Shown: positions 1-64,000 of the stretch, in pieces
Numbering within the stretch: position 1 is the stretch's first letter
How the letters are laid out: each line of letters begins with the position of its first letter
Source of the DNA: Candidatus Nomurabacteria bacterium
Lineage (GTDB): Bacteria; Patescibacteriota; Minisyncoccia; Phycocordibacterales; UBA918
Assembly: GCA_020632095.1 (NCBI GenBank)
Contig: JACKGF010000001.1
Span: forward strand, 262,549-326,548
Direction of reading: 5' to 3'
DNA: 64,000 nucleotides
Notes under the pieces: model-generated
The model's database searches: none
Told to the model about the DNA's origin: nothing
The model's input: the letters and a program-made list of their open reading frames with translations, nothing else
Translations under genes and position numbers: made by a program

Positions 1-1
1 C

Positions 2-1048
2 CCACCCAAACACTATCACCAAATTTTTTCCGACTTAAAAACCACTGGCGCCGCTGATGAATCGCATGGTTCTTGGACACACATCTTAGTAGAAAAACCT
101 TTTGGTCGAGACCTTGAAACAGCTCAAACTCTAGACACGCAACTAGCTTCTCTTTATCGGGAAGACCAGATTTTCCGTATCGACCACTACTTAGCCAAGG
201 AAGCAGTGCAAAATATTCTATCGTTCAGATTCGCCAATACCTTACTTAAAGTGCCCTGGAATAAAGATTCTATTGAATCGGTCCATATCAATATGTCAGA
301 AACCATCGACGTCGGTCACCGTGCCAATTTCTACGAAGGGGTAGGGGCTTTACGGGATGTTGGCCAAAATCATATTCTCCAACTCCTCGCCCTAGTCGCC
401 ATGCGTGAACCAGACAATTTCAATACTGATTCTATTCGCGAAGCCCGGTGTGAGGTCTTGCAAGCATTGAAAGAAATTCCAACTGATGAATTTGAAGCTA
501 GTGTACTGCGTGGTCAATATGAAGACTACCAAAAGAATGACATTGTCGCAGATGACTCGCAAACTGAAACCTACTTCGAACTCAAAGCTGAATTAGATTT
601 ATCAGAATGGAAAGGTGTACCATTCTACCTGTCGGCCGGAAAAGCTCTAGATAAAGAAGAAGTGTCAATCGTGGTAAAATTCTTAGACATTTGTTCAGGC
701 ATGTTTGTTACTAATACATGTCTTAGCGTCGGCAACAAAATCACACTGACCATTTCTCCAGAGCAAACTATCGCTATTACTTTCAATACCAAAACCCCCG
801 GACTTGGTTTCAATTTAGAATCACAAACCCTGTCTTTTACTTGTGAAAAAGGCGACTTAGACATCAAGAATGCCTATGAAAAAGTTTTGTACGATTCTAT
901 CATCGGCGACCAAACCTTATTTACTCACACTAAAGAAGTACTAGCAGCTTGGAAATTTATCACTCCAATTATCGAAGAATGGGACAAACTCCCGTTACAC
1001 CAATATAAAAAAGGCACTAAAGGGCCAGCTAAATCAATTATTAAATAA
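2..1048 (+). CDS. zwf: glucose-6-phosphate 1-dehydrogenase, C-terminal part (5' end outside window)
   Basis: Open frame from position 2 (no stop). Translation contains EKPFGxD and RIDHYLAKE, the G6PD signature RIDHYLGKE, and a C-terminal G6PD domain. Followed by gnd and pgl. Confidence 0.85.
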   Translation, partial: PPKHYHQIFSDLKTTGAADESHGSWTHILVEKPFGRDLETAQTLDTQLASLYREDQIFRIDHYLAKEAVQNILSFRFANTLLKVPWNKDSIESVHINMSETIDVGHRANFYEGVGALRDVGQNHILQLLALVAMREPDNFNTDSIREARCEVLQALKEIPTDEFEASVLRGQYEDYQKNDIVADDSQTETYFELKAELDLSEWKGVPFYLSAGKALDKEEVSIVVKFLDICSGMFVTNTCLSVGNKITLTISPEQTIAITFNTKTPGLGFNLESQTLSFTCEKGDLDIKNAYEKVLYDSIIGDQTLFTHTKEVLAAWKFITPIIEEWDKLPLHQYKKGTKGPAKSIIK

Positions 1049-1058
1049 CCTTAACAAT

Positions 1059-1958
1059 ATGCAAAAAGAATTAGTATTCATTGGTCTAGGAAGAATGGGA
1101 GCCGCCATGACCGAACATTTGGTAGAAGCTGGCTACACTGTACACGGTTATGATACAAGTGAAGAATCACGCGCTACAGCCGCAAAGTTTGGCGTAATAA
1201 ACCACAATTCAACTAGTGAAGCCATCGGTGCGATGGCCGGTCGTAAGGTAGTTTGGCTGATGGTGCCAGCTCAGTTTGTTGATCAAGTCATAGACGAAAT
1301 ACATCCTCTCCTGACGGCAGGTGACATCATTATCGACGGCGGAAACACCTTTTTTAAAGACACGATCAGACGAGCCGAGCAAGTTAATCCAAATGGTATC
1401 CACTACGTAGACTGCGGAACTTCAGGCGGTGTAACTGGCGCTCGCTATGGAGCGTCACTAATGGTAGGTGGTGAAGCTGCTGCAGTATCTAGCTTAGAAC
1501 AGCTTTTTCTTGCACTAGCCGCACCAGGTGGCTATGGTCACGTAGGGCAGTCTGGAGCGGGGCATTTTGTAAAAATGGTTCACAATGGTATTGAGTACGG
1601 TATTATGGGTGCCATTGCCGAAGGTTTGGCCTTCATCGAACAAAATGCTGATGAATTAAGTATCAATACCAAGGAGACTCTCAAGCCTTATGAGAACGGA
1701 AGTATAATATCTAGTAAACTAATGACTTGGATGGCTGAAGCCTACAACACCAAAGGTTATCTCGAGCAAATCTCTGGTGAAGTCCCACGAGGGGAAACTG
1801 AAATTGAAATGGAATTTATTGTTAATTATAAACAAACACCAGTACTAGAAGCCGCTCTAAAGCAACGCAAAGAAACTAGAGTAAACCCATCAAGAATCGG
1901 TACACTTTTATCAGCCATGCGCAATTTATTTGGCGGACATAACATAATTAAAAAATAG
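1059..1958 (+). CDS. gnd: 6-phosphogluconate dehydrogenase, short (decarboxylating, Gnd-like) form
   Basis: N-terminal Rossmann motif FIGLGRMGAAM; about 299 aa, as in short YqeC/Gnd-like 6PGDH. Sits between zwf and pgl. Confidence 0.8.
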   Translation: MQKELVFIGLGRMGAAMTEHLVEAGYTVHGYDTSEESRATAAKFGVINHNSTSEAIGAMAGRKVVWLMVPAQFVDQVIDEIHPLLTAGDIIIDGGNTFFKDTIRRAEQVNPNGIHYVDCGTSGGVTGARYGASLMVGGEAAAVSSLEQLFLALAAPGGYGHVGQSGAGHFVKMVHNGIEYGIMGAIAEGLAFIEQNADELSINTKETLKPYENGSIISSKLMTWMAEAYNTKGYLEQISGEVPRGETEIEMEFIVNYKQTPVLEAALKQRKETRVNPSRIGTLLSAMRNLFGGHNIIKK

Positions 1959-1967
1959 GGAAGGACT

Positions 1968-2660
1968 ATGCAAATTCATACTACAGAGACTCCAGCTAAG
2001 TCAGTTGGCGAACATATCAGTCAGAGCATCATTAAACATGACAGGGATGTAGTCTGTTTGCTTTCAGGTGGCTCAGTTCTAGATGTAGTCGAGTTCATAA
2101 ATATTGAAGAAAAAAACGAATGTCGCACAATATTTATGATGGGGGATGAGCGGGTGAGTAGGGAGGATGATATTAACAATTACTTACAACTTGTCACTCG
2201 CTATGGAGACAAGCCAGCGGTGACAGATAATTTAATTTCAACACTACCATTAGCTAGCGAATCATCAGAAACCTTTGCTGAGCGAACCCTAAAAACTTTT
2301 TTACAAAAATTAAGTGAGCTAAATAATCCAAAAATAATTTCAATTTTAGGCGTCGGCAAGGATGGTCACACCGCCGGAATTTTTCCCTTGGACCAACAAT
2401 TTTTTGCAGACATATACCCAGATGATCTAACCTACGTCTCAGTGCCTATCGAGGGCCTTAGAATCGATTCTAGAGCCTCGTTTACGCCGTCCTGGCTACT
2501 AAACAAGGCTGATGAAGTAATCGGCTATGTAGTCGGTCAAGGCAAGCAAAACATCCTAAATTCGCTCATTAAAGAAGCAAAACCAATCAACGAAAGACCA
2601 GCAGAAATAATTAAGCTACACCAGAACGCACACTTATATACAAACCTGCTTATAGAGTAG
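1968..2660 (+). CDS. pgl: 6-phosphogluconolactonase (NagB/Pgl family)
   Basis: 230 aa. MMGDERV-type motif of the glucosamine-6-P isomerase / 6-phosphogluconolactonase fold. Operon context zwf-gnd-pgl. Confidence 0.6.
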   Translation: MQIHTTETPAKSVGEHISQSIIKHDRDVVCLLSGGSVLDVVEFINIEEKNECRTIFMMGDERVSREDDINNYLQLVTRYGDKPAVTDNLISTLPLASESSETFAERTLKTFLQKLSELNNPKIISILGVGKDGHTAGIFPLDQQFFADIYPDDLTYVSVPIEGLRIDSRASFTPSWLLNKADEVIGYVVGQGKQNILNSLIKEAKPINERPAEIIKLHQNAHLYTNLLIE

Positions 2661-2662
2661 TA

Positions 2663-2702
2663 GACAATAGAAACGCGGCCAAGGCCGCGTTTTCTATTGT
2701 CT
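2663..2702. terminator. perfect 18-bp-stem hairpin between convergent pgl and murI
   Basis: GACAATAGAAACGCGGCC aa GGCCGCGTTTCTATTGTC, a perfect palindrome immediately after the pgl stop codon. Confidence 0.6.
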
Positions 2703-2817
2703 CTAAACTGACCCTATATATCCAGCTTTACATAACATTGTATGTCGCAAAAGATATATTGTGCGACATAGGGAATTGTAATAATATTTTATATAATTCA
2801 CCACCTCTACCCGTGGG

Positions 2818-3597
2818 CTACGCCCCACCCCCACTAAGGAAGTGTTGTAACAATAAATCGTAATCTGCTCGGTGCTTAGTAAGATGAATATTTCTACCCC
2901 CTTCTCTAGATAGAACAGATTCTATCTCCGGATGAGCCACTAAATATTTTTTTATTTTTTCTGGTATAACTTCATCTTGAGAAATAAATCTTTTTGAATT
3001 GGCAAAATGTTTACGCAAGGCAGACTTGATTTCTGTATAGTGAGTACAACCCAAAACCACCACTTCACTCTCCCCTGCTTTAGTCTCTATATACTTCACA
3101 GCACAATCAACCGCCGCTCTGTAGTCACCAGCCTCGATTAAAGGTACTAGCTCTGGCGTAGAAATGGCAACTAGCTCCTGTTCTCTCTGCTCACGTTTAT
3201 CTAACTCTGTCGCATATTTACCAGACTCAACTGTATGTTTGGTCCCCAGTAGCGCAAACCTAGTTTCAGGACTATTAATAATCTCTTCGACTGTAGGTAC
3301 AATCACCCCTAGAATTTTCCGATCAGCATATTTGCCCACTAACATAGTCTGTTGTAGCGCTCGCGCTGAATCAGCCGAAGATGTGTTACAAGCAATAATT
3401 ACTAACTGGCAGTCGTGTTCAAACAGATACTCTACTCCATTCTTAGTAAACTCAAATATTTCTTCTTTAGTTTTATCGCCGAGTGGCAAATGTTCAGTAT
3501 CTCCAAAAAAATAGTAATCGTACTGCGGTAGAACTTTCACTACTTCTCGTAAAATCGTTAGACCACCTAAACCAGAATCAAAAAAGCCAATTTTCAT
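2818..3597 (-). CDS. murI: glutamate racemase
   Basis: Starts MKIGFFDSGLGGLT. Conserved racemase Cys motifs (IACNTSS, GCTHY). 259 aa. Confidence 0.85.
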   Translation of the reverse strand: MKIGFFDSGLGGLTILREVVKVLPQYDYYFFGDTEHLPLGDKTKEEIFEFTKNGVEYLFEHDCQLVIIACNTSSADSARALQQTMLVGKYADRKILGVIVPTVEEIINSPETRFALLGTKHTVESGKYATELDKREQREQELVAISTPELVPLIEAGDYRAAVDCAVKYIETKAGESEVVVLGCTHYTEIKSALRKHFANSKRFISQDEVIPEKIKKYLVAHPEIESVLSREGGRNIHLTKHRADYDLLLQHFLSGGGA

Positions 3598-3644
3598 AAT
3601 TTATATATTATATACCTAATATAACTGCTTCACCCTTATATAAC

Positions 3645-3672
3645 AAAAAGCACCGTCTGACGGTGCTTTTTG
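3645..3672. terminator. bidirectional rho-independent terminator
   Basis: AAAAAGCACCGTCtgaCGGTGCTTTTTG hairpin flanked by A-run and T-run. Confidence 0.55.
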
Positions 3673-4008
3673 TTATATATTTGCAGCGAGAGTATTACCC
3701 CAACACGGCATTGATGCGGACCATGGTCGTGTGCCTTGTGTCTCATAGAGATGCCGGGCGTAAGCCATATTTCCGTATATATCATCAAGATCCATATTTA
3801 ATGAGTTTGCTTTTGACAGGTGGTAACGCTTATTAATTTGCATTACACCTGTGTCAGCTGGGTCAACTCGTCCTTGAAGGACAGAGCCGTCCGCTAATTG
3901 ATGACGAAATTCAGACTCACATCTTGCAACTTCGGCCATAACTGGAATATCCTTAAAGTATGAGCGTACGATTGCTTCAGTATTTTTCTGTGATGCAGTT
4001 TCCTGCAT
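3673..4008 (-). CDS. small lysozyme-like / SLT-type transglycosylase domain protein
   Basis: CESEF...GVMQI resembles the E-S-x-F ... G-L-M-Q-I SLT catalytic motif. The in-frame upstream sequence (to about 4128) encodes a hydrophobic leader LWLIISTVILALFTAVTA with no canonical start codon, so the true start is uncertain. Confidence 0.4.
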   Translation of the reverse strand: MQETASQKNTEAIVRSYFKDIPVMAEVARCESEFRHQLADGSVLQGRVDPADTGVMQINKRYHLSKANSLNMDLDDIYGNMAYARHLYETQGTRPWSASMPCWGNTLAANI

Positions 4009-4278
4009 AACGATAGTCTCCTTTACATCTGTATCAATGCTTCCATAGGCTGTTTCAGGGAGCGTTACTGTCGATGCAGTAACTGCTGTAAATAAGGCCA
4101 GAATAACAGTCGATATAATAAGCCAAAGGTCTTATCTAACAAATACCGGTGTGACATTGTTCGTATCAATGTGGAGATACGAAATCAATACACACATGCG
4201 ACACCGATAACCGGAAAACTATAGCACGAATTACGGATTTTTATTATTATAGCATAGATTTGACTTACAGTCAATACT

Positions 4279-5055
4279 TTATTCTGACTTTACTACCTTT
4301 GCTGCTCCTTTAGTCCACTCGGTAACACCTTCTACCGCTCGCAAGACTTCAAGTGGGGTGGCAAAGATGACAGTGTTTGACTGGTCAGAAGACAGGTCAT
4401 TGAGGGTTTGTAGGGTTCGGAGATGAAGAGCGCCTGGTGCACCAGCTAATATTCCCGCTGCTTTGGCGATGTTTTCGGCGGCTGCCACTTCCCCTTCTGC
4501 ATTAATTATTACTGCCCTTCGCTCTCGCTCAGCTTCAGCCTGCTTAGCGATTGTTCGCTCCATAAGTTCGGGTAAGAAAAAATCTTTAAGCTCTACGTTT
4601 TCGACAGTGATACCCCAAGCCTCAGTTTCTGCGTCAACTACCAATTGAATCCGCTCTGACAGCTTTTCTCTTTGTGAAAGTACTTCATCCAACTCTGCCC
4701 CACCAACCACATTTCTCATGGTTGTTTGTGCAAGTTGCGACACTGCAAACCGAAAGTTCTCCACTTCCAGTATAGCTTTGGCAGCATCTGATACTCGGTA
4801 GTAAATTACTGCATTAATACTAGCAGACACATTATCCTTAGTAATAACTTTCTGATCAGGCACATCAACCGCCTTTACACGCAAATCAACTTTCTCCATT
4901 TGCTGAAAAATCGGCACAATAATACTCCAACCCGGTCCTCGCAAACCAGTAAATTTACCCATCGTCAAAACCACCCCTCGTTCATATTGTTTTACTTCCC
5001 GCAGTAAAACAATCAATCCTCCAATAACCACAATTAACAAAACTGGAAATTCCAT
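4279..5055 (-). CDS. SPFH/band-7 (stomatin/prohibitin-like) membrane protein
   Basis: N-terminal transmembrane segment, band-7 core, and a C-terminal coiled coil AEAERERRAVIINAEGE typical of slipin/HflC-like proteins. Confidence 0.8.
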   Translation of the reverse strand: MEFPVLLIVVIGGLIVLLREVKQYERGVVLTMGKFTGLRGPGWSIIVPIFQQMEKVDLRVKAVDVPDQKVITKDNVSASINAVIYYRVSDAAKAILEVENFRFAVSQLAQTTMRNVVGGAELDEVLSQREKLSERIQLVVDAETEAWGITVENVELKDFFLPELMERTIAKQAEAERERRAVIINAEGEVAAAENIAKAAGILAGAPGALHLRTLQTLNDLSSDQSNTVIFATPLEVLRAVEGVTEWTKGAAKVVKSE

Positions 5056-5092
5056 ATTAAAAAATTAGACTCCTTATGTTTTCAGTATACCC

Positions 5093-5932
5093 CTAGAGAC
5101 GTTTTTTGAGAATGGCCATCGCACCATACAGACCAGCCTCATCTCCTAACAAAGACTTGGTGATAAGCGGACTCATAACAAACCCATCCAGCGATTCAAC
5201 TGTATATTTTCTTATAGCATCAATCTGAATCGCAGGGTCACCAATAATCATAGCCCCTCCAAGAACAATTACATCCGGTGACCAGTACAGAATAGTATTT
5301 CTTAAACCTTGAGCTAAATAATCTGCCAATTCATCCCACACTACATCTGATTGTGGTATGTCATAAGCATTAACACCAAATCTCTCTCCCACCGCAGCTC
5401 CCGAGACCAAGTTTTCAAGAGTCGGTGATATCTCTTCCCCTAAGACAGTTCTGTCGATATCTAAGATTTGATGACCTGGTTCAAACCCGATACTGGAGTG
5501 ATCAATTTCACCATCTTCAATCTTAACTCCTCCCACTCCAGTACTCACACTGTGATAAGCAACAATTTCCAACCCTTCCCCAGCACCATAAACCGCTTCG
5601 CCAACCCCAGCCATAGCGGTGTCATTTTCCAGATAGATCGGTACTTTATAAGTTTTTTGTAATGCCTCTACTAGCGACTTTCCCGCCCACTTACTCAACA
5701 CTGAGTCATTTTGAATTCCAGTCTTTTCTTCAGTCAGATAACCTCGAATGCCCCCAGCTATCGCCAAAACTTTTTTTAGCTTAAAACTTTTAACAGTCTC
5801 AACAATCTTTTTTACTCCATCATCAAAATTAACTGGTGTATTAAAAGTCTTGTGTTCGCTAATAGTCTCTAAATCTTCAGAAATAGCCACTCGAGTTTTT
5901 GTTCCACCAATATCAAATAGTACGTAAGTCAT
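5093..5932 (-). CDS. ROK-family sugar kinase (glucokinase-like, no Zn-Cys motif)
   Basis: N-terminal FDIGGTKTRVA ATPase motif and LENDTAMAGVGE (ROK LENDANAAALGE). Directly downstream of pgi. Confidence 0.65.
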   Translation of the reverse strand: MTYVLFDIGGTKTRVAISEDLETISEHKTFNTPVNFDDGVKKIVETVKSFKLKKVLAIAGGIRGYLTEEKTGIQNDSVLSKWAGKSLVEALQKTYKVPIYLENDTAMAGVGEAVYGAGEGLEIVAYHSVSTGVGGVKIEDGEIDHSSIGFEPGHQILDIDRTVLGEEISPTLENLVSGAAVGERFGVNAYDIPQSDVVWDELADYLAQGLRNTILYWSPDVIVLGGAMIIGDPAIQIDAIRKYTVESLDGFVMSPLITKSLLGDEAGLYGAMAILKKRL

Positions 5933-5934
5933 AT

Positions 5935-7191
5935 TTATTTTAGCCCGAGAATCTCACGGGTTTTATTTTTATACAACTCAACGTTTGGTTGGTTAAAGGC
6001 GTCGACGTTGGTTAGTTCAGCCAAATACATCGTCTCTCGCATCCGCATCGCCATAAATAGACCAAGAGAGTAAGCTATATCCTCATCAAAGATGGTTGAG
6101 CGGTAAGGTAGCGAACGTTCTTGATAAGCTCCCATCACTCCACCATAGAGCGCTGTTGCTACTTCCTGAACCGTAAACTTACCGTAGGTTTTTGCGATGC
6201 CTTTCTTAGGAATCGCAAAATCAGTTCTGTCGTCGTCGAAAGTCACAAAATCTGTATAAACACCATCTAATCCACTCATATATAGTTGCCCAACGGAATG
6301 AAGTTCAACCGGGGTAGAAATGGTTGGTACAAAACCTTTAGTCACCTTCTTTCCAGCTCGGTCAGTTTCTTTACCTAAACTTTCGGCCACCAACTGCCGG
6401 TACCAAGCACCTAGCTTCTGGAGGCGGGGTTCAAAAGCAAAAAAGTTGTAGTGGTGGAAATTTTTACCAATATAATGATAGACCCGTGATGCATTTTCAG
6501 CTACTACTGTCTCAAATTCATCGGTTGAAGCGTCGAGAATTCCTGAGATAAAAGCATCGGTATCGTGACCAAGTAGAGCCAAAGGTACCAAACCGACTTC
6601 TGTGGTGACTGAGTAACGACCACCTACAATCTCTGGCATCGGCACCAAATTGACCCCAAGTCGCTTACCTGCTTTCATGAAATCTGTGTTTGGATTACCA
6701 ATGAAAATAGTCTGAGTGTAAATCGCCGTCTTAAACTTTTTCTCTAGTACTTCAAGCAACACCCCGGCATTCACCAAAGTCTCAGCAGTATTTCCAGACT
6801 TACTAATCACACAAACCGCCAGCTGTTTAACAGAACGAACAGGCTTAAGTTTATTTATCAACAACTCAATGTCGTGTGCTGAAACGGTATCCAGTGAATG
6901 CAACTCAACTTTTCCGTTATCAACCACAAAATGAATTGCTTCGGTACCCAAATTTGAACCACCAATTCCAACCAAGACTAAATGCTTGATACCCTTGAAC
7001 TGTTTTTTTAAAGTATCAATAGTTTCATGTACTTCAGGATTTTGGGCATGTACCAAAGAATACTCTGGTCTGGTATCATCGTTTTTTTCAACTGTTGCTT
7101 GCACCTCTGTACGATAGATATGAAGTTTTTTTAATCCACTTTTAAGATTTTTTTCGTTAACTGAATCAATGTCGAAATAGGAAAAATACAT
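5935..7191 (-). CDS. pgi: glucose-6-phosphate isomerase (short bacterial/archaeal type)
   Basis: GIGGSNLG signature of phosphoglucose isomerase; 418 aa. Confidence 0.85.
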   Translation of the reverse strand: MYFSYFDIDSVNEKNLKSGLKKLHIYRTEVQATVEKNDDTRPEYSLVHAQNPEVHETIDTLKKQFKGIKHLVLVGIGGSNLGTEAIHFVVDNGKVELHSLDTVSAHDIELLINKLKPVRSVKQLAVCVISKSGNTAETLVNAGVLLEVLEKKFKTAIYTQTIFIGNPNTDFMKAGKRLGVNLVPMPEIVGGRYSVTTEVGLVPLALLGHDTDAFISGILDASTDEFETVVAENASRVYHYIGKNFHHYNFFAFEPRLQKLGAWYRQLVAESLGKETDRAGKKVTKGFVPTISTPVELHSVGQLYMSGLDGVYTDFVTFDDDRTDFAIPKKGIAKTYGKFTVQEVATALYGGVMGAYQERSLPYRSTIFDEDIAYSLGLFMAMRMRETMYLAELTNVDAFNQPNVELYKNKTREILGLK

Positions 7192-7206
7192 AATTAGGTA
7201 ATTGGT

Positions 7207-7941
7207 TTAAAGCTGTCTTAAATTGGTAGTTCGCACGTTTTTGTTGATGTACTTGTAGGCTTCGTCAACACTGTCAACAATTTGAAATAATTCTAAATCT
7301 TCCTCACTAATAGTCTTGAATTTTTTCAATAGATCTTTTTCAAAAAATCTCATTAGCGGCTCCCAGTAATCTTTTCCGTATAAGACGATTGGTACGGGTT
7401 CAATTTTTTTTGTTTGAATAAGTGTAACAATTTCAAAAAATTCATCTAGGGTGCCGAAGCCACCTGGAAAATAAATGTAAACCTCAGATGCAAAAGTTAA
7501 CATCACCTTACGAGCAAAGAAATAGTCGAAGTTGAGAGACTCAGTAGTATAAGGATTAAGCTTCTGTTCAAATGGTAGTGTGATATTTAAGCCGACAGAA
7601 CGTCCACCCACTTTAAAGGCGCCAACATTGGAAGCCTCCATAATCCCTGGGCCACCACCAGAAATAATCGAGAAGCCTTTCTTAGCAAGCTTAGCTGCTA
7701 ATGCTTCAGCTTCTTTATAATATTCGTCACTAGGTGTAGTTCTGGCACTGCCCCAGAAAGTGGCAGCTAAACCGTGATTGCGAAGCAGTTCAAAACCTTG
7801 TACAAACTCGGCCATGATTTTAAACACACGCCACGATTCGATAGCATCTCCATCGGCTCCATTAGGATCTAGTAAATCTGTAACAACGCGACAATTTTTC
7901 GGTTGCTTCTTTTTTTTCTTACCTATGAAATTTCCAAACAT
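7207..7941 (-). CDS. LOG-family protein (TIGR00730; cytokinin riboside 5'-monophosphate phosphoribohydrolase-like)
   Basis: GGGPGIMEA motif (the LOG GGGxGxME box). Confidence 0.8.
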   Translation of the reverse strand: MFGNFIGKKKKKQPKNCRVVTDLLDPNGADGDAIESWRVFKIMAEFVQGFELLRNHGLAATFWGSARTTPSDEYYKEAEALAAKLAKKGFSIISGGGPGIMEASNVGAFKVGGRSVGLNITLPFEQKLNPYTTESLNFDYFFARKVMLTFASEVYIYFPGGFGTLDEFFEIVTLIQTKKIEPVPIVLYGKDYWEPLMRFFEKDLLKKFKTISEEDLELFQIVDSVDEAYKYINKNVRTTNLRQL

Positions 7942-7962
7942 AAGCTGATTATAACACCTGCC

Positions 7963-8556
7963 TTAAAGCCAAGGGATTGGATACTGTTTAAATTCGGGGA
8001 GAAGTTGAACGTCATTTAATAGACGTGAAGCAACTTCAGCGTGACACAGTGCCCCAGTCAAGGCATTGTGTGGGTCAGGCTCGCTTGGTATACCACAATA
8101 GTTTAGTACACCATCAAGATTGAGTGTGCTATGCTTATGTTCTTCGCTTAGTGGTGGCCTTAACCCAGATTTAATCATATGCATCCAACACATAGTGTGA
8201 GTATCTAGAGTGCGATAGGCTAAGGTCCAATTGAGACCAGCCCGCTCCGCTCCGGCCCGCAACATGTCCCGATCAAACGAAACATTTTGCCCACACAAAG
8301 TTCTGTCTTGCAGTTGTTCAGTCCATTGTAGAAACTTTTCCACCAGCTCAGCTTCGGATAATTTACTAGAATCAGTTATCTGTTCTTCAGTAAAACCATT
8401 TACCTCTAACGCTCCATCCATAATATGAGCTCCGTCCCAGATGTGACATTCTTCATAGAAACGATTGTCTGGCTGATTAAAATCTAATGCCCCAATCGAT
8501 ACGATTGAATGTTTTTCATAATTTGTCCCCGACGCCTCAATATCAAGAATTAACAT
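7963..8556 (-). CDS. DEDDh 3'-5' exonuclease domain protein (DnaQ/RNase T-like)
   Basis: LILDIEASG Exo I motif, plus later Exo II and III acidic/His residues. Confidence 0.65.
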   Translation of the reverse strand: MLILDIEASGTNYEKHSIVSIGALDFNQPDNRFYEECHIWDGAHIMDGALEVNGFTEEQITDSSKLSEAELVEKFLQWTEQLQDRTLCGQNVSFDRDMLRAGAERAGLNWTLAYRTLDTHTMCWMHMIKSGLRPPLSEEHKHSTLNLDGVLNYCGIPSEPDPHNALTGALCHAEVASRLLNDVQLLPEFKQYPIPWL

Positions 8557-8585
8557 AAGTTAATTTTATCACACTGTATAAATAC

Positions 8586-8978
8586 CTAAATATCTTTCAA
8601 CCCAGGACAATTAGAGGCTGGAGAATATCCAGCCGCTTCAGCTTCGGCTGTTGAATTAAAAAATAATTTGTTTACTTCCTTAATTTGCCCAGCTCCAGGG
8701 CAATTCAATAAATGATACTTTGTCCCAGACTTCGAGGCGACTAGTTTAACTTCTGGTTTTTCAGGCGAAGCAGCTCTTGTCACACCTTCACTAGACGCTT
8801 CATTCACTGCTTCAGAAAACACCACACCGGCTGGCTGGGCTGATGCCACCTTCCCTTCAATCGAATGTCTTCCTAACCCAAACGACACCACAGCTACCAA
8901 AACAACTAATAAACCCATATATACGGTATCATCGGCCAACAAAGACTTGAGTTTTTCTTGCATATGTCGTATACTCAC
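8586..8978 (-). CDS. membrane-anchored protein with C-terminal Ada-like Zn-binding (YHxxxC...C) domain
   Basis: N-terminal transmembrane segment. The C-terminal YHLLNCPGAG...FFNSTAEAEAAGYSPASNCPGL resembles the Ada N-terminal metal-binding pattern (..C....C...F..S..EA.AAGFRPC..C). Confidence 0.35.
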   Translation of the reverse strand: MSIRHMQEKLKSLLADDTVYMGLLVVLVAVVSFGLGRHSIEGKVASAQPAGVVFSEAVNEASSEGVTRAASPEKPEVKLVASKSGTKYHLLNCPGAGQIKEVNKLFFNSTAEAEAAGYSPASNCPGLKDI

Positions 8979-9011
8979 CCCGTTAAATTCTAATTATTAT
9001 ACCTTAATTGT

Positions 9012-9293
9012 ATGTCAACAAAGAAAGCAGCGGGAACAGCTAAAAACCTGCGTGATTCTAAGCCAAAGTATCTTGGAATCAAGCGCACAGCTGGACAAAT
9101 TGTAAAGACTGGCGAAATTATCGTTCGTCAAAGAGGAACCAAAATTGATGCTGGTAAAGGCGTAAAAGTGGGCAAAGACCACACTATTTTTGCGATGACA
9201 GACGGGGTAGTTTCTTTTCGAGATACTCGAAAGACCAACTTCACTGGCAAAACTGTCAGCAAGAAGATGGTTGAAGTACTAGCGGTAGCTTAG
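9012..9293 (+). CDS. rpmA: 50S ribosomal protein L27
   Basis: [23 protein letters not shown]...HTIFA is the canonical L27 sequence. Confidence 0.9.
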
Positions 9294-9300
9294 TCCCTCA

Positions 9301-9344
9301 CACAACTAAAAACCACTCAGCTAGCTGAGTGGTTTTTAGTTGTG
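9301..9344. terminator. perfect 20-bp-stem palindrome after rpmA (bidirectional terminator)
   Basis: CACAACTAAAAACCACTCAGC tagc TGAGTGGTTTTTAGTTGTG. Confidence 0.6.
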
Positions 9345-9360
9345 TATGAAACTCAATAAA

Positions 9361-10074
9361 TTATGAGTCTTGTCGGATTGTGGCAGACTCTATCACTACA
9401 TCTTCAAGCGGAAGATTGTTTGCACTGGTTTCAACCTTAGCAATCGCATCAACCACATCCATTCCCGCTACTACCCTCCCAAAAACTGGGTGCTTTGAGG
9501 TAAGAGGAGGTTTGTCAAAATCAAGATTAGTATTGTCAACGAGGTTGATAAAGAATTGGCTACCGCCTGAATTTGGACCACTGTTGGCCATAGCAATAGT
9601 TCCGCGTACATTAGTCAACAATTCACCCTTGATATGCTCATCTGGAATTGAGTAACCCGGTCCACCGGTACCATACTTAAGCACTTCATCAGTCTTAGTA
9701 TTTGGATCACCTCCCTGAATCATAAAACCATCAATCACACGATGGAACTTAACTCCGTTGTAAAATCCCTCATTAACTAACTTAACAAAGTTACCGGCAG
9801 TAATCGGCATTTGGTTCTCATAAAGCTCAATCTCAATTGTTCCTTTATTTGTATTTAGAACAGCTACTGGATTCATATCATTTGTTATATCTACGTCATA
9901 CGCTTTTAATTCTTCAGCTTTAAGTGGTGCTGGTAGAGTTTCTGTATCGTCTGTAAGCTCTACCTTAGCACTATTTACTCCCCCACCAACCCAATAGGCA
10001 ATTCCACCGACCAAGACTGCACAAATTGTTAGTAGAATTAATATAGGCTTAGCTTGATGCAAAAAACTATTCAT
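9361..10074 (-). CDS. membrane-anchored cyclophilin-type peptidyl-prolyl cis-trans isomerase
   Basis: FHRVIDGFMIQGGDP cyclophilin signature; N-terminal transmembrane anchor. Confidence 0.8.
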   Translation of the reverse strand: MNSFLHQAKPILILLTICAVLVGGIAYWVGGGVNSAKVELTDDTETLPAPLKAEELKAYDVDITNDMNPVAVLNTNKGTIEIELYENQMPITAGNFVKLVNEGFYNGVKFHRVIDGFMIQGGDPNTKTDEVLKYGTGGPGYSIPDEHIKGELLTNVRGTIAMANSGPNSGGSQFFINLVDNTNLDFDKPPLTSKHPVFGRVVAGMDVVDAIAKVETSANNLPLEDVVIESATIRQDS

Positions 10075-10077
10075 ACC

Positions 10078-10518
10078 TTATTTTTTAATCACCTCGATTG
10101 TAAACTCGGCTTTTTGGTCAGCACTAACCAAACCAACCTGATGCTCCCCTACTGCTTTGATTGGACTGTTAACCTTAACCATTGCGAGGTCAAGTTTTAT
10201 ACCAGCAGCTGTAGCCGCCTCAACAATATCTTGCTCATGAACAGCTTTAAAAGAGTGTCCCTTTTCATTCACTTCAATTGCAATCTGAACTTTTTTTTCA
10301 GAAAGAGCAACCTTAGCTGCTTCAAACTTATCATTATCGGCTGATTTGCTTGACGCAATCTCAGCTTGAAACTTTTCAATCTTCTTCAGATTAGCTGGAC
10401 TTGCCTGTTCAGCCATCTTTTTCGGAATAAGTTTGTTTAGTGCGTAACCGTCAGGAACCTCAACTACTGTATAACGACGACCAATCTTGGCCACATCTTG
10501 CAAAAGAATTACTTTCAT
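10078..10518 (-). CDS. rplI: 50S ribosomal protein L9
   Basis: Starts MKVILLQDVAKIGRRYTVVEVPDGYALNKLIP, the L9 N-domain. Confidence 0.85.
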   Translation of the reverse strand: MKVILLQDVAKIGRRYTVVEVPDGYALNKLIPKKMAEQASPANLKKIEKFQAEIASSKSADNDKFEAAKVALSEKKVQIAIEVNEKGHSFKAVHEQDIVEAATAAGIKLDLAMVKVNSPIKAVGEHQVGLVSADQKAEFTIEVIKK

Positions 10519-10589
10519 ATCTTAAAATTAGCTACCATAAACTGTACACCTATTTGTATAAAGTGTGACTATCATAACAAAACTTAATC

Positions 10590-11930
10590 TTATTCTCCAG
10601 TATTTTGCTGGTTAGTTTCATCAGCCACTACTTTATCTTCAAAACTCTCACTCACTACTTTTTTACCATTAAGAAAATCAATTGCTGCATCTTTTTGTGG
10701 ATCGATATCAGCTATTCGATTCTCTTGCGTTCGAGTAATTTTGATATCTGGAGCCAGACCACCATTTGAGATAGAAGTGCCGTTTGGAGTCAACCATCTA
10801 GCCACAGTAACCTTTAATGACGAACCATCACCAAGCTTGACCAACTCCTGTACTGAACCCTTACCGAAAGTCTGAGTTCCAATAATTGTGGCTACACCAT
10901 GATCCTTCAAGGCACCGGCCAAAATTTCAGAAGCTGAAGCTGAACCGCCATCAACTAACACTACTAGATTCTTAGGCGTGAACTCCTGTACTTGCCGACC
11001 TCGACTGCGCATCACATCGTTTTGACTACTATTGTCACTAAACTTTTCTTGTACTACAACCTTACCAGATGGAAGGAAGTGACCTGCAATCGCAACCGCG
11101 CTTTGCAAGTATCCGCCTGGATTACCCCGCACGTCAATCACCAACTTATCTGCACCGCTTTCTAAGTACTTAAGTACTGCTTGTTGAACCTGTTCTTCTG
11201 ACACAGCATTAAAGCTATAAAGAGCAATGATGAAGGTTTTTCCAATTTGTTCAGTTTTAACGGTTGGAATATTAATAGTGTCGCGAGTAACCGGAATATC
11301 TAAGAAACCAGACTCGCCTTCACGATATACCTGTAGATTAACCACCGTTCCTTTTTCTCCACGAATCATGCGCACTGCTTCATCAATACGCATTTTTTCG
11401 GTAGTGGTATCATCAATTTTAACCACCACGTCACCAGCCATAATACCAGCCTTTTCGGCTGGAGTGTCTGGCAAAGGAGAAATAACCGTTACCATTCCCT
11501 CCCGCAGACCAACTTCCATTCCAACCCCGCTAAAATTACCGGCAATATCAGCGTCGAAAGCAGCTGCGTCAGCTGGTGGGAAATAAACTGTGTACGGATC
11601 GCCGTACGAACTAACCAAGCCATCAATTGCACCTTGAATTTTCTCTTCGGCACTTAAAGAGTCGGTTGAACTACTTTGTGAGAATTTTTCATCTAGCAAG
11701 TCCCACACTTTCCAAAACTCAGTTAGATCAGCCTTGGTACTTTCTCTTTCTGGCTCAGCTGCGAAAAGACTAAAGATACTAGCAGGCTGGGTTTCTGAAG
11801 AAACTCCCTGTCCAATTTGTAGACCAGAGAAAAATGCACCCAATGCAAAACAAAAGGCTAAGAAATAACCTAAACCGCGCTTAGACTTTCTTAAAGGAAC
11901 AGAAAATCCAGAATCTAAATTTTGTGACAT
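10590..11930 (-). CDS. ctp: carboxyl-terminal processing protease (S41 family, Ctp/Prc-like)
   Basis: PDZ domain plus S41 catalytic region (GNPGGYL, TASASEILAGAL). Start placed at internal MSQNLD (11930) followed by a transmembrane segment. The longer ORF to 12047 would overlap the divergent cysS start. Confidence 0.7.
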   Translation of the reverse strand: MSQNLDSGFSVPLRKSKRGLGYFLAFCFALGAFFSGLQIGQGVSSETQPASIFSLFAAEPERESTKADLTEFWKVWDLLDEKFSQSSSTDSLSAEEKIQGAIDGLVSSYGDPYTVYFPPADAAAFDADIAGNFSGVGMEVGLREGMVTVISPLPDTPAEKAGIMAGDVVVKIDDTTTEKMRIDEAVRMIRGEKGTVVNLQVYREGESGFLDIPVTRDTINIPTVKTEQIGKTFIIALYSFNAVSEEQVQQAVLKYLESGADKLVIDVRGNPGGYLQSAVAIAGHFLPSGKVVVQEKFSDNSSQNDVMRSRGRQVQEFTPKNLVVLVDGGSASASEILAGALKDHGVATIIGTQTFGKGSVQELVKLGDGSSLKVTVARWLTPNGTSISNGGLAPDIKITRTQENRIADIDPQKDAAIDFLNGKKVVSESFEDKVVADETNQQNTGE

Positions 11931-12008
11931 CTGAACATTATTACACAGTATATCCGAGAGCCAAAATAGTTGCTGGTAGTAGCGAAACTTTGGTACACTA
12001 TATAAGTA

Positions 12009-13463
12009 ATGTTTACTCAAATTTTTGGCAAAAAAACACCCGTTCATGTGCGTGATATAAAGTTATATAACACTGAATCCAGCAAAATCGAAACCTTTGA
12101 ACCACTTAACACCAATGAGGTAAAGATGTATAGCTGTGGACCAACGGTTTATGATTATGCTCATATCGGCAATTTACGTGCTTATGTATTCTCAGACATT
12201 CTAAAACGCGTTTTGATTCACAATGGCTACCTAGTTAAGAACACTATTAATATCACTGACTTCGGACACCTAACTGACGATGGTGATGCTGGTGAAGACA
12301 AAATGATGAAGGGACTGAAGCGCGATGGCCTGCCAATTACCCTCGACGCCATGCGACAACTTTCCGACCGCTACATCAAAGCCTTCAAAAACGACATTGA
12401 GGAATTAAGAATCCTTCCCCCTACCAACTGGGCCCGTGCTAGTGATTATATTAAAAAGCAGATTAGCTTGATTAAAACTCTCGAAGAAAAAGGCTTTGCT
12501 TACGAAACCAGCGATGGCCTGTATTTTGATATCGCCAAATTCCCCAAATATGGCCGCCTGGGCAAAATAGACCTAAAAAAACTAAAAAGTGGTGCTCGAC
12601 TGGAGATTAATACCGAAAAAAAGCACCCAGCTGACTTTGCTATCTGGAAAAAAGGTTCACTGGGTTGGGAAAGTCGCTGGGGTACTGGTTTCCCTGGCTG
12701 GCATATTGAATGTTCCGCTATGGCGATGGACACTCTTGGTAAGCAGATTGACATTCACACTGGAGGGATTGACCATATACCAATCCACCACAACGCAGAA
12801 ATTGCTCAATCAGAAGCTGCTACTGGCAAAAAATTTGTTAAATATTGGCTACATGGTGCATTCTTGACCATTGATAGTACTAAAGTTTCCAAATCACTCG
12901 GTAACACTATTACTATGCGCCACCTGATGGACCGAGGCTTTTCTGGCGATGATTATCGTTATTGGCTACTAACCGCTCACTATCGCTCGACTGTAAACTT
13001 CTCTTGGGACGCTCTTAAAGCTGCCAAACAAGCTCTTTTCCGCCTTAAGCGCTATGTCTACGAGGAATACAAACAAAAGACCGCCACACCCGACACTACT
13101 TACCTAGAAAAATTTGACGAAAAAATTGCCAACGACCTAGACACCCCGGGCGCTATCGCGGTCTTGTGGGACATGATTAAAGACGATTCGCTCGATAATA
13201 AAACCAAGTGCGGAACATTAATGGCGATGGATGAAATACTCGACATCGGACTATCTGACAACCTCTACGAAGGTGTCCGGTCACTAGGAGTCATCGCTAC
13301 GGATGAACTCCCAGAAAAAATCCAAGAACTAATAGACCGCCGCGAAGCCGCCCGAATCGCCTGCAACTGGACCGAAGCCGACCTCCTCCGCGACGCCATC
13401 AAACTAAAAGGCTACGACCTAGAAGACACAACTCACGGCCCAAAGGTGACGAAGGTTGAATAG
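12009..13463 (+). CDS. cysS: cysteine--tRNA ligase
   Basis: MYSCGPTVYDYAHIGNL (HIGH region), KMSKS-like KVSKSLGN, and a C-terminal DALR-like domain. Confidence 0.9.
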   Translation: MFTQIFGKKTPVHVRDIKLYNTESSKIETFEPLNTNEVKMYSCGPTVYDYAHIGNLRAYVFSDILKRVLIHNGYLVKNTINITDFGHLTDDGDAGEDKMMKGLKRDGLPITLDAMRQLSDRYIKAFKNDIEELRILPPTNWARASDYIKKQISLIKTLEEKGFAYETSDGLYFDIAKFPKYGRLGKIDLKKLKSGARLEINTEKKHPADFAIWKKGSLGWESRWGTGFPGWHIECSAMAMDTLGKQIDIHTGGIDHIPIHHNAEIAQSEAATGKKFVKYWLHGAFLTIDSTKVSKSLGNTITMRHLMDRGFSGDDYRYWLLTAHYRSTVNFSWDALKAAKQALFRLKRYVYEEYKQKTATPDTTYLEKFDEKIANDLDTPGAIAVLWDMIKDDSLDNKTKCGTLMAMDEILDIGLSDNLYEGVRSLGVIATDELPEKIQELIDRREAARIACNWTEADLLRDAIKLKGYDLEDTTHGPKVTKVE

Positions 13464-13548
13464 TTAACATTACTATATAGCTTAAAAAACGAAAAAGCCT
13501 CACGATGAAGCTATGAAACTTCTCCGTTGAGGCTTGTTTACTTTTGTC

Positions 13549-13569
13549 TCCGAAGGGTGGCCCTTCGGA
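13549..13569. repeat. palindromic hairpin repeat, copy 1 (TCCGAAGGG tgg CCCTTCGGA)
   Basis: Same 21-nt palindrome recurs at 13632 and 13889. Confidence 0.7.
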
Positions 13570-13631
13570 AAAAAACCCAAAATATCGGACTTATCCTCAT
13601 TAGTACCGTATTACGTGGCGTAAAGTAGTCT

Positions 13632-13651
13632 TCCGAAGGGTGGCCCTTCGG
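13632..13651. repeat. palindromic hairpin repeat, copy 2
   Basis: TCCGAAGGG tgg CCCTTCGG. Confidence 0.7.
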
Positions 13652-13654
13652 CTA

Positions 13655-13701
13655 AGGGGATACGTCCGTTATTTTTGCTATTTGTGTGTTCTAATATTTA
13701 A
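13655..13701. repeat. conserved intergenic motif AGGGGATAcGTCCGTTATTTTtGCTATTT...GTGTGtTcTAATATTTAac
   Basis: Near-identical 28-nt core recurs at 54833..54860 with a weaker third copy at 54930..54958. The tail GTGTG..TAATATTTA also recurs at 54896..54914. Confidence 0.6.
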
Positions 13702-13885
13702 CCTAAATTGGGCCTGTTCCTATGTTTAAAACACCAACTGACTCAACTGCTTTTGCTACTCGGTCATTACAGAAATACACGTAAGTTGTTTTCCCTTCCC
13801 GTTCGCTAACTCCTGTTACAGCGTGTGCATACTCAACCGGCACTTCCAGCTTTCTAAACCCCAGCTTGTCCAATAATATATGATA

Positions 13886-13912
13886 GTCTCCGAAGGGTGG
13901 CCCTTCGGAGAC
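13886..13912. repeat. palindromic hairpin repeat, copy 3 (extended 12-bp stem GTCTCCGAAGGG tgg CCCTTCGGAGAC)
   Basis: Perfect palindrome. Confidence 0.7.
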
Positions 13913-13926
13913 TCTTCTAAATACCT

Positions 13927-14190
13927 TTATCTCGCATCAACGGAAAACACTAGGCCACAAGCAACTAGAACTATCATTAGTACCGGCAACGCGCCCAGCA
14001 CAAGAAACGTTCTACTTGGCTTTCTTTTAAAATATCGAACCAGACCAGCAATAATAAAACCAACACTGACTATGAGCACCAGAGGAGTATAAAAGACGTG
14101 CCAAAATACAAGCCACGGTTGACCAAGATTAACAACTTGTTTAATTTCAAGTGGCATATCACTGAACGACATATTGGTCCTGTAATGCAA
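13927..14190 (-). CDS. small two-TM membrane protein, hypothetical
   Basis: 87-aa ORF with two hydrophobic helices; no recognisable family. Confidence 0.3.
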   Translation of the reverse strand: MHYRTNMSFSDMPLEIKQVVNLGQPWLVFWHVFYTPLVLIVSVGFIIAGLVRYFKRKPSRTFLVLGALPVLMIVLVACGLVFSVDAR

Positions 14191-14313
14191 ATATGCTAAT
14201 ACTAAGTTGCCAGCATATATGACACTAAAATAAATAATTCGATTCTTTGTTTTTGAAAAAAATTCTTACATAAAATTATTTTGTTTAAATTAGTAATCGT
14301 TAGGAATAAACAT

Positions 14314-14353
14314 AATTAACAACCCAGGGGTAGAACCCCTGGGTTGTTAATTA
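14314..14353. repeat. solo copy of IS200/IS605-type terminal hairpin (PATE-like), 15-bp stem
   Basis: TTAACAACCCAGGGG tagaa CCCCTGGGTTGTTAA. The 29-nt core ATTAACAACCCAGGGGTAGAACCCCTGGG is identical to the subterminal hairpin of the IS at 22524..22552. Confidence 0.55.
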
Positions 14354-14539
14354 AAGTGGCCCCAAAATAAACAAACAGAAGAATAGTCCGTATATAGAAA
14401 TAATGACTATATTATTAGATGCGTTGGCAATAAAATTCATAATTTAATACTACAGCAACACTATCCCCTCTCTCCCCACCACTGTGCAAAACCGCTAAAA
14501 ATCCCCAAAGTGCATTTTGTGCTAAAATGCTGATTACTT

Positions 14540-15922
14540 ATGTCTGAACACAATCGCGCGCTACGCACTCCCCCACAAAACGTCGATGCTGAAAAAGCCC
14601 TTTTAGGTGCGATTATCCTTAAGCCGGACGTTATGCACGACATCTCTGTGACAGTGTATCCAGAAAGCTTCTACGCCGACAAACACCGCGCCATTTTTGA
14701 TGCTATTCAAAAGATTTTTTCTAAAGGCGACCCAATTGACTTGGTCTCTGTTGTTACAAAATTAAAAGATATGAGCCAACTAGACCGAGTTGGCGGAGCC
14801 GCTTACATCACCGAACTAATCGAAACCGTCCCAGCCGCTGGGAATGCAATGTATTATTCTACCCAAGTACAAGACAAGGCGGTACTCCGCAACCTAATCC
14901 ACGCTGCTGATGATATTGCCGAGATTGGTTACTCCGACCCTGAAACCGTCGACGAGGCCTTGGACCAAGCCGAGAAAAAGATTTTTCAAGCTACCCAAGC
15001 TCCCTCTTCACAAAAATTCCGTCCGATTGGTAGTGCTTTAACCGAAGCTTGGGAAAGGTTTGAACACCTAACCGAAAACCCTCAAGATAAGCGTGGCGTT
15101 CAATCAGGCTTTACTGCTCTTGATAATGTTTTAGCTGGTTTCCAAAAATCCGACCTAATCATTTTGGCGGCTAGGCCGTCCATGGGTAAAACTACTTTCG
15201 CTCTCGACATTGCCCGTAACGCCGCTCTCTTGCACGGAGCTTCAGTGGGAATCTTTTCACTCGAAATGAGCGACCAACAGTTGGTCGACCGTATGTTGGC
15301 GGCTGAGTCTGGGGTTGATTCATGGAAGCTCCGCACTGGCCGACTTTCCAACGACCAAGAATACGAATCCTTGCAACAAGCGATGCAAAAGCTGCACAAA
15401 GCCCCAATTCACATTATTGACGAGGCAGCGATGAATATTGTGAAAATGCGTTCAGCTGCTCGCCGTCTTAAGAATGAGCATGGTCTAGATATGCTGATTG
15501 TGGACTACCTTCAGCTCATGTCTCCAACCCTGACCAAAGGTAGCGATTCGATGGTGCAACAAATCACTGAGATTTCCCGCTCACTCAAGATTCTGGCTAA
15601 GGAATTGGAGATTCCAGTTATTGCCCTCTCTCAGCTATCTCGTGCCGTTGAGCAACGTGGTGGTAAACCCCGACTGTCTGACCTCCGCGACTCCGGTTCA
15701 ATTGAGCAGGACGCTGACGTAGTTATGTTTATTCACCGTGAGGACAAGATGAACCGCGACAAAGAAGCCGAACGACCAAACATCGCCGAGATTATGATTG
15801 AAAAACACCGAAACGGTGCCGTCGGCCACTGCGAACTCTACTTCGACGGCGAACACGTCCGCTTCCTCAACCTAGACACCCACCACACCGCCGCCAGTGT
15901 GGGTGGAGGAGACGACTTTTGA
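14540..15922 (+). CDS. dnaB: replicative DNA helicase
   Basis: N-terminal DnaB domain (NVDAEKALLGAIIL). Walker A GARPSMGKT, Walker B LIVDYLQLM, and a RecA-like C-terminal domain. Confidence 0.9.
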   Translation: MSEHNRALRTPPQNVDAEKALLGAIILKPDVMHDISVTVYPESFYADKHRAIFDAIQKIFSKGDPIDLVSVVTKLKDMSQLDRVGGAAYITELIETVPAAGNAMYYSTQVQDKAVLRNLIHAADDIAEIGYSDPETVDEALDQAEKKIFQATQAPSSQKFRPIGSALTEAWERFEHLTENPQDKRGVQSGFTALDNVLAGFQKSDLIILAARPSMGKTTFALDIARNAALLHGASVGIFSLEMSDQQLVDRMLAAESGVDSWKLRTGRLSNDQEYESLQQAMQKLHKAPIHIIDEAAMNIVKMRSAARRLKNEHGLDMLIVDYLQLMSPTLTKGSDSMVQQITEISRSLKILAKELEIPVIALSQLSRAVEQRGGKPRLSDLRDSGSIEQDADVVMFIHREDKMNRDKEAERPNIAEIMIEKHRNGAVGHCELYFDGEHVRFLNLDTHHTAASVGGGDDF

Positions 15923-16123
15923 GCAAAACAAGGAGAAGCAAAGCTTCGACTATGAATTTGCTTATGCAGACGCTTAGTCAGAATGCTGGAAAATAAGGAG
16001 CTTGCGACTATATTTTCTGTATGCATAGCTCAGACCTCCAAGGGAGATTATGACTGTAGCGGGCTGCCAACCCACCCGAATTAAATCACTTAAGTCTATT
16101 TATAGTGTTACAATGTCCTCTAA

Positions 16124-16741
16124 ATGAACAACCTGGATAAGCTAATTTCATACTTCGAGACTTTTCCTGGAGTAGGCGCGCGCCAAGCCAAGCGGTTTGC
16201 TTTTCATGTTTTAACCATGAATGAAGCTGATACGGCAGAATTAGCAAAACTGATTGCAAATCTCAATCAAAGCGTAACCGAATGCGCCAGCTGCCACCGC
16301 TTTTTCTCCACCAACAATTCTGCCACCACAGTGTGTACTATTTGCAATTCCAGCAACCGCGACCACAACCGACTGCTGGTAGTCGAGCGTGATTCTGATG
16401 TACTGGCAATTGAACGCGCTGGCGTTTACGATGGGTTGTATTTTGTTTTTGGCGGGACTGTTCCGCTACTAAGCAGTAAAGAAAACAACAAGCTCCGTGG
16501 CGGCGCGCTTAAGGCAACAATTGAGACTCGTATTCCGGAAGGACTAAGCGAAGTAATCATGGGCTTCTCCATCAACCCAGACGGAGAAAACACCACCCGC
16601 TTCATCGAGTCAATTATCGGCGAAATCACTAAAAGCCACGAAGTAACCATTTCCCATCTCGGCCGTGGTCTCTCCACCGGCAGCGAACTAGAATACGCCG
16701 ACGCCGAAACCATCAAAAACGCTTTAAAAAATAGAGCTTAA
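16124..16741 (+). CDS. recR: recombination protein RecR
   Basis: Helix-hairpin-helix FPGVGARQAKRFAFHV, C4 zinc finger CASCHRF...CTIC, Toprim domain. Confidence 0.85.
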   Translation: MNNLDKLISYFETFPGVGARQAKRFAFHVLTMNEADTAELAKLIANLNQSVTECASCHRFFSTNNSATTVCTICNSSNRDHNRLLVVERDSDVLAIERAGVYDGLYFVFGGTVPLLSSKENNKLRGGALKATIETRIPEGLSEVIMGFSINPDGENTTRFIESIIGEITKSHEVTISHLGRGLSTGSELEYADAETIKNALKNRA

Positions 16742-16790
16742 TTTCTTCACACTATTCCGTCAAAAGTCTCCCGTTTTCCATAAAAAGTTC

Positions 16791-16824
16791 AAAAAACCTT
16801 TAGGTTAACCTAAAGGTTTTTTGG
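16791..16824. terminator. rho-independent terminator after recR
   Basis: AAAAAACCTTTAGGTTAACCTAAAGGTTTTTTGG. Confidence 0.6.
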
Positions 16825-16992
16825 ACTTTTCATTATTAAAATGTAGAAAGCCCCCTGTGAAGGAGGCTCTTTGAAACCAAACTCATCATGAGTATGCTAC
16901 TTCTTAAGAAAAAGTGCCAGACCTACACTACCCATACCGGCGAAGGCTAAGTGCATTGCGACCTGCTCTTGAGTACCCCTTCCCATCATAAA

Positions 16993-17589
16993 ATCAACAA
17001 CCACCGCTAAAAGCGGTGGTATGAACTCCAGCCTAGAAGGCATAAATTATTAGTGGTTAATGTTAACCTTTAGAATCTCGTTCTTGTTGCCATTTCACAT
17101 ACTTTCGTATCTGTTCTTCATTCAGACCCACACTGGATACACAGTACCCACGACTCCACAGGTGTCTTCCCCAGTATCGTTTGGTCATGGTTTTTTGTTC
17201 TTGAAATAATTTGAGAGCAGTTTTTCCTTTCAGGTATCCCATCATATCTGAAATGGAGTATTTTGGTGGTATGGAGATTATCATGTGGACGTGATCTGGT
17301 TGGATATTTATTTCTTCAATCGTTACTTGGTCTTTTCTTCCACAGAGTTGGTAGAAGTAGTTTCGTACCAATACTTCGGCTTTTCCTTCTAGGATTTTAT
17401 ATCGATATTTAGGACAAAATACGATATGATAAGTACACAGCCATACGGTGTGTGACAATTTCTTATATTGTGTTTTCATAGCTTCAGTGCCTTCATCACT
17501 GAAGCTATGTTAATAGTACTAGATAGACTGGTGGAACCTTTTTTTTGATCACCACCGCCGGAGGCGGTGGTTTAGGCTGGCGCAATTAA
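16993..17589 (-). mobile_element. IS200/IS605-family element (tnpA only), copy A, about 597 bp
   Basis: Essentially identical to 47796..48392 (one mismatch seen). Imperfect palindromes at both ends (CACCGCTAAAAGCGGTG and CACCGCCGGAGGCGGTG), typical of IS200/IS605 ends. Confidence 0.8.
17063..17479 (-). CDS. tnpA: IS200/IS605-family Y1 (HUH) transposase TnpA
   Basis: 138 aa. HxH motif in DHVHMIISIPPKYS and a catalytic Tyr region; identical protein to 47866..48282. Confidence 0.85.
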   Translation of the reverse strand: MKTQYKKLSHTVWLCTYHIVFCPKYRYKILEGKAEVLVRNYFYQLCGRKDQVTIEEINIQPDHVHMIISIPPKYSISDMMGYLKGKTALKLFQEQKTMTKRYWGRHLWSRGYCVSSVGLNEEQIRKYVKWQQERDSKG

Positions 17590-17753
17590 TGCAGTCGGTT
17601 AGTGTGATTAATGAAAATCCAAAAACACACCCCAAAGTTGTCGATAGGACAGCAACCACAAAGAACAGATTACTCCAAGTAAGCCAAGTAAGCATAGAAG
17701 TCTCCAAATTTTAGATGATCCAAACAAGCCAAAGAAATTTAAACACAGGCAAC

Positions 17754-17780
17754 AAAAAACCGCAAGAATGCGGTTTTTTG
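17754..17780. terminator. bidirectional terminator downstream of rplU
   Basis: AAAAAACCGCAAGAATGCGGTTTTTTG. Confidence 0.55.
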
Positions 17781-17787
17781 AGCTTTG

Positions 17788-18120
17788 CTACTTAACTGAT
17801 TCAATCTTGATCTTAGCGTAGTGCTGTCGGTGTCCGATTCTTCGGTCACGGTTACTCTTTGCCTTGTATCGTACAATTGTCAGCTTCTTGCCCTTAGTGT
17901 CACCAAGGTGAGTTGCCTTAACCTTTGTACCAGTGTGTGGAGTACCAACCTTTGCAGTTGTACCATCGTCAGTCAATAATACAGTATCAAATTCGATAGA
18001 ATCTCCCTCTTTATAATCATGAAGAAGCTCAACCTCTAAAGTATCGCCTTCTCGTACCACATATTGCTTACCGCCGGTAGCGATCACTGCAAATGGGGTG
18101 CTGGTTGTTTCTGTTGCCAT
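17788..18120 (-). CDS. rplU: 50S ribosomal protein L21
   Basis: FAVIATGGKQYVVREGDTLEVE is the L21 N-terminus. Start placed at MATETT; the ORF track extends to 18138. Confidence 0.8.
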   Translation of the reverse strand: MATETTSTPFAVIATGGKQYVVREGDTLEVELLHDYKEGDSIEFDTVLLTDDGTTAKVGTPHTGTKVKATHLGDTKGKKLTIVRYKAKSNRDRRIGHRQHYAKIKIESVK

Positions 18121-18239
18121 AGTGCGGAGAGTATACAAGAATTCACAGTTTTTGCAATGTTTTGTATAACCCCAAAGCTGTTTCTATAATGCTATATCAC
18201 CCAACCAGATTTCAAAATAGTTTAAAAGCTAGATAAGGT

Positions 18240-18258
18240 GGGGAACCAGTGGTTCCCC
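18240..18258. terminator. hairpin GGGGAACCA gt GGTTCCCC downstream of the GC-rich gene
   Basis: Palindrome followed by a T-run on the minus strand. Confidence 0.45.
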
Positions 18259-18268
18259 GAAAGATGAA

Positions 18269-19570
18269 TCAGACTGACATAAATTGACCAGTCCTCGACT
18301 TTTCAGGCCGGCTGGCCTTCGGAGCCGGAGCAACCTGCCTCGACTGAGTCTTCGTTGCCGGTTCGCCAGTGGCCTGACGAACCATCAGACCGATGGTGTC
18401 AATGCTGTTCTGGCTAACCTGGTACACTTCGTACCACCGCTTGTCGTCGCAAAGCACCGCGACGTTGACTGGCACCTTCGGGCGATTTGCCTTCAGAAGC
18501 GCCAGCTGTTCACGTGTGGCGTGACGCGCAACTACCGGCTTGTCACCGGGTTTGCGCTTTTCGTCGCGCTTCTGGAAGGAACTGAGTTGCCCCAACGGAA
18601 CTTCCATCGACTGTCCGCCGGTACTCTGCTGACTTACAGCTGATGCTGCAGATCGTGACGTTGCTTCGGCGAGATTGAGCTCGGTAAGCGATACCTTGCC
18701 ACCCTTCGTCTTGTTGACGGTGAAGGCAGCTATCACTCGTTTTCCGTCCGAAGACAGGATTACAGCTATCTTGCCGTCGTCGAGCCGCTTGGCGACCTCT
18801 TGATCCGACACGACGTAGCCGAACAGTTGCTTACCATCCGGCAGAGCGAAGGAACGTCGATTCTCGAGAGACTGCAGACGCAGTTTTTCCGTGCGGCGAG
18901 CTTCGGCCGCGGCCGCGGCCTCGACTGCTTTGCGACGACGTTCCTCGGCAGCGGCCTTGACCTCTGCTTGACGACGTTGCGCCGCCGCTGCCCTTTCTTG
19001 CTGCTGGCGTTGCAGTTCGTAGTTCTGCTCGGCGGCGCTAAACGCCACTTCACAGACTTCCTGCACAGCGATCAGCCGCTTGAGGCGAACTGCCTCGGCT
19101 ATGTCAGCCTGATTGTTACGGTCGAGAGGATAATGCACCCCACGCTCTGTAACCAGCCAGACCTTGTCGACGGTCGCGTCGTGAGGCATACCGGTCAGCC
19201 GGTAGATGACCCACTGACCGTCGACCTCGCCGATAAACACTAGCTGGTCACGTCCGTCGAGATGATCCTTGGCCAGGAACAGCAACTGCTCCCCTGCCTC
19301 GATTCGCGTGAGTGTCTCACGCGAGTCAAAAAACGCTGGAAGAAAGCGAACGACACAAAACGTCGTTTCTTCTCCTGCTTCCAGCTCGTAGTTGTAAAAG
19401 GTGCCACCATTGATGACACCAGGAAACCCTACTGCTGTTAGTTTGACGTTCATGCCTTTTCTCTCCTTGGTTAATTTCAAAAGAGATAGCCCGTCATCGA
19501 CTATCCGCTCAAAGTAGCGATTGCCACCCTCAGCGGATAGTCGATAATCTGATTCGTTGTAAACGAACAT
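18269..19570 (-). CDS. hypothetical protein with anomalous composition (about 60% GC in a 40% GC context); two globular regions flank an Ala/Arg/Glu-rich coiled coil
   Basis: Uninterrupted 433-aa ORF. GC-rich codons throughout (GCGGCCGCGGCCGC runs). No recognisable catalytic motif. Confidence 0.6.
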   Translation of the reverse strand: MFVYNESDYRLSAEGGNRYFERIVDDGLSLLKLTKERKGMNVKLTAVGFPGVINGGTFYNYELEAGEETTFCVVRFLPAFFDSRETLTRIEAGEQLLFLAKDHLDGRDQLVFIGEVDGQWVIYRLTGMPHDATVDKVWLVTERGVHYPLDRNNQADIAEAVRLKRLIAVQEVCEVAFSAAEQNYELQRQQQERAAAAQRRQAEVKAAAEERRRKAVEAAAAAEARRTEKLRLQSLENRRSFALPDGKQLFGYVVSDQEVAKRLDDGKIAVILSSDGKRVIAAFTVNKTKGGKVSLTELNLAEATSRSAASAVSQQSTGGQSMEVPLGQLSSFQKRDEKRKPGDKPVVARHATREQLALLKANRPKVPVNVAVLCDDKRWYEVYQVSQNSIDTIGLMVRQATGEPATKTQSRQVAPAPKASRPEKSRTGQFMSV

Positions 19571-19628
19571 CTAAAAATCCTATTTAGAATAATAGCATAT
19601 TTGTACTAAAAGTCAAGGGGTGTAGAAA

Positions 19629-20753
19629 TTATTCCTCAGTTTTATGTGGTTTATCCAGCACAATAGCCTCGGCGCCGATGCCCTCGCCGGCGATTTTCAT
19701 TACGTCTTTGTCGATTTTACCTAGTTCTTTTTGGGCAGTATTGTAGTGATTAACGGTAGTTCCGAGACTAGTGCCTAATTTTTCAAAGTAGGAGTTGTAG
19801 GCGTTGAGATGACGACCGAGTTGCTCGACTTGCTTGCCTATCTGCTTGGCGCTTTCCTCAATTTTGAAGGCTCTGAAACCGTACAAAACTGACTGTAGGT
19901 AAGCCGCAAAGGTAGTTGGTGACACAATAATCACATTCTTATCTTTGTACGCGTAATCAATCAATGAGCGGGTATTCACCTTGACCGATCCGACTTCATT
20001 TACCAACAAGTCATAGTAAATGGCTTCCGCTGGTATATACATAAAGGCAAAAGGCAACGTGCCGTCTTTCGGTCGGATATATTTAGCAGTTTCGTCAATC
20101 CGCTTTTTGAGGTCATTTTTAAATTCTTTTTCCAATACTTCCCTTTCATTGTCATCGGTCGACTCAACCAAGCGACGATAATTATCGAGCGAGAACTTGG
20201 CATCAACCGGAATCATACCGTCCTTGGTTTCGATTACCGCATCGACCGCCTCTCCTCCTGGAAATAGATATTGGAGTTTGTATGCACCGGCTGGAAGGAT
20301 ATTTTCTAGAGCCAACTGCAAGCTAGCTTCACCTAGATTACCCCGTTGTTTTTGGTGTTTAAGCACCTTTTCAAGACTTTGTAGTTGTTCCGCCACGGTA
20401 AAGACTTGCTTGGAGCTCTCCCCTACCTCACTCACATGTTTTTGCACATTCAACAGCTTCTCGCCGACACTTTCCTGAATATACTTTATTTGCTCATTTA
20501 CTTCCTTTGAGATGGTCTGCATTAATTTCTGGCTTTCCGAAAACTGACTACGGGTTCCCTCCTGCATCGCTTTACTTGACTCGCTCAAACGCGAATCCAT
20601 CGTGCGACTAAGTTCCTGTAACTGTTGTTGCAAAAGCATCATATTATCGCCACTTTTATCTGGCAGCTCCTCCTTAGGTTGGAACAACTTATAAACCACA
20701 AATACGTTCACTACTAGCAAGATTATTATGAGTGCAATCAAAATTATTTCCAT
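19629..20753 (-). CDS. rmuC: DNA recombination protein RmuC
   Basis: N-terminal transmembrane helix, long coiled coil, and a C-terminal RmuC nuclease-like domain (FMYIPAEAIYYDLL). Confidence 0.7.
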   Translation of the reverse strand: MEIILIALIIILLVVNVFVVYKLFQPKEELPDKSGDNMMLLQQQLQELSRTMDSRLSESSKAMQEGTRSQFSESQKLMQTISKEVNEQIKYIQESVGEKLLNVQKHVSEVGESSKQVFTVAEQLQSLEKVLKHQKQRGNLGEASLQLALENILPAGAYKLQYLFPGGEAVDAVIETKDGMIPVDAKFSLDNYRRLVESTDDNEREVLEKEFKNDLKKRIDETAKYIRPKDGTLPFAFMYIPAEAIYYDLLVNEVGSVKVNTRSLIDYAYKDKNVIIVSPTTFAAYLQSVLYGFRAFKIEESAKQIGKQVEQLGRHLNAYNSYFEKLGTSLGTTVNHYNTAQKELGKIDKDVMKIAGEGIGAEAIVLDKPHKTEE

Positions 20754-20894
20754 AGATGTAACTATAGTAACATTTTATTAAATTGAAGTCGGTGTTAATA
20801 TATAAATATCTATATGTTGGTTGAATTTTCTGTTTTTGATTAAAACTACCAAGAGGCAACCTACATGCGATATTTTCCGTAACTAATCATTCTT

Positions 20895-21347
20895 ATGTCA
20901 CTTCATGAAGAAATAAAATCATCACTTAAAGACGCTATGAAAGCCCGCGATGCAGTAAAATTACGCACCGTTCGCAGTATGATTACTGCTTTTACCAATG
21001 AGCTAGTTGCGAACGGCAAAACCCCGCAAGACTGGTTAGAAAACGAAGCAACCTTAGCAGTCATCAAACGGTTAACCAAGCAACGCAAGGAATCTATTAC
21101 GCAGTACGAAGCTAACAACCGACCAGAACTAGCCGAGCCTGAAAAAGAAGAATTGGCTGTTTTAGAGAGTTATCTCCCCCAAATGATGAGTCAGGCGGAA
21201 ATAATGCCGATTGCCCAAGCTAAAAAAGCTGAACTAGGCATAGATGATAAAAGCAAAATGGGGATGTTGGTCGGAGCTGTGATGAAGGATCTTGCAGGTA
21301 AAGCTGACGGGGGTGATGTAAAAGTGGTGGTCGAATCATTATTTTAG
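20895..21347 (+). CDS. GatB/YqeY domain protein
   Basis: LKDAMKARD...LRTVRSMITAFTNE YqeY signature; 150 aa. Confidence 0.75.
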   Translation: MSLHEEIKSSLKDAMKARDAVKLRTVRSMITAFTNELVANGKTPQDWLENEATLAVIKRLTKQRKESITQYEANNRPELAEPEKEELAVLESYLPQMMSQAEIMPIAQAKKAELGIDDKSKMGMLVGAVMKDLAGKADGGDVKVVVESLF

Positions 21348-21358
21348 GAAATAGACTT

Positions 21359-21640
21359 ATGGAATCTTTATCGGAAAAAAGAGAGAGGGTTATTTCATTA
21401 ACGAGACAAGAACAAGAAAATGAACGATTCGACCCAGACTGGGCCAAGGAACTTAGAGAAGAAATTGATATTCTTGAAGCAGAAATTGCTGAATCAGAAA
21501 AAAAGGCAGGGTCACCTAGTGGTGACAGTGCCAGAAAGCCTAATATTATTAAAACAGCAAAAGAAACTTTTGTTACTGACAGAGCAACGGTAGTTTCTAG
21601 AACCAATAGCCTCTTAGATATGTTAAGAAAAGATCGATAA
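21359..21640 (+). CDS. hypothetical small charged/coiled-coil protein
   Basis: 93-aa ORF 11 nt after yqeY on the same strand. Confidence 0.3.
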   Translation: MESLSEKRERVISLTRQEQENERFDPDWAKELREEIDILEAEIAESEKKAGSPSGDSARKPNIIKTAKETFVTDRATVVSRTNSLLDMLRKDR

Positions 21641-21714
21641 AAAAATTTAAACCGACACTAAACCAAAAACCTTATACTTACAGGGTGCTTATTCTAGACA
21701 AAATTAAGCATCAG

Positions 21715-22476
21715 CTACTTAACTACAGAAAACATAACCTCACAAAATGTGTTACCTTTTTCATTCATAACTTCTAAAGATATAGACTTTTCTCCTGGAG
21801 TATATTTTCCTCCATTATCATTCAATTTGAACGTAACTGAACCTTGCATAGCTGGCTCAACAGGAGGATAAACCACCATACTACTACCCGCAAAACCTCC
21901 CCAACTAATACTTTCAGCATTTGAACTTATCCAACTGACAGTTATAGGCTCATCCAAATTATACAAACCTTTACCAGTACTAATTGAACAGAAAGGATCA
22001 GTCGATACTAGATTTGTTTTAACCTCTGTCTTTGGTTTTACATCAGAAGTAATGGTTTTTGGTAACTCACTTTTTGTGTTAGTTATTTTTTGATCAGATT
22101 TTTTGTCTAATGAGGGTTTATTTTTCTCTATAATCTCTGTTTGAGGATAGTCCACCCTTATCATCTCTAGTATTCCTGAATCATTTTTCATACAACCTTC
22201 AAACATTTCTCTGTCAACAAAATTTTCACCCAATTCTCCATGAGCTATTACACAAGATGGTGACTCTCCCTCAATACTATTACAACTAACATTATTGGTC
22301 TCAAGCATAAAATGATGAACCATATCTGAACACTCAATCTCCGTAAAGTGTGCTTTTACTTGTTGATCATTTAATTTTGGAGAAATATATTTATTAAATA
22401 GGTAAAGACTAGCAAGAAATAGCAGTAAAATTACCACAACCATAAAAACTTTCTCTCCATTTTTTATTTCATCCAT
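21715..22476 (-). CDS. hypothetical secreted/membrane-anchored Cys-containing protein
   Basis: N-terminal transmembrane segment; no family recognised. Confidence 0.35.
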   Translation of the reverse strand: MDEIKNGEKVFMVVVILLLFLASLYLFNKYISPKLNDQQVKAHFTEIECSDMVHHFMLETNNVSCNSIEGESPSCVIAHGELGENFVDREMFEGCMKNDSGILEMIRVDYPQTEIIEKNKPSLDKKSDQKITNTKSELPKTITSDVKPKTEVKTNLVSTDPFCSISTGKGLYNLDEPITVSWISSNAESISWGGFAGSSMVVYPPVEPAMQGSVTFKLNDNGGKYTPGEKSISLEVMNEKGNTFCEVMFSVVK

Positions 22477-22518
22477 AAATTAAAAATATTACACTTTAAT
22501 TTTAACATGGATAAAATC

Positions 22519-23090
22519 ATTAAATTAACAACCCAGGGGTAGAACCCCTGGGTATACTTCCGGTGTATGAGCTATAGTAAACGGAGCTGTTCTGTCTGCT
22601 TCGTCTTTCCTTGGTTTCTTACGTATCTTTCAACTTGTTGCCAGCTTCCCTTTTCAGAGATAGTAGAAATAAAGTAACCATCACTCCAAAATTCACCTCC
22701 CCACAACTCCTTCCGCAATTCAGGAAATTGCTTAAAGAGTTGTTTGGTTGTGATTGACTTAAACATACCCACTATCTCACTACCACTGTATTTAGGATGG
22801 AATGAACACAGTATGTGAATGTGATCACCGTCAGTACCCAATTGTTCAAACCAAACGTCATAACGTTCTGTCATAGCAGCAGCAATTTCCCGAATTGCTC
22901 TGGTAATAGGTGGTTCTAACAGTGCTTTACGGTATTTCACAGGAAAGACTATGTGGTAGTGGGTATCGAACACGCAGTGGTTACTTTTGACAATGCTCAT
23001 ACTCTTAGTTTAGTTGAAAACCTTAGGTTTTCAAACTTTCCGAAGCGGAGACCCCGCGGCAGAGCCGCGGGGAATATGGGGATTTAAGTT
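22519..23090 (-). mobile_element. second, divergent IS200/IS605-family element (tnpA only)
   Basis: tnpA is flanked by subterminal hairpins CCCAGGGGtagaaCCCCTGGG (22532..22552) and CCCCGCGGcagagCCGCGGGG (23052..23072). Abuts the truB 3' end. Boundaries are approximate. Confidence 0.6.
22572..23000 (-). CDS. tnpA: IS200/IS605-family Y1 transposase TnpA (different subfamily from copies A/B)
   Basis: THYHIVFPVKYRK, HIHILCSFHPKYS (HxH), C-terminal Tyr region. Confidence 0.8.
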   Translation of the reverse strand: MSIVKSNHCVFDTHYHIVFPVKYRKALLEPPITRAIREIAAAMTERYDVWFEQLGTDGDHIHILCSFHPKYSGSEIVGMFKSITTKQLFKQFPELRKELWGGEFWSDGYFISTISEKGSWQQVERYVRNQGKTKQTEQLRLL

Positions 23091-23771
23091 CTAATATAAA
23101 TTATCAATCAAATCCGCCATTTCAATATCAAAACCTCCAACCTTAATCCGGCGTAGATTGTAAATAGTTGCTGGATAATTAATTTGCCGACCGATTTCCT
23201 CAGCTAATGAGCGAATGTAGGTACCACTGCCGACCTTGAAACGCACAGTTGCTACAGCCCGATTTTTCATCAACTCAACTTTAAATAATTCAGTTTCGTA
23301 AACTTTCATCATTCTGTGTGGCACTTCGGTCACAATGTCACCAGTTTTTTCGGCTTTGCGGGCACGTTTGTACATTGGGACACCGTCGAGTTTGATAGCG
23401 CTGTAGGCGGAGACGGGGAGGGATATTTCGCCGTTTAGGGTGGTTAGGGCGGTGGAAATTTTGCTCTGCAAAATTTCCACCGCCTCCCCCACTTCCTTTT
23501 CCTCCAGCACTTCCCCTTCCATATCACCAGTGGAACGCTTCTCACCAATCAAAATTTCCGCAATATATTCTTTATCCAGCTTCACCAAATCAGTCAGCCG
23601 TTTAGTCCCCGGCCCAATCCCAATTATCATCTAACCAGTCGCCAATGGATCTAAAGTACCAGCGTGACCCATTTTTTTAATATTGAGTTTGCGGCGCAGT
23701 TGCCGTATCACATCAAAAGAAGTGATACCTTTCGGTTTATCTATCAGCAACAATTCTGGAATTTCTTCCAT
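23091..23771 (-). pseudogene. truB: tRNA pseudouridine(55) synthase truB interrupted by an in-frame TAG
   Basis: Upstream 46-aa frame [46 protein letters not shown] (catalytic GTLDP Asp motif) ends at TAG 23631..23633. The same frame continues immediately as ATG MIIGIGPGTK... through the TruB C-terminus (GTYIRSLAEEIG). Confidence 0.7.
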
Positions 23772-23772
23772 A

Positions 23773-24723
23773 TTAAACAAATGCTACAAGCTTAACTAAG
23801 AAAAAAGCGAAGAAAATAAGCATCATTACCCCCTCCCAACGTTGCACTTGTCTAGCCAGCCCATTAACAAATAAAATCAATGACGCGGCAATTAAAATTG
23901 CCAAACCAAGCTTCATTACCACCTCTCCTGCTTCAAGCGGACTAATCAAACCAGGAATACCAACTACTAACAAAATATTAAAAGCATTTGAGCCGAATAT
24001 ATTACCAATCGCTAAGTCTACTTCGTTATTCTTAATCGCCCGCAATGAAACAAATAATTCCGGCAGCGAAGTACCAATCGCAATCGCCCCAATCGACACC
24101 AAACCTAAAGGCACTGAAAGACCAGTTGCAATATTGACTGCCATATTAACTGTGTAGTGTGCACCGACTAATACTGCTCCAATCCCAAGAAGCACAAAAA
24201 CAACATCTTTAATAGTCACCTTACCTTTAATATCTTTTGCCTCCATTTCTTCTTTGGCCTTATTGGAAGAGGAAAACAAATACCACATATAAGCACAAAA
24301 GGTACCAAACAAAAGCAAAGCTTCCACCCTGTCGATTACTCCATCGTACAAACTAGACACAAAGTGAATGGTCGCAATAAAGAAAATCGGTAACTCGGTC
24401 TGCAAGAGGTTTTTGTTAATCACTACCGGCCCGCCAAGTAATGCCATCACCCCTACAATCAACAAAATGTTGGTGATGTTGGAACCAACAGCATTAGCAA
24501 TCACGATCTCAGTCGAACCCTCTAACACCGCCGCCAATGAAGAGGCTAACTCGGGCAAAGAAGTACCCAACCCAACAATCAATACCCCAATCGCAAATGA
24601 GCTCATCCCGAAAGAGGCACCGATTTTTTTGGCCCCTTCAACAAACAAATCGGCTCCTCTGACCAACACATACAGTGACGCAATCAAAATTCCCGACCAT
24701 TGAGCAAGTTGTACAATATCCAT
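23773..24723 (-). CDS. Ca2+/Na+ antiporter, CaCA family (YrbG-like)
   Basis: Two alpha-repeat halves ([20 protein letters not shown]). Confidence 0.8.
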
Positions 24724-24786
24724 AAGTAACAGTATACCTTAATTCCTTTTAATCTCTGACAAAGATATCAATAGTCGAATGTCAGA

Positions 24787-26025
24787 CTAAAGAACCAACA
24801 GAGAAGGGTTAATGATCAGTAGTCCACCTAGCAATAGCATTAACACCCCACCAATCAATAGTGACATTTGCGCATATTTTCCACCATGAGATTGCAACTT
24901 TGAATAACCCCAAATCGCCAATCCAAAAACAATAAAATCATCAATCATATAACCTACCGTGTAAACCAGGATGTACCATTGCCTCTCCATGAAGGTCAGC
25001 ATGTTTAACTCCAGAATTTTGGTGTATGCCTGTGGAATACCAATCGAACAAGCAAATTCAATAATGTTAACTGAGAAAGCAATAATCAAAATTGCAAAAA
25101 CAGACATAATTGTAACCGGTTGATTTACAATTGACTTAAATTTATCAATCGTCTTTGACTGAGTTTCAATGTCGGTAATATCACAAACTAGGTTGGCGTC
25201 TTTATTTTTATGCCACCGCCACAAGAAGAAAACTCCTCCGCCCGTCGCCAAAAATCCCACCAAAGGAGTGACATATTGGTCTAAAGAAACAAAGTCCCAG
25301 GTTTTGTACCAAACATTTAAAATTAGATTGTACATTACTGCCTCCGCCATGATGAACAAACCAGCTAAGAAAATCATTTTTTTCTTACTACCAGCCTGTG
25401 AAAGAATCACCAAGAAAGTAATCAACACCCACATCGCACAAGGATTAAAACCGTCAATCACCCCCAGCAAAGCCGACAATGAAAACAGTGAGAAAGATTT
25501 CAAGTCAACCACCCCAATAAAAGGCAAGTCGAACTCAAAGCCAGACCCTACACCAGCTTCACATTCTAAATCAGCACAACCACTCCCAGCCAACACTTCT
25601 TGTTTTGGCGCCCGTTCAAGGTGGTCATCCAAGGAATTTATATCAGTATAATGAGCTTGCTCGATTGCCTCCTTGATACTTTTACCAGTCGTCTCTGGTC
25701 CGTTAAAGCCAACAAAAACTCGTTCGCCAATAACGGTGACTGGAGTCACTTTTGATGCATCATGTTTAGCAGTGATTTTATTATAGTACTCTCTAGCTGT
25801 TTCATCCGTCTCAATATTTAAATACTCAAAAACTATCCCTTCTTCTTTCAAATAAGCAAATTGCTTCTTGCAAACGGCACAAGTGTCACGACCAAATACA
25901 AATACGGTCGGATTCTCAGTTACCACTTCCTCTTCTGCTTGAGCCTGTACTGGTGAAGCCACAGAGCCACCAACTGCTACCAGCGCTAGAAATATGGCTA
26001 AAAATATTTTTTTCATACCGCTCAT
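24787..26025 (-). CDS. secreted glutaredoxin/thioredoxin-like domain fused to CcdA/DsbD-type membrane thiol-disulfide transporter
   Basis: Signal peptide, CAVCKK redox motif, then a polytopic domain with Cys in transmembrane helices (GFNPCAMW and EFACSIG), as in CcdA. Adjacent to msrAB. Confidence 0.6.
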   Translation of the reverse strand: MSGMKKIFLAIFLALVAVGGSVASPVQAQAEEEVVTENPTVFVFGRDTCAVCKKQFAYLKEEGIVFEYLNIETDETAREYYNKITAKHDASKVTPVTVIGERVFVGFNGPETTGKSIKEAIEQAHYTDINSLDDHLERAPKQEVLAGSGCADLECEAGVGSGFEFDLPFIGVVDLKSFSLFSLSALLGVIDGFNPCAMWVLITFLVILSQAGSKKKMIFLAGLFIMAEAVMYNLILNVWYKTWDFVSLDQYVTPLVGFLATGGGVFFLWRWHKNKDANLVCDITDIETQSKTIDKFKSIVNQPVTIMSVFAILIIAFSVNIIEFACSIGIPQAYTKILELNMLTFMERQWYILVYTVGYMIDDFIVFGLAIWGYSKLQSHGGKYAQMSLLIGGVLMLLLGGLLIINPSLLVL

Positions 26026-26094
26026 GCTATCACATTTTTAGTAAAATACTCACAAAACAGCACTTGCATAATAGAGTTTACTTTAAGCAATTAA

Positions 26095-27408
26095 TTAAAT
26101 GTACGGAAGAAAATCCTCATACCCCTCAGCTTCCATCTGGTCTTTTGGCACAAAACGTAGAGCGACGCCGTTCATGCAGTACCTTAAACCTGTACTATCT
26201 TTTGGTCCGTCATTAAACACGTGGCCGAGGTGATTGTCAGCTATCGCCGACCGAATCTCGGTACGAGTCGAGAATAGCTTTTTATCCACATGCTCAGTGA
26301 CCGCAGTCGGCGTAATCGGCCGCACAAATGATGGCCAGCCAGTCCCAGAATCAAACTTATCCTTTGAAGAATATAATGGCTCTCCCGACAAGACATCAAC
26401 ATAAATCCCTGGCTCGTAATTTTTATCAAGTGGACTACTACCAGCCTTCTCAGTCCCCTCATTCTGTGTCACCTTGAATGTTAATTCGTCTAATTGGTTT
26501 TCCAAACTGTCTTCACTTGGTTTTTTATAGTCATTCCACATATAATTTTTATTACTGCTAGTAGCCTTCGTTCTCCATGACAGAACCGGACTATGATCAT
26601 TTACACCCCAATATTTTTCAATAAATTTATCGCGACCAGAAGCGTTGCGGTAATACTTATATTTTAGCTGAGAAAGTGTACCTTTGTAGTAATCCTGATG
26701 ATAGTCTTCAGCTGGCCAAAATTTCGGTTCTGGTTCTACATCTATTGCTAGCGGTTTATCATACGGTCCATTTTCATTTACATCTTGGATCAAATTATCA
26801 ATAATTGCTTTTTGTTCATCATTTTCGTAATAAAACGCTGAAGAATATTTATCACCGCGGTCAGCAAAGGTCCCATCGTCGTCAGTTGGATCGGTAGTTT
26901 TCATAGTGACGATTAAAATGTCTTCAAATGAAACTTGGTTAGCATCATAGGTAACCTGAACCACTTCACGGTGTCCGCCCGAACCATAGTTACTGTAGGT
27001 TGGATTTTCAGTCGAGCCTCCCGCATAACCAGAAACTACCGAAGTCACTCCATGAACTTTCTCTAAATCAGATTCCACACACCAAAAACATCCCCCCGCT
27101 ACCATCATGGTTTTTATGTTTGGTGTTTGATTATCAACTGATTGCGTTTTTATGTTTGTCATTTCATTTTGATTATCGGTTTTAATGGTGGCGTCCGGGG
27201 CGGGCGAAGTAGCGGGCTCAGCTTCAGACATCGCACTCTCAACTTCGCCCGCCCCTCCCCCAACCTCAACTTCAACTCCAAGTTCCCTATCTCCAATTTG
27301 CTCCTGAGTCGCAACCACAGGCACCTCAGCAGGCACTTCCATCACACCTCCTCCAAACCCAAAAAAAGCAGCAATTGCTATAAAAATACCTCTAATAAAA
27401 TCAATCAT
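26095..27408 (-). CDS. msrAB: membrane-anchored bifunctional peptide-methionine sulfoxide reductase MsrA-MsrB fusion
   Basis: N-terminal transmembrane segment plus low-complexity linker. MsrA GGCFWCVE active site, then the MsrB RYCMNGVAL motif. Confidence 0.8.
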   Translation of the reverse strand: MIDFIRGIFIAIAAFFGFGGGVMEVPAEVPVVATQEQIGDRELGVEVEVGGGAGEVESAMSEAEPATSPAPDATIKTDNQNEMTNIKTQSVDNQTPNIKTMMVAGGCFWCVESDLEKVHGVTSVVSGYAGGSTENPTYSNYGSGGHREVVQVTYDANQVSFEDILIVTMKTTDPTDDDGTFADRGDKYSSAFYYENDEQKAIIDNLIQDVNENGPYDKPLAIDVEPEPKFWPAEDYHQDYYKGTLSQLKYKYYRNASGRDKFIEKYWGVNDHSPVLSWRTKATSSNKNYMWNDYKKPSEDSLENQLDELTFKVTQNEGTEKAGSSPLDKNYEPGIYVDVLSGEPLYSSKDKFDSGTGWPSFVRPITPTAVTEHVDKKLFSTRTEIRSAIADNHLGHVFNDGPKDSTGLRYCMNGVALRFVPKDQMEAEGYEDFLPYI

Positions 27409-27477
27409 AAGCTACGCCAACTGATTACTGTTATATCCATTGATACTCTCCCGATCTTAAAATATTTCAAAATAAAT

Positions 27478-27506
27478 TTGACATTATAGCTAAAACATGC
27501 TATCAT
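27478..27506 (+). promoter_or_regulatory. sigma-70-type promoter for the small membrane peptide gene
   Basis: TTGACA, 17 nt, TATCAT; then AAAGGAG RBS 7 nt before a GTG start. Confidence 0.5.
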
Positions 27507-27551
27507 ATTTAATGAAAGTACATCCTCAACAACACTACAAAGGAGTAAATC

Positions 27552-27800
27552 GTGTATAAAACATTCAAAATGGTCTGGACCGTAGCATTGTGCGTAGCTC
27601 TCGGTACAATTTTCATTGCCGTCGGAACAGTAGTTGGTGCAACAATCAGCTTCATTCCAGGTTTTGCAAGCAGCTTTGCTTGTGGAAACATGACAATGAT
27701 TGGGTGTGAATACCCAATCACCGCTGGTGTGATGCTCGGAGCCATTGGCGCCGTCTACTGTCTCATACAGATCATTAGCCGTAGAAAAGTCTACAGCTAG
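27552..27800 (+). CDS. small hydrophobic Gly-rich two-TM peptide (bacteriocin-like or membrane regulator), GTG start
   Basis: 82 aa with own promoter, strong RBS, and terminator at 27800..27840. GxxxG-like motifs (GAIGAVY). Confidence 0.45.
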   Translation: MYKTFKMVWTVALCVALGTIFIAVGTVVGATISFIPGFASSFACGNMTMIGCEYPITAGVMLGAIGAVYCLIQIISRRKVYS

Positions 27801-27845
27801 CCGCCCGAAAGAGTCACCTAGACCATCAGGCGGCTTTTTCATTTC

Positions 27846-28379
27846 TTAGTTTTCAAAACCACAACTACAAACAACCTCTCTTCCACAAGATTCACACCAT
27901 AAATCATCCTCTACCTCCACAGAAGACTTTGGTGTCTCCTTCTCTTTGGAACTTGACAAATAATATTTCTGAATGGCTAGTAATCGTGCCATCGAATGAC
28001 CGCCTTTATCAATTTGTTTCAACTCCGCTACATGATTTTTATAATTTGGCATCTGCTCGGCGACCAAGCTCCAGAATTTTTCACGATGGTTTAGCTCTAC
28101 CAAATGGCACATTTCATGCACGATAATATAGTCACGCAGATGGGCGGGTAGAAACAGAATTTTGTAATTAAAGTTGAGATTTTTGAGAGAAGAACAACTT
28201 CCCCAACAACGACGTTGATTGCGAATGGCGACGCGTTTCCACGCCAGATTATAGTGTTGGTTGAAATGCGCGAGGCGCGCGAGCGTCAGCTCGCGCGCCT
28301 GTTCCTTATGCTCCAAGTAATGTTTAGTGACACTACTAGCAGTCTTACTGCGTCGCCGTTTTTTCAAAAATCCCCACAT
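27846..28379 (-). CDS. DUF45/YgjP-like (M48/SprT-like) zinc metallohydrolase with C-terminal zinc ribbon
   Basis: HEMCHLVELNH HExxH motif; C-terminal CESCGREVVCSCG. Confidence 0.65.
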   Translation of the reverse strand: MWGFLKKRRRSKTASSVTKHYLEHKEQARELTLARLAHFNQHYNLAWKRVAIRNQRRCWGSCSSLKNLNFNYKILFLPAHLRDYIIVHEMCHLVELNHREKFWSLVAEQMPNYKNHVAELKQIDKGGHSMARLLAIQKYYLSSSKEKETPKSSVEVEDDLWCESCGREVVCSCGFEN

Positions 28380-28420
28380 AATCTAAATCTTGATTGCTCG
28401 CAAATTATTAGAAAAAACAT

Positions 28421-30133
28421 CTATTTATTTTCCAACTGAAACTGCATGCGTGCCAGTCTTACCAAATTATAGTCATATTCTTCCTTGGCCGCTTCATAGA
28501 TTGGTTTTAATTTCTCCACGCCAAATTTTTCCATTGCAAAATCAAGCACCTTGCGCGCCTGTTTCCAATCAATATCGGTTGGCTCAAGATGTTTTATATC
28601 CTCGGCCTTAAGTTGACCATCCTCCACCAACTTCTCCAAATGAGTCCAAATCGTTGTATCGGTCATCGAGCGGGCTTCGGCAATATCGCGCACACTTCTC
28701 CCTTCCAACAACAAACCTTTCGTCAAAACATAAGTACTTTCAGGCTGCACTCTGGACTGAGCGTTTTTACGCACCATTCCTATCTCATCAGCTTTTGGCA
28801 GTTTACCGCCGTGTGCAACCACAAAGCGCTCGTGCATTTCCAGTACTTCAGCATCTTCCATAGCAATAAAAGCATCTTCGGCCAATTCAGATTCCTTATG
28901 AAACTTCGCGTCTTGCGCTACAATCTTCGGGTCAACTTGCAAGGCGTTCGGGTGCATCCCGAGAATTTTCAACCCATCAAACGAACGTACGCGCGACAAA
29001 GCTACATAACCTTGTCCATACACAAAAGCTTTGGACAGATCTATCTCCGCCGCATCCAGTGACATTCCTTGGCTTTTATGGACTGTAATCGCCCACGCCA
29101 AACGCAGTGGCAGCTGTTCAATCGAAGCCAGCACCTTTCCATCCTCCGCCAACTCCCAAGTAGTCGTCTTCATCAAAATTTCCTTCCCATCCATCGTCTC
29201 AATCACCGGATAACTTTCTTCAAAGCGAATCACTCGCGCCAGCGTACCGTTTACATACCCCATTTCAAAATTATTCTTGGTACACATCACCATCGCGTCT
29301 TCCTTAAGTAGTAGCATTTCCGGCGACAAACAGTTTTTTGCCAAACCTTCAATCAGCGGTTTTTTGCCCTTCCCTTCCATCTTAAATTTGTGTACGGCCC
29401 CCGGCAATTCAGACAACTTCTGCGAATTTACAGCATCAACGTCAGCATTGTGAGTATAAAGTCTAGTGGGTTCGATGTGTTCAAAAGCAATCTCTTTTTG
29501 TTCTTGAAGTAGAGTGTAGTGTTCTTCCTCGATTTCATTGCGTCTAATTGAGCCGAGCAAGCCGAGCAACATCTCATCTTCCTGTCGATACTGTTCCGTG
29601 ATATAGCAAATCAAAGGTTTCAAATTCAACCAAGCATTACACTCAAAAGCATAGCGCATCATATCACCCTGTCTGGTCACCGGTGGCAACTGGAAAAAAT
29701 CCCCGATACAAACCACCTGAATCCCACCAAAAGCCTCTTCACTTTTCCTGATTGTGCGTAGCACTTGATCCACCATATCGAGAATCTTGCCATCAAGCAT
29801 CGAGATTTCATCAATCACCAACACCTGGGCTCCCTTGGCGCGCTTCACAATTCTCTCTTTGGTCGTAATTTGCTCCAAGTCGTATGGTGTGAGCATATCC
29901 TTAATCCCCACTCCACTCCAGGAATGAATCGTCATCCCACCAATATGTGTCGCTGCGATACCAGTCGAGGCCGTCACGGCTACATTCAGCCCCGCCGCTT
30001 CAAGCCAAGCCACGTATTGATTAATCACATAAGTCTTCCCCGCCCCCGGTTCTCCAGTCAAAAATACATTCGCTCCTGTCTTCAGAATATCTAACGCTCT
30101 TTCTTGTGTCATAGCGATAAGAATACCATACAC
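28421..30133 (-). CDS. PIF1/RecD-like SF1B DNA helicase
   Basis: Walker A GEPGAGKT, motif II VIDEISM, and downstream SF1 motifs (VHKSQGMS). About 150-aa C-terminal extension. Confidence 0.7.
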   Translation of the reverse strand: MYGILIAMTQERALDILKTGANVFLTGEPGAGKTYVINQYVAWLEAAGLNVAVTASTGIAATHIGGMTIHSWSGVGIKDMLTPYDLEQITTKERIVKRAKGAQVLVIDEISMLDGKILDMVDQVLRTIRKSEEAFGGIQVVCIGDFFQLPPVTRQGDMMRYAFECNAWLNLKPLICYITEQYRQEDEMLLGLLGSIRRNEIEEEHYTLLQEQKEIAFEHIEPTRLYTHNADVDAVNSQKLSELPGAVHKFKMEGKGKKPLIEGLAKNCLSPEMLLLKEDAMVMCTKNNFEMGYVNGTLARVIRFEESYPVIETMDGKEILMKTTTWELAEDGKVLASIEQLPLRLAWAITVHKSQGMSLDAAEIDLSKAFVYGQGYVALSRVRSFDGLKILGMHPNALQVDPKIVAQDAKFHKESELAEDAFIAMEDAEVLEMHERFVVAHGGKLPKADEIGMVRKNAQSRVQPESTYVLTKGLLLEGRSVRDIAEARSMTDTTIWTHLEKLVEDGQLKAEDIKHLEPTDIDWKQARKVLDFAMEKFGVEKLKPIYEAAKEEYDYNLVRLARMQFQLENK

Positions 30134-30140
30134 ACCCCAT

Positions 30141-30162
30141 ACATTGACACTCTTGTCAATGT
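30141..30162. promoter_or_regulatory. perfect 9-bp inverted repeat ACATTGACA ctct TGTCAATGT in the divergent promoter region
   Basis: Palindrome containing TTGACA on both strands, between the helicase (minus) and the 142-aa ORF (plus). Confidence 0.4.
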
Positions 30163-30226
30163 ATGTTATTTTATGGCCTGCTTTTTTACGTTCTTAATTG
30201 TAGTACAACACTGAAGGGAAATTGTC

Positions 30227-30655
30227 GTGTCCAAAAATAAAAAACTTGCACCAAGCTTTCGAGAGACTAGCGCAGCTGCGAGAGATGCGAGGAATACGAA
30301 ACATCAGACACCCAGAATTGCAAATCTACGAGCGCTTTTTTATGAGATTGACAACTCGATAACCATGAGACTGAAGGGGTCTCAAGTGCCACACAACCAG
30401 AGTTCGTACAAACACTTCAGTAATCAGCTGTCTGAGACAGACGAACGTGACGCCGTTTTCAAGTTGTTGAATATCGCCATTCATGAATTACTCATCGACA
30501 GCTTCGACAAATTTCACGGATGTTTTGTTTTCCTAGCTGATGGTCAAGTCGCTGGAGTACTTCCACCGATAAGACCGGCTGCCGATCCTACCTTTGGCCA
30601 AAGACCGACGACCCAGAATGTCCACCGAGGTTCATTCTGCGCAACAGCTCCATAA
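30227..30655 (+). CDS. hypothetical protein
   Basis: 142-aa ORF followed by terminator 30681..30706; no family recognised. Confidence 0.3.
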   Translation: MSKNKKLAPSFRETSAAARDARNTKHQTPRIANLRALFYEIDNSITMRLKGSQVPHNQSSYKHFSNQLSETDERDAVFKLLNIAIHELLIDSFDKFHGCFVFLADGQVAGVLPPIRPAADPTFGQRPTTQNVHRGSFCATAP

Positions 30656-30715
30656 ACTGAGCAATCTTTGACTCACTCCGAAAGCCTCGTACCCACGAGG
30701 CTTTTCTAATTCCCA

Positions 30716-32635
30716 ATGTTTGGGGAAAATTATATTACTTATGTTGACAATCAGATGTATACTAAATACATGTCAACAAGTTCTTCGGCTGTGGTAAAGC
30801 GAGGTGTCACTAAGCGTGTGGCGGCCAAAAAAGCTGTCCGTAAAACCTCCATCAAAAAAACTCCGAAGAAAGTCCCCCTCAAAGCAAAAGCTATCAATAT
30901 CAAGGAAGCTGCCAAGTCTATCAAAAACACAGGCGCTATTAAGCGTAATCCTCTCGGTCACTTGCTAATGGAAAAGATGTTCCGCGAAGCTGGTTTTCGA
31001 GGTGGTATCTCCACTAAGGAATCTCTCCTCAAAGCCTACAGCACCGATGAGAGTATTTTTAGTATTCGCCCACAAGTTGTTATCCAACCAAAAAATCGAG
31101 GAGATGTTGAAATTGCTACCAAGGTAATCGCTAAAGAAACCAAACGTTTCGATTCCCTTTCCCTTACCCCAAGGGCCGCTGGTACTGGTCTTGGTGGTGG
31201 CTCGCTCACCGACTCCATCGTCATCGACATGTGCGCCCACCTAAACAAAATTGGTGAAGTAACTATCAAGAAAGACAAAATTACCTTTACAACTGAGCCG
31301 GGGGCAATGTGGCGCGATGTAGAAAAAAAATTAAAGACCCATGATGCCTACCTTCCACCCTACCCCGCCTCAAAAGATATTTGCAGTATTGGTGGCTCAG
31401 TTGGTAACAACGCCGCTGGTCCCGACTCACTTCGACACGGTCACTGCGCCGACTGGATAGAATCAATGGATGTCGTCTTGCATGACGGCTTCACCTACAC
31501 TATCAAGCCACTTTCCTACCGAGACTTCAAGACTCTCATCAAGCAAGACCATGAGTATGCCCGCATTGCCGAAAGAATTTTTAATTTAATTAGCAAAAAC
31601 GAAGCTGAGATCAAAAAGAACAAACCGGCCACTGCTAAAAACTCAGCCGGCTATCCGCTCTGGAGTGTAATACCTGAAGGAGTAGCAAAATTCAAAAAAG
31701 GTATCGGCAATTTCGATCTTACTCGCCTGATTGCTGGTAGCCAAGGCACCATTGGTATTATCACCAATCTCACCATGCGCGCCATTCCAATTCCTAAAAA
31801 CACCACCCTGATTACCATTCCAATTTTTGATTTAGAAGACGCGGCTAGCACTATCACCAAAGTACTGAAGTACAACCCAATCAACGTCGAAATTTTTGAC
31901 GCCCTCACCTTTGACCTAGCTCTACGCAACCCAAGCTTCTTTAAAGACCGTTTGGACAAAACACAATACTACCGCGTGATGTTTAACATGTACGCTACCT
32001 ATCATGTCCGCTTTGCTCGCAAAATACCTGAGTTTACAGTCTTAGTCACCCTAGACGAAGACACCACCAACGAAACAGATCCTGAAGAAATCGTAAAAGA
32101 AATTAATAGCGGTAAGGTCAAAGCCCGTGTGGTAAGGAATGCGATTGAATCTGAAATGTATTGGCAAATTCGACGTGCCAGCTACACTTTGTCAAAATTC
32201 CAAGACAAGACCAAGCGTCCGGCTGCTTTCCTCGAAGACATGACCGTCCCCCCAGAAAACTTATCTAAGTTTTTTGTGCAAATCAAACGTCTACTAAAGG
32301 AATTCAATATCACCGCCGCTGTTCATGGTCATGGTGGCAACGGACACTTCCATTTCTACCCCCTACTTGATTTCACCAGCAAAGCCACCCCCGCTCTAGT
32401 TATGAAAATGGCTGACACTTTCTTTGATACGGCCGTTAAATTCAAAGGTGATATTTGTGGCGAGCACAACGATGGTATTATCCGTACCCCTTTCCTTGAT
32501 AAAATGTTTTCTAAAAAAATGCTCGATCTGTTTAAACAAACCGAACACACTTTCGACCCTGACGACATCTTCAACCCTGGCAAAAAAGTAAACCCCCGCT
32601 TCGACATCAAAGAAACGATGCGCACTACAAATTAA
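30716..32635 (+). CDS. FAD-binding oxidoreductase (GlcD/D-lactate dehydrogenase-like, PCMH fold) with Lys-rich N-terminal extension
   Basis: AAGTGLGGGS FAD-binding motif; C-terminal FAD-oxidase domain. The true start may be internal (for example MEKMF at about 30968). Confidence 0.6.
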   Translation: MFGENYITYVDNQMYTKYMSTSSSAVVKRGVTKRVAAKKAVRKTSIKKTPKKVPLKAKAINIKEAAKSIKNTGAIKRNPLGHLLMEKMFREAGFRGGISTKESLLKAYSTDESIFSIRPQVVIQPKNRGDVEIATKVIAKETKRFDSLSLTPRAAGTGLGGGSLTDSIVIDMCAHLNKIGEVTIKKDKITFTTEPGAMWRDVEKKLKTHDAYLPPYPASKDICSIGGSVGNNAAGPDSLRHGHCADWIESMDVVLHDGFTYTIKPLSYRDFKTLIKQDHEYARIAERIFNLISKNEAEIKKNKPATAKNSAGYPLWSVIPEGVAKFKKGIGNFDLTRLIAGSQGTIGIITNLTMRAIPIPKNTTLITIPIFDLEDAASTITKVLKYNPINVEIFDALTFDLALRNPSFFKDRLDKTQYYRVMFNMYATYHVRFARKIPEFTVLVTLDEDTTNETDPEEIVKEINSGKVKARVVRNAIESEMYWQIRRASYTLSKFQDKTKRPAAFLEDMTVPPENLSKFFVQIKRLLKEFNITAAVHGHGGNGHFHFYPLLDFTSKATPALVMKMADTFFDTAVKFKGDICGEHNDGIIRTPFLDKMFSKKMLDLFKQTEHTFDPDDIFNPGKKVNPRFDIKETMRTTN

Positions 32636-32654
32636 GCTGAATCTCAAAAATAAC

Positions 32655-32682
32655 AAACCCCGCCTAGCCTCAGGCGGGGTTT
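32655..32682. terminator. rho-independent terminator
   Basis: AAACCCCGCCtagcctcaGGCGGGGTTT. Confidence 0.6.
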
Positions 32683-33063
32683 ATGGTGACCCAACAACTG
32701 GTCACGCCATTTGAGCAACGCACTCCGGCTCCTTCCAGACATCTTTCAGCTGTTGTACCACCGGAACGCCCAATGATTTCATCTGGATTGGAGTATTGGG
32801 CTTAAGCAACCTCCGTCCAGTACGAGGTATTACTTCCAGAGGAATCGGATGTTGTCCCCACAAATATGGCAAACACCCGAGGAGGAAACCTTGCAACACT
32901 AATTCCGCACAATCAGCACTGACTTTTTGCATAAAAAACCTCTTCAGAATTTAATTTTGACCTAGTTGAATATGCCCCTTAAGAACTAACTCTTGATTCC
33001 AAACATTTTTATCACATCTTGACACAAAGTCAACCTCGTGTCTGTGAACATCAGCCCTTCTTA

Positions 33064-33112
33064 CCCCCTAAGCCAGTCTTAGGGGGCTTATAACCCTAAG
33101 ACCGACTTAGGG
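33064..33112. repeat. two adjacent related hairpins of form CCCTAAG-N5-7-CTTAGGG
   Basis: CCCCCTAAGccagtCTTAGGGGG and CCCTAAGaccgaCTTAGGG, in a convergent intergenic region. Confidence 0.5.
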
Positions 33113-33156
33113 ATGATAAAGGTTTAGGGTCTTGGGAGTAACACAAAAGGTTTCTT

Positions 33157-34440
33157 TTAGGCGTTATCGCCAGCTACAAAGCCTGTACTCCAGCAAAGCT
33201 GTAAGCTGTAGCCACCAGATGGCCTTTCTATATTCAAAATGTCACCTGCCAAGTACAAATTTGGAATTATTCTAGAACCCATCGTTCTAAAATCCACCTC
33301 AGTTAACGCCACTCCGCCACTGGAAACAACCGCCTTATCAGCCCCCAACAAACCCTTTACATGGAGTGTTAATTTCTTAAGCATCTTAGCTAGACCCGCT
33401 CTATCTTCACGACTGACACTGTGTCCCGGAGTTTCCCTATCAATATTCAACAATTCCAGTACTGGAACTACTAATGAAGCTGGGACAAAGTCACTCAATA
33501 TATTTTTTAGTTTTTGATTAGATTTTTCAACCAACTGTTCCTGCAAATTTGTCCGCATCGTCCCTACATCGAGCGACGGAAATAAGTCCACTTCCAGCGT
33601 CACCTCACCTTCTTTCATCAGCTCACCCACTTGCTTACTTATATTCAAAACCATCGGTCCACTGACCCCAACGTGAGTAAATAGAATTTTACCAAATGAA
33701 GACTTCTGCTTTTTACCATCGACACAAAGTGTAATTTTAACATTCTCCAAAGAAACCCCACTTAGTCGACTCACCCATTTATCCTTAAGAGACAAGGGTA
33801 CTAAAGACATATCATTTTCAATCACAGTATGTCCAAGCTTCTCAAGCCAAACAAAACCTTCACCAGTAGAGCCAGTATCAGGCCGTGAAGTGCCGCCAGT
33901 AGCCACTACGCAGGATCGAGCTTGTACCAACTCTCTATTTGTCAAAAAAATATTAAAAACGCTAAATTGGTCGTCGCGAGTTATTTCCGATACTGTTGAC
34001 CGAGAGCGAACTTCTACTTTCTGTACCTCCAGCTCACCCACCAAAGTTTCGCGGATAGTTTCCGCCGACAAAGTTTCTGGAAACATCCGACCATGATTTT
34101 CTTCAACAAAACCTACCCCACGCTCCGCAAACCACTCAATAGTCTCAGCTACACCGTGTTGCTTAAAAGTAGAAAAAAGAAATTTTCCTGACGCCTTATA
34201 ACTACTCAACATAGTACGTACATTTGGCTTATTGTTAGTCACATTACAACGCCCACCACCGGTAATTGAAAGCTTCTTACCCAGTCGCGCATTTTTCTCC
34301 AACAACAAAACCGCCCGCCCGCGACTAGCAGCCCGTGCCGCCGCCATCATCCCCGACGGCCCACCCCCAATCACCACCACATCCCAAACTTTGTCGGTTA
34401 CAGGTTTTTTAATAAGACTATCTTCTCTAACAATTTTCAT
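33157..34440 (-). CDS. HI0933-family flavoprotein (YhiN-like NAD(P)/FAD oxidoreductase)
   Basis: VVVIGGGPSGMMAA dinucleotide motif plus GKKLSITGGGRCNVTN, characteristic of TIGR00275. Confidence 0.75.
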   Translation of the reverse strand: MKIVREDSLIKKPVTDKVWDVVVIGGGPSGMMAAARAASRGRAVLLLEKNARLGKKLSITGGGRCNVTNNKPNVRTMLSSYKASGKFLFSTFKQHGVAETIEWFAERGVGFVEENHGRMFPETLSAETIRETLVGELEVQKVEVRSRSTVSEITRDDQFSVFNIFLTNRELVQARSCVVATGGTSRPDTGSTGEGFVWLEKLGHTVIENDMSLVPLSLKDKWVSRLSGVSLENVKITLCVDGKKQKSSFGKILFTHVGVSGPMVLNISKQVGELMKEGEVTLEVDLFPSLDVGTMRTNLQEQLVEKSNQKLKNILSDFVPASLVVPVLELLNIDRETPGHSVSREDRAGLAKMLKKLTLHVKGLLGADKAVVSSGGVALTEVDFRTMGSRIIPNLYLAGDILNIERPSGGYSLQLCWSTGFVAGDNA

Positions 34441-34496
34441 TTATAAAGTATACCAGTGTTTAACAATACAACCCGTAAATTAACTAAACAAAGATT

Positions 34497-35420
34497 TTAT
34501 CGAAATACTGACGAGCCACTATCCATCTTTAACTCCAACACTAATTCCCCTTTACTGGTAAACAAATATGATTGAACTTCGCCCAACATAGCTGAGAATT
34601 CTTGCTCTTTGGAACCCTCACAAAACATCATCGTAGCAGCGATATTGCCAAATGAAATCTTGTTATCTTGCACTTCATAACTACCACCAAGCGAGTTGCA
34701 GTCTGTCTGAGCTGAAAAAGTTCCGTCATCATTAAAAGTGACTCTGAAGTCTTCTGGTTTATTTGGTACTAATTCAGTGTCGTTGTTGTAGGTAGTTTTT
34801 TGCCAATTCCACGGCTTCATGTCCAAGGTCATAACATTTTCATCAGCCTCACCTTCAAAGTCATTAGCAATCAATATCAAACGTAAACTTTCAACATCAG
34901 CTTGTAATATCAAACTTTTTTCGACTGAAGGCGGTGTGACAAAAATCTCATCCGACGAATGGTCTATGTAATTAACAATTGCTTTACCATCAGCGATAGA
35001 CAATTCCCCCGGCACAATTCTATCGCCCAACAAGACAGTATCAGTGCCCTTGTATTTACCCTCATCATTCACCGCAATGGCCGCGTAGTAAAAAGTGCCA
35101 CTACCACCTGGTTCATTAATCAACACCAACACAGCGTCTTCATCGCCGTCACCGTCAATATCCCCATAAGCCGGCTCACCAATAATTGATAGTTTGTTCT
35201 TAGTCTCAGATTCAAACGAAATATCCTTTTCAGCAAGCCCGTTGACCAAAACGAATGGTTCATTTTCAACCAAATAAGTAGCATTTTGCGGATTAGAATT
35301 TACTATTTTTGCTTCATTAATTAATGTGTCACCCACCTTGGATGTACTAACGTAAAAATAATATCCTCCAGCTAAAACCAAAGCGATTATTACTACTGAC
35401 CCTAAAAACATTTTTTTCAT
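34497..35420 (-). CDS. membrane-anchored protein with C-terminal META (HslJ-like) domain
   Basis: N-terminal transmembrane segment, DGDGDED acidic patch, and a C-terminal region with the two-Cys META/DUF306 pattern. Confidence 0.45.
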   Translation of the reverse strand: MKKMFLGSVVIIALVLAGGYYFYVSTSKVGDTLINEAKIVNSNPQNATYLVENEPFVLVNGLAEKDISFESETKNKLSIIGEPAYGDIDGDGDEDAVLVLINEPGGSGTFYYAAIAVNDEGKYKGTDTVLLGDRIVPGELSIADGKAIVNYIDHSSDEIFVTPPSVEKSLILQADVESLRLILIANDFEGEADENVMTLDMKPWNWQKTTYNNDTELVPNKPEDFRVTFNDDGTFSAQTDCNSLGGSYEVQDNKISFGNIAATMMFCEGSKEQEFSAMLGEVQSYLFTSKGELVLELKMDSGSSVFR

Positions 35421-35439
35421 ACAAATGATACCAATCCGT

Positions 35440-36492
35440 TTAACCTCTAAATATTAAGAAGACGATGTAAGCGACATAAAGAACAATAAATATTGCTCCT
35501 TGCCATCTTTCCATCGTGTGACGCCTACCAATAAATAAAGCAAAAAATAAAAGTGCGGTAGCAACAATAGTTACAATAATATCTACCGTTAACGCTGGAG
35601 AAAAAGGTAAAGGTTTTATAATTGCACTTACTCCCAAAATCCAAAAAATATTAAATATATTGGAGCCAACAATATTACCAACCGCAATGTCAACATTCTT
35701 CCTATAGGCAGCCACAGCAGAAGTAGCCAGTTCTGGTAGCGAAGTACCGATAGCGACAATCGTCAGACCAATCAAAGCCTCACTAACACCAAGATTAGTA
35801 GCAAAAGCGATCGCTCCATCCACAATCCATTTTCCACCCACCACTAGACCGACTGTACCTCCAACCACCATCAATAATGAACGAGATACCGAAACGACTT
35901 TCTCACTAGACTCTTCATCTTTAGCACTCTCCGTAGAATCGCCACTCTTAGCTAAACCAAAAATGTAGTACATGAAAATCACGAAGAACGAAATCAGTAC
36001 CAGACCGTCAATTCTAGTCAAAGCTGAAGTGGTTGCACCATCAAAATAGGCATCATTAGCCATAAATCCAAGCACAACAACTGCCAACAGCGCGAAAGGA
36101 ATTTCTTTCCAAACTGTACCTTTTTGTACCGTTAAAGGATAAATCGCGGCTGACACTCCTAAAATCAATAGTATATTCGCAATGTTACTCCCTACCACAT
36201 TACCAATAGCAATATCAGTATTTCCGTTCAAACTTGCTAAAATGTTGACCACCAACTCAGGAGCTGATGTTCCGAAGGAAACAATGGTCAATCCAATCAC
36301 CAAAGCCGAAACTCCCCACCGCCCCGCCAGAGCGGATGCTCCAGTGACCAGCCAATCCGCTCCTTTAATCAAAGCAAAAAAGCCAATAAAAAATAAGATG
36401 TATGTAAGTGTCATGATGATGATAATTGTAGCAGGTATTTGTTTTTTACTTGTAGACAATGAGAAATGATTCGGGGGACAAATTTTTTTCAA
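35440..36492 (-). CDS. Ca2+/Na+ antiporter, CaCA family (second paralog)
   Basis: GTSAPELVV and [10 protein letters not shown] alpha-repeats. Confidence 0.8.
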   Translation of the reverse strand: MKKICPPNHFSLSTSKKQIPATIIIIMTLTYILFFIGFFALIKGADWLVTGASALAGRWGVSALVIGLTIVSFGTSAPELVVNILASLNGNTDIAIGNVVGSNIANILLILGVSAAIYPLTVQKGTVWKEIPFALLAVVVLGFMANDAYFDGATTSALTRIDGLVLISFFVIFMYYIFGLAKSGDSTESAKDEESSEKVVSVSRSLLMVVGGTVGLVVGGKWIVDGAIAFATNLGVSEALIGLTIVAIGTSLPELATSAVAAYRKNVDIAVGNIVGSNIFNIFWILGVSAIIKPLPFSPALTVDIIVTIVATALLFFALFIGRRHTMERWQGAIFIVLYVAYIVFLIFRG

Positions 36493-36533
36493 AATTTGTC
36501 CCCCGAATCCCTCACTCTACTCTATCTTACTTC

Positions 36534-36935
36534 CTAGATAAAATCTATCTCAAAGCTATACATTCCCATACCACAAGAACCTCTTAATTTCGTCCCAGCA
36601 ATTTGTGGCGGAACTTCAATCTCAGTCACTCCAGTCGGCGGTAAATTCCCTTGGTATCCTAGCGCAGGAATACTTAAGGCTGAGGAACAATCAAACGTTG
36701 CCTTGGTTTCCATTTTCAGAATTGTCGGTGTATCTGCCTTAGCCTTAGAAACTCTCGGTGAATATCCTCCTTTAGCCGAAACTGTGACTACCTGCTTACC
36801 TGCTTCCTCTACAACATTTTCTACCGACGCAACATTCTTGGTCGGATCTTCATTTCCACTGGAAAACAAAACCACACCTCCGATCAAGAGACCTCCTATG
36901 ATAACTACCAAAGCAACTAACTTATTTGATTCCAT
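36534..36935 (-). CDS. secreted cupredoxin-like copper-binding protein (Cupredoxin_1-like)
   Basis: Signal/transmembrane anchor; C-terminal ...C....GSCGMGMYSFEIDFI resembles the C..gmHm.gM..G.i.V end of cupredoxin-like proteins. Last gene of the copA operon. Confidence 0.4.
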   Translation of the reverse strand: MESNKLVALVVIIGGLLIGGVVLFSSGNEDPTKNVASVENVVEEAGKQVVTVSAKGGYSPRVSKAKADTPTILKMETKATFDCSSALSIPALGYQGNLPPTGVTEIEVPPQIAGTKLRGSCGMGMYSFEIDFI

Positions 36936-36940
36936 AATGA

Positions 36941-37960
36941 CTAAAGACTAAACACCGGACTGATAATACCAGCTGCCACTAAACTATTCATTAGATTTAA
37001 TAACCCGAAGAATATCACCACTAGCCCAGCTGTTTTAAAGAAGATACTCGACTTAACTTTACTGTGTACCCCCAAAGAGCTAAACGATAGAATGGCCAAA
37101 ACTGGCAACGTACCCAAAGCAAAAGAAAACATTATCAAAGCACCAGTCATGAAGTTTTCTGATGATAAAGCTTGTATCTGCATCGCTTGAGTAAACCCAC
37201 ACGGCAGAAAAAAGGTGGCCAGACCAAGCAACATTGGCGTTAAAGTATGGTTCAACAATTTCAAGCCTTGCACATGATTACCAATAAAACTTGGTAGGGC
37301 CGGTTGAAGTTTTTTTACCCAAGGAAAGACATCTAGCAAATTAACTCCGAGAATAACCAAAATCAAACCGACTAATATTCCGAGGATCATCGTCCCAGTC
37401 ACACTAAGCTGGAAAGCCGAACCAAGCGCGCCAATTACTCCTCCCAATACAAAGAATGACACCAGTCGTCCGACATGAAACAAAATCTGTGGTCGCACTT
37501 TATCTCCCTCCTTCGCAAAGTTAGCTGAAACGGATAACACCAAGCCACCAACTACCGCCATACAACTGGACACCGAAGCGACCAGACCAATCAGGAAAGC
37601 CGAGCCATAAGTAACGTCAGAAGAAGTAATTAAATTAACTATTCCTAGCTTTTGTAATAACACAAAGAAACCAATAAAAGCTAACGCGATAGGAACTGCT
37701 TTCCAAAATTCACCCCACGCGGCTGAGTGATTTTGTTTTTCTACCGACAACTTATAACCATGCTTAGTTACTACCTCAGAAAGACTATCGGCAATTTCTT
37801 CCTCCGTCTTATCTCCAAATTCTCCGGTGATTTCAACCTGATTAAGTTTTAAAGAAGCTTTGGCTTCAGTAATATTTTGTAGGTCAGTCAATTCTCCCTC
37901 AATCAACATCGGGCAAGAAGGACAATGCATACCACTAACATGAAGTGTTATTTTTTTCAT
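36941..37960 (-). CDS. HMA-domain protein fused to polytopic DsbD_2/TauE-like membrane domain
   Basis: N-terminal GMHCPSCP heavy-metal-associated motif. Membrane domain with conserved Cys in helices (SSCMAVVGG, FFLPCGFTQ). Confidence 0.5.
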   Translation of the reverse strand: MKKITLHVSGMHCPSCPMLIEGELTDLQNITEAKASLKLNQVEITGEFGDKTEEEIADSLSEVVTKHGYKLSVEKQNHSAAWGEFWKAVPIALAFIGFFVLLQKLGIVNLITSSDVTYGSAFLIGLVASVSSCMAVVGGLVLSVSANFAKEGDKVRPQILFHVGRLVSFFVLGGVIGALGSAFQLSVTGTMILGILVGLILVILGVNLLDVFPWVKKLQPALPSFIGNHVQGLKLLNHTLTPMLLGLATFFLPCGFTQAMQIQALSSENFMTGALIMFSFALGTLPVLAILSFSSLGVHSKVKSSIFFKTAGLVVIFFGLLNLMNSLVAAGIISPVFSL

Positions 37961-37961
37961 A

Positions 37962-40232
37962 TTACAATTTTTTAGTCTTAAGTCGTAAAGAATTTGAAAC
38001 TACTGACACACTCGAGAAGGCCATAGCAAAACCAGCAAATACAGGGCTAAGCAACCAACCGAAGAACGGAAAGAAAATCCCAGCGGCTAGTGGAATCCCA
38101 ATAATGTTGTAGACAAAAGCCCAGAAAAGATTTTGTTTTACTGTTCGAATAGTCATCTTAGATAGATTAACTGCTTTGACCAACTTAGAGATGTCACCAT
38201 GAAGCAAAGTAATACCGGCGGTTTCAATCGCCACATCAGTACCAGTCCCCATAGCGATCCCAATATCAGCTTGAGCTAGGGCCGGTGCATCGTTTACTCC
38301 ATCGCCAGCCATCGCCACCACTTGACCCTCGCTCTGTAGCTTCTTCACATAATCCAATTTATCCTGCGGCAATACTTCTGCCATCACTTCATCAATCCCT
38401 ACCTCCTTAGCAATCGCTTTGGCGGTTTGCTCGTTATCTCCAGTCAACATTGTCACCTTAATACCCAGCTTGTGTAGATCTTTAACCGCTGCAATCGCTT
38501 CTGGTTTTATGGCATCAGCCACAAAAACTGTCGCTAAAACATTATCGGCCGTCGCTAAAATAACTGGCGTTTTACCTTGGGCCGTTTCTGTAGCAATTTG
38601 TTTCGCCGTAAAAGGAAGCTTCAATTCTTCCATCAACTTTATGTTTCCCGCATAATACTCAGTCCCATTAATTTTTCCTTTTAATCCCTTGCCTTTAATA
38701 ATTTCAAATCCTTCCACTATTTTTTCTGCCAACTTATTTTCTTTTGCATATTCAGTCACCGCAAAAGCAATCGGGTGTTCTGACTTTTTTTCTAAAGCCG
38801 CTAAAGTAGCAATGATTTCATTATCATTTTCAGTGGAATAATTTGCCAACCCTACTAGCTCTGGCTTACCTTTAGTAATCGTACCGGTTTTATCAACTAT
38901 GATAGTGTTGACTGAATGCAGTTTTTCTAAAGTCGCTGCGTCTTTAATCAAGATCCCCTCCTTCGCCCCTTTACCTACCCCCACGATAATCGCTGTCGGA
39001 GTAGCTAGTCCGAGCGCACAAGGACAAGCAATCACCAATATCGCCACAAAAGAGGTTAAGCCATAAGACAAAGCTTGTGAGAAACCAAAAGTTTCGCTAC
39101 CAAGGAAGAGCCACGTACCCAGCGTTAAGAAAGCAATCACTAAAACTATCGGCACAAAGACACTGGATATTTTGTCAGCCAAAGCTTGTATTGGTGCCCG
39201 ACTTCCCTGTGCCTCTTGTACCATTTTAATAATCCCGGCCAACAAAGTTTCCGATCCAACTTTGGTCGCCTTGAAAGTAAAAGTACTATTGGTATTTATC
39301 GTGCCAGCTACCACCAAAGCACCGACTGTTTTTTCAACCGGAATTGATTCACCAGTCACTAATGCCTCATCAATAAATGATGTACCCTCGATAATTTCAC
39401 CATCAACCGGGATCTTGGATCCGGGTTTTATAATAATTTGATCACCATGCACCACTAGATTGATTGGCACCTCCACCTCTTTGCCATCACGTAAAACCAA
39501 AGCCGTTTTGGCCTGCAAGTTTAGCAATGATTCAATCGCATCCCCTGTCTTTAACTTTGACCTTGTTTCCAAGTATTTTCCTAAAGCAATGAAGGTTATT
39601 ACTACTATAGTAGCGTCGTAATAAGTAACCATTGTGTTTACATACGGTGACAAGATTCCTTCAAGAGCAGTAACCAGAAAACTATACAGAAAAGCCACCG
39701 AGGTTCCGAGCCCAATCAAAGTATCCATGTTGGCCGTGCCATAACGTAAGAAACGATAAAAACCTAACAAATATGGCTTACCTACTACAAACAAGATGTA
39801 GGTAGCAAATATTGGCATTAAGTGGTGAATGAATTCACTTACACTTTCAGACATAGCTGACACCAGGCCAAACTCAGACAAAATCTCATAGACCATCACC
39901 AGCACACTGAATGTGGCTATCGGTAAGGCGACCATCAACTTCGAACGCTGGTCGGACAAGTCTTTTAACTTATCGCTTTTATCATCACTCGCTGTGACTT
40001 GTCCGGCCACTTCACTTTCCACCTTAGGCACCACTAGTGAATACCCCAACGGCTCAACTAATTTCTCAATATCTGCCAACTGAATTTTTGCGTCATCAAA
40101 ATCCAATTTGGCTGACTCCGTACCATAACTCACTTCCACCTCTGTCACTCCCTCTGTCTTCTTTAATGTTCTTTCTATAATGCTAGCGCAAGAGGCGCAA
40201 TGCATACCTTTAATTTTATATATTTTTAACAT
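37962..40232 (-). CDS. copA: copper-translocating P1B-type ATPase
   Basis: N-terminal HMA GMHCASC, transmembrane CPC motif, DKTGTIT phosphorylation site, GDGVNDAP hinge. Confidence 0.9.
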   Translation of the reverse strand: MLKIYKIKGMHCASCASIIERTLKKTEGVTEVEVSYGTESAKLDFDDAKIQLADIEKLVEPLGYSLVVPKVESEVAGQVTASDDKSDKLKDLSDQRSKLMVALPIATFSVLVMVYEILSEFGLVSAMSESVSEFIHHLMPIFATYILFVVGKPYLLGFYRFLRYGTANMDTLIGLGTSVAFLYSFLVTALEGILSPYVNTMVTYYDATIVVITFIALGKYLETRSKLKTGDAIESLLNLQAKTALVLRDGKEVEVPINLVVHGDQIIIKPGSKIPVDGEIIEGTSFIDEALVTGESIPVEKTVGALVVAGTINTNSTFTFKATKVGSETLLAGIIKMVQEAQGSRAPIQALADKISSVFVPIVLVIAFLTLGTWLFLGSETFGFSQALSYGLTSFVAILVIACPCALGLATPTAIIVGVGKGAKEGILIKDAATLEKLHSVNTIIVDKTGTITKGKPELVGLANYSTENDNEIIATLAALEKKSEHPIAFAVTEYAKENKLAEKIVEGFEIIKGKGLKGKINGTEYYAGNIKLMEELKLPFTAKQIATETAQGKTPVILATADNVLATVFVADAIKPEAIAAVKDLHKLGIKVTMLTGDNEQTAKAIAKEVGIDEVMAEVLPQDKLDYVKKLQSEGQVVAMAGDGVNDAPALAQADIGIAMGTGTDVAIETAGITLLHGDISKLVKAVNLSKMTIRTVKQNLFWAFVYNIIGIPLAAGIFFPFFGWLLSPVFAGFAMAFSSVSVVSNSLRLKTKKL

Positions 40233-40320
40233 AAAGCTTTTTTAATAGTGTAAATTCAAACTCCATAATACGAGACAACTATTGGTAATAGCTGAAAGTT
40301 ATATCCCGTAAATAACACTA

Positions 40321-40716
40321 TTAAAAAAGCTTGGAGTGTAACAGACCACTCGAGAAAGCTTCTCTGAGAAAATTGTAAAAAGATGATTCTTCTTTATTCC
40401 TGAACCTTTGTCTAACAATATTAATTGGTGTAAAAAACCATCTTAATAAAGGCCCAAATACAAAAACACCTGAAATTAACAAGATCAGCAACAAATAGTC
40501 TTGTGAAAGTGAAATATCACTTATAAGTCCATGAGAAGCAGAAATCATATCAAACAAGCTCATATCACAAATTGACACCCCAGGCATAAATGGACAATCT
40601 GTCATATTTCCATCCGACTCCATCCTCATGCCAACATGAGTCATCCCAAACGAACCAGCTAAAATAAGAAGAGCTAGTGCTGAGACAGTAAATTTGCTAA
40701 ACCAACCTGTTAACAT
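40321..40716 (-). CDS. hypothetical small membrane protein with Met/Cys/His-rich loop (possibly metal-related)
   Basis: 131-aa ORF next to copA; HVGMRMESDGNMTDCPFMPGVSICDM segment. Confidence 0.3.
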   Translation of the reverse strand: MLTGWFSKFTVSALALLILAGSFGMTHVGMRMESDGNMTDCPFMPGVSICDMSLFDMISASHGLISDISLSQDYLLLILLISGVFVFGPLLRWFFTPINIVRQRFRNKEESSFYNFLREAFSSGLLHSKLF

Positions 40717-40835
40717 TTTCCAAATTATATCACATTGCTATTCATTACCTAAAATAGCAAAATGACCCTAGGTCTCGGCCCGAGTCATTCTGCAAATTAC
40801 ATAAGCCAGATTATTATTGATTCTAATAATTTCTG

Positions 40836-41330
40836 CTACTTCTTTATCTCAATCTTTCGCTTTTGCTCCGACGGTTGTTTCTTAAGCACAATGGTAATCA
40901 AACCATTCTTAGTGCTCGCCTGAACTGAGTTAGTATCGACCCGCGACGGTAATACGAACTTTCTAGAAAAACTTCCTTCACTTCTTTCCATTCGGAAATA
41001 ATCTTCTTCTTTCTCTTCGTTGGTTTTTTCAATTTTTCCAGAAATAGACAGAGTACTATCAGTCACCTCTATGGATACATCATCCGAGTCAATTCCCGGT
41101 ATTTCTGCTCGCACCTTAATCTCCTTTTCATTCTCAGATACGTCCACTTTTGGACTGAATCCTGCCATGCTATCAAATGAATCTAAACCAAAATGAGAGA
41201 AAGGTTGCATAAAATTATCGGTAAACAACTTATCCATAGCATCGTGCATACTCCGCAGTGACCGTACTGGACTTAACTGATTCGTTGGCAACCTCGAGCT
41301 ATTGTCTTCTGTTCTTTTGGTAATTTTCAT
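40836..41330 (-). CDS. Hsp20/alpha-crystallin family small heat-shock protein
   Basis: Alpha-crystallin domain (KEIKVRAEIPGIDSDDVSIEV...). Confidence 0.8.
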   Translation of the reverse strand: MKITKRTEDNSSRLPTNQLSPVRSLRSMHDAMDKLFTDNFMQPFSHFGLDSFDSMAGFSPKVDVSENEKEIKVRAEIPGIDSDDVSIEVTDSTLSISGKIEKTNEEKEEDYFRMERSEGSFSRKFVLPSRVDTNSVQASTKNGLITIVLKKQPSEQKRKIEIKK

Positions 41331-41479
41331 AATTAATAATGATTACTAATAAGAAAACCGTGTAGATATTTTATCTTTGGCTATCTTTTAAAATAGCTAC
41401 ACAACTCCACACTGTCATCCCACACTGAAGTAGTTTTCAGTGCGTAATTAATAAACACTTGAAACAGCAATAGGTGTCA

Positions 41480-42061
41480 TCAACTTAAATATTTGGCTTT
41501 TTTATGTCTATGTTTTTTATCAGCAAAACTAGCAATATCAGTTAAGAGTGTGTATTCCTTAAGCTTTTTTCGAGCCCGCGACAACGTCAATTTGATTGCA
41601 TTTTCACTTTTATTCAAAATAGTAGCAATCTCTTTAACTTGATAACCTTTTCTGTATTTAAAATACAAAATGTCTCTTTCATTATGATTGAGTTTTTGTA
41701 TAGAATACCAAAGTCTTTGTGCATTATCTTTATCTTCAATTTCACTCCAAACTTCTTCCGGTACTTCTACAAAGGTCTCCAGAGATAAATCTTTAGGTTT
41801 ACGATAATAGTTCACCAAAATATTGTGAGCAATAGTTAGCAAGTACGAAAAATATGAAGCGTTTTGAATTTTAAATTTCTGCAAATTCAAATAAGCTCGA
41901 ACGAAAGTTTCTTGCGCCAAGTCTTCCGCCACATCATTATCGTGACCCACTCGATACCAAAAATAGTTATATACTTTAGAAATATATTTTTTGTATAACG
42001 CTTTGAATTGCTCTTTATCCTTCTTAGCGTTAGCCACTAACTGAGCATCTGCAATATCCAT
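41480..42061 (-). CDS. ECF-type RNA polymerase sigma-70 family factor
   Basis: Region 2 (LAQETFVRAY) and region 4 HTH (GYQVKEIATILNKSENAIKLTLSRARKKL). Confidence 0.8.
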   Translation of the reverse strand: MDIADAQLVANAKKDKEQFKALYKKYISKVYNYFWYRVGHDNDVAEDLAQETFVRAYLNLQKFKIQNASYFSYLLTIAHNILVNYYRKPKDLSLETFVEVPEEVWSEIEDKDNAQRLWYSIQKLNHNERDILYFKYRKGYQVKEIATILNKSENAIKLTLSRARKKLKEYTLLTDIASFADKKHRHKKAKYLS

Positions 42062-42119
42062 GTTTAATTGTCTAAGTATTATATTCCTATCCAGAAAAAC
42101 TAAAAGCTTACCGCCAAAC

Positions 42120-43937
42120 TCAATCTACCTTATCGGCCATCTTCCTTACCCACTTCCCGTACTTTTCAGCCATAACTTCAAAGCCTGCCTTATTATTAGC
42201 AATTTCTTTTTTACCATCCATCATTTTAATATCCGCATTTAACCGAACTGGCTTAGTGTATTCCTTCACCTTTTCCATTCTCTTCAGTCTTTGTTTAGCT
42301 TGCTTAATACTTTGCTCGGGAGACATTGTTAATTCTTTTATCAAAGCGCCACTAGACAAATTTTTACCAGTTGCTTCTTTAACACATTCTTTAAAAGATT
42401 TACTTGAACCCCAGGCCCACGTTTTCTTCATTTCTTTACCTACCTGTGGATTATCTACAATATAGCCATATTTTTTGTAAAAATATTCCCGCCACTGATT
42501 AAGAGCCATCTCCGCTAAACCATAACCATGATAAGTGCACGAACTCTCCCAAGAATATATATGTGGCACATTTAATGCGGCTAGAGAACCCTCTGTTAAA
42601 TCAAAACACTGCTTATGGTTTTCTCTGGCAATTTTAATTATTTTTTCTCGCGTTGGGCTTTTCAATTCATATACTTCACGTTCGAAATTCGCTACCAAAA
42701 TAACCCCCAAAATACCCCGCGGCCTCATTTGATTAAAGGCTTTTTGTTTTCTCTTGTGTAGATCAAGGGGATACGCTTCGCCATTTACATCTTTCGCGTA
42801 GCGCTGCCTCCACTCAATACTATTGAACATAGTATCAATAAACTTACTATGCGTTTCAGACCAAGCCGTCATCATCGGGGCGTACTCAGTATTTAAACAA
42901 ACATCTCGTTGCTCCATATTTAAAAAATGAGCAGCATGACCACTTTCATGGAAAAAGGTTTCATAACCAGCCTGTCCAGAACCAACCTGTCCAGCCACCA
43001 CATGACAAGTGAAATTCGCTGAACCAGACTTGCGTTTACCTTTAATAAAACTAACTACTTCTGGCCAGTGACAAAAGCCATTGTTCCACTTGCCCTTACG
43101 ATCTAACAAATCTAGTGTCAAAGCTGCCCCTTTAAAATCAATTCCAAGCGCAGAAAAAGACTTTCCCCAACGCAGCAAAACTTGATCAAACTGAAAATAT
43201 TTATCAGTTTCTTTTGAAAAATCACCATACATGTAATGAGCAAAATTCCAAGGCTTCCTGAAACCAGCAAAGGTTTTTTCCATGGCTCTCTGTTTAACAA
43301 AATTCGGCTTAGCGTGTTCTAAAATATCATTAAACAAAGGAAATAATTCTTGCTTGGTCATCTTGGTGATATTTTGTAGCTTAAAATCATAAAAGTCAGC
43401 CCAGCCCAAAGCTTTCGCAAACTCATTACGCAACTTAACCAACTCAACATACTCATCAACATTATCAAGCGCTAATTCTTCTCGGGCTTTATAGCAAGCT
43501 TTTCGCAACTTTTCATCGCTACTAGTCTTTATTAAAGTGCGCATCTTATGGTTTGAAGCCAGCACAAATTTTTTTGTTCTAGGATCAATGTAACCCTCCT
43601 TCCGCTTAGCACGTTTTTTTAAAATCTTTGACTCCAGTTTATCTGCTCGGGCTTTTATTCTCCTAGCTTCGGGCGACATTCTATACTGATCAAAAAAATC
43701 AACCCAGACTTGTAGGCGTTTTTTTAATTTAACATTTGCATTTGGCATCATCCTGACCGCCTCATTTCGTAAGACCTCATTACTTCGAAACTCATCTAAT
43801 TCTGCAAGTGCTTTTTCTCTATCTCTATCTACTGAATGATCCCCCATTCTTGATATCCAAAATAGTTCTTCGTATGTTTTATGTAGTTTAAAATATTTGT
43901 TATTTAATTTATTTAAAAATTTTTCAATGACAGACAT
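42120..43937 (-). CDS. HExxH zinc metallopeptidase, M3-like (oligoendopeptidase-type gluzincin)
   Basis: [10 protein letters not shown] HExxH motif with a downstream Glu; about 600 aa, typical of the M3/PepF size class. Family assignment is inferred. Confidence 0.5.
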
Positions 43938-44049
43938 AAGTAAAAAAATAAATCAATATAGATAGAGTATAGCAAATCAATCCTAAATTATAAGAAGTCA
44001 TTTAAACTAAAATTATAAAAGTAAGTTGCTTTAAAACTAAATTGCTATA

Positions 44050-45471
44050 TCAACTTCGAACTCCTTCTTCAATCAACACCTCTTCAGTCACCCTTTCTTG
44101 TAATTTTTCTTCCTTGGTTAATTTAGTTTTCTTCCAATCGCCCTTCATATACCAACCAATCACAACCAAAGCCATCACCACATTTGAAACCGGAAAGGCC
44201 CACCACAAACCATTAACACCTAGTGACGTGTACTTAGAAAGTACAAAAGCTAAAGGGAATTGCAATAGCCACTGAGAAATTAAAGTTAAAGTCATAGCAG
44301 TTACCATATTTCCAGAAGCTCTAAATACTCCATTAATAGACATTTGTATGCCCATAAAGCCAAAGGTTAAAGCCATGGTCCGGACATAAACCGTTCCTAA
44401 TTCGATGACTCCTAAATCACCTGGTACGAAAAACCCTACCAATTGCTGAGCGAACATGAACACCAAAACACCAATACCAGAGAGTAGACTAAATGAAATA
44501 ATTGCCCCAAGACGTGAAATTTCGGTTGCTCTTTCAATATTTCCAGCCCCAATATTCTGACCAACTAAAGTAGAAACAGCCATCGCAATACCTAGAGCGG
44601 GAATAATTATGAACATCAGAATATTTGAACCAACTCCGTATGAAGCAATTGCCATCGTCCCAAAACCGGTCACTAAAAATGTCATCACTACCATACCAAT
44701 GGCTCTGGTTGACTGTTCAATGGAAGCCGGCAATCCAAGCCGAAACGCTTTTTTCATAAATGAAAAATCTGGCCTAAAATCAATTGCCCGTAAATGAATA
44801 TCGTACCTCCCACCAAGAAACACTCCTAGAGCAATAACAGATGACAGTCCTTGAGTTACAAAAGTTGCCATAGCAGCTCCCATCACCCCGTGCCCCGCAA
44901 TACCGCTCCAACCAAAAATAAACAACGGGTCAAGCAAAAAATTCAACATGACTGTTCCCAGCACAATGAACATCGGCACCTTTACCTCTCCCAACCCACG
45001 CATGATTGACTGGAACATTATAAAGATAAAAGTAAATGGCAAACCAAGAAAAGAAACTCTCATAAACCCTAGAGCATGATCAAACACATCAGGAGAAACA
45101 CCAATAGCATTTAAAATAGACGGAGCAAAAATGTAGCCAATAACACTAAGTACGACTGAAACCACCATAGCCATAAGCAAGGTTTGGGCCGCTACCTGAT
45201 TTACCATTATTTGATTGTTTGCTCCAGCGTATTGAGCAATCAACACTGACCCAGCCATCGCTAACCCTCCACCAATCGCAATCATCAAAAACTGAATTGG
45301 AAAACTCACTGAAACAGCTGCCACCGCAGAACCACCCAACCTCCCTACCCAAAAGGCATCGGTAAGTTGATAGAGACTTTGCAAGACATTCCCTAAAACA
45401 ATCGGGACAGCCAAAGTAATAAGAGAAATTAATATTGGACCTTCTAAAAGTTTCCGATTTTGGGTTTTCAT
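44050..45471 (-). CDS. MATE-family efflux transporter
   Basis: 12-TM architecture with MATE N-terminal motif (LGNVLQSLYQLTDAFWVGRLG). Confidence 0.8.
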   Translation of the reverse strand: MKTQNRKLLEGPILISLITLAVPIVLGNVLQSLYQLTDAFWVGRLGGSAVAAVSVSFPIQFLMIAIGGGLAMAGSVLIAQYAGANNQIMVNQVAAQTLLMAMVVSVVLSVIGYIFAPSILNAIGVSPDVFDHALGFMRVSFLGLPFTFIFIMFQSIMRGLGEVKVPMFIVLGTVMLNFLLDPLFIFGWSGIAGHGVMGAAMATFVTQGLSSVIALGVFLGGRYDIHLRAIDFRPDFSFMKKAFRLGLPASIEQSTRAIGMVVMTFLVTGFGTMAIASYGVGSNILMFIIIPALGIAMAVSTLVGQNIGAGNIERATEISRLGAIISFSLLSGIGVLVFMFAQQLVGFFVPGDLGVIELGTVYVRTMALTFGFMGIQMSINGVFRASGNMVTAMTLTLISQWLLQFPLAFVLSKYTSLGVNGLWWAFPVSNVVMALVVIGWYMKGDWKKTKLTKEEKLQERVTEEVLIEEGVRS

Positions 45472-45523
45472 AAGCCTGCTAGTATAGCACTTTTAAAAAA
45501 TTCCTATGCTAGGCTTTTCACTT

Positions 45524-46498
45524 CTACTCGACCACATTTGGTGGCACTCTACCTGCCAAAAATTCAATAATGTTTTGCGCGGCGATTTCAGACATTTTTG
45601 AGCGTGTCTCTTCACTAGCAGAAGCTATGTGTGGAGTGATAGTTACATTATCTAGTTCGGCTAACCCAGTAGCCATTACTGGCTCATTTTCAAACACATC
45701 AATTCCCGCCGACCGAATAATTCCGTTTTTGAGTGCTTCCACCAACGCTACTTCATCAACAACGGGACCGCGTGAGGTATTTATTAGTGACGCGCTTGGT
45801 TTCATCATTGCTAAACGCTCAGCGTTAATGAGGTGTTTTGTACTATCCAACAATGGTACATGTACCGACACTACATCTGCTTCTTGCAACACTTCTTCCA
45901 CAGTCTCTCTGAACTCACAATCAATTTGTTTCTCCAGTGTTTCTGATCGAGTAATATCATAATAGATAACCCTCATCCCAAAACCATTTTTCATCGCATT
46001 GGCTACCCCACACCCGATGCGACCAGCGCCAAGAATACCAAAGGTCTTCCCTTTCAAATCATTACCCAGCAATAATTCTGGCGCCCAACCTTCATAGTGA
46101 CCAGCCCGCATAAATCTATCTGCTTCCACAACTCGCTTAGTGACTGACAGAATTAAAGCCACTGTAAATTCACACACGGTATCGGTCAAAACTCCAGGAG
46201 TATTGGTGATGGTCACACCCGCGGCTTTAGCATCAGCTAGATTTATATTATTAAAACCAACTGCGTAATTGGCAAAAATCTTGGCCTGCGGAGCAGCCGC
46301 CATGATCTCAGCGTTAATAGGATCAGTCAATAAACACAAAACTGCATCGTATGACTCAGACGAAAGTTCCGCTAATAATTCTTCTTTGGTTAATACTCCA
46401 TCCTTATCACTCACCTTAACTTCATGCCCTGCTTCTCGAAGAAGATTAATCCCAGATTCAGGAATTTTTCTGGTTACATATACTTTTGCCATATCCAT
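45524..46498 (-). CDS. D-isomer-specific 2-hydroxyacid dehydrogenase (glyoxylate/hydroxypyruvate reductase-like)
   Basis: GILGAGRIGCGVA NAD motif; catalytic Arg/Glu/His arrangement. Confidence 0.8.
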   Translation of the reverse strand: MDMAKVYVTRKIPESGINLLREAGHEVKVSDKDGVLTKEELLAELSSESYDAVLCLLTDPINAEIMAAAPQAKIFANYAVGFNNINLADAKAAGVTITNTPGVLTDTVCEFTVALILSVTKRVVEADRFMRAGHYEGWAPELLLGNDLKGKTFGILGAGRIGCGVANAMKNGFGMRVIYYDITRSETLEKQIDCEFRETVEEVLQEADVVSVHVPLLDSTKHLINAERLAMMKPSASLINTSRGPVVDEVALVEALKNGIIRSAGIDVFENEPVMATGLAELDNVTITPHIASASEETRSKMSEIAAQNIIEFLAGRVPPNVVE

Positions 46499-46561
46499 AT
46501 ATAATACAGCTTTGTTAAATTAAAAGTAACTCTAGTTATAATCTTCGTATCAGCTACATAA

Positions 46562-47227
46562 TTAATGGGAACAAATTGCCTTATGGTTACCAAAGGCTGA
46601 TTGCCAACAGCGCAGTACTCGCCAGCCAGCCAGTTCAAGTAGTGACACGAACTCCGCTTGAGAGTACAGACACACCGGTTCAAAAATCTGAAAAGTCTCA
46701 GCGTTTTTTGCATCCAGTGATACAAACCGACTTTCTATAGACAACGTCCTACCGAGATAATCATTTCCAATATCAGACGCCATACCAGAAACTGAAATAT
46801 ACAATCTGTCAGTCGAGACTTTATACAAATACTTTAGTAATTCCAGGGCTTGGATATAAGTTAAGTAATGTAGAGTTCTCTGCATGTATATATCAGAAAA
46901 TTCTCGCTCGACAATTAGATCAGGCAGGTTCCTGATATCACCTCGAACAAAGGCCAGTTTGTCTGAGAACAAACTGGCCTTTGTTCTATAATTCTCAAAA
47001 ATATCTTTAAAATCACCCGCATCAACAGCCAATACACAAACACCCGCCACAGCCATCCTCAACGCCTGTCCCCCTGCCCCGCAACCTAGATCCAATACTT
47101 TAGCAGTGTTTTTTTTCGAGAAATACTCAAGCGATAATTTATCCAAGTCATCAGCCCGCACACTAGCCACATCAATCCCCCGCCCAGTAAAACTCTCATA
47201 ACTAAAACTCTTATCACTTGCGGTCAT
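46562..47227 (-). CDS. class I SAM-dependent methyltransferase
   Basis: VLDLGCGAGGQA motif I. Confidence 0.7.
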   Translation of the reverse strand: MTASDKSFSYESFTGRGIDVASVRADDLDKLSLEYFSKKNTAKVLDLGCGAGGQALRMAVAGVCVLAVDAGDFKDIFENYRTKASLFSDKLAFVRGDIRNLPDLIVEREFSDIYMQRTLHYLTYIQALELLKYLYKVSTDRLYISVSGMASDIGNDYLGRTLSIESRFVSLDAKNAETFQIFEPVCLYSQAEFVSLLELAGWRVLRCWQSAFGNHKAICSH

Positions 47228-47254
47228 TTTCTATTAGTTTATACAAAGTTACAT

Positions 47255-47545
47255 TCATTCATAATGCTTCTTAACTCTACTGATGAAAGTTTCAAGATCA
47301 TCAATATGTATTTTCATATCTGAATAATTTCCCGAATTGCCTTCAAATCTTAAACCTTCTCCATAATCATAATCTCCAGCTCCTTCATCATTATCTAAAA
47401 ATGCAGCAATACTCTTATTTTGACGTTGGAGTTCAGTTGTAGCAAAATCAGCAACAAGTATATAGCCTCTTTCATCAACTTTCGAAAGATATTTTTCTTT
47501 CAATCCTAAAGACAAGACCTCACTGTTTTTTCCTTCAATACTCAT
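47255..47545 (-). CDS. hypothetical acidic protein
   Basis: 96-aa ORF, no family recognised. Confidence 0.3.
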   Translation of the reverse strand: MSIEGKNSEVLSLGLKEKYLSKVDERGYILVADFATTELQRQNKSIAAFLDNDEGAGDYDYGEGLRFEGNSGNYSDMKIHIDDLETFISRVKKHYE

Positions 47546-47569
47546 ATGTAATTTTATTAGTAGTTAATA

Positions 47570-47803
47570 TTATTTTCTGACAGCATTTTGAACTATCTCA
47601 GGCGAAAAACCCTCAGGGACTCTACCTGTACTGGCGTATTCATACAACGCCACTTTAAATATCGCATTCAAAACAGATGAAATCGCACTAACAGCAATTA
47701 ATGATAAAACACCAATTGTAACAACCAAAAACAACACCATTACATTTGGAACAAGCAAAACTATTCCAAACCCTAGGACAACAATCCCGAACATAATCAA
47801 CAA
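47570..47803 (-). CDS. small two-TM membrane protein whose 5' end abuts or overlaps the IS200 copy B left end
   Basis: 77-aa ORF. The TTG start at 47803 lies inside the IS boundary (47796); the first internal ATG is at 47794. Confidence 0.3.
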   Translation of the reverse strand: MLIMFGIVVLGFGIVLLVPNVMVLFLVVTIGVLSLIAVSAISSVLNAIFKVALYEYASTGRVPEGFSPEIVQNAVRK

Positions 47804-48392
47804 CCACCGCTAAAAGCGGTGGTATGAACTCCAGCCTAGAAGGCATAAATTATTAGTGGTTAATGTTAACCTTTAGAATCTCGTTCTTGTTGCCATTTCA
47901 CATACTTTCGTATCTGTTCTTCATTCAGACCCACACTGGATACACAGTACCCACGACTCCACAGGTGTCTTCCCCAGTATCGTTTGGTCATGGTTTTTTG
48001 TTCTTGAAATAATTTGAGAGCAGTTTTTCCTTTCAGGTATCCCATCATATCTGAAATGGAGTATTTTGGTGGTATGGAGATTATCATGTGGACGTGATCT
48101 GGTTGGATATTTATTTCTTCAATCGTTACTTGGTCTTTTCTTCCACAGAGTTGGTAGAAGTAGTTTCGTACCAATACTTCGGCTTTTCCTTCTAGGATTT
48201 TATATCGATATTTAGGACAAAATACGATATGATAAGTACACAGCCATACGGTGTGTGACAATTTCTTATATTGTGTTTTCATAGCTTCAGTGCCTTCATC
48301 ACTGGAGCTATGTTAATAGTACTAGATAGACTGGTGGAACCTTTTTTTTGATCACCACCGCCGGAGGCGGTGGTTTAGGCTGGCGCAATTAA
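47796..48392 (-). mobile_element. IS200/IS605-family element, copy B (about 597 bp, essentially identical to 16993..17589)
   Basis: Identity with copy A begins and ends at the same terminal palindromes. The right end supplies the last codons and stop of the ORF 48375..49058. Confidence 0.8.
47866..48282 (-). CDS. tnpA: IS200/IS605-family transposase TnpA (identical to 17063..17479)
   Basis: Identical 138-aa protein. Confidence 0.85.
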   Translation of the reverse strand: MKTQYKKLSHTVWLCTYHIVFCPKYRYKILEGKAEVLVRNYFYQLCGRKDQVTIEEINIQPDHVHMIISIPPKYSISDMMGYLKGKTALKLFQEQKTMTKRYWGRHLWSRGYCVSSVGLNEEQIRKYVKWQQERDSKG

Positions 48393-49058
48393 CCCAAAAA
48401 ACATTCCTGTTCCAATAGTAACAATAAATGTTTCTCCCCAGACTCTTCTAATCGTGGCTGTTGATTCTTTAAAGGAATCAGTGACGGACATATTTTTAAT
48501 CACCATCGCTGGTAGCGCAAAAAAGGTCAAAAAACCCCATGCTGCTCCAAGCAATGATGACACAATACGGCCCACCAATTTTGATCGTTCTGAAATAATA
48601 CTTAATATAATACCTACAGTAGCAGAGATAACTGACCAAATAAAAACTTTTCCAGCCACTTTCTGTGCGACTGATATTCCATCACTAACCTTCAAATCAA
48701 CTCCATTCATTCGAGCGTGAGCAATCACAAAAATACCAGCCTGGAAAAAATTAATGATAAAAAACATTACAACGTAGTACAAAAACAAAATGACCAGTCC
48801 ACTCGAATTTAGACTTTCGGTTCCCTCCATGAAAGCATTAAAACCACCTGTTAACCCCATTGCAAAATATAACAGAGCAAAAATTCCAGCCGCTACAACA
48901 GAAGCTGCAAATGACATTACTGGAAACCAAAGCATTTCTCTATCCTTTAAGAGTAATGCCCATGAATCTTTAACAATTGTATAACTCGCTGTAAACTTAC
49001 CAACCCTTCTATATGTCGGTTGATTTACAGGAACAAATGATTGATTTTCTGGTGGCAT
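48375..49058 (-). CDS. polytopic membrane protein, hypothetical; C-terminus (…GLIAPA-stop) encoded by IS200 copy B terminal sequence
   Basis: 227-aa multi-TM ORF. Its last 5 codons plus stop lie inside the IS right-end repeat. Confidence 0.45.
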   Translation of the reverse strand: MPPENQSFVPVNQPTYRRVGKFTASYTIVKDSWALLLKDREMLWFPVMSFAASVVAAGIFALLYFAMGLTGGFNAFMEGTESLNSSGLVILFLYYVVMFFIINFFQAGIFVIAHARMNGVDLKVSDGISVAQKVAGKVFIWSVISATVGIILSIISERSKLVGRIVSSLLGAAWGFLTFFALPAMVIKNMSVTDSFKESTATIRRVWGETFIVTIGTGMFFGLIAPA

Positions 49059-49122
49059 AAATTTTTAACTAATTTTAACAATAAAAGTATAGCATTTCAG
49101 AAATACCTAAAATTGTTTGTCG

Positions 49123-49986
49123 CTATTTTGAAAACTCCTCACTCAACTCATCCGACTGATAAAATAACGTACCTAAATATCCAAAGCTATAACTCTGTCC
49201 GCCGACCTTTATGGTAGAACCGGACACCTTAGGGTCAGCTTTTGGCACTGAAGCATTAAAACCGAGATTAAATAAAGTCACCAAAACATCTGGCCGCTCT
49301 GAAATATCATACCCTTGTCGTCGCCACTGACTTTCTACCTCTTTAAGAAAAAGAGCTGTATATAAATATGAATAATAGTGATCCTTTTCATTAGTTAAAC
49401 GTTCAAACAAAACCTGAGATTGATCGTCACCCTCTTGGTAAGACAACAATGAAGCAGCCTCCGGTCCAGGGTAAAACTCTGACGAAGTACTATTGGCATA
49501 TTGTTCAATCAAAAAGGCTGTGTCTTGTTTAATCCCCGAAACTCCAAGCGAAAACTTAGACAAAGAAGCCAATAGCTTGAGTGGCTCAAAATATCGCTTA
49601 AAAACTTCTCGATTGTCAGCAAAAAATCTAATCTGCTCAGGAGTGACCGCGGCGGCAATCATTCTTTCTGAGACTCCAGTTTCTGCAGAAACACGCTTTA
49701 TCACTTCAACGTCTTTAATCAGACCCCCTTTAACCACTTCCCACTGAACTGTCTGATCCCACTCACAAGGATCAACCTGACTGTATTTAGACTGACAACC
49801 ATACTCTGTAGCCAGTGCGATTGTTGTAGTTGGTACGGCTCCAAACCAAGCATTTCGGTTATCAATAGAACCAGGCACATTAAATGAACCTGTCTGCATC
49901 CCGATGTACACAGTTGTCACCACCACTCCAATACCAGCAAAACCAAGTATCACTAACTTCCCCAGGTTCTTTAGAATTTCAATCAT
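49123..49986 (-). CDS. hypothetical membrane-anchored/secreted protein
   Basis: N-terminal transmembrane segment; 287 aa. Confidence 0.4.
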   Translation of the reverse strand: MIEILKNLGKLVILGFAGIGVVVTTVYIGMQTGSFNVPGSIDNRNAWFGAVPTTTIALATEYGCQSKYSQVDPCEWDQTVQWEVVKGGLIKDVEVIKRVSAETGVSERMIAAAVTPEQIRFFADNREVFKRYFEPLKLLASLSKFSLGVSGIKQDTAFLIEQYANSTSSEFYPGPEAASLLSYQEGDDQSQVLFERLTNEKDHYYSYLYTALFLKEVESQWRRQGYDISERPDVLVTLFNLGFNASVPKADPKVSGSTIKVGGQSYSFGYLGTLFYQSDELSEEFSK

Positions 49987-50207
49987 GTTGCAAGATTGTT
50001 ATTTTGCACTATGAAAATCTATTTGGGAAGCAGTTTCGTTTATTCGACTACTATGATGCTGTTTAGTCCAATTTCATACCCAAATTGTCACTTTAGTTGA
50101 GCATATAAAATTTGAAACCCTTTGCAGTCTGCCCACTTGTCAGCCAAATCTAATATTGTTAACCTTTAGGTTCAATTATTCATTCCTAACACTTTCTATC
50201 CTACTCT

Positions 50208-50939
50208 ATGAAATTCCTCATCATCCAGCTTCGACCCGAAAACGAAGCCTCCGACAATGAATTCGCTGCTTTCTTATCTATGAGCGGACTCAAAATTGAC
50301 GAGGTGGACAGAATCCGCATGGAAATATCAGGTCTGCCCGCCATCTCCGCTCGTGACTACGCCGGTGTTATTGTCGGTGGTGGATCTAGCAATGTCAGTG
50401 ACCCTGAAGAAAAGAAACCTGATTTCCAACGTAAATTTGAAGCTGACCTGCAACCACTGCTAACTGAAATATATGAATACGACGTACCTTTTCTAGGAGC
50501 CTGCTATGGCTTTGGGGCTTTAGTGCAACACCAAAAAGGAATTGTTTCTAAAGAAAAGTATGGCGAACCAGTAGGAGTAACTGTGTTGAAGAAGACAGCA
50601 GAAGGTAAACTAGATCCTCTAACCAAAGACCTGCCTGATACTTTTGAAGCCTTTTGTGGACACAAGGAAGCCTGTCAATTACTACCACCAGATGCTGTCA
50701 ACCTACTTACCTCAGACACCTGCCCCATCCAATTATTCCGCCTGAAAGAAAACATCTACGCCACTCAGTTCCATCCGGAGTTGGATACTGAAGGAATAAT
50801 CGTACGTATCAATACCTACAAACACGCCGGTTACTTCCCTCCCGAGGAAGCCGATACTCTTATTAAAGCAGTCGAAAAAGAAAATGTCTTTGTCCCAGCA
50901 ACAATCTTACGTAATTTTGTCGACAGATACCGTAAATAG
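50208..50939 (+). CDS. class I glutamine amidotransferase-like protein
   Basis: Nucleophile elbow GACYG and QFHPE His region of the GATase1 triad. Confidence 0.65.
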   Translation: MKFLIIQLRPENEASDNEFAAFLSMSGLKIDEVDRIRMEISGLPAISARDYAGVIVGGGSSNVSDPEEKKPDFQRKFEADLQPLLTEIYEYDVPFLGACYGFGALVQHQKGIVSKEKYGEPVGVTVLKKTAEGKLDPLTKDLPDTFEAFCGHKEACQLLPPDAVNLLTSDTCPIQLFRLKENIYATQFHPELDTEGIIVRINTYKHAGYFPPEEADTLIKAVEKENVFVPATILRNFVDRYRK

Positions 50940-51117
50940 CTAATTGCTTGAATCAGAACCAAACTACGATTCAAACTTAATACAACAACTGATCCCAGCC
51001 TCACAATCACCACTTCCCCCCAAGCAAAATTTTTGTTATAAATACCCTCACGAGCTTAGCCTCTCGTACAACATTTTCTATTTGTAATATAAATTATAAA
51101 TAAAAAATCAAAAATTT

Positions 51118-51189
51118 GGTCCCATCGTCTAGCGGCTAGGACACTTGGTTCTCATCCAAGAAACCGGGGTTCGATTCCCCGTGGGATCA
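51118..51189 (+). tRNA. tRNA-Glu (anticodon CUC), CCA not encoded
   Basis: Cloverleaf: acceptor GGTCCCA / TGGGATC, D-arm GTCTAGCGGCTAGGAC, anticodon stem CTTGG/CCAAG with loop TTCTCAT, T-arm CGGGG TTCGATT CCCCG. Resembles bacterial tRNA-Glu. Confidence 0.75.
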
Positions 51190-51238
51190 CAAATCAGCCG
51201 GCCGAAATGTGAATACATTTCGGTCGTTGCTGTTTGTA

Positions 51239-51257
51239 GGTCCCACGGGGAATCGAA
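51239..51257. repeat. inverted copy of the tRNA-Glu T-arm/acceptor 3' segment
   Basis: GGTCCCACGGGGAATCGAA is the reverse complement of TTCGATTCCCCGTGGGACC (1 mismatch vs the tRNA). Confidence 0.6.
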
Positions 51258-51373
51258 GAGAGCTTCTGGCGAAGCCGGACGAGAAAGCCTTCTCGTCCGA
51301 ACAGAAGCGGCGGGGTCGCGTAACACAATATTTTTGAAGCTTTAGCTGAAGAAAATATTGATGTGAAGGTGAC

Positions 51374-51393
51374 CGATTCCCCGTGGGATCACA
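51374..51393. repeat. 20-bp direct repeat of the tRNA-Glu 3' end (CGATTCCCCGTGGGATCACA); att-like
   Basis: Identical to 51172..51191 inside the tRNA. Confidence 0.65.
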
Positions 51394-51448
51394 CATTGAC
51401 AAAACACTATTTTAGTGTATTATTTTAATAGTTTTGATTATCCTCCAG

Positions 51449-52400
51449 CTACCCCTCAAGTAGGACAGATTGCTCATAATAATACTCACTCGAAATCCTA
51501 AAATCAATACACTCTTTCGGTCGGTCATTCAAGAAGGCATGAATCTCATTCAATTCTTCTTGAGTAACAGACGCAATGTCTCTCCGCTTTGGAACAAAGC
51601 ATCTAATCCAACGATTAGTATTCTCTACCAGTCCCTTCTCCCAAGAATGATAAGGGTGGCAGAAATAGATTGGAGCCTGTATGATTTGTTCTAGTTCCGT
51701 CCAGTGACGGAATGCAATGTCGTTGTCGGTGGTGATACTCTTGACTATAATATTGCTAAACATTTTAGAGAACGCTGCACTGATTGTGTGGCGTTTTCTA
51801 TTGGGTAACTGACGTACCAAGCTGTATTTAGTTAAACGGTCAGTAGCCACTAGAAGTACGTATGGACTGTACTTAGAGACAATGAAGTCTAGTTCATAGT
51901 GACCTAGCTCATGGCTACCAAGAGGACGAATATCTATATATTTACGGCCATCATCAGTTGAGTTTATGTGTGGTCCGTTTCGGACCACTTTTTCTTTTTG
52001 TTCCAACGCCAGAATAGTCGATATTCCAGACCACGACTTTCTATGAACTTGTATATAGCTTTGGCGGAACAGGTAACACCGAGCTCTCGTTTGAGATGTC
52101 CACTGATTTGTTTAGGGGTCCACTTCTGCTCTAGTTTGTCTTCTACGAAGCTTACTAGGAAACTATCCATTGCCACCTTGAGACACTGACGTTTAGCCCG
52201 CCAACGACGTTGACGTTTACTTTTAGTTGGGCTTGCTTGGCGTCATAGACTCCATTAACCCTATTCTTCTTTAGTTCCTGACTGATGGTGTTGGGACTAC
52301 GTTTGAGGAAGATGGCTATTTCTCTGATCAAACTCCCTGCGTTCAATAACTTTTCAATTACGAAACGCTCCTCAAATTGTATGTGTCTGTATGTTTTCAT
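51449..52400 (-). pseudogene. frameshifted IS30-family transposase
   Basis: HTH N-terminus (SLIREIAIFLKRSPNTISQEL) and the DDE C-terminus (HPYHSWEKGLVENTNRWIRCFVPK) lie in different frames. Confidence 0.65.
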
Positions 52401-52439
52401 AGACAGCTAATTTACTTTATAGCTGTCCTACTTCAAAGG
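51454..52439 (-). mobile_element. degenerate IS30-family element with terminal inverted repeats (CTGTCCTACTT.A..GG)
   Basis: The transposase reading frame is broken into three ORFs (51449..52006, 51964..52176, 52155..52400). The IRs are CCTCAAGTAGGACAG at 51454 and CTGTCCTACTTCAAAGG at 52423. Confidence 0.65.
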
Positions 52440-52479
52440 TGTCTGGGGGTATTCTTTCCACTAACATGCGAGGTATCGA

Positions 52480-52932
52480 ATGTCCACAACAGCACAACCA
52501 CAACAACCTTCTCACGACTTTTGGTCAGATCTTGTAGAAGGTACTGATTACAAACCTAAAGGCAACTGGGAACCCATCGGAAGACAGCAAGCTCCGAACG
52601 CTGATTGTCACACGGCAGCCGGTTATGTTTACTTCACATTCGATCCGGCAAAGAAGCACGAAATGACTGAACCGATCCCATTTGAACTGCTTCCGGTTAA
52701 TTGGCTCAAAGAAGACCAGAGATATCGTGCCTCATTCGGATACTTGGTTCGTCGTGCCGACACGGAAGAAATTGTCGCCATCATACACCAAGGAAACGGC
52801 TGGTGGTGGAAGTTTCGTCTCAAGCAACAATCAAAGCAGTACCTAGAAACAGTAGACAAAAATGGTTGGGCTTGGCAAACACTCACAAAGTGTATGTTTG
52901 GTCGAATCTTCCACCATTTGCACGAGAAGTAA
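52480..52932 (+). CDS. hypothetical Trp-rich protein between the two IS30 elements
   Basis: 150-aa ORF; GC about 48%, above background. Confidence 0.35.
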   Translation: MSTTAQPQQPSHDFWSDLVEGTDYKPKGNWEPIGRQQAPNADCHTAAGYVYFTFDPAKKHEMTEPIPFELLPVNWLKEDQRYRASFGYLVRRADTEEIVAIIHQGNGWWWKFRLKQQSKQYLETVDKNGWAWQTLTKCMFGRIFHHLHEK

Positions 52933-53054
52933 CCTCAAGGTAACTCCCCGATCCTAAAGACCATATGGTTCGCCCAGTGGTCTTTTTTATGTATAGACAA
53001 CATCTGTTTCACAATACGGTTCCAATTCGTACTACTTAGGCCTAAGTTCAATAA

Positions 53055-54083
53055 GTAAGTGCAACACTTTAATATAATTAAAGTGTTATGCAATACAACC
53101 ATTTATCAATAGAAGAGCGCGAAAAAATCCAAGAACTTCTCTGGCAAAAGAAATCCATCAGACACATAGCCAAAGAACTGGGGCGTAGCCCCAGTTCTAT
53201 TGCACGTGAGATCAAGAAAAACAACTCACAACAAAAGAAACGGTACACACCTAGACTGGCACACGAACGCGCCCTAAAGAAGCGCTCTTCTCGTGGTCAA
53301 TCTAAACTAGAGACTGACGCTGTATTGTGTGACTACGTCACCACTCACTTAAAACTAGGCTGGTCACCAGAGCAAATAGCAGCCACCGCTCCTAGTCACA
53401 TATCTCATGAAGCTATCTATCAATATGTCTATGCTCAGGTGTACCGAAACGGACACGGTTACGTTAAACCAGGTAGAGAAGACTTGCGACCATATTTAGC
53501 TCGTAGAAAGAAGCGTCGTACTCCCCAAGGACTACGTAAATCACACAGAATCCTCAAAGGAACCCTGCCTTCTATAGACGATAGACCTGAAGTGGTTAAT
53601 CTCCGTACGGAGATAGGTCACTGGGAAGATGACTTGGTCGTATCACGTGAGTCAGCTGATAATTTGAAAACAATTAACGAGAGAGTCTCTGGTATTGTGT
53701 TTATCTCTAAGGTACCTGATGGTACTGCTGAAGCTGGTGATACTGCCGTATCACAACGTTTGAAGAACGTTCCAAAGGAATACCGTCAGACACTCACTCG
53801 TGACCGAGGGTCAGAGAATGTTAAGTATGAAAAACTGGCTACTGAACTAAACATTCAGATATTCTTTGCCCACCCCTATAGTTCTTTCGAGCGTGGCAGC
53901 AATGAAAACCTTAACGGTTTGATACGTCGGTTCTTTCCGAAGAAGACTAACTTTCAGTTAGTCACCGATGCTGAGATACGGAGAGTTGAGTATCTCCTTA
54001 ACTCTCGTCCGCGCAAGAGACTTGGCTGGAAGACTCCCTATGAGGTATTCTATGAACTTACGGGTGTTGCACTTCAAGTTTGA
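53055..54083 (+). mobile_element. IS30-family insertion sequence, apparently intact
   Basis: Imperfect IRs around GTGTTGCACTT (53055..53070 and 54065..54080). An extra IRR-like copy GGGTGTTGCAGTTCAAACC lies at 54104..54122. Confidence 0.6.
53088..54083 (+). CDS. IS30-family DDE transposase
   Basis: N-terminal HTH (SIRHIAKELGRSPSSIAREI), DDE core, and C-terminal HPYSSFERGSNENLNGLIRRFFPK. Confidence 0.8.
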   Translation: MQYNHLSIEEREKIQELLWQKKSIRHIAKELGRSPSSIAREIKKNNSQQKKRYTPRLAHERALKKRSSRGQSKLETDAVLCDYVTTHLKLGWSPEQIAATAPSHISHEAIYQYVYAQVYRNGHGYVKPGREDLRPYLARRKKRRTPQGLRKSHRILKGTLPSIDDRPEVVNLRTEIGHWEDDLVVSRESADNLKTINERVSGIVFISKVPDGTAEAGDTAVSQRLKNVPKEYRQTLTRDRGSENVKYEKLATELNIQIFFAHPYSSFERGSNENLNGLIRRFFPKKTNFQLVTDAEIRRVEYLLNSRPRKRLGWKTPYEVFYELTGVALQV

Positions 54084-54193
54084 ATCTACCGTATGGTATT
54101 TGGAGGGTGTTGCAGTTCAAACCAGAATTTAAGTATCCCCATTACCTAATGGTTGATAATTTGTTGTCTCATTTTAAGGGGGCGGACCGTGCA

Positions 54194-54439
54194 TCACTTC
54201 GGATGGTTAATGATTGAAACAATAATGTAGTGAGGATCTACAATATGGAAGTAGAAACGATAACTTTTATTAATTCTTCCTTGCCAAAGATTTTCAAAAC
54301 CTTGATACTTTTTTGTTTTTAGTGAGGGGTGTCTGAAATCCTCAATCAAATATGAAAACTGTTTATCTGTCTTTTTTTGAAGCTGTTTTGGTAATGACTT
54401 ATATTGCTTAATCGCTCCATCGGTAAGCCTAATCAACAT
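54194..54439 (-). CDS. type II toxin, RelE/ParE superfamily
   Basis: 81 aa with RelE-like C-terminal pattern (KSYRFYFHIVD...IIVSIINHPK). Overlaps the upstream antitoxin gene by 11 nt. Confidence 0.6.
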   Translation of the reverse strand: MLIRLTDGAIKQYKSLPKQLQKKTDKQFSYLIEDFRHPSLKTKKYQGFENLWQGRINKSYRFYFHIVDPHYIIVSIINHPK

Positions 54440-54713
54440 ACTGTTTTAGCTTCTTATGGAACTCGGTAGTGCTACCAAACTCAATATACTTACCCCGCTT
54501 GATATCTTCAAGACCTTGAGTAAGTGCTTGTGCTAAATCACTATCAACTGTCGATGTCTGTGCTTCAAGAATTATTCTTCCGTTTACTTGCTGGACAGTA
54601 AGTATCTGTCCCTCTTTGAGCGAAAGGGAATCACGTAGTTTTTTAGGAAGTGTAAGCAATCCACGTTGTTGTAATTTGATTGTATTCATGAATTCAGTAT
54701 ATATGAATTTCAT
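54429..54713 (-). CDS. type II antitoxin, AbrB/MazE (SpoVT-AbrB) fold
   Basis: KLQQRGLLTLPKKLRDSLSLKEGQILTVQQVNGRIILEA swapped-hairpin domain. Confidence 0.6.
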   Translation of the reverse strand: MKFIYTEFMNTIKLQQRGLLTLPKKLRDSLSLKEGQILTVQQVNGRIILEAQTSTVDSDLAQALTQGLEDIKRGKYIEFGSTTEFHKKLKQYVD

Positions 54714-54832
54714 CTTTTGTACAGTCCAACATCTCTCTCTTAAATAGCCTCAGACTTTCTAAAATCTTGTATTCAAAACTATGATTAAGTGACGTATTAC
54801 TCACAAAATTTCAAAATCGGTGGAGTGGTAAT

Positions 54833-54958
54833 GGGGATAAGTCCGTTATTTTAGCTATTTCTACCTTCCGGAGGTCGGTCCTTCGTAAAACTTTTGTGTG
54901 CTGTAATATTTAGCGTTAATACAAAGGTAATAGGGATACGTGTTATTTTTGTTTATTT
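54833..54958. repeat. second locus of the GGGGATA.GTCCGTTATTTT.GCTATTT motif family (two copies plus embedded imperfect palindrome)
   Basis: Copies at 54833..54860 and 54930..54958 match 13657..13684. GTGTGcTgTAATATTTAgc (54896..54914) matches the tail of the 13.6-kb copy. Confidence 0.6.
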
Positions 54959-55100
54959 TATGCTTTAAATTAAACTCCATTCAAAAATTACAACCCGGTT
55001 TTAGTATAACTACTCCCTATTACCTCTTGAACATTTTACTCATGAGATAAAAAAGACCCCTCTCCATGTGGGGTCTAATTGGTGCCGGGTCTGTGTCTTG

Positions 55101-55382
55101 CTAACTCCGCAAGCTTGAATGATATCGAGACCAAGCCATTCGCAACTCTCGAATACGGCGTGAGTTGTCGCCACCGAAAGAGATACCTTTCATGACCTTT
55201 TCGACATCCTCGGTAAGCACTCCGTTTTTTTTAAGCTCAAACTCTCGCAACAACTCTTCTCTTGTTTTAAGCAACTGACCCATTCTTCTCTCCTTCTCTG
55301 TTAAATGATTACTAAAGTAATGCATTTTGCATAATACAACTATCAACATAAAATACAATACTAAATAGATAGGGACAATCAT
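55101..55382 (-). CDS. hypothetical small protein with N-terminal TM helix
   Basis: 93-aa ORF in the island. Confidence 0.3.
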   Translation of the reverse strand: MIVPIYLVLYFMLIVVLCKMHYFSNHLTEKERRMGQLLKTREELLREFELKKNGVLTEDVEKVMKGISFGGDNSRRIRELRMAWSRYHSSLRS

Positions 55383-55518
55383 GATTTCCCGAACTCCTAC
55401 CGTTCTTTCCGTCTTTTCCAGCTTTTATTTTAAAACAATTTCATCAACCCAACTATCCTTGCTATTTTGATCTCCGGTATCAACTCGAATGAGCAGTGGC
55501 ATGGATGTATTAAATAAC

Positions 55519-55545
55519 TACGGAGGACCGTCCTCCGTAGATGCA
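55519..55545. repeat. perfect hairpin CTACGGAGGA ccg TCCTCCGTAG
   Basis: 10-bp stem, intergenic. Confidence 0.5.
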
Positions 55546-55685
55546 ATTTTAGACTGGAGCGAAAAAAATGTATGTCATTTTTAACCCACTAAAATCAACC
55601 GCCCTTCCCCGCCCTTCACACCGTTCGCAAACTCACGGCGATAGGCTTTATAGGTAAATAGACTAGTTGCAAGCGGATCAAAAAG

Positions 55686-55967
55686 CTACTGCATGTAATC
55701 AATAACAATTTCAATTATGCTTTTAGTCTCGTCAGAGCAATTCTTAAAACTTATACGATCCAATACATTAACGCCGTAATTTCTAATCAGCTCACTCAAT
55801 AATGCGTGACAAAAAGATTGAGTTAATGACTCAACATTTTCAAAATCTAACACCAAGTCTTCACCACCTTCCAAAATTGGTGTAATTAACTCTAATCTGA
55901 TGTTCTTAGCCTTATCTTTATCTTCCGCAAACGAACCAGCTATTGGATAAATTTCTATTATTTTCAT
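55686..55967 (-). CDS. STAS-like small protein (DUF4325-type anti-sigma-antagonist-like fold), partner of the upstream GHKL ATPase
   Basis: 93 aa. Overlaps the upstream gene's stop by 4 nt (ATGA). Size and composition fit DUF4325/STAS-like proteins; assignment is by similarity, not proven. Confidence 0.45.
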   Translation of the reverse strand: MKIIEIYPIAGSFAEDKDKAKNIRLELITPILEGGEDLVLDFENVESLTQSFCHALLSELIRNYGVNVLDRISFKNCSDETKSIIEIVIDYMQ

Positions 55968-56938
55968 ATAAATTTAGGCTTTTTATATTTTTTTTCTCGT
56001 CTGGAGCGGACAGTAGAAGTGTATACCTCACGAATACTTTGTAATAATGCGGAAAAATTTTCGTTATCATCTAGGGTCATATCAACACCAATTACCGTAC
56101 CATTCCATATAGGCAGTCCTTCTTCTAAAGTGTGACGGTCAGCAAAAGGATCACTATTTAAACCCGTGTCAGGTTTTTGCTTTTTTAACAATTTAAACAA
56201 GGTGTCACCACTATATATTACAAAATAGTCCTCATTTATTCGAGAGATAGACTTAGTAAAAAATAAACCCGCTCCTGCATTATAGTCAGTACCACCTTCC
56301 TTACTTGTTGTCCCAGTAATTCCTGGTGTTAATGCTAGTTGGATAGCATCCTTATCTGTCTTAACAATATGAAAGCGACTGATTGTTTTTTTAATACCAA
56401 CCCCGGTATCTACAATTCCAAGGCGTACTGTATTCGTTTTAGCATGATATTGAGCAGCAACAAAAGCTCCATGTTCTGAAGCAGAGTGCTCGAGAACATT
56501 TCTCACTAATTCACTTACTATATATTTTATCGACTGAGACTGCTGCTTATCAAGATGAAGTAAAGGAATCATATCTTCAATGAAATGAGAGAGAACTTTT
56601 GCATCCTTAATTTGAGTAATCGGTATAAAACGCCCTGCTGATTCATGTTCAACAATATCCATTTCAGAATTCAATTGAAGAAACCGGAAAAGACGCATCC
56701 TCTCGAAATAGTGTTTTGAAGTAGCAGTAAATTTCTCGCACAAAATTGGTTTTTCTTGATCACTTTCTGCACGAACTTTTACACCTAAAGAAGCAATCAT
56801 ACACAAAACAACAGGATGAACAGACATCCATTTTTCATTTGCTGTTATGTAAATTTCTTCGGGATTAGAAAAATCTACCAACTTAATAAATGCATTTATA
56901 TTGCCCAGAAACGCACTATTTGGAATATGTATTTTCAT
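55964..56938 (-). CDS. GHKL-family ATPase (RsbW/HATPase_c_2-like) with about 140-aa N-terminal domain of unknown function
   Basis: N-box ELVRNVLEHS, G1 DTGVGI, G2 GAGLFFT of histidine-kinase-like ATPases. Confidence 0.6.
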   Translation of the reverse strand: MKIHIPNSAFLGNINAFIKLVDFSNPEEIYITANEKWMSVHPVVLCMIASLGVKVRAESDQEKPILCEKFTATSKHYFERMRLFRFLQLNSEMDIVEHESAGRFIPITQIKDAKVLSHFIEDMIPLLHLDKQQSQSIKYIVSELVRNVLEHSASEHGAFVAAQYHAKTNTVRLGIVDTGVGIKKTISRFHIVKTDKDAIQLALTPGITGTTSKEGGTDYNAGAGLFFTKSISRINEDYFVIYSGDTLFKLLKKQKPDTGLNSDPFADRHTLEEGLPIWNGTVIGVDMTLDDNENFSALLQSIREVYTSTVRSRREKKYKKPKFI

Positions 56939-56953
56939 ATAACTTACCTACTA

Positions 56954-56987
56954 TACCGGGAATTTACTAAAAACACAATTCCCGGTA
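56954..56987. promoter_or_regulatory. 34-bp palindromic operator, copy 1 (TACCGGGAATT-N12-AATTCCCGGTA)
   Basis: Perfect 11-bp inverted arms, 16 nt upstream of the GHKL ATPase start. Confidence 0.6.
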
Positions 56988-57021
56988 ATTTAAGCCATAT
57001 TTTGACAATTTTGTATATTTT

Positions 57022-57055
57022 TACCGGGAATTTACTAAAAACACAATTCCCGGTA
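57022..57055. promoter_or_regulatory. 34-bp palindromic operator, copy 2 (identical direct repeat of copy 1)
   Basis: Identical 35-nt unit TACCGGGAATTTACTAAAAACACAATTCCCGGTAA. The two copies bracket an AT-rich putative promoter segment (TTGACA at 57002..57007). Confidence 0.6.
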
Positions 57056-57115
57056 AAATTTCTTTATACTTAGGTACGAACGGGTCCCAAATCGCTCCCT
57101 TTAGGGTCACTAGCA

Positions 57116-57146
57116 GAAAAAGAGCACGCCTAGCGTGCTCTTTTTT
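57116..57146. terminator. bidirectional rho-independent terminator
   Basis: AAAAAGAGCACGCctagGCGTGCTCTTTTTT. Confidence 0.6.
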
Positions 57147-57343
57147 CGACACAATATCTAGTTTCAATGATTACTCTTTAACGATAAGTGATTCTGTTAA
57201 AAGCCTTTGTTTTCATACACTTTATGTTACTAAAGTGTTGCGTTAGATTCTTGAAGGTAGCTTACGTAAGCTTGACTATACCTAATAAATAGGTTATATT
57301 TTAAAGTGGCTGTCCACACTCGGATAAACAAAGGAGAAACACT

Positions 57344-57775
57344 ATGAGAATCAGCACACTCTTTTCCATTCTTTCCCTCTTCGTCATCACCCCGATGGCG
57401 ATCCACCTAGGAGAAAAAACCGACTGGTTGTGGATCAATGGAGCCGGCAGCCGCGACGCAATCGAATCCGCTTGCGCCATGATCTTTATCATCGGTTGCC
57501 TCGCTTTGTGGTACAGGCTGTCTTGGATGTCTATTGACAGTGATCGGCAAGAAAGAGGAGACTTCAATCACATGATCATCATGGGCCTTACAACTATGCT
57601 GAGTGCTTTCTGCTTCAGCTATCTGTACGCCTTCACCGTTGCACCAATCAAGAATGGTGTTTGGTTCGACGGATGGCTGATTTACATGGTCATAGGGCTG
57701 CTTCCGGTCATCATGGAGCTCAATTGCTCTGTTGGAGAAATTATCAAAAACCGAAGCGCTCGAAGCATTCATTAA
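57344..57775 (+). CDS. orphan 4-TM membrane protein with own promoter, strong RBS and terminator
   Basis: Promoter TTGACT-17-TATATT (57270..57298), RBS AAAGGAGAAA, ORF 143 aa at about 49% GC, terminator 57806..57843. Minus-strand ORFs overlapping it are judged spurious. Confidence 0.55.
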   Translation: MRISTLFSILSLFVITPMAIHLGEKTDWLWINGAGSRDAIESACAMIFIIGCLALWYRLSWMSIDSDRQERGDFNHMIIMGLTTMLSAFCFSYLYAFTVAPIKNGVWFDGWLIYMVIGLLPVIMELNCSVGEIIKNRSARSIH

Positions 57776-58054
57776 TGCATCCGCCTGCCAAGGTGAAACA
57801 GGAATCGCCTGGCTCACACTTGGGTCAGGCGGTTTTCTTTTTATTTTAAAGAACCCCTTGCAAGGAAATAGAGGAGGAAATAGGATCATCAAAAATGGGG
57901 TCATGACCCATTCTTAGGGCGAACACCTCCTCACAGTATGTTCAAGATGCAAGGAATCTATAAGTGCTCCCCGCCATACATCTCCACCTAATGACACGCC
58001 ATTAACCACCACCTGACGAACTTCCTTGACCACTTATATAGGAATCAATACACA

Positions 58055-58603
58055 CTACTCCCCTGTCGTGTCGCGTAGCTTCCCTACTTCCAAAATTTTT
58101 CTTTTTTCTTCAGCGTTTTCTTCACCAGCTACCGAAGCAGGGTCTGCTGGATCTAGCTCATTGTGTCCTAGTTTATCTAAATGAGACAGTACTTCCTCAA
58201 TGGTGCTATCTACAAAATTTCCGTAGGCCACAACAACAACAGGAATATGATTTGGGTTTTCTAATTTCTCCACTAACTTTCCTTTAAGATATTCTGGCTC
58301 AAAAATGTAAATTTTTTCTGGCTGTAGTTCTTTTACTGTTTCAGACAACTCCACCGAAATTGCCTTAAAGTATCTTAGTAGATTTTGCTCGGTAAGTTCT
58401 TCATGTGGCGAGCCAGAACCATACCGTATACCATTACCACTTCTAACAAAAAACCCTTCGTTGTCGCTGTAGGTAGCAGGATGCTCTTCCACCTCATCTA
58501 AATATGTAAGCTTTCCTTCTTTAAGGCTATACAACTTACCGTGTTCTTTAGCTGAAATCACCACTAGTCCATTTAGTTTGTTTCTATTTTTAATTGTATT
58601 CAT
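58055..58603 (-). CDS. hypothetical protein (acidic C-terminus)
   Basis: 182-aa ORF; no confident family. Confidence 0.35.
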   Translation of the reverse strand: MNTIKNRNKLNGLVVISAKEHGKLYSLKEGKLTYLDEVEEHPATYSDNEGFFVRSGNGIRYGSGSPHEELTEQNLLRYFKAISVELSETVKELQPEKIYIFEPEYLKGKLVEKLENPNHIPVVVVAYGNFVDSTIEEVLSHLDKLGHNELDPADPASVAGEENAEEKRKILEVGKLRDTTGE

Positions 58604-58779
58604 ACAACTACTACAACAAATCTTAGCTGATGTCGCTCACTTATATTTTTCAAACTGATTAAAGGGCCATTTATACAAACCCGAAGCATCTTGAGCTCGT
58701 GACATATCTTCCGATCAGATACAAAGGGTCAGGAGCATTTTTTCTAGGGAAAGGGTCGAAATAAAAAGTATTTTTTGAC

Positions 58780-59478
58780 CTACCCTCCCCTCTCCACTAG
58801 CTTCTTCAACGCCTCTTCTGTTGCTGGTAAAATGTATTTTTCTACCACTTGGCTGTAGCCAATCTGGTTGTAGTGGACACCATCAGGGAGTTTGTTTTCT
58901 GGATTTAGAAATAAATCTTTTGTAATAAATGGAACTAACAACAAATTTTTCTCAGTAGCCACCTCTGCGTAAATAGCATCAAAATCTTGCTTATAAGATA
59001 CTCCGGCATTGAGCGGTGCCTGCATCTCCAAGAGAATAATTGTTGGTGGAAATTCTGACCCTTCTAAGACCGATACTGTCTCTAAAATATTTTTCTTTGT
59101 TTCAGCAATAGGCAATGTCCGCAAGGCATCGTTTCCCCCGATACCCAACAGCACTATGTCTGGATTTTGAGCAGCAATAAATGAGGCTCGCTCCAGATTA
59201 CCGCGCGTTGTCTCACCACTGACCCCGGCGTTTATAACCGACACCGAATAACCTTTTCCTTTTAGAGCTGCCTCTAACTGGGCTGGATAGGCTTCATTTC
59301 GGGAAAGTCCATAACCGGCAGTCAGACTATCACCAAACGCAATAATTTTAATTAATGAATCGCTCTCTTCCTTAGGCTCTACACTAGACGATACCTCATC
59401 ATAGGAATCACCAGCCCAAAACCACCAGCCGAGGCCAGCACACACGATAATTCCAATAATTAAAATCCATTTATTCAT
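58780..59478 (-). CDS. SGNH/GDSL hydrolase (TesA-like arylesterase/lysophospholipase)
   Basis: Signal/transmembrane segment plus FGDSLTAGYG block I and GGNDAL block III. Confidence 0.75.
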   Translation of the reverse strand: MNKWILIIGIIVCAGLGWWFWAGDSYDEVSSSVEPKEESDSLIKIIAFGDSLTAGYGLSRNEAYPAQLEAALKGKGYSVSVINAGVSGETTRGNLERASFIAAQNPDIVLLGIGGNDALRTLPIAETKKNILETVSVLEGSEFPPTIILLEMQAPLNAGVSYKQDFDAIYAEVATEKNLLLVPFITKDLFLNPENKLPDGVHYNQIGYSQVVEKYILPATEEALKKLVERGG

Positions 59479-61951
59479 AAGACAATAATTCCCGTAGTGG
59501 CATTGTGTCAGTTTTATATAAGTATAACGCGATAGCTAGTATAAAGACTATAATTAATCCTAATCCCGTGATGAGTTCTAGGTCAAACATAACCCCCGCA
59601 TCAAGCTTCAAGAACTGCACACTAACAAAAATTGTAACAGCCATACCCACCACATAAGCTAACACTGTAGCGACGATGGTAAGAGAAAGTGTTTCAATCA
59701 CATACAACCAAAAACCTCTTTGTTTGGTCATACCTAATGCTCTAAGTCGTGCCCCTTCGCGTCGACGACTAGCGTAAGAAGAAACGACCAACATGGCAAT
59801 CAGCAAGGTCGCAATTAGTAGTGGTGGAATGGTTACCACTAAAACTAAGACGAGCAATGTACTGATAATTTGAAGCAAAAGTGGGCCTAGCGTCTGTGTA
59901 TCAATCATCGAAACATTCGGCATATTGTCGGCTAAGAACTGACCAAGCTCTGACTGTTGTGCTGGCTCATAATATGAATAGCCAAAATAAACTTTCGGAA
60001 ACTTTCCTATATCTTCTGGCGATAAAATAAAGTAGAAAAACGGCAGACCAGAGCGCGAGTCTGTACTGCGCAAACTCGTGACTGTTCCTGAAACATCAAA
60101 TCCTTGTATAGAAAAAGTTAATGTCGAACCAAGTGAGATATTTGCTTGTTTTGCGAAACTCTCATCGACTGAAATCTCGCCGGGACGACCATCTGACCAC
60201 ACACCGGCCGTGACCGACTCACTAGCCAAGAGCTCATTGCGCGCAGTGAGATTAAACTCCCTACCCAATTCTCCCGATACATCAGTATTACCCCTACTCA
60301 ATTCATCCTGAATCAACAGTCCATCAATCTCAATGATTCTGGCTCTGACATTTGAAAATAATTCTAAATCAGGAAAATTTTGTAACAAGATATCTTTTTG
60401 TGACGGCTGCACATCTAGGACATAGGTTGATGGTACGGTACCACCAAGATCATTAACCAAAAATCTCTCTAACGAAACTTGAACTAGAATCAAAGTACAA
60501 AGCGAAGCCAGCGCTATAAACAATGATGTGAAGGATACAATTCCAAACAATCCATCTGCATACTTCTGACTAATAATACTGCGTATAAAAAATGAAAAAT
60601 GTTTTCGTGCTTTATATAAAAGACGAATCAAAAACGAATACGAGACAGCCACCATCACATACACAGCAGCGATTACTCCTATCACCAACAGACCCTTCAC
60701 CAAGCTGTCTAATAAAAATGAAGCTAGAAATACCAGGGGTACCAAGGTAGATACGGTAATTAGTGATAGTGACTTGAATGATTTTGTTCCAGAAGCTGTC
60801 ACTGTCTCACCAATCAGTATTTGTCGGGGATTTAATTCCAGACTTTTGCGGACTGCTGGCAGGAACGACATGAAAGCAATCATAAAGACCAATCCGCTAC
60901 TAATAAGCACACTCACTAATGCACCAGAGCTTGGTAGTAAAATGAAGTAATTACTAGCTATGTATTGTTGCACTACACTAAAAATTGTAGTGCCGACACT
61001 TATTCCGATAATGTTAGCCAACAAAACAACTAGTCCTAAAGCCACTCCTAACACGTAGACTAATTTTATTTTTGATAATCCCAGCGCCAACAATACAGCC
61101 AAACTTCTTCTCTCAATTGTCACCAAATAGAGAATACTAGCGTACACATTTACCGCCGCCAAAACTGCAGTGATCAATACTGCCAACACCAAAAAATCTG
61201 ACACTGTTGCTAAACCAAACTGCAAACCACGTTGATCTTGTCCTGCTATATCTATATCTAGCTGTTTATTACTTTCCTGTAATGACCGAAGAGACTCTAC
61301 TTGCAGATTGCTTAAGTCAGGCGCTTTAACAGCGTATGTGTACTCAGCTCGTAAAAGCTGCGGATCAATACCAGACGCTAAGAAACTTTCTGGACTGATA
61401 AATGCCGTCGGAAAAAATTTAAAACCTCCAAAAAGAGCTGTTGGCTCTGCCTTGACCATGTCCACCACAGTTAGTGATGAACTTCCAAATGACACCGTGT
61501 CACCGATTTGTGCATCAAGTCTTCTTAATCCAGCTGCATCGAGTAATATCTCACCCTGACTGAGACCTGAGTAGGGTCGCTCTTGTAAGACAAACTCACC
61601 GTATAGTGGATACGAATTATCAATCACATTGACTGTAAACGGCGCTGTCTTGCTACTGCTTTGGAGTGTACCCGAGAATGAAAGTTGCTCAGAAACAGCC
61701 TCTGGCTTTATACCAACTTCACTAATAATTTCTTCACCCTCGATAGGAAAGGCGCTCCCTAGCACAACATCACCCCCTTGCAGTTCACGAGCTTGGTCAG
61801 CCAATAGCGCAGTACTCGAAGCAGTCAATAGTAATACTAAAACTAACACCACGCTGGTGATAGTGAGCGACGCCAGTGGTAAAACAAAACGCCTCCATTC
61901 ACGCCTAACAATTCTTAAACTGTATATTAAAATGAGTCTAAGTGCGCTCAT
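59471..61951 (-). CDS. ABC transporter permease, FtsX/MacB-like (YbbP-type, two FtsX domains)
   Basis: 826 aa, with large extracytoplasmic loops between FtsX-type 4-TM bundles. Overlaps the ATPase gene upstream and the tesA-like gene downstream. Confidence 0.7.
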   Translation of the reverse strand: MSALRLILIYSLRIVRREWRRFVLPLASLTITSVVLVLVLLLTASSTALLADQARELQGGDVVLGSAFPIEGEEIISEVGIKPEAVSEQLSFSGTLQSSSKTAPFTVNVIDNSYPLYGEFVLQERPYSGLSQGEILLDAAGLRRLDAQIGDTVSFGSSSLTVVDMVKAEPTALFGGFKFFPTAFISPESFLASGIDPQLLRAEYTYAVKAPDLSNLQVESLRSLQESNKQLDIDIAGQDQRGLQFGLATVSDFLVLAVLITAVLAAVNVYASILYLVTIERRSLAVLLALGLSKIKLVYVLGVALGLVVLLANIIGISVGTTIFSVVQQYIASNYFILLPSSGALVSVLISSGLVFMIAFMSFLPAVRKSLELNPRQILIGETVTASGTKSFKSLSLITVSTLVPLVFLASFLLDSLVKGLLVIGVIAAVYVMVAVSYSFLIRLLYKARKHFSFFIRSIISQKYADGLFGIVSFTSLFIALASLCTLILVQVSLERFLVNDLGGTVPSTYVLDVQPSQKDILLQNFPDLELFSNVRARIIEIDGLLIQDELSRGNTDVSGELGREFNLTARNELLASESVTAGVWSDGRPGEISVDESFAKQANISLGSTLTFSIQGFDVSGTVTSLRSTDSRSGLPFFYFILSPEDIGKFPKVYFGYSYYEPAQQSELGQFLADNMPNVSMIDTQTLGPLLLQIISTLLVLVLVVTIPPLLIATLLIAMLVVSSYASRRREGARLRALGMTKQRGFWLYVIETLSLTIVATVLAYVVGMAVTIFVSVQFLKLDAGVMFDLELITGLGLIIVFILAIALYLYKTDTMPLRELLSYE

Positions 61952-62612
61952 GAAGTGTCTTATCTTTTAATTCAAAAACCCTGTCCATAAGGCCAGCAAT
62001 AGATTCATCGTGTGTGATTATCAAGAGAGTTGAACCAACCTCATCGACAGCATCAATGAGCATTGAGAGCACTTTTTCTCCAGTTGTTCTATCAAGACTG
62101 CCAGTTGGTTCGTCAGCCAAAATCAGGGCTGGCTTATTCATCAGCGCCCGCCCTATCGCTACCCGCTGCTTTTCTCCGCCCGAGAGCGTTTGCGGCCTAG
62201 CGTTACGACGCTCAGAAAGACCAAGCTTACCTATCAATTGCATCAGCTCTTCCTCAGGCACTTTCTCTGTACTAATCTCAATAGGGGCAGCAATATTTTC
62301 CTCGACGGTAAACGGAGCAATGAGTTCAAATGACTGAAAAATAAAGCCAATCTGACTATTACGAAAAGCCGCTTGTTCTGTCTGACTGAGTGAGTCAGTA
62401 CGAACACCGTCAATTGAAATTGATCCCTTGGTAGGCTCATCGAGCAACCCAATCAAAGACAATAGTGTTGACTTACCTGACCCAGAGGGCCCGATAATAG
62501 CCACTTTTTCGCCTTTGTTAACCGTACAAGAAACTGCCTCCAAAATAGCCAAAGACCCTTGCTGAGTAGCAAAATTTTTCCCAACCTCGGCAAGCTCTAA
62601 AATTGGCTTCAT
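61938..62612 (-). CDS. ABC transporter ATP-binding protein (LolD/MacB-type, YbbA-like)
   Basis: Walker A GPSGSGKST, signature LSGGEKQR, Walker B LILADEPT. Confidence 0.85.
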   Translation of the reverse strand: MKPILELAEVGKNFATQQGSLAILEAVSCTVNKGEKVAIIGPSGSGKSTLLSLIGLLDEPTKGSISIDGVRTDSLSQTEQAAFRNSQIGFIFQSFELIAPFTVEENIAAPIEISTEKVPEEELMQLIGKLGLSERRNARPQTLSGGEKQRVAIGRALMNKPALILADEPTGSLDRTTGEKVLSMLIDAVDEVGSTLLIITHDESIAGLMDRVFELKDKTLHERT

Positions 62613-62968
62613 GTTATACCTAATGATACTACAACCCCGCCAAAATATTTCAAATTCTGTATATCGAAGTAAACAGAATATCTAAATTAAAGCCCTAACG
62701 GCAATAAACATAATTTAGCAACATTTTAACCATCTTCACTTTTTCATACACACTGATTAAAAAATGCTCGCTCAGGTATAACACTTGTACAAGTAATACT
62801 CCTTCATCTCTTTTACAACAAATGGATTGGTGCCGGAATTCTAATTTTAGTAGAATTTTGAGCACAACTCATTCTAAACTGAATCCATAACATATTGACA
62901 AAATACATTTTCAGTGTATTGTTTTACTAGATTAGACTGCCAAATTAACCCTCTACAGGAGTATCTGT

Positions 62969-63244
62969 ATGTCTAAAAAACAGGTGGTTCGCAACTGGTC
63001 CGACATGATCAATGAAAAGGGTGTCCGCGAACGCATAGCAAGTGAAAGTCCCGATGCACTGCGCATTCTTGACTATCTCCAGAGCAAGGTGAGACCTTAC
63101 AAGGAAATTGGCTGGACCTCGTTTAATGACTGGCTGGACAAGTGTTACTTTAGTAAAAAAAGATTCATGGATAATCGTCCGGAAAACATCAAGTACGTGT
63201 CGCTAGATGATATGCGTGATATCGTGTTCCCGGCCTGCCGTTAG
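62969..63244 (+). CDS. hypothetical small protein with own RBS (AGGAG) and terminator hairpin (63251..63282)
   Basis: 91-aa ORF at about 50% GC, between core transporters. Confidence 0.4.
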   Translation: MSKKQVVRNWSDMINEKGVRERIASESPDALRILDYLQSKVRPYKEIGWTSFNDWLDKCYFSKKRFMDNRPENIKYVSLDDMRDIVFPACR

Positions 63245-63394
63245 TCCCGAAAGCCGCAATGTCAAACTGACACTGCGGCTTTCCTAATTTTTTCTGTATT
63301 ATTTTACATACTCACACAATGATCAGACACTACCTAAACATCAGTCATCGGACTATGATCTAAAACTCCAATAAACATTAAATTAATAATTGAT

Positions 63395-64000
63395 TTACTC
63401 AACCACATCAAACTTTTCTTTCCTAGCACTTCGGTATTTGATAGCCACAAAATATGAGACAATCATTAGGACAATAAATATCATCCACACAATCTGTGGG
63501 CTAATTATCAACAGAAATGTTCCCGCCATTAACATGGCTACTGCACCAAAACCTCTATCTAATACACTATCAACACCAAGTACTTCCCCACGGTAGCGAT
63601 TCTCTACATGATCAATCAACAATACACCTTGAGCAGAACCATAAAAGGCTTCACCAATAGTGAAAAAGAATGCGCCAGCGATAAATGTATATACTCCAGG
63701 TGCAAATCCCATCAGAATACCCCCAACTATTAAACTTACGAATGCAATATTAATCCCTGTATATACCCCGAAATTATCAACCACACGACCACTGAAGAAA
63801 AAAACCAGGAATGCAACAACACCAGTCATGGCAAATATTAAACCCATAACCTCCGAACTTGTGGTAAAAGAAAATATAATTAACGGCCAAAGCAACAGCT
63901 TAATACTATAAGCGACAGCAAATGAACTATTTAATATAAAGTAATATTTTAATGCAACCCGACTAAAAATATAGCGTATCCCAAAAAAGATATCGTGTGG
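63395..64000 (-). CDS. MFS-type transporter, C-terminal part (gene continues beyond window end)
   Basis: Hydrophobic TM helices. The minus-strand frame stays open upstream of the listed start, to position 64000. Confidence 0.5.
   Translation of the reverse strand, partial: PHDIFFGIRYIFSRVALKYYFILNSSFAVAYSIKLLLWPLIIFSFTTSSEVMGLIFAMTGVVAFLVFFFSGRVVDNFGVYTGINIAFVSLIVGGILMGFAPGVYTFIAGAFFFTIGEAFYGSAQGVLLIDHVENRYRGEVLGVDSVLDRGFGAVAMLMAGTFLLIISPQIVWMIFIVLMIVSYFVAIKYRSARKEKFDVVE

Follow-up and report, generated by a model that had tools for sequence, protein, structure and literature searches.

The features discussed here are listed in Table 1 and begin with a tRNA-Glu(CTC) gene that does not encode CCA. 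The 20 nt at the 3' end of this tRNA (CGATTCCCCGTGGGATCACA) occur as 2 exact copies in the window, the whole 64-kb stretch of DNA that was analysed, which confirms a direct repeat reported in a preliminary description of the region; no dinucleotide shuffle of 100 gives such a match, and no third direct copy is found in the 64-kb window when up to 3 mismatches are allowed. The direct repeat grows to 23 nt with one mismatch and then reaches into the tRNA trailer. The inverted copy reported between the two direct copies is also real and includes trailer sequence: 17 nt are exact (51241–51257), and over 29 nt (51229–51257 against 51170–51198) the complementarity is 83%, with 15–17 nt at 100% in the comparison of inverted and distal copies. 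As identical junctions recur in independent assemblies (L002, L074 and L001), an assembly artefact is ruled out.

The gene content to the right is as previously listed, namely an IS30 remnant, an orphan, an intact IS30, a toxin-antitoxin pair and the GHKL/STAS genes, followed by orphans and then a GDSL lipase–FtsX–ABC cluster. The remnant has the HTH_38 and DDE (rve) domains, terminal inverted repeats and 2–3 bp duplication of the IS30 family, the duplication here being the 3-bp TAT (51439–51441 and 52450–52452), and is polymorphic, as L074 lacks it and L075 has it in intact form (315 aa); it came by ordinary transposition and is not part of the cassette described below. The orphan, orf150, is matched by only one other protein cluster among 5.8 billion sequences and is probably the native gene behind the tRNA promoter; in L074, where the IS is absent, some 50 nt separate the promoter-like site from the start of orf150 downstream of it. 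In PADLOC, the GHKL and the DUF4325 proteins each match the N-terminal portion of the DrmA model. The ORFs of 51–59 kb include neither a tyrosine nor a serine recombinase, in agreement with the earlier statement that an integrase is missing, and the two IS30 copies, with their DDE transposases, account for the only recombinases there.

Table 1. Features at and to the right of the tRNA-Glu gene (window coordinates)
Feature	Position	Strand	Remarks
tRNA-Glu(CTC)	51118-51190	+	ARAGORN; Rfam tRNA, 60.6 bits
Proximal direct-repeat copy 1 (attL-like core), CGATTCCCCGTGGGATCACA	51172-51191	+	Exact match
Structured non-coding cassette, 'type A'	51192-51393 (202 bp)	+	Site empty in L055/L056; folding z-score -10.6 (RNA), -9.7 (DNA)
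H1, terminator-like hairpin	51199-51226	+	12 bp, 4-nt loop GAAT; caps long palindrome
Inverted copy of tRNA 3' end and trailer	51229-51257	+	3' arm of helix H0
H2, enclosing H3	51262-51308 (51262-51268 with 51302-51308)	+	H2 invariant
H3	51276-51285 with 51290-51299	+	Sequence variable, pairing kept; 5 pairs changed on both sides
H4 and long H5 hairpin	51314-51374	+	6 compensatory pairs
Distal direct-repeat copy 2 (attR-like), exact	51374-51393	+	Flank aligns with L055
Promoter-like site TTGACA-N16-TATTAT, native	51396-51423	+	Faces orf150; conserved after empty tRNA in L055/L056
Degenerate IS30-family copy (HTH_38 and rve fragments)	51442-52449	-	27-nt inverted repeats
orf150, Trp-rich orphan, 150 aa	52480-52932	+	No Pfam/PADLOC match
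Intact IS30-family transposase gene	53088-54083	+	Only distantly related to remnant
ParE/RelE-like toxin	54194-54439	-	
MazE/AbrB-like antitoxin	54429-54713	-	
DUF4325 STAS-like protein	55686-55967	-	Pfam
GHKL ATPase	55964-56938	-	Pfam

Occupied and empty tRNA-Glu sites

Comparison with relatives provides further insight into the direct repeat. In L055 and L056 the tRNA-Glu gene runs straight into a trailer that begins CACATTGACAAA; the sequence directly 3' of the tRNA in these relatives, CACATTGACAAATACAATTTTAAATGTAGTAT, aligns with 51374–51430 of the window, that is, with the distal copy and its flank, and in the window this promoter-like trailer comes after the distal copy. Because the native trailer adjoins the distal copy, we take the distal copy to be the displaced native end of the tRNA. 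The empty site also sets the ends of the intervening unit, AATCAGCC... and ...GGTGAC. We write this 202-bp cassette as 51192–51393, although it may equally be written 51172–51373. The only ORFs within it cross the hairpins described below and match no family, and a covariance search of 51185–51400 against Rfam 15 gives nothing credible up to E = 10, the tRNA being the sole match.

A second pair of occupied and empty sites (L047 versus L040) has an insert of 183 bp and a direct repeat of 24 nt. Homology of the window to L041/L042 covers exactly 51118–51382, with both flanks unrelated, and the junction GGTGAC/CGATTC is exact in the window, L041 and L057. The presence of the cassette is patchy with respect to relatedness, as the closer L054 and L055 are without it and the more distant L042 has it. 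These comparisons support the reading of the direct repeat as the footprint of an insertion into the 3' end of tRNA-Glu. The preliminary description had seen in the direct and inverted repeats together the signature of integration at a tRNA site, and had suggested looking for an empty one: the direct repeat bears this out, with empty sites for the 202-bp cassette in L055/L056 and in L040, but the inverted copy is something other than an att scar. As an indel flanked by repeats does not reveal its own direction, the difference could reflect an insertion here or a precise loss in L055.

tRNA-Glu is an insertion hotspot, as it hosts other elements in relatives. An element with a large serine recombinase and a rolling-circle Rep lies at this tRNA-Glu in L063 and L066–L069, a helicase-SIR2 island lies there in L054, and several contigs break within the T-arm. 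A tblastn search found no remnant of the relatives' serine recombinase, and neither nhmmer nor covariance model searches found the cassette to resemble other loci or the serine-recombinase/Rep element. Only a short shared pattern, ATCAGCC/ATCGAA, can be made out by eye.

It had been proposed that the whole of 51118–58700 is one decayed integrative island that entered by way of an att site in tRNA-Glu and has since lost its integrase. The sole displaced tRNA end, however, lies only 202 bp away from the tRNA and on the left border of the supposed island, and its trailer is homologous to the empty site of L055; no further tRNA-end copy exists in the window that could bound the other side, at or near 58700 in particular, and the IS30 remnant is polymorphic and has its own 3-bp duplication. 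Nor is the composition more deviant than that of other window parts, since the dinucleotide z-score of 1.6–2.0 over 50–56 kb is no higher than in several of them and the GC is in range, including that of two orphans for which it had been called elevated. What speaks for one island is the accessory type of the genes (two IS30, the toxin-antitoxin genes, a GHKL/STAS pair with similarity to part of DrmA, and orphans), the integrative elements that occupy tRNA-Glu in relatives, and the DNA downstream of this tRNA, which is different in every relative, neither the repeats nor the gene content being conserved in synteny among the relatives; the proteins concerned are nevertheless without homologues in the relatives' loci. 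Loss of an integrase would also leave unexplained a conserved structure with compensatory changes and an arm that tracks the tRNA (see below), and we regard a single decayed element as improbable. With the displaced tRNA end at the left edge and native trailer after it, the att-bounded unit does not include the IS30, toxin-antitoxin, GHKL/STAS or orphan genes. The 7-kb right-hand stretch is ordinary variable DNA beside the tRNA hotspot and not a single integrated island.

Folding and variation of the cassette

The cassette has a folding z-score of -10.6 as RNA and -9.7 as DNA. Both strands fold, the + strand better, and G·U pairs favour the + strand; in the base helix of H4, formed by GGTCGC with GTGACC, a G·T pair is present on the + strand only. 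The inverted copy is the 3' arm of a helix, H0, whose 5' arm is 51170–51198. In an alignment of four variants, all from metagenome assemblies (window, L001, L041 and L075), 97% of the cells in predicted pairs are paired and 20 pairs have changed on both sides, a number reached in 0 of 500 shuffles, with 0–2 such changes in slid controls. The inverted arm co-varies in L041 with the T-stem of the tRNA, where G-C has become A-U, and in L075 with the trailer, where A-U has become C-G. H1 is hypervariable between strains: across 3.5 kb all 8 differences between the window and L001 fall within it, 3 of them being compensated pairs, and L075 has a third version. A covariance model of type A (R2) matches only in the window and L041/L042.

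Template switching can also, without selection, produce compensatory changes in perfect DNA palindromes, and template-switch correction of quasi-palindromes is expected to give blocks of compensated pair changes. It could be argued that template switching at H1 stretched a palindrome into the tRNA end, with the direct repeat arising by slippage or duplication and the structure having no function. Such a mutational origin fits the position of the inverted copy, which is centred on H1 and includes trailer bases, and the blocks of compensated pairs by which H1 differs between near-identical strains, but it explains neither the conserved H2–H5 core nor the exact junction shared by the window, L041 and L057, nor the pairs of empty and occupied sites, nor the recurrence of the full architecture behind Glu, Gly and Arg tRNAs described in the next section. 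We consider this origin very improbable.

Related inserts and the nature of the cassette

The same layout is found in relatives behind tRNA-Glu, tRNA-Gly(TCC) and tRNA-Arg(CCG). In each case the tRNA end is followed by a terminator hairpin and an inverted copy of that tRNA's end, after which come one or two conserved hairpins and, last, the tRNA end again in direct orientation. Without exception the inverted arm corresponds to the adjoining tRNA, this being a tRNA-Glu with a CCCC T-stem in the window, a tRNA-Glu with CTCC in L041, tRNA-Gly(TCC) in L075 (19/19 nt) and tRNA-Arg(CCG) in L035; in L047 the arm is a split copy. L075 may be an assembly chimera of two cassette copies, though even then its left half has a Gly-matched copy. 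The hosts are Kaiserbacteria-like bacteria of the Candidate Phyla Radiation (CPR). The proposed link of type A in the window to the type B, C and D inserts of relatives is one of shared architecture, and the type B hairpin model (R1) has no match in the window.

We also considered whether these 200 nt, instead of being a mobile insert, might represent a non-coding RNA gene of the host that is transcribed together with tRNA-Glu. In one version of this proposal a 17-bp minihelix resembling the acceptor and T-arm (51239–51255 with 51374–51390) would be there for processing by RNase P and RNase Z, and in another a helix would sequester the 3' half of the pre-tRNA. Functional RNAs typically have, as here, a conserved core and peripheral stems that vary yet stay paired, the G·U pairs are confined to the + strand, the orientation matches that of the tRNA, H1 is terminator-like, and the first bases of the inverted copy, GGTCCCA, are those of the 5' acceptor strand of the tRNA itself. 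However, the minihelix is not conserved, as the distal copy of L041 is without the acceptor part and L075 has a Gly-type arm opposite a Glu-type distal copy. It is also difficult to reconcile a host gene with a direct repeat that runs into non-tRNA trailer, with empty sites, or with a cassette behind three different tRNAs, and no Rfam family was matched. A host RNA gene is therefore in our judgement unlikely, although the proposal is compatible with the explanation that we prefer, as a mobile cassette can encode an RNA.

We thus favour, as the probable explanation, that a hairpin-rich cassette of about 200 bp was put into the T-loop/3' end of tRNA-Glu(CTC) by site-specific recombination. The proximal 20-nt core would complete the tRNA, and the distal copy would be the displaced native end, with the native promoter-like trailer and orf150 still behind it. 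The inverted copy would form the 3' arm of a 29-bp helix, with the tRNA end and trailer as the 5' arm and the terminator-like hairpin as a cap. The cassette would be one of a family of miniature, non-autonomous elements that lie behind tRNA-Glu, -Gly and -Arg genes. A recombinase with its gene at another site would move it in trans, and the tRNA-end hairpin might serve as its site of attachment or as an element that folds on one strand specifically. Possibly the cassette is what is left, in minimal form, of rolling-circle integrative elements like those found at tRNA-Glu in relatives. Counting against site-specific insertion, a 200-bp circle is an unlikely substrate for recombination, and in the window the cassette has no linked recombinase.

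Comparison with known systems

Like MITEs, the cassette is small, non-coding and structured, is found at more than one locus and would need an enzyme in trans. Unlike MITEs, it has ends, as given by the empty site, that are not terminal inverted repeats, it is flanked by a 20-nt copy of its target instead of a short duplication of fixed length, and its insertion is site-specific for a tRNA end.

CIMEs (cis-mobilizable elements) are att-flanked remnants of integrative elements whose integrase and transfer genes have been lost, and tandem accretion at tRNA genes is covered in the same review (PMC5704250). The cassette resembles them in that the direct repeats at its borders are identical to the target tRNA's 3' end and make the tRNA whole again, and in that it keeps both attL and attR with no recombinase and no integrase or transfer genes inside; the relatives L041, L047, L057 and L075 have tandem arrays at the same tRNA, in which the newest insert adjoins the tRNA. 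With its 202 bp it is smaller than CIMEs by a factor of ten to a hundred and contains no gene remnants, and it differs further in consisting of an internally conserved set of hairpins with compensatory changes, and in having an inverted tRNA-end copy that varies with the tRNA; no parent element of similar sequence was found for it. With respect to tRNA-associated islands, end repeats are present for the 202-bp unit but not for 51118–58700, and there is no integrase beside the tRNA-proximal junction.

The single-strand origin (sso) of rolling-circle plasmids and integrative elements is a non-coding, orientation-specific cluster of several hairpins, the function of which rests on structure more than on sequence (PMC4598088, PMC4595007). 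The cassette likewise is made of several non-coding, orientation-specific hairpins, and relatives have a rolling-circle Rep element at this tRNA. The small inserts of relatives have an apical GCGTAGCGAA motif that resembles CS-6 (TAGCGT), and it is in relatives only that a CS-6-like motif and a Rep gene are found. Unlike an sso, the window cassette is without both and does not match the type B model: no GCGTAGCGAAA-like (CS-6-like) motif occurs in the window with up to 1 mismatch, and there is no Rep gene, whereas an sso of the ssoA type would have CS-6 in the loop at the end of a hairpin together with an RSB site and a Rep gene in linkage.

Integron attC sites and the CTX-phi attP hairpin are attachment sites formed by folded single strands. 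Differences from these are that neither a linked IntI or XerCD-type recombinase nor a GTTRRRY core or dif-like sequence is present in the region searched, that the target is the T-arm/3' end of a tRNA, and that single-stranded recombination is putative here. The likeness is one of arrangement: H0 is an imperfect palindrome in which an inverse core and a core form an inverted pair with a variable structured spacer between them, the stem duplicates the target duplex and folds with a strand bias, and small promoterless cassettes gather at one site.

A structured 202-bp cassette in the 3' end of tRNA-Glu

The single tRNA gene in the window, tRNA-Glu(CTC), ends in a 20-nt sequence (CGATTCCCCGTGGGATCACA, two trailer bases included) that recurs exactly with a spacing of 202 bp, and between these direct copies lies an inverted copy, exact over 17 nt (51241–51257), or, counting in the tRNA trailer, over 29 nt that are 83% complementary (51229–51257 against 51170–51198). 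The preliminary description had reported both repeats, and we confirm them. Beyond these two, no direct copy occurs in the 64-kb window at up to three mismatches, and shuffled sequence has none. Chance is ruled out as the origin of the repeats by the shuffles, and an assembly artefact by identical junctions in three independent assemblies (L001, L002 and L074). Other sources were rejected. ARAGORN, run on both strands, calls no additional tRNA or pseudo-tRNA, and on the minus strand a T-stem partner is lacking. The inverted repeats of the IS30 copies have nothing in common with the tRNA, and the copies themselves are only remote relatives of one another. A retroviral-type primer-binding site would pair with CCA, whereas the partner of the inverted arm is the trailer.

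The source names attached to near-identical proteins suggest a Candidatus Kaiserbacteria-like bacterium of the Candidate Phyla Radiation (CPR). In relatives, tRNA-Glu(CTC) sits after a FAD-oxidoreductase gene, and the content to the left of the tRNA is well conserved while that to the right is entirely different. Two relatives (L055 and L056) carry CACATTGACAAATACAATTTTAAATGTAGTAT immediately 3' of the tRNA. In the window this trailer comes not after the tRNA but after the distal copy, and for this reason we take the distal copy to be the tRNA's native end, displaced by an insert that spans 51192–51393 (equivalently 51172–51373). The empty tRNA-Glu site that the preliminary description proposed looking for therefore exists in relatives, for a unit of 202 bp. 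A second pair of occupied and empty sites is formed by L047, with a 183-bp insert and a 24-nt direct repeat, and L040, as the sequence after the second repeat copy in L047 matches that after the tRNA in L040. Presence of the cassette is patchy with respect to protein relatedness, being absent from L054 and L055 (81–84% identity) and present in L042 (75%). We regard the insertion of a structured 202-bp cassette in the tRNA 3' end as shown, and this patchiness, together with the hotspot data described below, favours gain and loss by site-specific recombination.

Features of the tRNA-Glu locus, its surroundings and related loci (window positions unless a contig is named)
Feature	Location	Description
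tRNA-Glu(CTC)	51118–51190	
3' end of tRNA-Glu	51172–51191	first direct copy
H0		long helix, tRNA end and trailer paired with inverted copy
H1	51199–51226	terminator-like hairpin at tip of H0
H2–H5	51262–51374	two-branch core
Distal copy of tRNA end	51374–51393	last component of cassette
Trailer CACATTGACAAAACACTATTTTAGTGTATTAT	after distal copy	promoter-like site TTGACA-N16-TATTAT
Unoccupied-site junction		tRNA-Glu...GGGATCA / CACATTGACA
Expected junction of excised circle or hairpin		GAAGGTGAC-CGATTCCCCGTGGGATCACA-AATCAGCC
IS30 remnant	51442–52449	27-nt inverted repeats, TAT target duplication
Polymorphic indel	54794–55504	711 bp
ORF in indel	55101–55382	93 aa
GHKL ATPase and DUF4325 STAS-like genes	55686–56938	
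Direct repeat	56954–56988; 57022–57056	35 nt, perfect
IS200-like copies	16992–17589; 47795–48392	~598 bp, direct
Y1_Tnp ORFs	17063–17479; 47866–48282	in IS200-like copies
Segment between IS200-like copies	17590–47794	30.2 kb
FAD-oxidoreductase ortholog	30716–32635	
NUDIX gene	L075 54–676	
~66-nt hairpin	L040 309–374; L045 631–698; L047 3604–3669; L057 12830–12895; L027 8932–8997	
Compact element	L066 7938–11620 (also L063, L065, L067–L069)	abuts tRNA-Glu, marine relatives
Helicase–SIR2 stretch	L054 12301–16943	

The cassette holds no credible ORF and matches no Rfam family, with the tRNA as the sole hit even at permissive thresholds; tmRNA, RNase P RNA, SRP RNA, Y RNA, hammerhead and T-box were judged by eye and rejected, as their defining motifs are missing. 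It folds far more stably than its shuffles (z-score −10.6 as RNA and −9.7 as DNA), with the G·U pairs carried by the + strand. In a more distant relative (L041/L042) homology covers exactly 51118–51382, at 81% identity, and both flanks are unrelated. Across four variants (window, L001, L041 and L075) 97% of the predicted pairs are kept and 20 pairs have changed on both sides, values reached in none of 500 column shuffles; a slid-partner control gives 0–2 such pairs. Helices H2 and H4 and the junctions are nearly invariant, and H1, H3 and H5 are hypervariable yet paired. All eight differences between the window and L001 in 3.5 kb are confined to H1, and are made up of three compensated pairs, a wobble that has become Watson–Crick and a single loop base. 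With a third version in L075, H1 is a local hypervariable hairpin. Perfect DNA palindromes can retain pairing through template-switch mutation, and the changes in H1 look more like block replacement than point-by-point selection.

Two possible relationships of the cassette were discarded. It shares a base helix (GGGGTCG...GTGACC) with the type B hairpin found in small inserts of relatives, but the type B covariance model has no match in the window, and we treat the likeness as one of architecture only. Nor do viral contigs point to a phage origin: three scans, one for the tRNA end and two for core motifs, yielded no hit at all or chance matches only, in high-GC coding DNA.

The region to the right of the cassette

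The preliminary description read 51118–58700 as one island anchored at the tRNA. Its list of downstream genes matches what we find there, and its reading is supported in part: site-specific insertion at a hotspot tRNA stands, but a 7.6-kb att-bounded island does not, as the repeats bound 202 bp and nothing resembling the tRNA end is found near 58700. The composition of the 7-kb region is not distinctive. None of its proteins has a homologue in the tRNA loci of relatives. A genome scan for synteny based on the GATase gene reached only distant relatives (at most 57% identity) in which the tRNA is absent, exact-protein look-ups returned the same population only, and in the data reached by these two approaches and an orf150 search there is no close genome with an empty site for the 7-kb region. 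We count it as shown that this region is not att-bounded; it is variable DNA beside a tRNA hotspot, not demonstrated as one element.

The IS30 remnant is an insertion polymorphism, absent from L074, of the same population, where the promoter-like site lies about 50 nt from the Trp-rich orf150, a true orphan, and an intact 315-aa version occupies the same place in L075. The 711-bp segment is missing from contig L028/L032 of another sample, with flanks otherwise more than 99.9% identical. In the PADLOC model for DrmA (DISARM), the GHKL ATPase and the DUF4325 STAS-like protein match successive stretches of the N-terminal part (E = 1.5e-15 and 7e-4); they are two small genes standing alone. Just upstream of the GHKL gene is a 35-nt direct repeat, each copy of which is itself a hairpin (TACCGGGAATT...AATTCCCGGTA).

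Two observations concern the tRNA's left side. The FAD-oxidoreductase gene lies directly upstream of tRNA-Glu(CTC) in every relative examined and is separated from it in the window by 18.5 kb of minus-strand genes and the GATase gene; the GATase–tRNA adjacency recurs in L038 (GATase 82% identical), which indicates a rearrangement breakpoint on the 5' side of the tRNA also. Further left, two IS200-like copies flank a 30.2-kb segment whose outer flanks are joined through a single copy in L001, an NCBI MAG contig, reflecting either a deletion or excision variant or an assembly collapse.

The inverted arm and the neighbouring tRNA

The inverted arm follows the tRNA beside it. The tRNA of L041 has the T-stem GGAG/CTCC in place of GGGG/CCCC, and its inverted and distal copies both carry the matching change. 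To the right, starting at 51192, L075 and the window are 98% identical; on its left side L075 has a NUDIX gene and tRNA-Gly(TCC). Read as its reverse complement, the inverted arm of L075 (GGTAGCGGGTGAGAAGAATCGAA) agrees with the 3' end of tRNA-Gly at 19 of 19 nt, and the trailer pair co-varies from A-U to C-G. L075 might be an assembly chimera across the shared core, in which case its left half would still show a Gly-matched copy of the cassette. The arm directly 5' of this inverted arm in L075 looks like a decayed copy of the tRNA-Gly end. The NUDIX gene stands alone between the tRNA and this apparent copy, and may be a one-gene insert added ahead of an older cassette, on its tRNA side. Behind tRNA-Arg(CCG) in L035 come a terminator hairpin and the tRNA's own T-arm in inverted form (GGAGGATTCGAAC), and after these a further hairpin and a direct but degenerate repeat of the tRNA-Arg 3' end; in L047 the inverted copy is split. 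It follows that the architecture recurs behind three different tRNAs, and we regard membership of the cassette in it as shown. The attL/attR logic accounts for the direct copies, not for the inverted arm; an arm that matches whichever tRNA it adjoins suggests either a folded att site mimicking its target or an RNA that base-pairs to the end of the tRNA.

Relatives carry other structured elements. A conserved hairpin of about 66 nt has a stem of invariant sequence, several pairs with compensatory changes and, at its apex, the motif GAGCGTAGCGAA, which is similar to the CS-6 box found in ssoA origins. This hairpin is not in Rfam, and lies 3' of tRNA-Glu in Kaiserbacteria-like contigs, 3' of tRNA-Arg in a contig from Saccharibacteria and, in one case, apart from any tRNA. 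An apical GCGTAGCGAA motif, common to the small inserts of relatives and the intergenic hairpins of the Rep element, likewise resembles that box; it is absent from the window cassette.

The tRNA-Glu hotspot and candidate modes of movement

In relatives (L063, L065, L066–L069, L071 and L072) a gene for a large serine recombinase lies directly against the tRNA, followed by a rolling-circle Rep gene, and a CCA-encoding version replaces the tRNA end. The L066-type element encodes the recombinase, a 59-aa protein, Rep and a 240-aa protein, and its intergenic hairpins carry GCTTCGTAGCGAAAGG-type motifs; no attR or far end of the serine-recombinase element was found within the 5.8 kb searched. In L057 a degenerate distal copy precedes sequence resembling the end of such an element. 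L054, the closest relative with a long contig, has tRNA-Glu with a CCA-encoding end, then an HTH protein, a 1106-aa AAA_11/AAA_12 helicase and a SIR2-domain protein, an arrangement suggestive of a defence island at this hotspot. Five contigs (L038, L061, L062, L064 and L070) end inside the T-arm, which would fit allelic branching there. The preliminary description noted that the proposed island has no integrase gene; the window likewise contains no integrase-type recombinase, nor a remnant of the relatives' serine recombinase, tblastn matching only the antisense of the tRNA itself.

The cassette would be a non-autonomous unit moved in trans, and the tRNA-end hairpin could be a folded attachment site or a strand-specific element, for example a single-strand origin that rolling-circle integrative elements have left behind; we hold both suggestions with lower confidence. 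A role at the RNA level, as a co-transcribed RNA processed like a tRNA, may also apply and is compatible with mobility.

With a handful of metagenomic copies as the basis, there appears to be a family of ORF-less, structure-constrained inserts of about 150–260 bp whose internal arm matches the adjacent tRNA. For annotation, a repeated tRNA end beside accessory genes need not delimit those genes; here it bounds 200 bp. Further copies are predicted to lie behind other tRNAs, the arm of each matching its tRNA. If the finding holds, short sequences whose empty and occupied alleles are clear in metagenomes would make this a tractable CPR system for element mobilisation in tiny genomes.

Integrative elements that target tRNA genes usually span kilobases and bring their own integrase, and the mobile elements of CPR bacteria are poorly known. 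It is conceivable, if rather unlikely, that the inserts represent an undescribed class of CPR miniature integrative elements, whose att site is a folded hairpin copying the target tRNA gene at its 3' end, with integration by way of a single strand or hairpin, retargeted among Glu, Gly and Arg by change of the arm or its regeneration on integration, and served in trans by Rep/recombinase elements at the same tRNAs. Were this true, tRNA 3' ends would be small platforms where cassettes accumulate. The manner of integration so proposed is likened to that of CTX-phi attP and integron attC. Among described kinds, the CIME with tandem accretion at tRNA genes (PMC5704250) comes nearest, and the cassette differs from it in being tiny and devoid of any gene remnants, and in its conserved structure with a tRNA-matched inverted arm.

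Follow-up and report, generated by a model that had tools for sequence, protein, structure and literature searches.

In the CapK/CapS and VapK/VapS/VapC systems, a STAS-GHKL kinase activated by ssDNA phosphorylates a STAS protein (Chambers et al., EMBO J 2026, PMC13373217). CapK carries an HTH at its N-terminus, and the wHTH at the C-terminus of CapS recognizes TTAA half-sites; CapS binds palindromes of one half-site with either a 1-bp ('narrow') or a 10-bp ('wide') spacer, and the pair sits immediately upstream of an immune operon under its control. In VapKSC, the C-terminal helix of VapS (residues 94-116) inhibits VapC (PMC13373217).

The gene pair described here, K and S, lies in a 64,000-nucleotide stretch of a Candidatus Nomurabacteria genome (the window). 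An initial annotation concluded that the pair matched no system that could be named, but CapK/CapS and VapK/VapS/VapC are clear relatives, and the best PDB match of S in a profile search is VapS (9z7o, E=9e-4). We propose, with a probability of roughly 0.6, that K-S is a minimal, self-contained kinase-substrate switch of the CapK/CapS-VapK/VapS class, controlled by a module-encoded repressor that is most likely a K dimer. The domain folds, the strict K-S coupling, the invariance of the catalytic and acceptor residues and the conserved position of the operator in two domains of life are shown below; the DNA-touching protein, the trigger and the output of this switch are inferred. The features of the locus are:

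55964..56938, minus strand: K gene, 324 aa, SpoIIAB-like GHKL kinase
56609..56938, minus strand: K residues 1-110, STAS-like N-domain (beta-alpha-beta-alpha-beta-alpha-beta)
56069..56608, minus strand: K residues 111-290, GHKL (Bergerat) kinase/ATPase core
55964..56068, minus strand: K residues 291-324 and stop codon, long C-terminal helix and basic tail RxRRxKKYKKPKFI
55686..55967, minus strand: S gene, 93 aa, acidic STAS/DUF4325 protein
57022..57056, minus strand: distal operator, TACCGGGAATT-N12-AATTCCCGGTA, with arms that can be lengthened to 14 nt; a weak -10-like TAAAAA comes next
56954..56988, minus strand: proximal operator, 35 nt identical to the distal copy, right half-site abutting the -10
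56950..56978, minus strand: putative promoter, -35-like TTGTGT (56978-56973), 17-nt spacer, -10 TATAGT (56955-56950)
57116..57146, no strand assigned: bidirectional terminator-like hairpin, A6-GAGCACGC-TAG-GCGTGCTC-T5, found by eye and unlisted in the consensus scan
55518..55540, minus strand: terminator-like hairpin, 146 nt 3' of the S stop, from the consensus terminator scan

The K + S cassette measures about 1.3 kb. The stop codon of K and the start codon of S share a 4-nt ATGA overlap, in support of the translational coupling proposed initially. The 55518..55540 hairpin is likely the end of the two-gene operon, and the 57116..57146 hairpin, directly 5' of the operator region, may insulate the cassette against read-through. 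Pfam confirms an IS30-type transposase (HTH_38 + rve) near the pair, and a second, decayed IS30 copy is present in the window. The RelE/AbrB TA pair reported beside the module was also recovered, as a MazE/AbrB + ParE/RelE-like pair. Comparison with 80 relatives, whose neighbours differ, confines this IS30/TA island to the Nomurabacteria window genome.

The description of K as an RsbW/SpoIIAB-type GHKL protein was borne out. It has a Bergerat fold with N-box, G1 and G2 motifs, and SELVRNVLEHS (142-152), DTGVGI (177-182) and NAGAGLFF (220-227) fall where they had been placed; the Pfam matches are weak (HATPase_c, E=5.9e-5; HATPase_c_2, E=1.9e-3; both under gathering cutoffs). The nearest folds of the GHKL domain are SpoIIAB, RsbW and SiaB, and a search of the PDB by sequence returned no relative of K. 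Within this core, E143/N147/H151 of the N-box, D177xGxG of G1 and NAGAGLFF of G2 are invariant. The N-domain, first described as 140 aa of unknown type, is actually about 110 aa long and STAS-like; modelled in isolation it reaches a pLDDT of only 58.6 (low confidence). It contains the invariant stretches PNSAFxGN (6-13), W37, H41-P42 and HExAGRFxP (98-106). The C-terminal helix comprises residues 293-318 (low pLDDT), and the C-terminal segment has a family median net charge of +5. K has a pI of 9.4 vs. 5.4 for S (family median). No HTH match was found in K or S with Pfam or NCBIfam, K beginning directly with the STAS-like domain.

The STAS/DUF4325-like nature of S is well supported by Pfam (DUF4325, PF14213; E=4.8e-13, 49 bits vs. 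a cutoff of 23) and by its homology to VapS, in agreement with the initial annotation; DUF4325 is also called in the genes downstream of the relatives' K. The start of helix alpha2 bears the invariant residues T49-Q50-S51-F52-x-H54-A55...S58...R62 (T49 codon, 55823-55821; S51 codon, 55817-55815), of which the TQSFxHA portion is invariant in 80 sequences and kept in distant subfamilies. VapS Ser48 aligns to Q50 of S, between T49 and S51, and we predict from sequence that the T49/S51 region is the phospho-acceptor site.

K-S thus resembles VapKSC in three respects: K combines STAS and GHKL domains without an HTH (VapK being compared by its published architecture), a small STAS protein homologous to VapS is encoded directly downstream, and this protein has a conserved Ser/Thr at the start of helix alpha2. 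It differs in having no VapC/PIN gene in any of the 80 loci (the listed top 25 neighbour families by frequency do not include PIN), in an S that ends at residue 93 and lacks the VapS 94-116 helix, in a conserved operator over its own promoter, and in its presence in archaea. A search for VapK in plasmid and phage records, made for comparison, yielded only a decayed Leptotrichia locus.

The 80 relatives span CPR bacteria, Elusimicrobia, DPANN and other archaea at 54-77% identity (54-60% between bacteria and archaea), with 26 archaeal loci. S adjoins K in 79 of the 80 genomes, mostly with the 4-nt overlap, and natural K-S fusion proteins exist. The wider family comprises 3829 clusters at 50% identity (E<=1e-3). 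JGI labels relatives 'anti-sigma regulatory factor'. At the DNA level, homology between loci extends from -57..-61, the edge of the first half-site, to 2-17 nt past the S stop. The insertion sites of the pair are scattered among housekeeping genes, and its occurrence across the two domains is patchy; K-S travels between bacteria and archaea as a cassette with its own conserved operator.

Is K-S an RsbW/RsbV-like partner switch acting on a sigma factor encoded elsewhere? In structure, its GHKL domain comes nearest to SpoIIAB and RsbW, its STAS partner has a predicted phospho-acceptor at the same structural position as in SpoIIAA and RsbV, the database labels just mentioned point the same way, and the window contains an ECF-type sigma factor some 15 kb from the pair. 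However, none of the 80 relatives has an adjacent sigma factor, nor is one a conserved neighbour, so that the absence of an associated sigma factor, already remarked upon from the window alone, applies to the family. Neither of the two outcomes named initially as refuting, a sigma factor beside the pair in relatives or a small protein lacking a STAS-like fold, was observed. Clustering of neighbours across 80-81 loci revealed no conserved third gene, and thus, as far as this clustering reaches, no associated PP2C phosphatase. The K-S gene order, kinase first, is also the reverse of that of SpoIIAB/SpoIIAA and RsbW/RsbV, and the extra N-terminal STAS-like domain of K is absent from anti-sigma kinases. 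Lastly, 26 loci are archaeal, 23 of them with an archaeal TATA box. To our knowledge, archaea have no sigma factors; since the family has archaeal members, a sigma-directed switch is effectively refuted and we consider it extremely improbable.

We return to the self-contained switch and to the palindromes upstream of K. The two copies noticed initially are indeed identical, over exactly 35 nt (56954-56988 and 57022-57056). They lie 68 nt apart, each an 11-14 bp perfect inverted repeat with a 12-nt spacer, and the proximal half-sites are at -49 and -23 from the K ATG. They had been thought to bracket the promoter, but the arrangement is not a simple bracketing: the weak -35 TTGTGT sits in the spacer of the proximal operator, whose right arm abuts the -10. 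This promoter was assigned by homology with the TTGACA/GGTATAAT layout of relatives. Its -10 is 11 nt from the K ATG, leaving a 5' UTR that is very short or absent. Sequences within one mismatch of TACCGGGAATT occur 5 times in the window vs. 0.93 expected, a number reached in 0/100 shuffles; the fifth (41091), a single half-site, falls within an ORF that was named Hsp20-like by eye from its translation.

The half-site TACCGGGA is found upstream of K in 77/80 loci, and exact copies are about 530-fold denser in the -150..-1 region than elsewhere (15.4 vs. 0.029 per kb). Bacterial loci have half-sites placed around TTGACA and fused to TATAAT, at about -55/-46 and -27/-18; in archaeal loci they surround the TATA box, at -86, -58/-49 and -10. 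TATA boxes occur in archaeal-labelled loci only (23/26) and sigma-70 elements in bacterial loci only. Since the start codon follows the -10 by only 5-11 nt (mode 6), the K-S mRNA is probably leaderless. Most loci have narrow palindromes (17 bp, TACCGGGAATCCCGGTA), and wide ones occur in the window (34 bp) and in L001, L035 and L080. Further copies are rare: extra operators precede other genes in L009, L012 and L017, and L132 and L161 have orphan operators. A metagenome scan, run to look for a trans-regulon, found 126 exact palindromes, 64 of them directly upstream of a K gene; among the others were about 45 chance matches in coding DNA or terminator-like hairpins and about 10 plausible orphan operators.

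The palindromes could instead be recombination or mobility sites, REP-like elements, terminators or host-factor sites. The cassette is clearly mobile, with DNA homology starting exactly at the first palindrome, and some metagenome palindromes are terminator-like, flanked by A and T runs. Against this, the palindromes occur on the 5' side only (with another copy in 3/80 loci) and keep a fixed register with the -35/-10 or with the TATA box and ATG. No recombinase was associated with the pair in the neighbour clustering, and no host factor is common to CPR bacteria, Elusimicrobia and DPANN archaea. The sites are also upstream of the likely TSS and so not transcribed. These points make a non-operator function very improbable. 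A role of the palindromes at the RNA level was considered and rejected, as Rfam gave no match for them and they precede the likely TSS.

The initial annotation attributed tight repression to a dimeric regulator that it could not name. The palindromes do have the sequence behaviour expected of operators; the regulator, on the other hand, is almost certainly the K-S pair itself, because in bacteria and archaea alike the operator is retained together with the two genes and the core promoter alone varies. In a sister subfamily (B, 43-49% identity), the promoter follows the same design with another half-site, ACCCGTAG. The residues that distinguish subfamilies A and B fall largely in the K N-domain (12/21, 5 of those in residues 6-12), and in S only 3/30 conserved positions differ, all conservatively. 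Charge, subfamily-specific residues and the sister half-site favour the STAS-like N-domain of K as the operator reader, and we regard it as a candidate operator- and/or ssDNA-binding domain. A covariation between K T108 and operator base 7 was also pursued: in two independent lineages with T108 substituted (L010 and L044), 5/6 half-sites have C7 (G7->C) vs. 2/268 elsewhere. It was dropped after failing in 2/3 new test cases, with a partial fit in the third.

Several points argue against K as the reader. Neither K nor S has a recognisable DNA-binding fold, and we know of no STAS domain that reads dsDNA. Furthermore, the repressor in CapKS is CapS, via its wHTH, and what the kinase groove binds is ssDNA rather than duplex (PMC13373217). 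One could imagine a CapS-like S, which would bind the half-sites as a dimer joined through its alpha2 surface until phosphorylation of S51 by K splits the dimer and frees the DNA. In CapS, binding of narrow and wide palindromes with one half-site is experimental, and K-S loci show the same mixture of spacings; the N-terminal helix of S moreover includes an invariant motif with K and R residues, FAENKDxARxIR. Yet S is acidic and, at 93 aa, no more than the STAS core, without a wHTH, and its conserved residues are near-unchanged both in subfamily B, which uses the other half-site, and in subfamilies that have no palindrome. We consider S an unlikely repressor.

The palindrome-free subfamilies (P0395, P0451, P0474 and P0433) keep K and S, with no TACCGGGA or other obvious palindrome upstream. 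Autoregulation through an operator of this kind would be limited to subfamilies A and B, since these distant subfamilies lack a comparable palindrome; this counts against extending the operator to the superfamily as a whole.

Comparison with CapK/CapS illustrates what is shared and what has changed. In both, a GHKL kinase gene is followed by a STAS substrate gene, no phosphatase is present, and palindromes with one half-site in narrow (1-bp) and wide spacing overlap the pair's own promoter, suggestive of an autoregulatory loop. In contrast to CapK/CapS, K has no HTH, S has no wHTH, no immune operon lies downstream, the half-site is TACCGGGA instead of TTAA, and the likely DNA reader would be the kinase rather than the STAS protein. 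In a more specific version, the K N-domain would read the duplex operator sequence-specifically, and S would compete K off the DNA and be consumed by phosphorylation. The operator would then take the place of the sigma factor of classical partner switching, making the cassette domain-of-life-agnostic. We hold this version as tentative and less likely than not.

For the self-contained switch as a whole, we envisage the following sequence of events. At rest, the module-encoded repressor would occupy the TACCGGGA half-sites overlapping the core promoter and keep the operon off; it would most likely be a K dimer bound through its basic N-terminal STAS-like domain, or possibly a K-S complex. Upon receiving a signal, K would phosphorylate S at the expense of ATP, with the invariant S51 (or T49) as acceptor. 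If CapK/VapK are a guide, this signal may be ssDNA lodged in the STAS-GHKL groove. The evidence for ssDNA activation and for phosphorylation of the STAS serine is indirect and consists of the invariance of the catalytic and acceptor residues and of W37 in the STAS-like domain. The K-S-DNA assembly would then rearrange and the operon be de-repressed. With no phosphatase encoded, fresh unphosphorylated S would reset the switch, and translational coupling would ensure that S is made in fixed stoichiometry with K. Its own repressor and operator, a probably leaderless mRNA and a second gene without its own ribosome-binding site would make the cassette portable, with only the core promoter hexamers or TATA box re-tooled after transfer between bacteria and archaea. 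As the pair is not accompanied by an effector when it moves, its output would most likely be K, in the role of a kinase that arrests growth or regulates in a TA/abortive-infection manner; an alternative would be regulation in trans of the rare extra operator copies.

Such an output would be compatible with K-S being a type II-like TA module, in which K is a toxic kinase/ATPase, S its inhibitor and the K-S complex the autoregulator. In hipBA, a type II TA operon, the toxin HipA is a kinase. K-S shares with type II TA systems such as hipBA a compact overlapping bicistron, palindromic operators over the promoter and a scattered, horizontally mobile distribution, and another TA pair and IS elements are its neighbours in the window. 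K-S shows no homology to these systems, however, and its conservation (54-60% identity between bacteria and archaea) is far above that usual for TA pairs. Experiments have shown the relative VapKSC to be an anti-phage system of the TA type, but its toxin is VapC, not the kinase (PMC13373217). Taken together, a TA function is possible but doubtful.

A last alternative is an anti-phage sensor or regulator that, like CapKS, would serve defence genes in its vicinity or in trans. This echoes the initial suggestion of a conflict or defence cassette, which the neighbours of the 80 relatives, heterogeneous and mostly housekeeping, did not support. CapKS and VapKSC themselves regulate or constitute immune systems, and the gene directly downstream of the subfamily B pair encodes an N6/N4 methyltransferase in L087 and a type I HsdR in L089. 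The rare extra operators before other genes would fit regulation in trans. Phage family phrog_5816 spans K + S and phrog_3364 is also homologous; nevertheless, only 3 of 2.9 million viral contigs have the pair, and viral-contig scans with two divergent kinases as queries gave no match. Similarly, one PADLOC DrmA profile (1750 positions) covers K-like and S-like regions at its N-terminal end (positions 76-254 and 317-389 only), but the locus has no helicase and hence does not qualify as DISARM DrmA, and no other PADLOC system model matches K-S.

The genomic surroundings likewise speak against a defence role. In family A, 34/72 downstream genes are convergent, and of the 10 scanned among 12 close co-directional ones, 2 have no Pfam match and 8 are housekeeping genes (RuvA twice, LigA, FtsK, ABCE1, ABC ATPases and GH1); the ABCE1/RLI neighbour belongs to archaeal locus L003. 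After S, the next largest neighbour cluster covers 11 loci and probably consists of ABC ATPases, that of the window included. Matches to AAA_21, SMC_N and ResIII among neighbours were followed up as a possible defence-island link and rejected, as they correspond to ABC transporters, ABCE1 and RecQ-type housekeeping helicases. We judge a defence role improbable and retain the self-contained switch.

With these data, the CapK/VapK class of kinase-STAS signalling gains a very large family of stand-alone, effector-less pairs, abundant in CPR bacteria and DPANN archaea, groups in which we know of few regulators. Judging by its sequence, K-S is an unusually clean natural regulatory cassette for both bacteria and archaea, in which operator and proteins are kept and the basal promoter is exchanged. 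It also poses a puzzle, the sequence-specific recognition of an operator by proteins that have no known DNA-binding fold. If the N-domain of K does read the duplex, dsDNA reading would be a STAS function not known before. If the kinase senses ssDNA like its relatives, K-S could be a widespread sensor of DNA damage or invasion in organisms that lack LexA-type systems.

The gene pair lies on the minus strand of DNA from a Candidatus Nomurabacteria (CPR) bacterium: K, with a STAS-like N-domain and a GHKL kinase core, is followed by S, a DUF4325/STAS protein, and the two reading frames share an ATGA overlap. Two copies of a wide palindrome precede K.

55686-55967, minus strand: S ORF, 93 aa (ORF call)
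55964-56938, minus strand: K ORF, 324 aa (ORF call)
56954-56988: proximal wide palindrome, exact 35-nt copy, just upstream of K
57022-57056: distal wide palindrome, exact 35-nt copy, 68 nt from the proximal copy

S gave a clear DUF4325/STAS-like match (Pfam, E=4.8e-13), and K matched HATPase_c and HATPase_c_2 below Pfam cutoffs only, with a weak match to spoIIAB (NCBIfam). A known DNA-binding fold is absent from both proteins. The median pI is 9.4 for K, a basic protein whose C-terminal tail carries +5, and 5.4 for the acidic S. Both proteins open with M-K-I and share the same 13-nt start context, TTATATGAAAATA (55959-55974 and 56930-56945), which may reflect chance or a common initiation signal.

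A 90% cluster database contains more than 3000 relatives of K, and 3829 clusters of 50%-identity representatives match it at E<=1e-3. We fetched 80 genomic loci (family A), each encoding a protein 54-77% identical to the K of the window. Their bacterial sources are CPR phyla, Elusimicrobia, Omnitrophota, Margulisbacteria, Chlamydiae and proteobacterial MAGs, while archaeal MAGs account for 26 of the 80 (Woese-, Nano-, Aenigm-, Micr- and Iainarchaeota, Thermoplasmata and 'Methanosarcinales'). An S homologue directly follows K in 79 loci, mostly with the identical 4-nt overlap; the sole exception is broken by a contig end. The two proteins also occur naturally fused, and one phage family, phrog_5816, covers both. 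Clustering of all neighbouring ORFs yielded no conserved third gene, the next cluster being present in 11 of 81 loci, and the flanking genes are heterogeneous and mostly housekeeping (Pfam scans of 271 flanking proteins). Downstream genes are convergent in 34 of 72 cases; ten of the 12 close co-directional ones were scanned, eight being housekeeping (RuvA, LigA, FtsK, ABCE1, ABC ATPases and a glycosidase) and two having no Pfam match. Neither the neighbour clustering (81 loci) nor the Pfam scans revealed a sigma factor, a phosphatase, a PIN toxin or a defence gene travelling with the pair. The initial annotation had likened the module to a partner-switching pair that lacks a sigma factor. This reading is partly right: the kinase/STAS pairing, the missing sigma factor and the control by a palindromic operator stand, while the regulator, relatives and context need correction.

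The 11-mer arm of the palindrome occurs five times in the window (0.93 expected), the fifth copy being a lone half-site within an Hsp20-like ORF (labelled by eye from its translation). Across family A, TACCGGGA(A/T)TCCCGGTA or half-sites thereof lie upstream of K in almost all loci. At least one exact half-site was found there in 77/80 loci, the density being 15.4 per kb over the 150 nt that precede K vs. 0.029 per kb in the other 963 kb of the loci. The observation made in the window is confirmed and goes far beyond chance. Bacterial loci carry two palindromes, at about -55/-46 and -27/-18, with TTGACA in between and the last half-site fused to the -10 element (cccGGTATAAT). Archaeal loci show, in order, a half-site (-86), a palindrome (-58/-49), a TTTATAAATA TATA box and a further half-site (-10) immediately ahead of the ATG. 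The TATA box is present in 23 of the 26 archaeal-labelled loci and in none of the bacterial ones, and sigma-70 elements are confined to bacterial loci. Since the -10 element ends 5-11 nt (mode 6) before the ATG, the K-S mRNA is probably leaderless.

Among loci sharing >75% identity, DNA homology starts where the first half-site has its outer edge (-57 to -61) and ends 2-17 nt past the S stop codon, so that the constrained unit is a 1.31-kb cassette. Wide palindromes, which retain the outer half-sites flanking the -35 but not the inner ones, occur in the window and in L001, its closest relative; two other loci (L035 and L080) have them independently. The spacers of the two copies in L001 have diverged, which shows the wide arrangement to be ancestral to this clade and the perfect identity of the window copies to be due to recent homogenisation. 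Every family A half-site contains CCGG and CCGGG/CCCGG, common restriction-modification target motifs; one might speculate that operator occupancy is sensitive to methylation.

A perfect palindrome beyond the K promoter was found in only three of the 80 loci, and these copies could be rare trans or additional repressor targets.

L009:2480-2620: entire K promoter-operator duplicated downstream of S, before a 236-aa gene of no assigned function
L012:7640-7710: entire K promoter-operator duplicated 339 nt ahead of the usual promoter; the interval holds no long ORF
L017:6940-6970: K promoter-operator duplicated before other sequence

An exact 17-mer scan of metagenomes returned at least 126 sites in at least 120 contigs. 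Among the 126 matches listed, 64 are immediately followed by a K gene and 6 fall at the end of a contig. About 45 others are either fortuitous matches within coding sequence or hairpins of terminator-like appearance, and about 10 resemble orphan operators. This tally indicates that the operator is overwhelmingly dedicated to the K-S pair itself. Orphan operator-promoter copies were located on five metagenome contigs without K or S.

L132:3505: palindrome and TATA box before an 80-aa ORF
L161:462: complete bacterial dual-palindrome/TTGACA layout, followed by unrelated sequence
L144:1448: orphan copy
L155:2239: orphan copy
L191:596: orphan copy

The initial annotation had invoked a dimeric regulator it could not identify. 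The operator is kept with the pair in bacteria and archaea, which have no host factor in common; judging from this distribution, the palindrome binder must be K, S or both, making the pair its own predicted regulator. A sister group, subfamily B (43-49% identical to the K of the window; found in Saccharibacteria, other CPR and three IMG/VR contigs), shares the promoter design of family A but uses a different half-site, ACCCGTAG. Twenty-one K positions are conserved within but differ between the two subfamilies, 12 of them in the N-domain, including five in residues 6-12 (PNSAFLG to SNQGNLR), and only 7 in the GHKL core, although the core holds far more conserved positions. S differs at only 3 of its 30 conserved positions, always conservatively, and its signature motifs are retained even in subfamilies without any palindrome. 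These correlative data favour the K N-domain as the specificity determinant. An apparent covariation of K T108 with operator base 7, seen in two independent lineages, failed a prospective test on three further proteins.

The module had been thought to match no nameable system, yet named relatives exist. In response to ssDNA, CapK (HTH-STAS-GHKL) phosphorylates CapS (STAS-wHTH) at Ser54 on helix alpha2; the CapS dimer acts as a repressor, binding palindromes of one half-site, both narrow and wide, at its own promoter and at that of a downstream immune operon (Chambers et al., EMBO J 2026, PMC13373217). The related VapKSC system has three genes, encoding VapK (STAS-GHKL), VapS (a STAS domain followed by a C-terminal helix) and VapC, a PIN toxin (PMC13373217). 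VapS is the closest PDB sequence match of the S profile (9z7o, E=9e-4), its Ser48 aligning with Q50 of S, flanked by invariant T49 and S51. By these sequence comparisons, the pair is a member of the CapK/VapK class that lacks defining features of both named families: unlike CapK/CapS, it has no HTH or wHTH and no downstream immune operon, and unlike VapKSC, it has no VapC and its S has no VapS tail. Archaea, DUF4325 and stand-alone pairs are not mentioned in PMC13373217, nor were they found in the other literature searched. The PIN clade coupled to DUF4325 genes noted by Matelska et al. 2017 is presumably VapKSC. One PADLOC model of the DISARM protein DrmA (PDLC02567) contains K-like and S-like N-terminal regions (positions 76-254 and 317-389), implying the presence of a fused K-S sensor module in some large defence helicases.

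The local context described in the initial annotation was borne out: IS30-type transposases, one decayed and one intact, a tRNA-Glu gene and a MazE/AbrB plus ParE/RelE-like pair lie near K-S. The defence or mobile-island setting is nonetheless incidental to this genome, neighbours in relatives being mostly housekeeping.

47866-48282: Y1 transposase of IS200 type, 8 kb away from K-S (Pfam E=4.8e-39)
51118-51190: tRNA-Glu
51449-52400: decayed IS30 copy, broken into rve and HTH_38 fragments, directly after the tRNA-Glu 3'-end repeat
57116-57146: bidirectional terminator-like hairpin with A-run and T-run flanks, between the K operator region and the divergent ORF
57272-57300: promoter-like site of the divergent ORF
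57344-57775, plus strand: divergent hydrophobic ORF, 143 aa
57801-57836: terminator-like site of the same ORF
58055-58603: 182-aa ORF adjoining the island, with weak matches to bacterial eRF1-like (baeRF) families

The 3' end of the tRNA-Glu gene (51172-51194) recurs 202 nt downstream (51374-51396; 22/23 nt identical), a duplication resembling the att-type scar of an integration event at a tRNA hotspot. Elsewhere, GC content rises to 0.51 at 18001-20000 (0.39-0.45 in the rest of the window), where Rfam detected no rRNA or other RNA family.

As to output, two of three subfamily B loci have restriction-modification genes directly downstream of S, a hint that suggests a CapKS-like use in which the pair controls these genes.

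L087:4309-6165 and L089:1952-4637: N6/N4 DNA methyltransferase or type I HsdR, 2-13 nt after S, under the subfamily B operator

For the stand-alone pair, our best guess, of low confidence, is a toxin-antitoxin- or abortive-infection-like arrangement with K itself as the effector. Within the CapK/VapK class, K-S represents a new variant that is minimal and spans two domains of life. We consider the most informative result to be that the operator accompanies the pair across domains of life, and recognition of this operator without a DNA-binding fold poses a genuinely interesting mechanistic puzzle.
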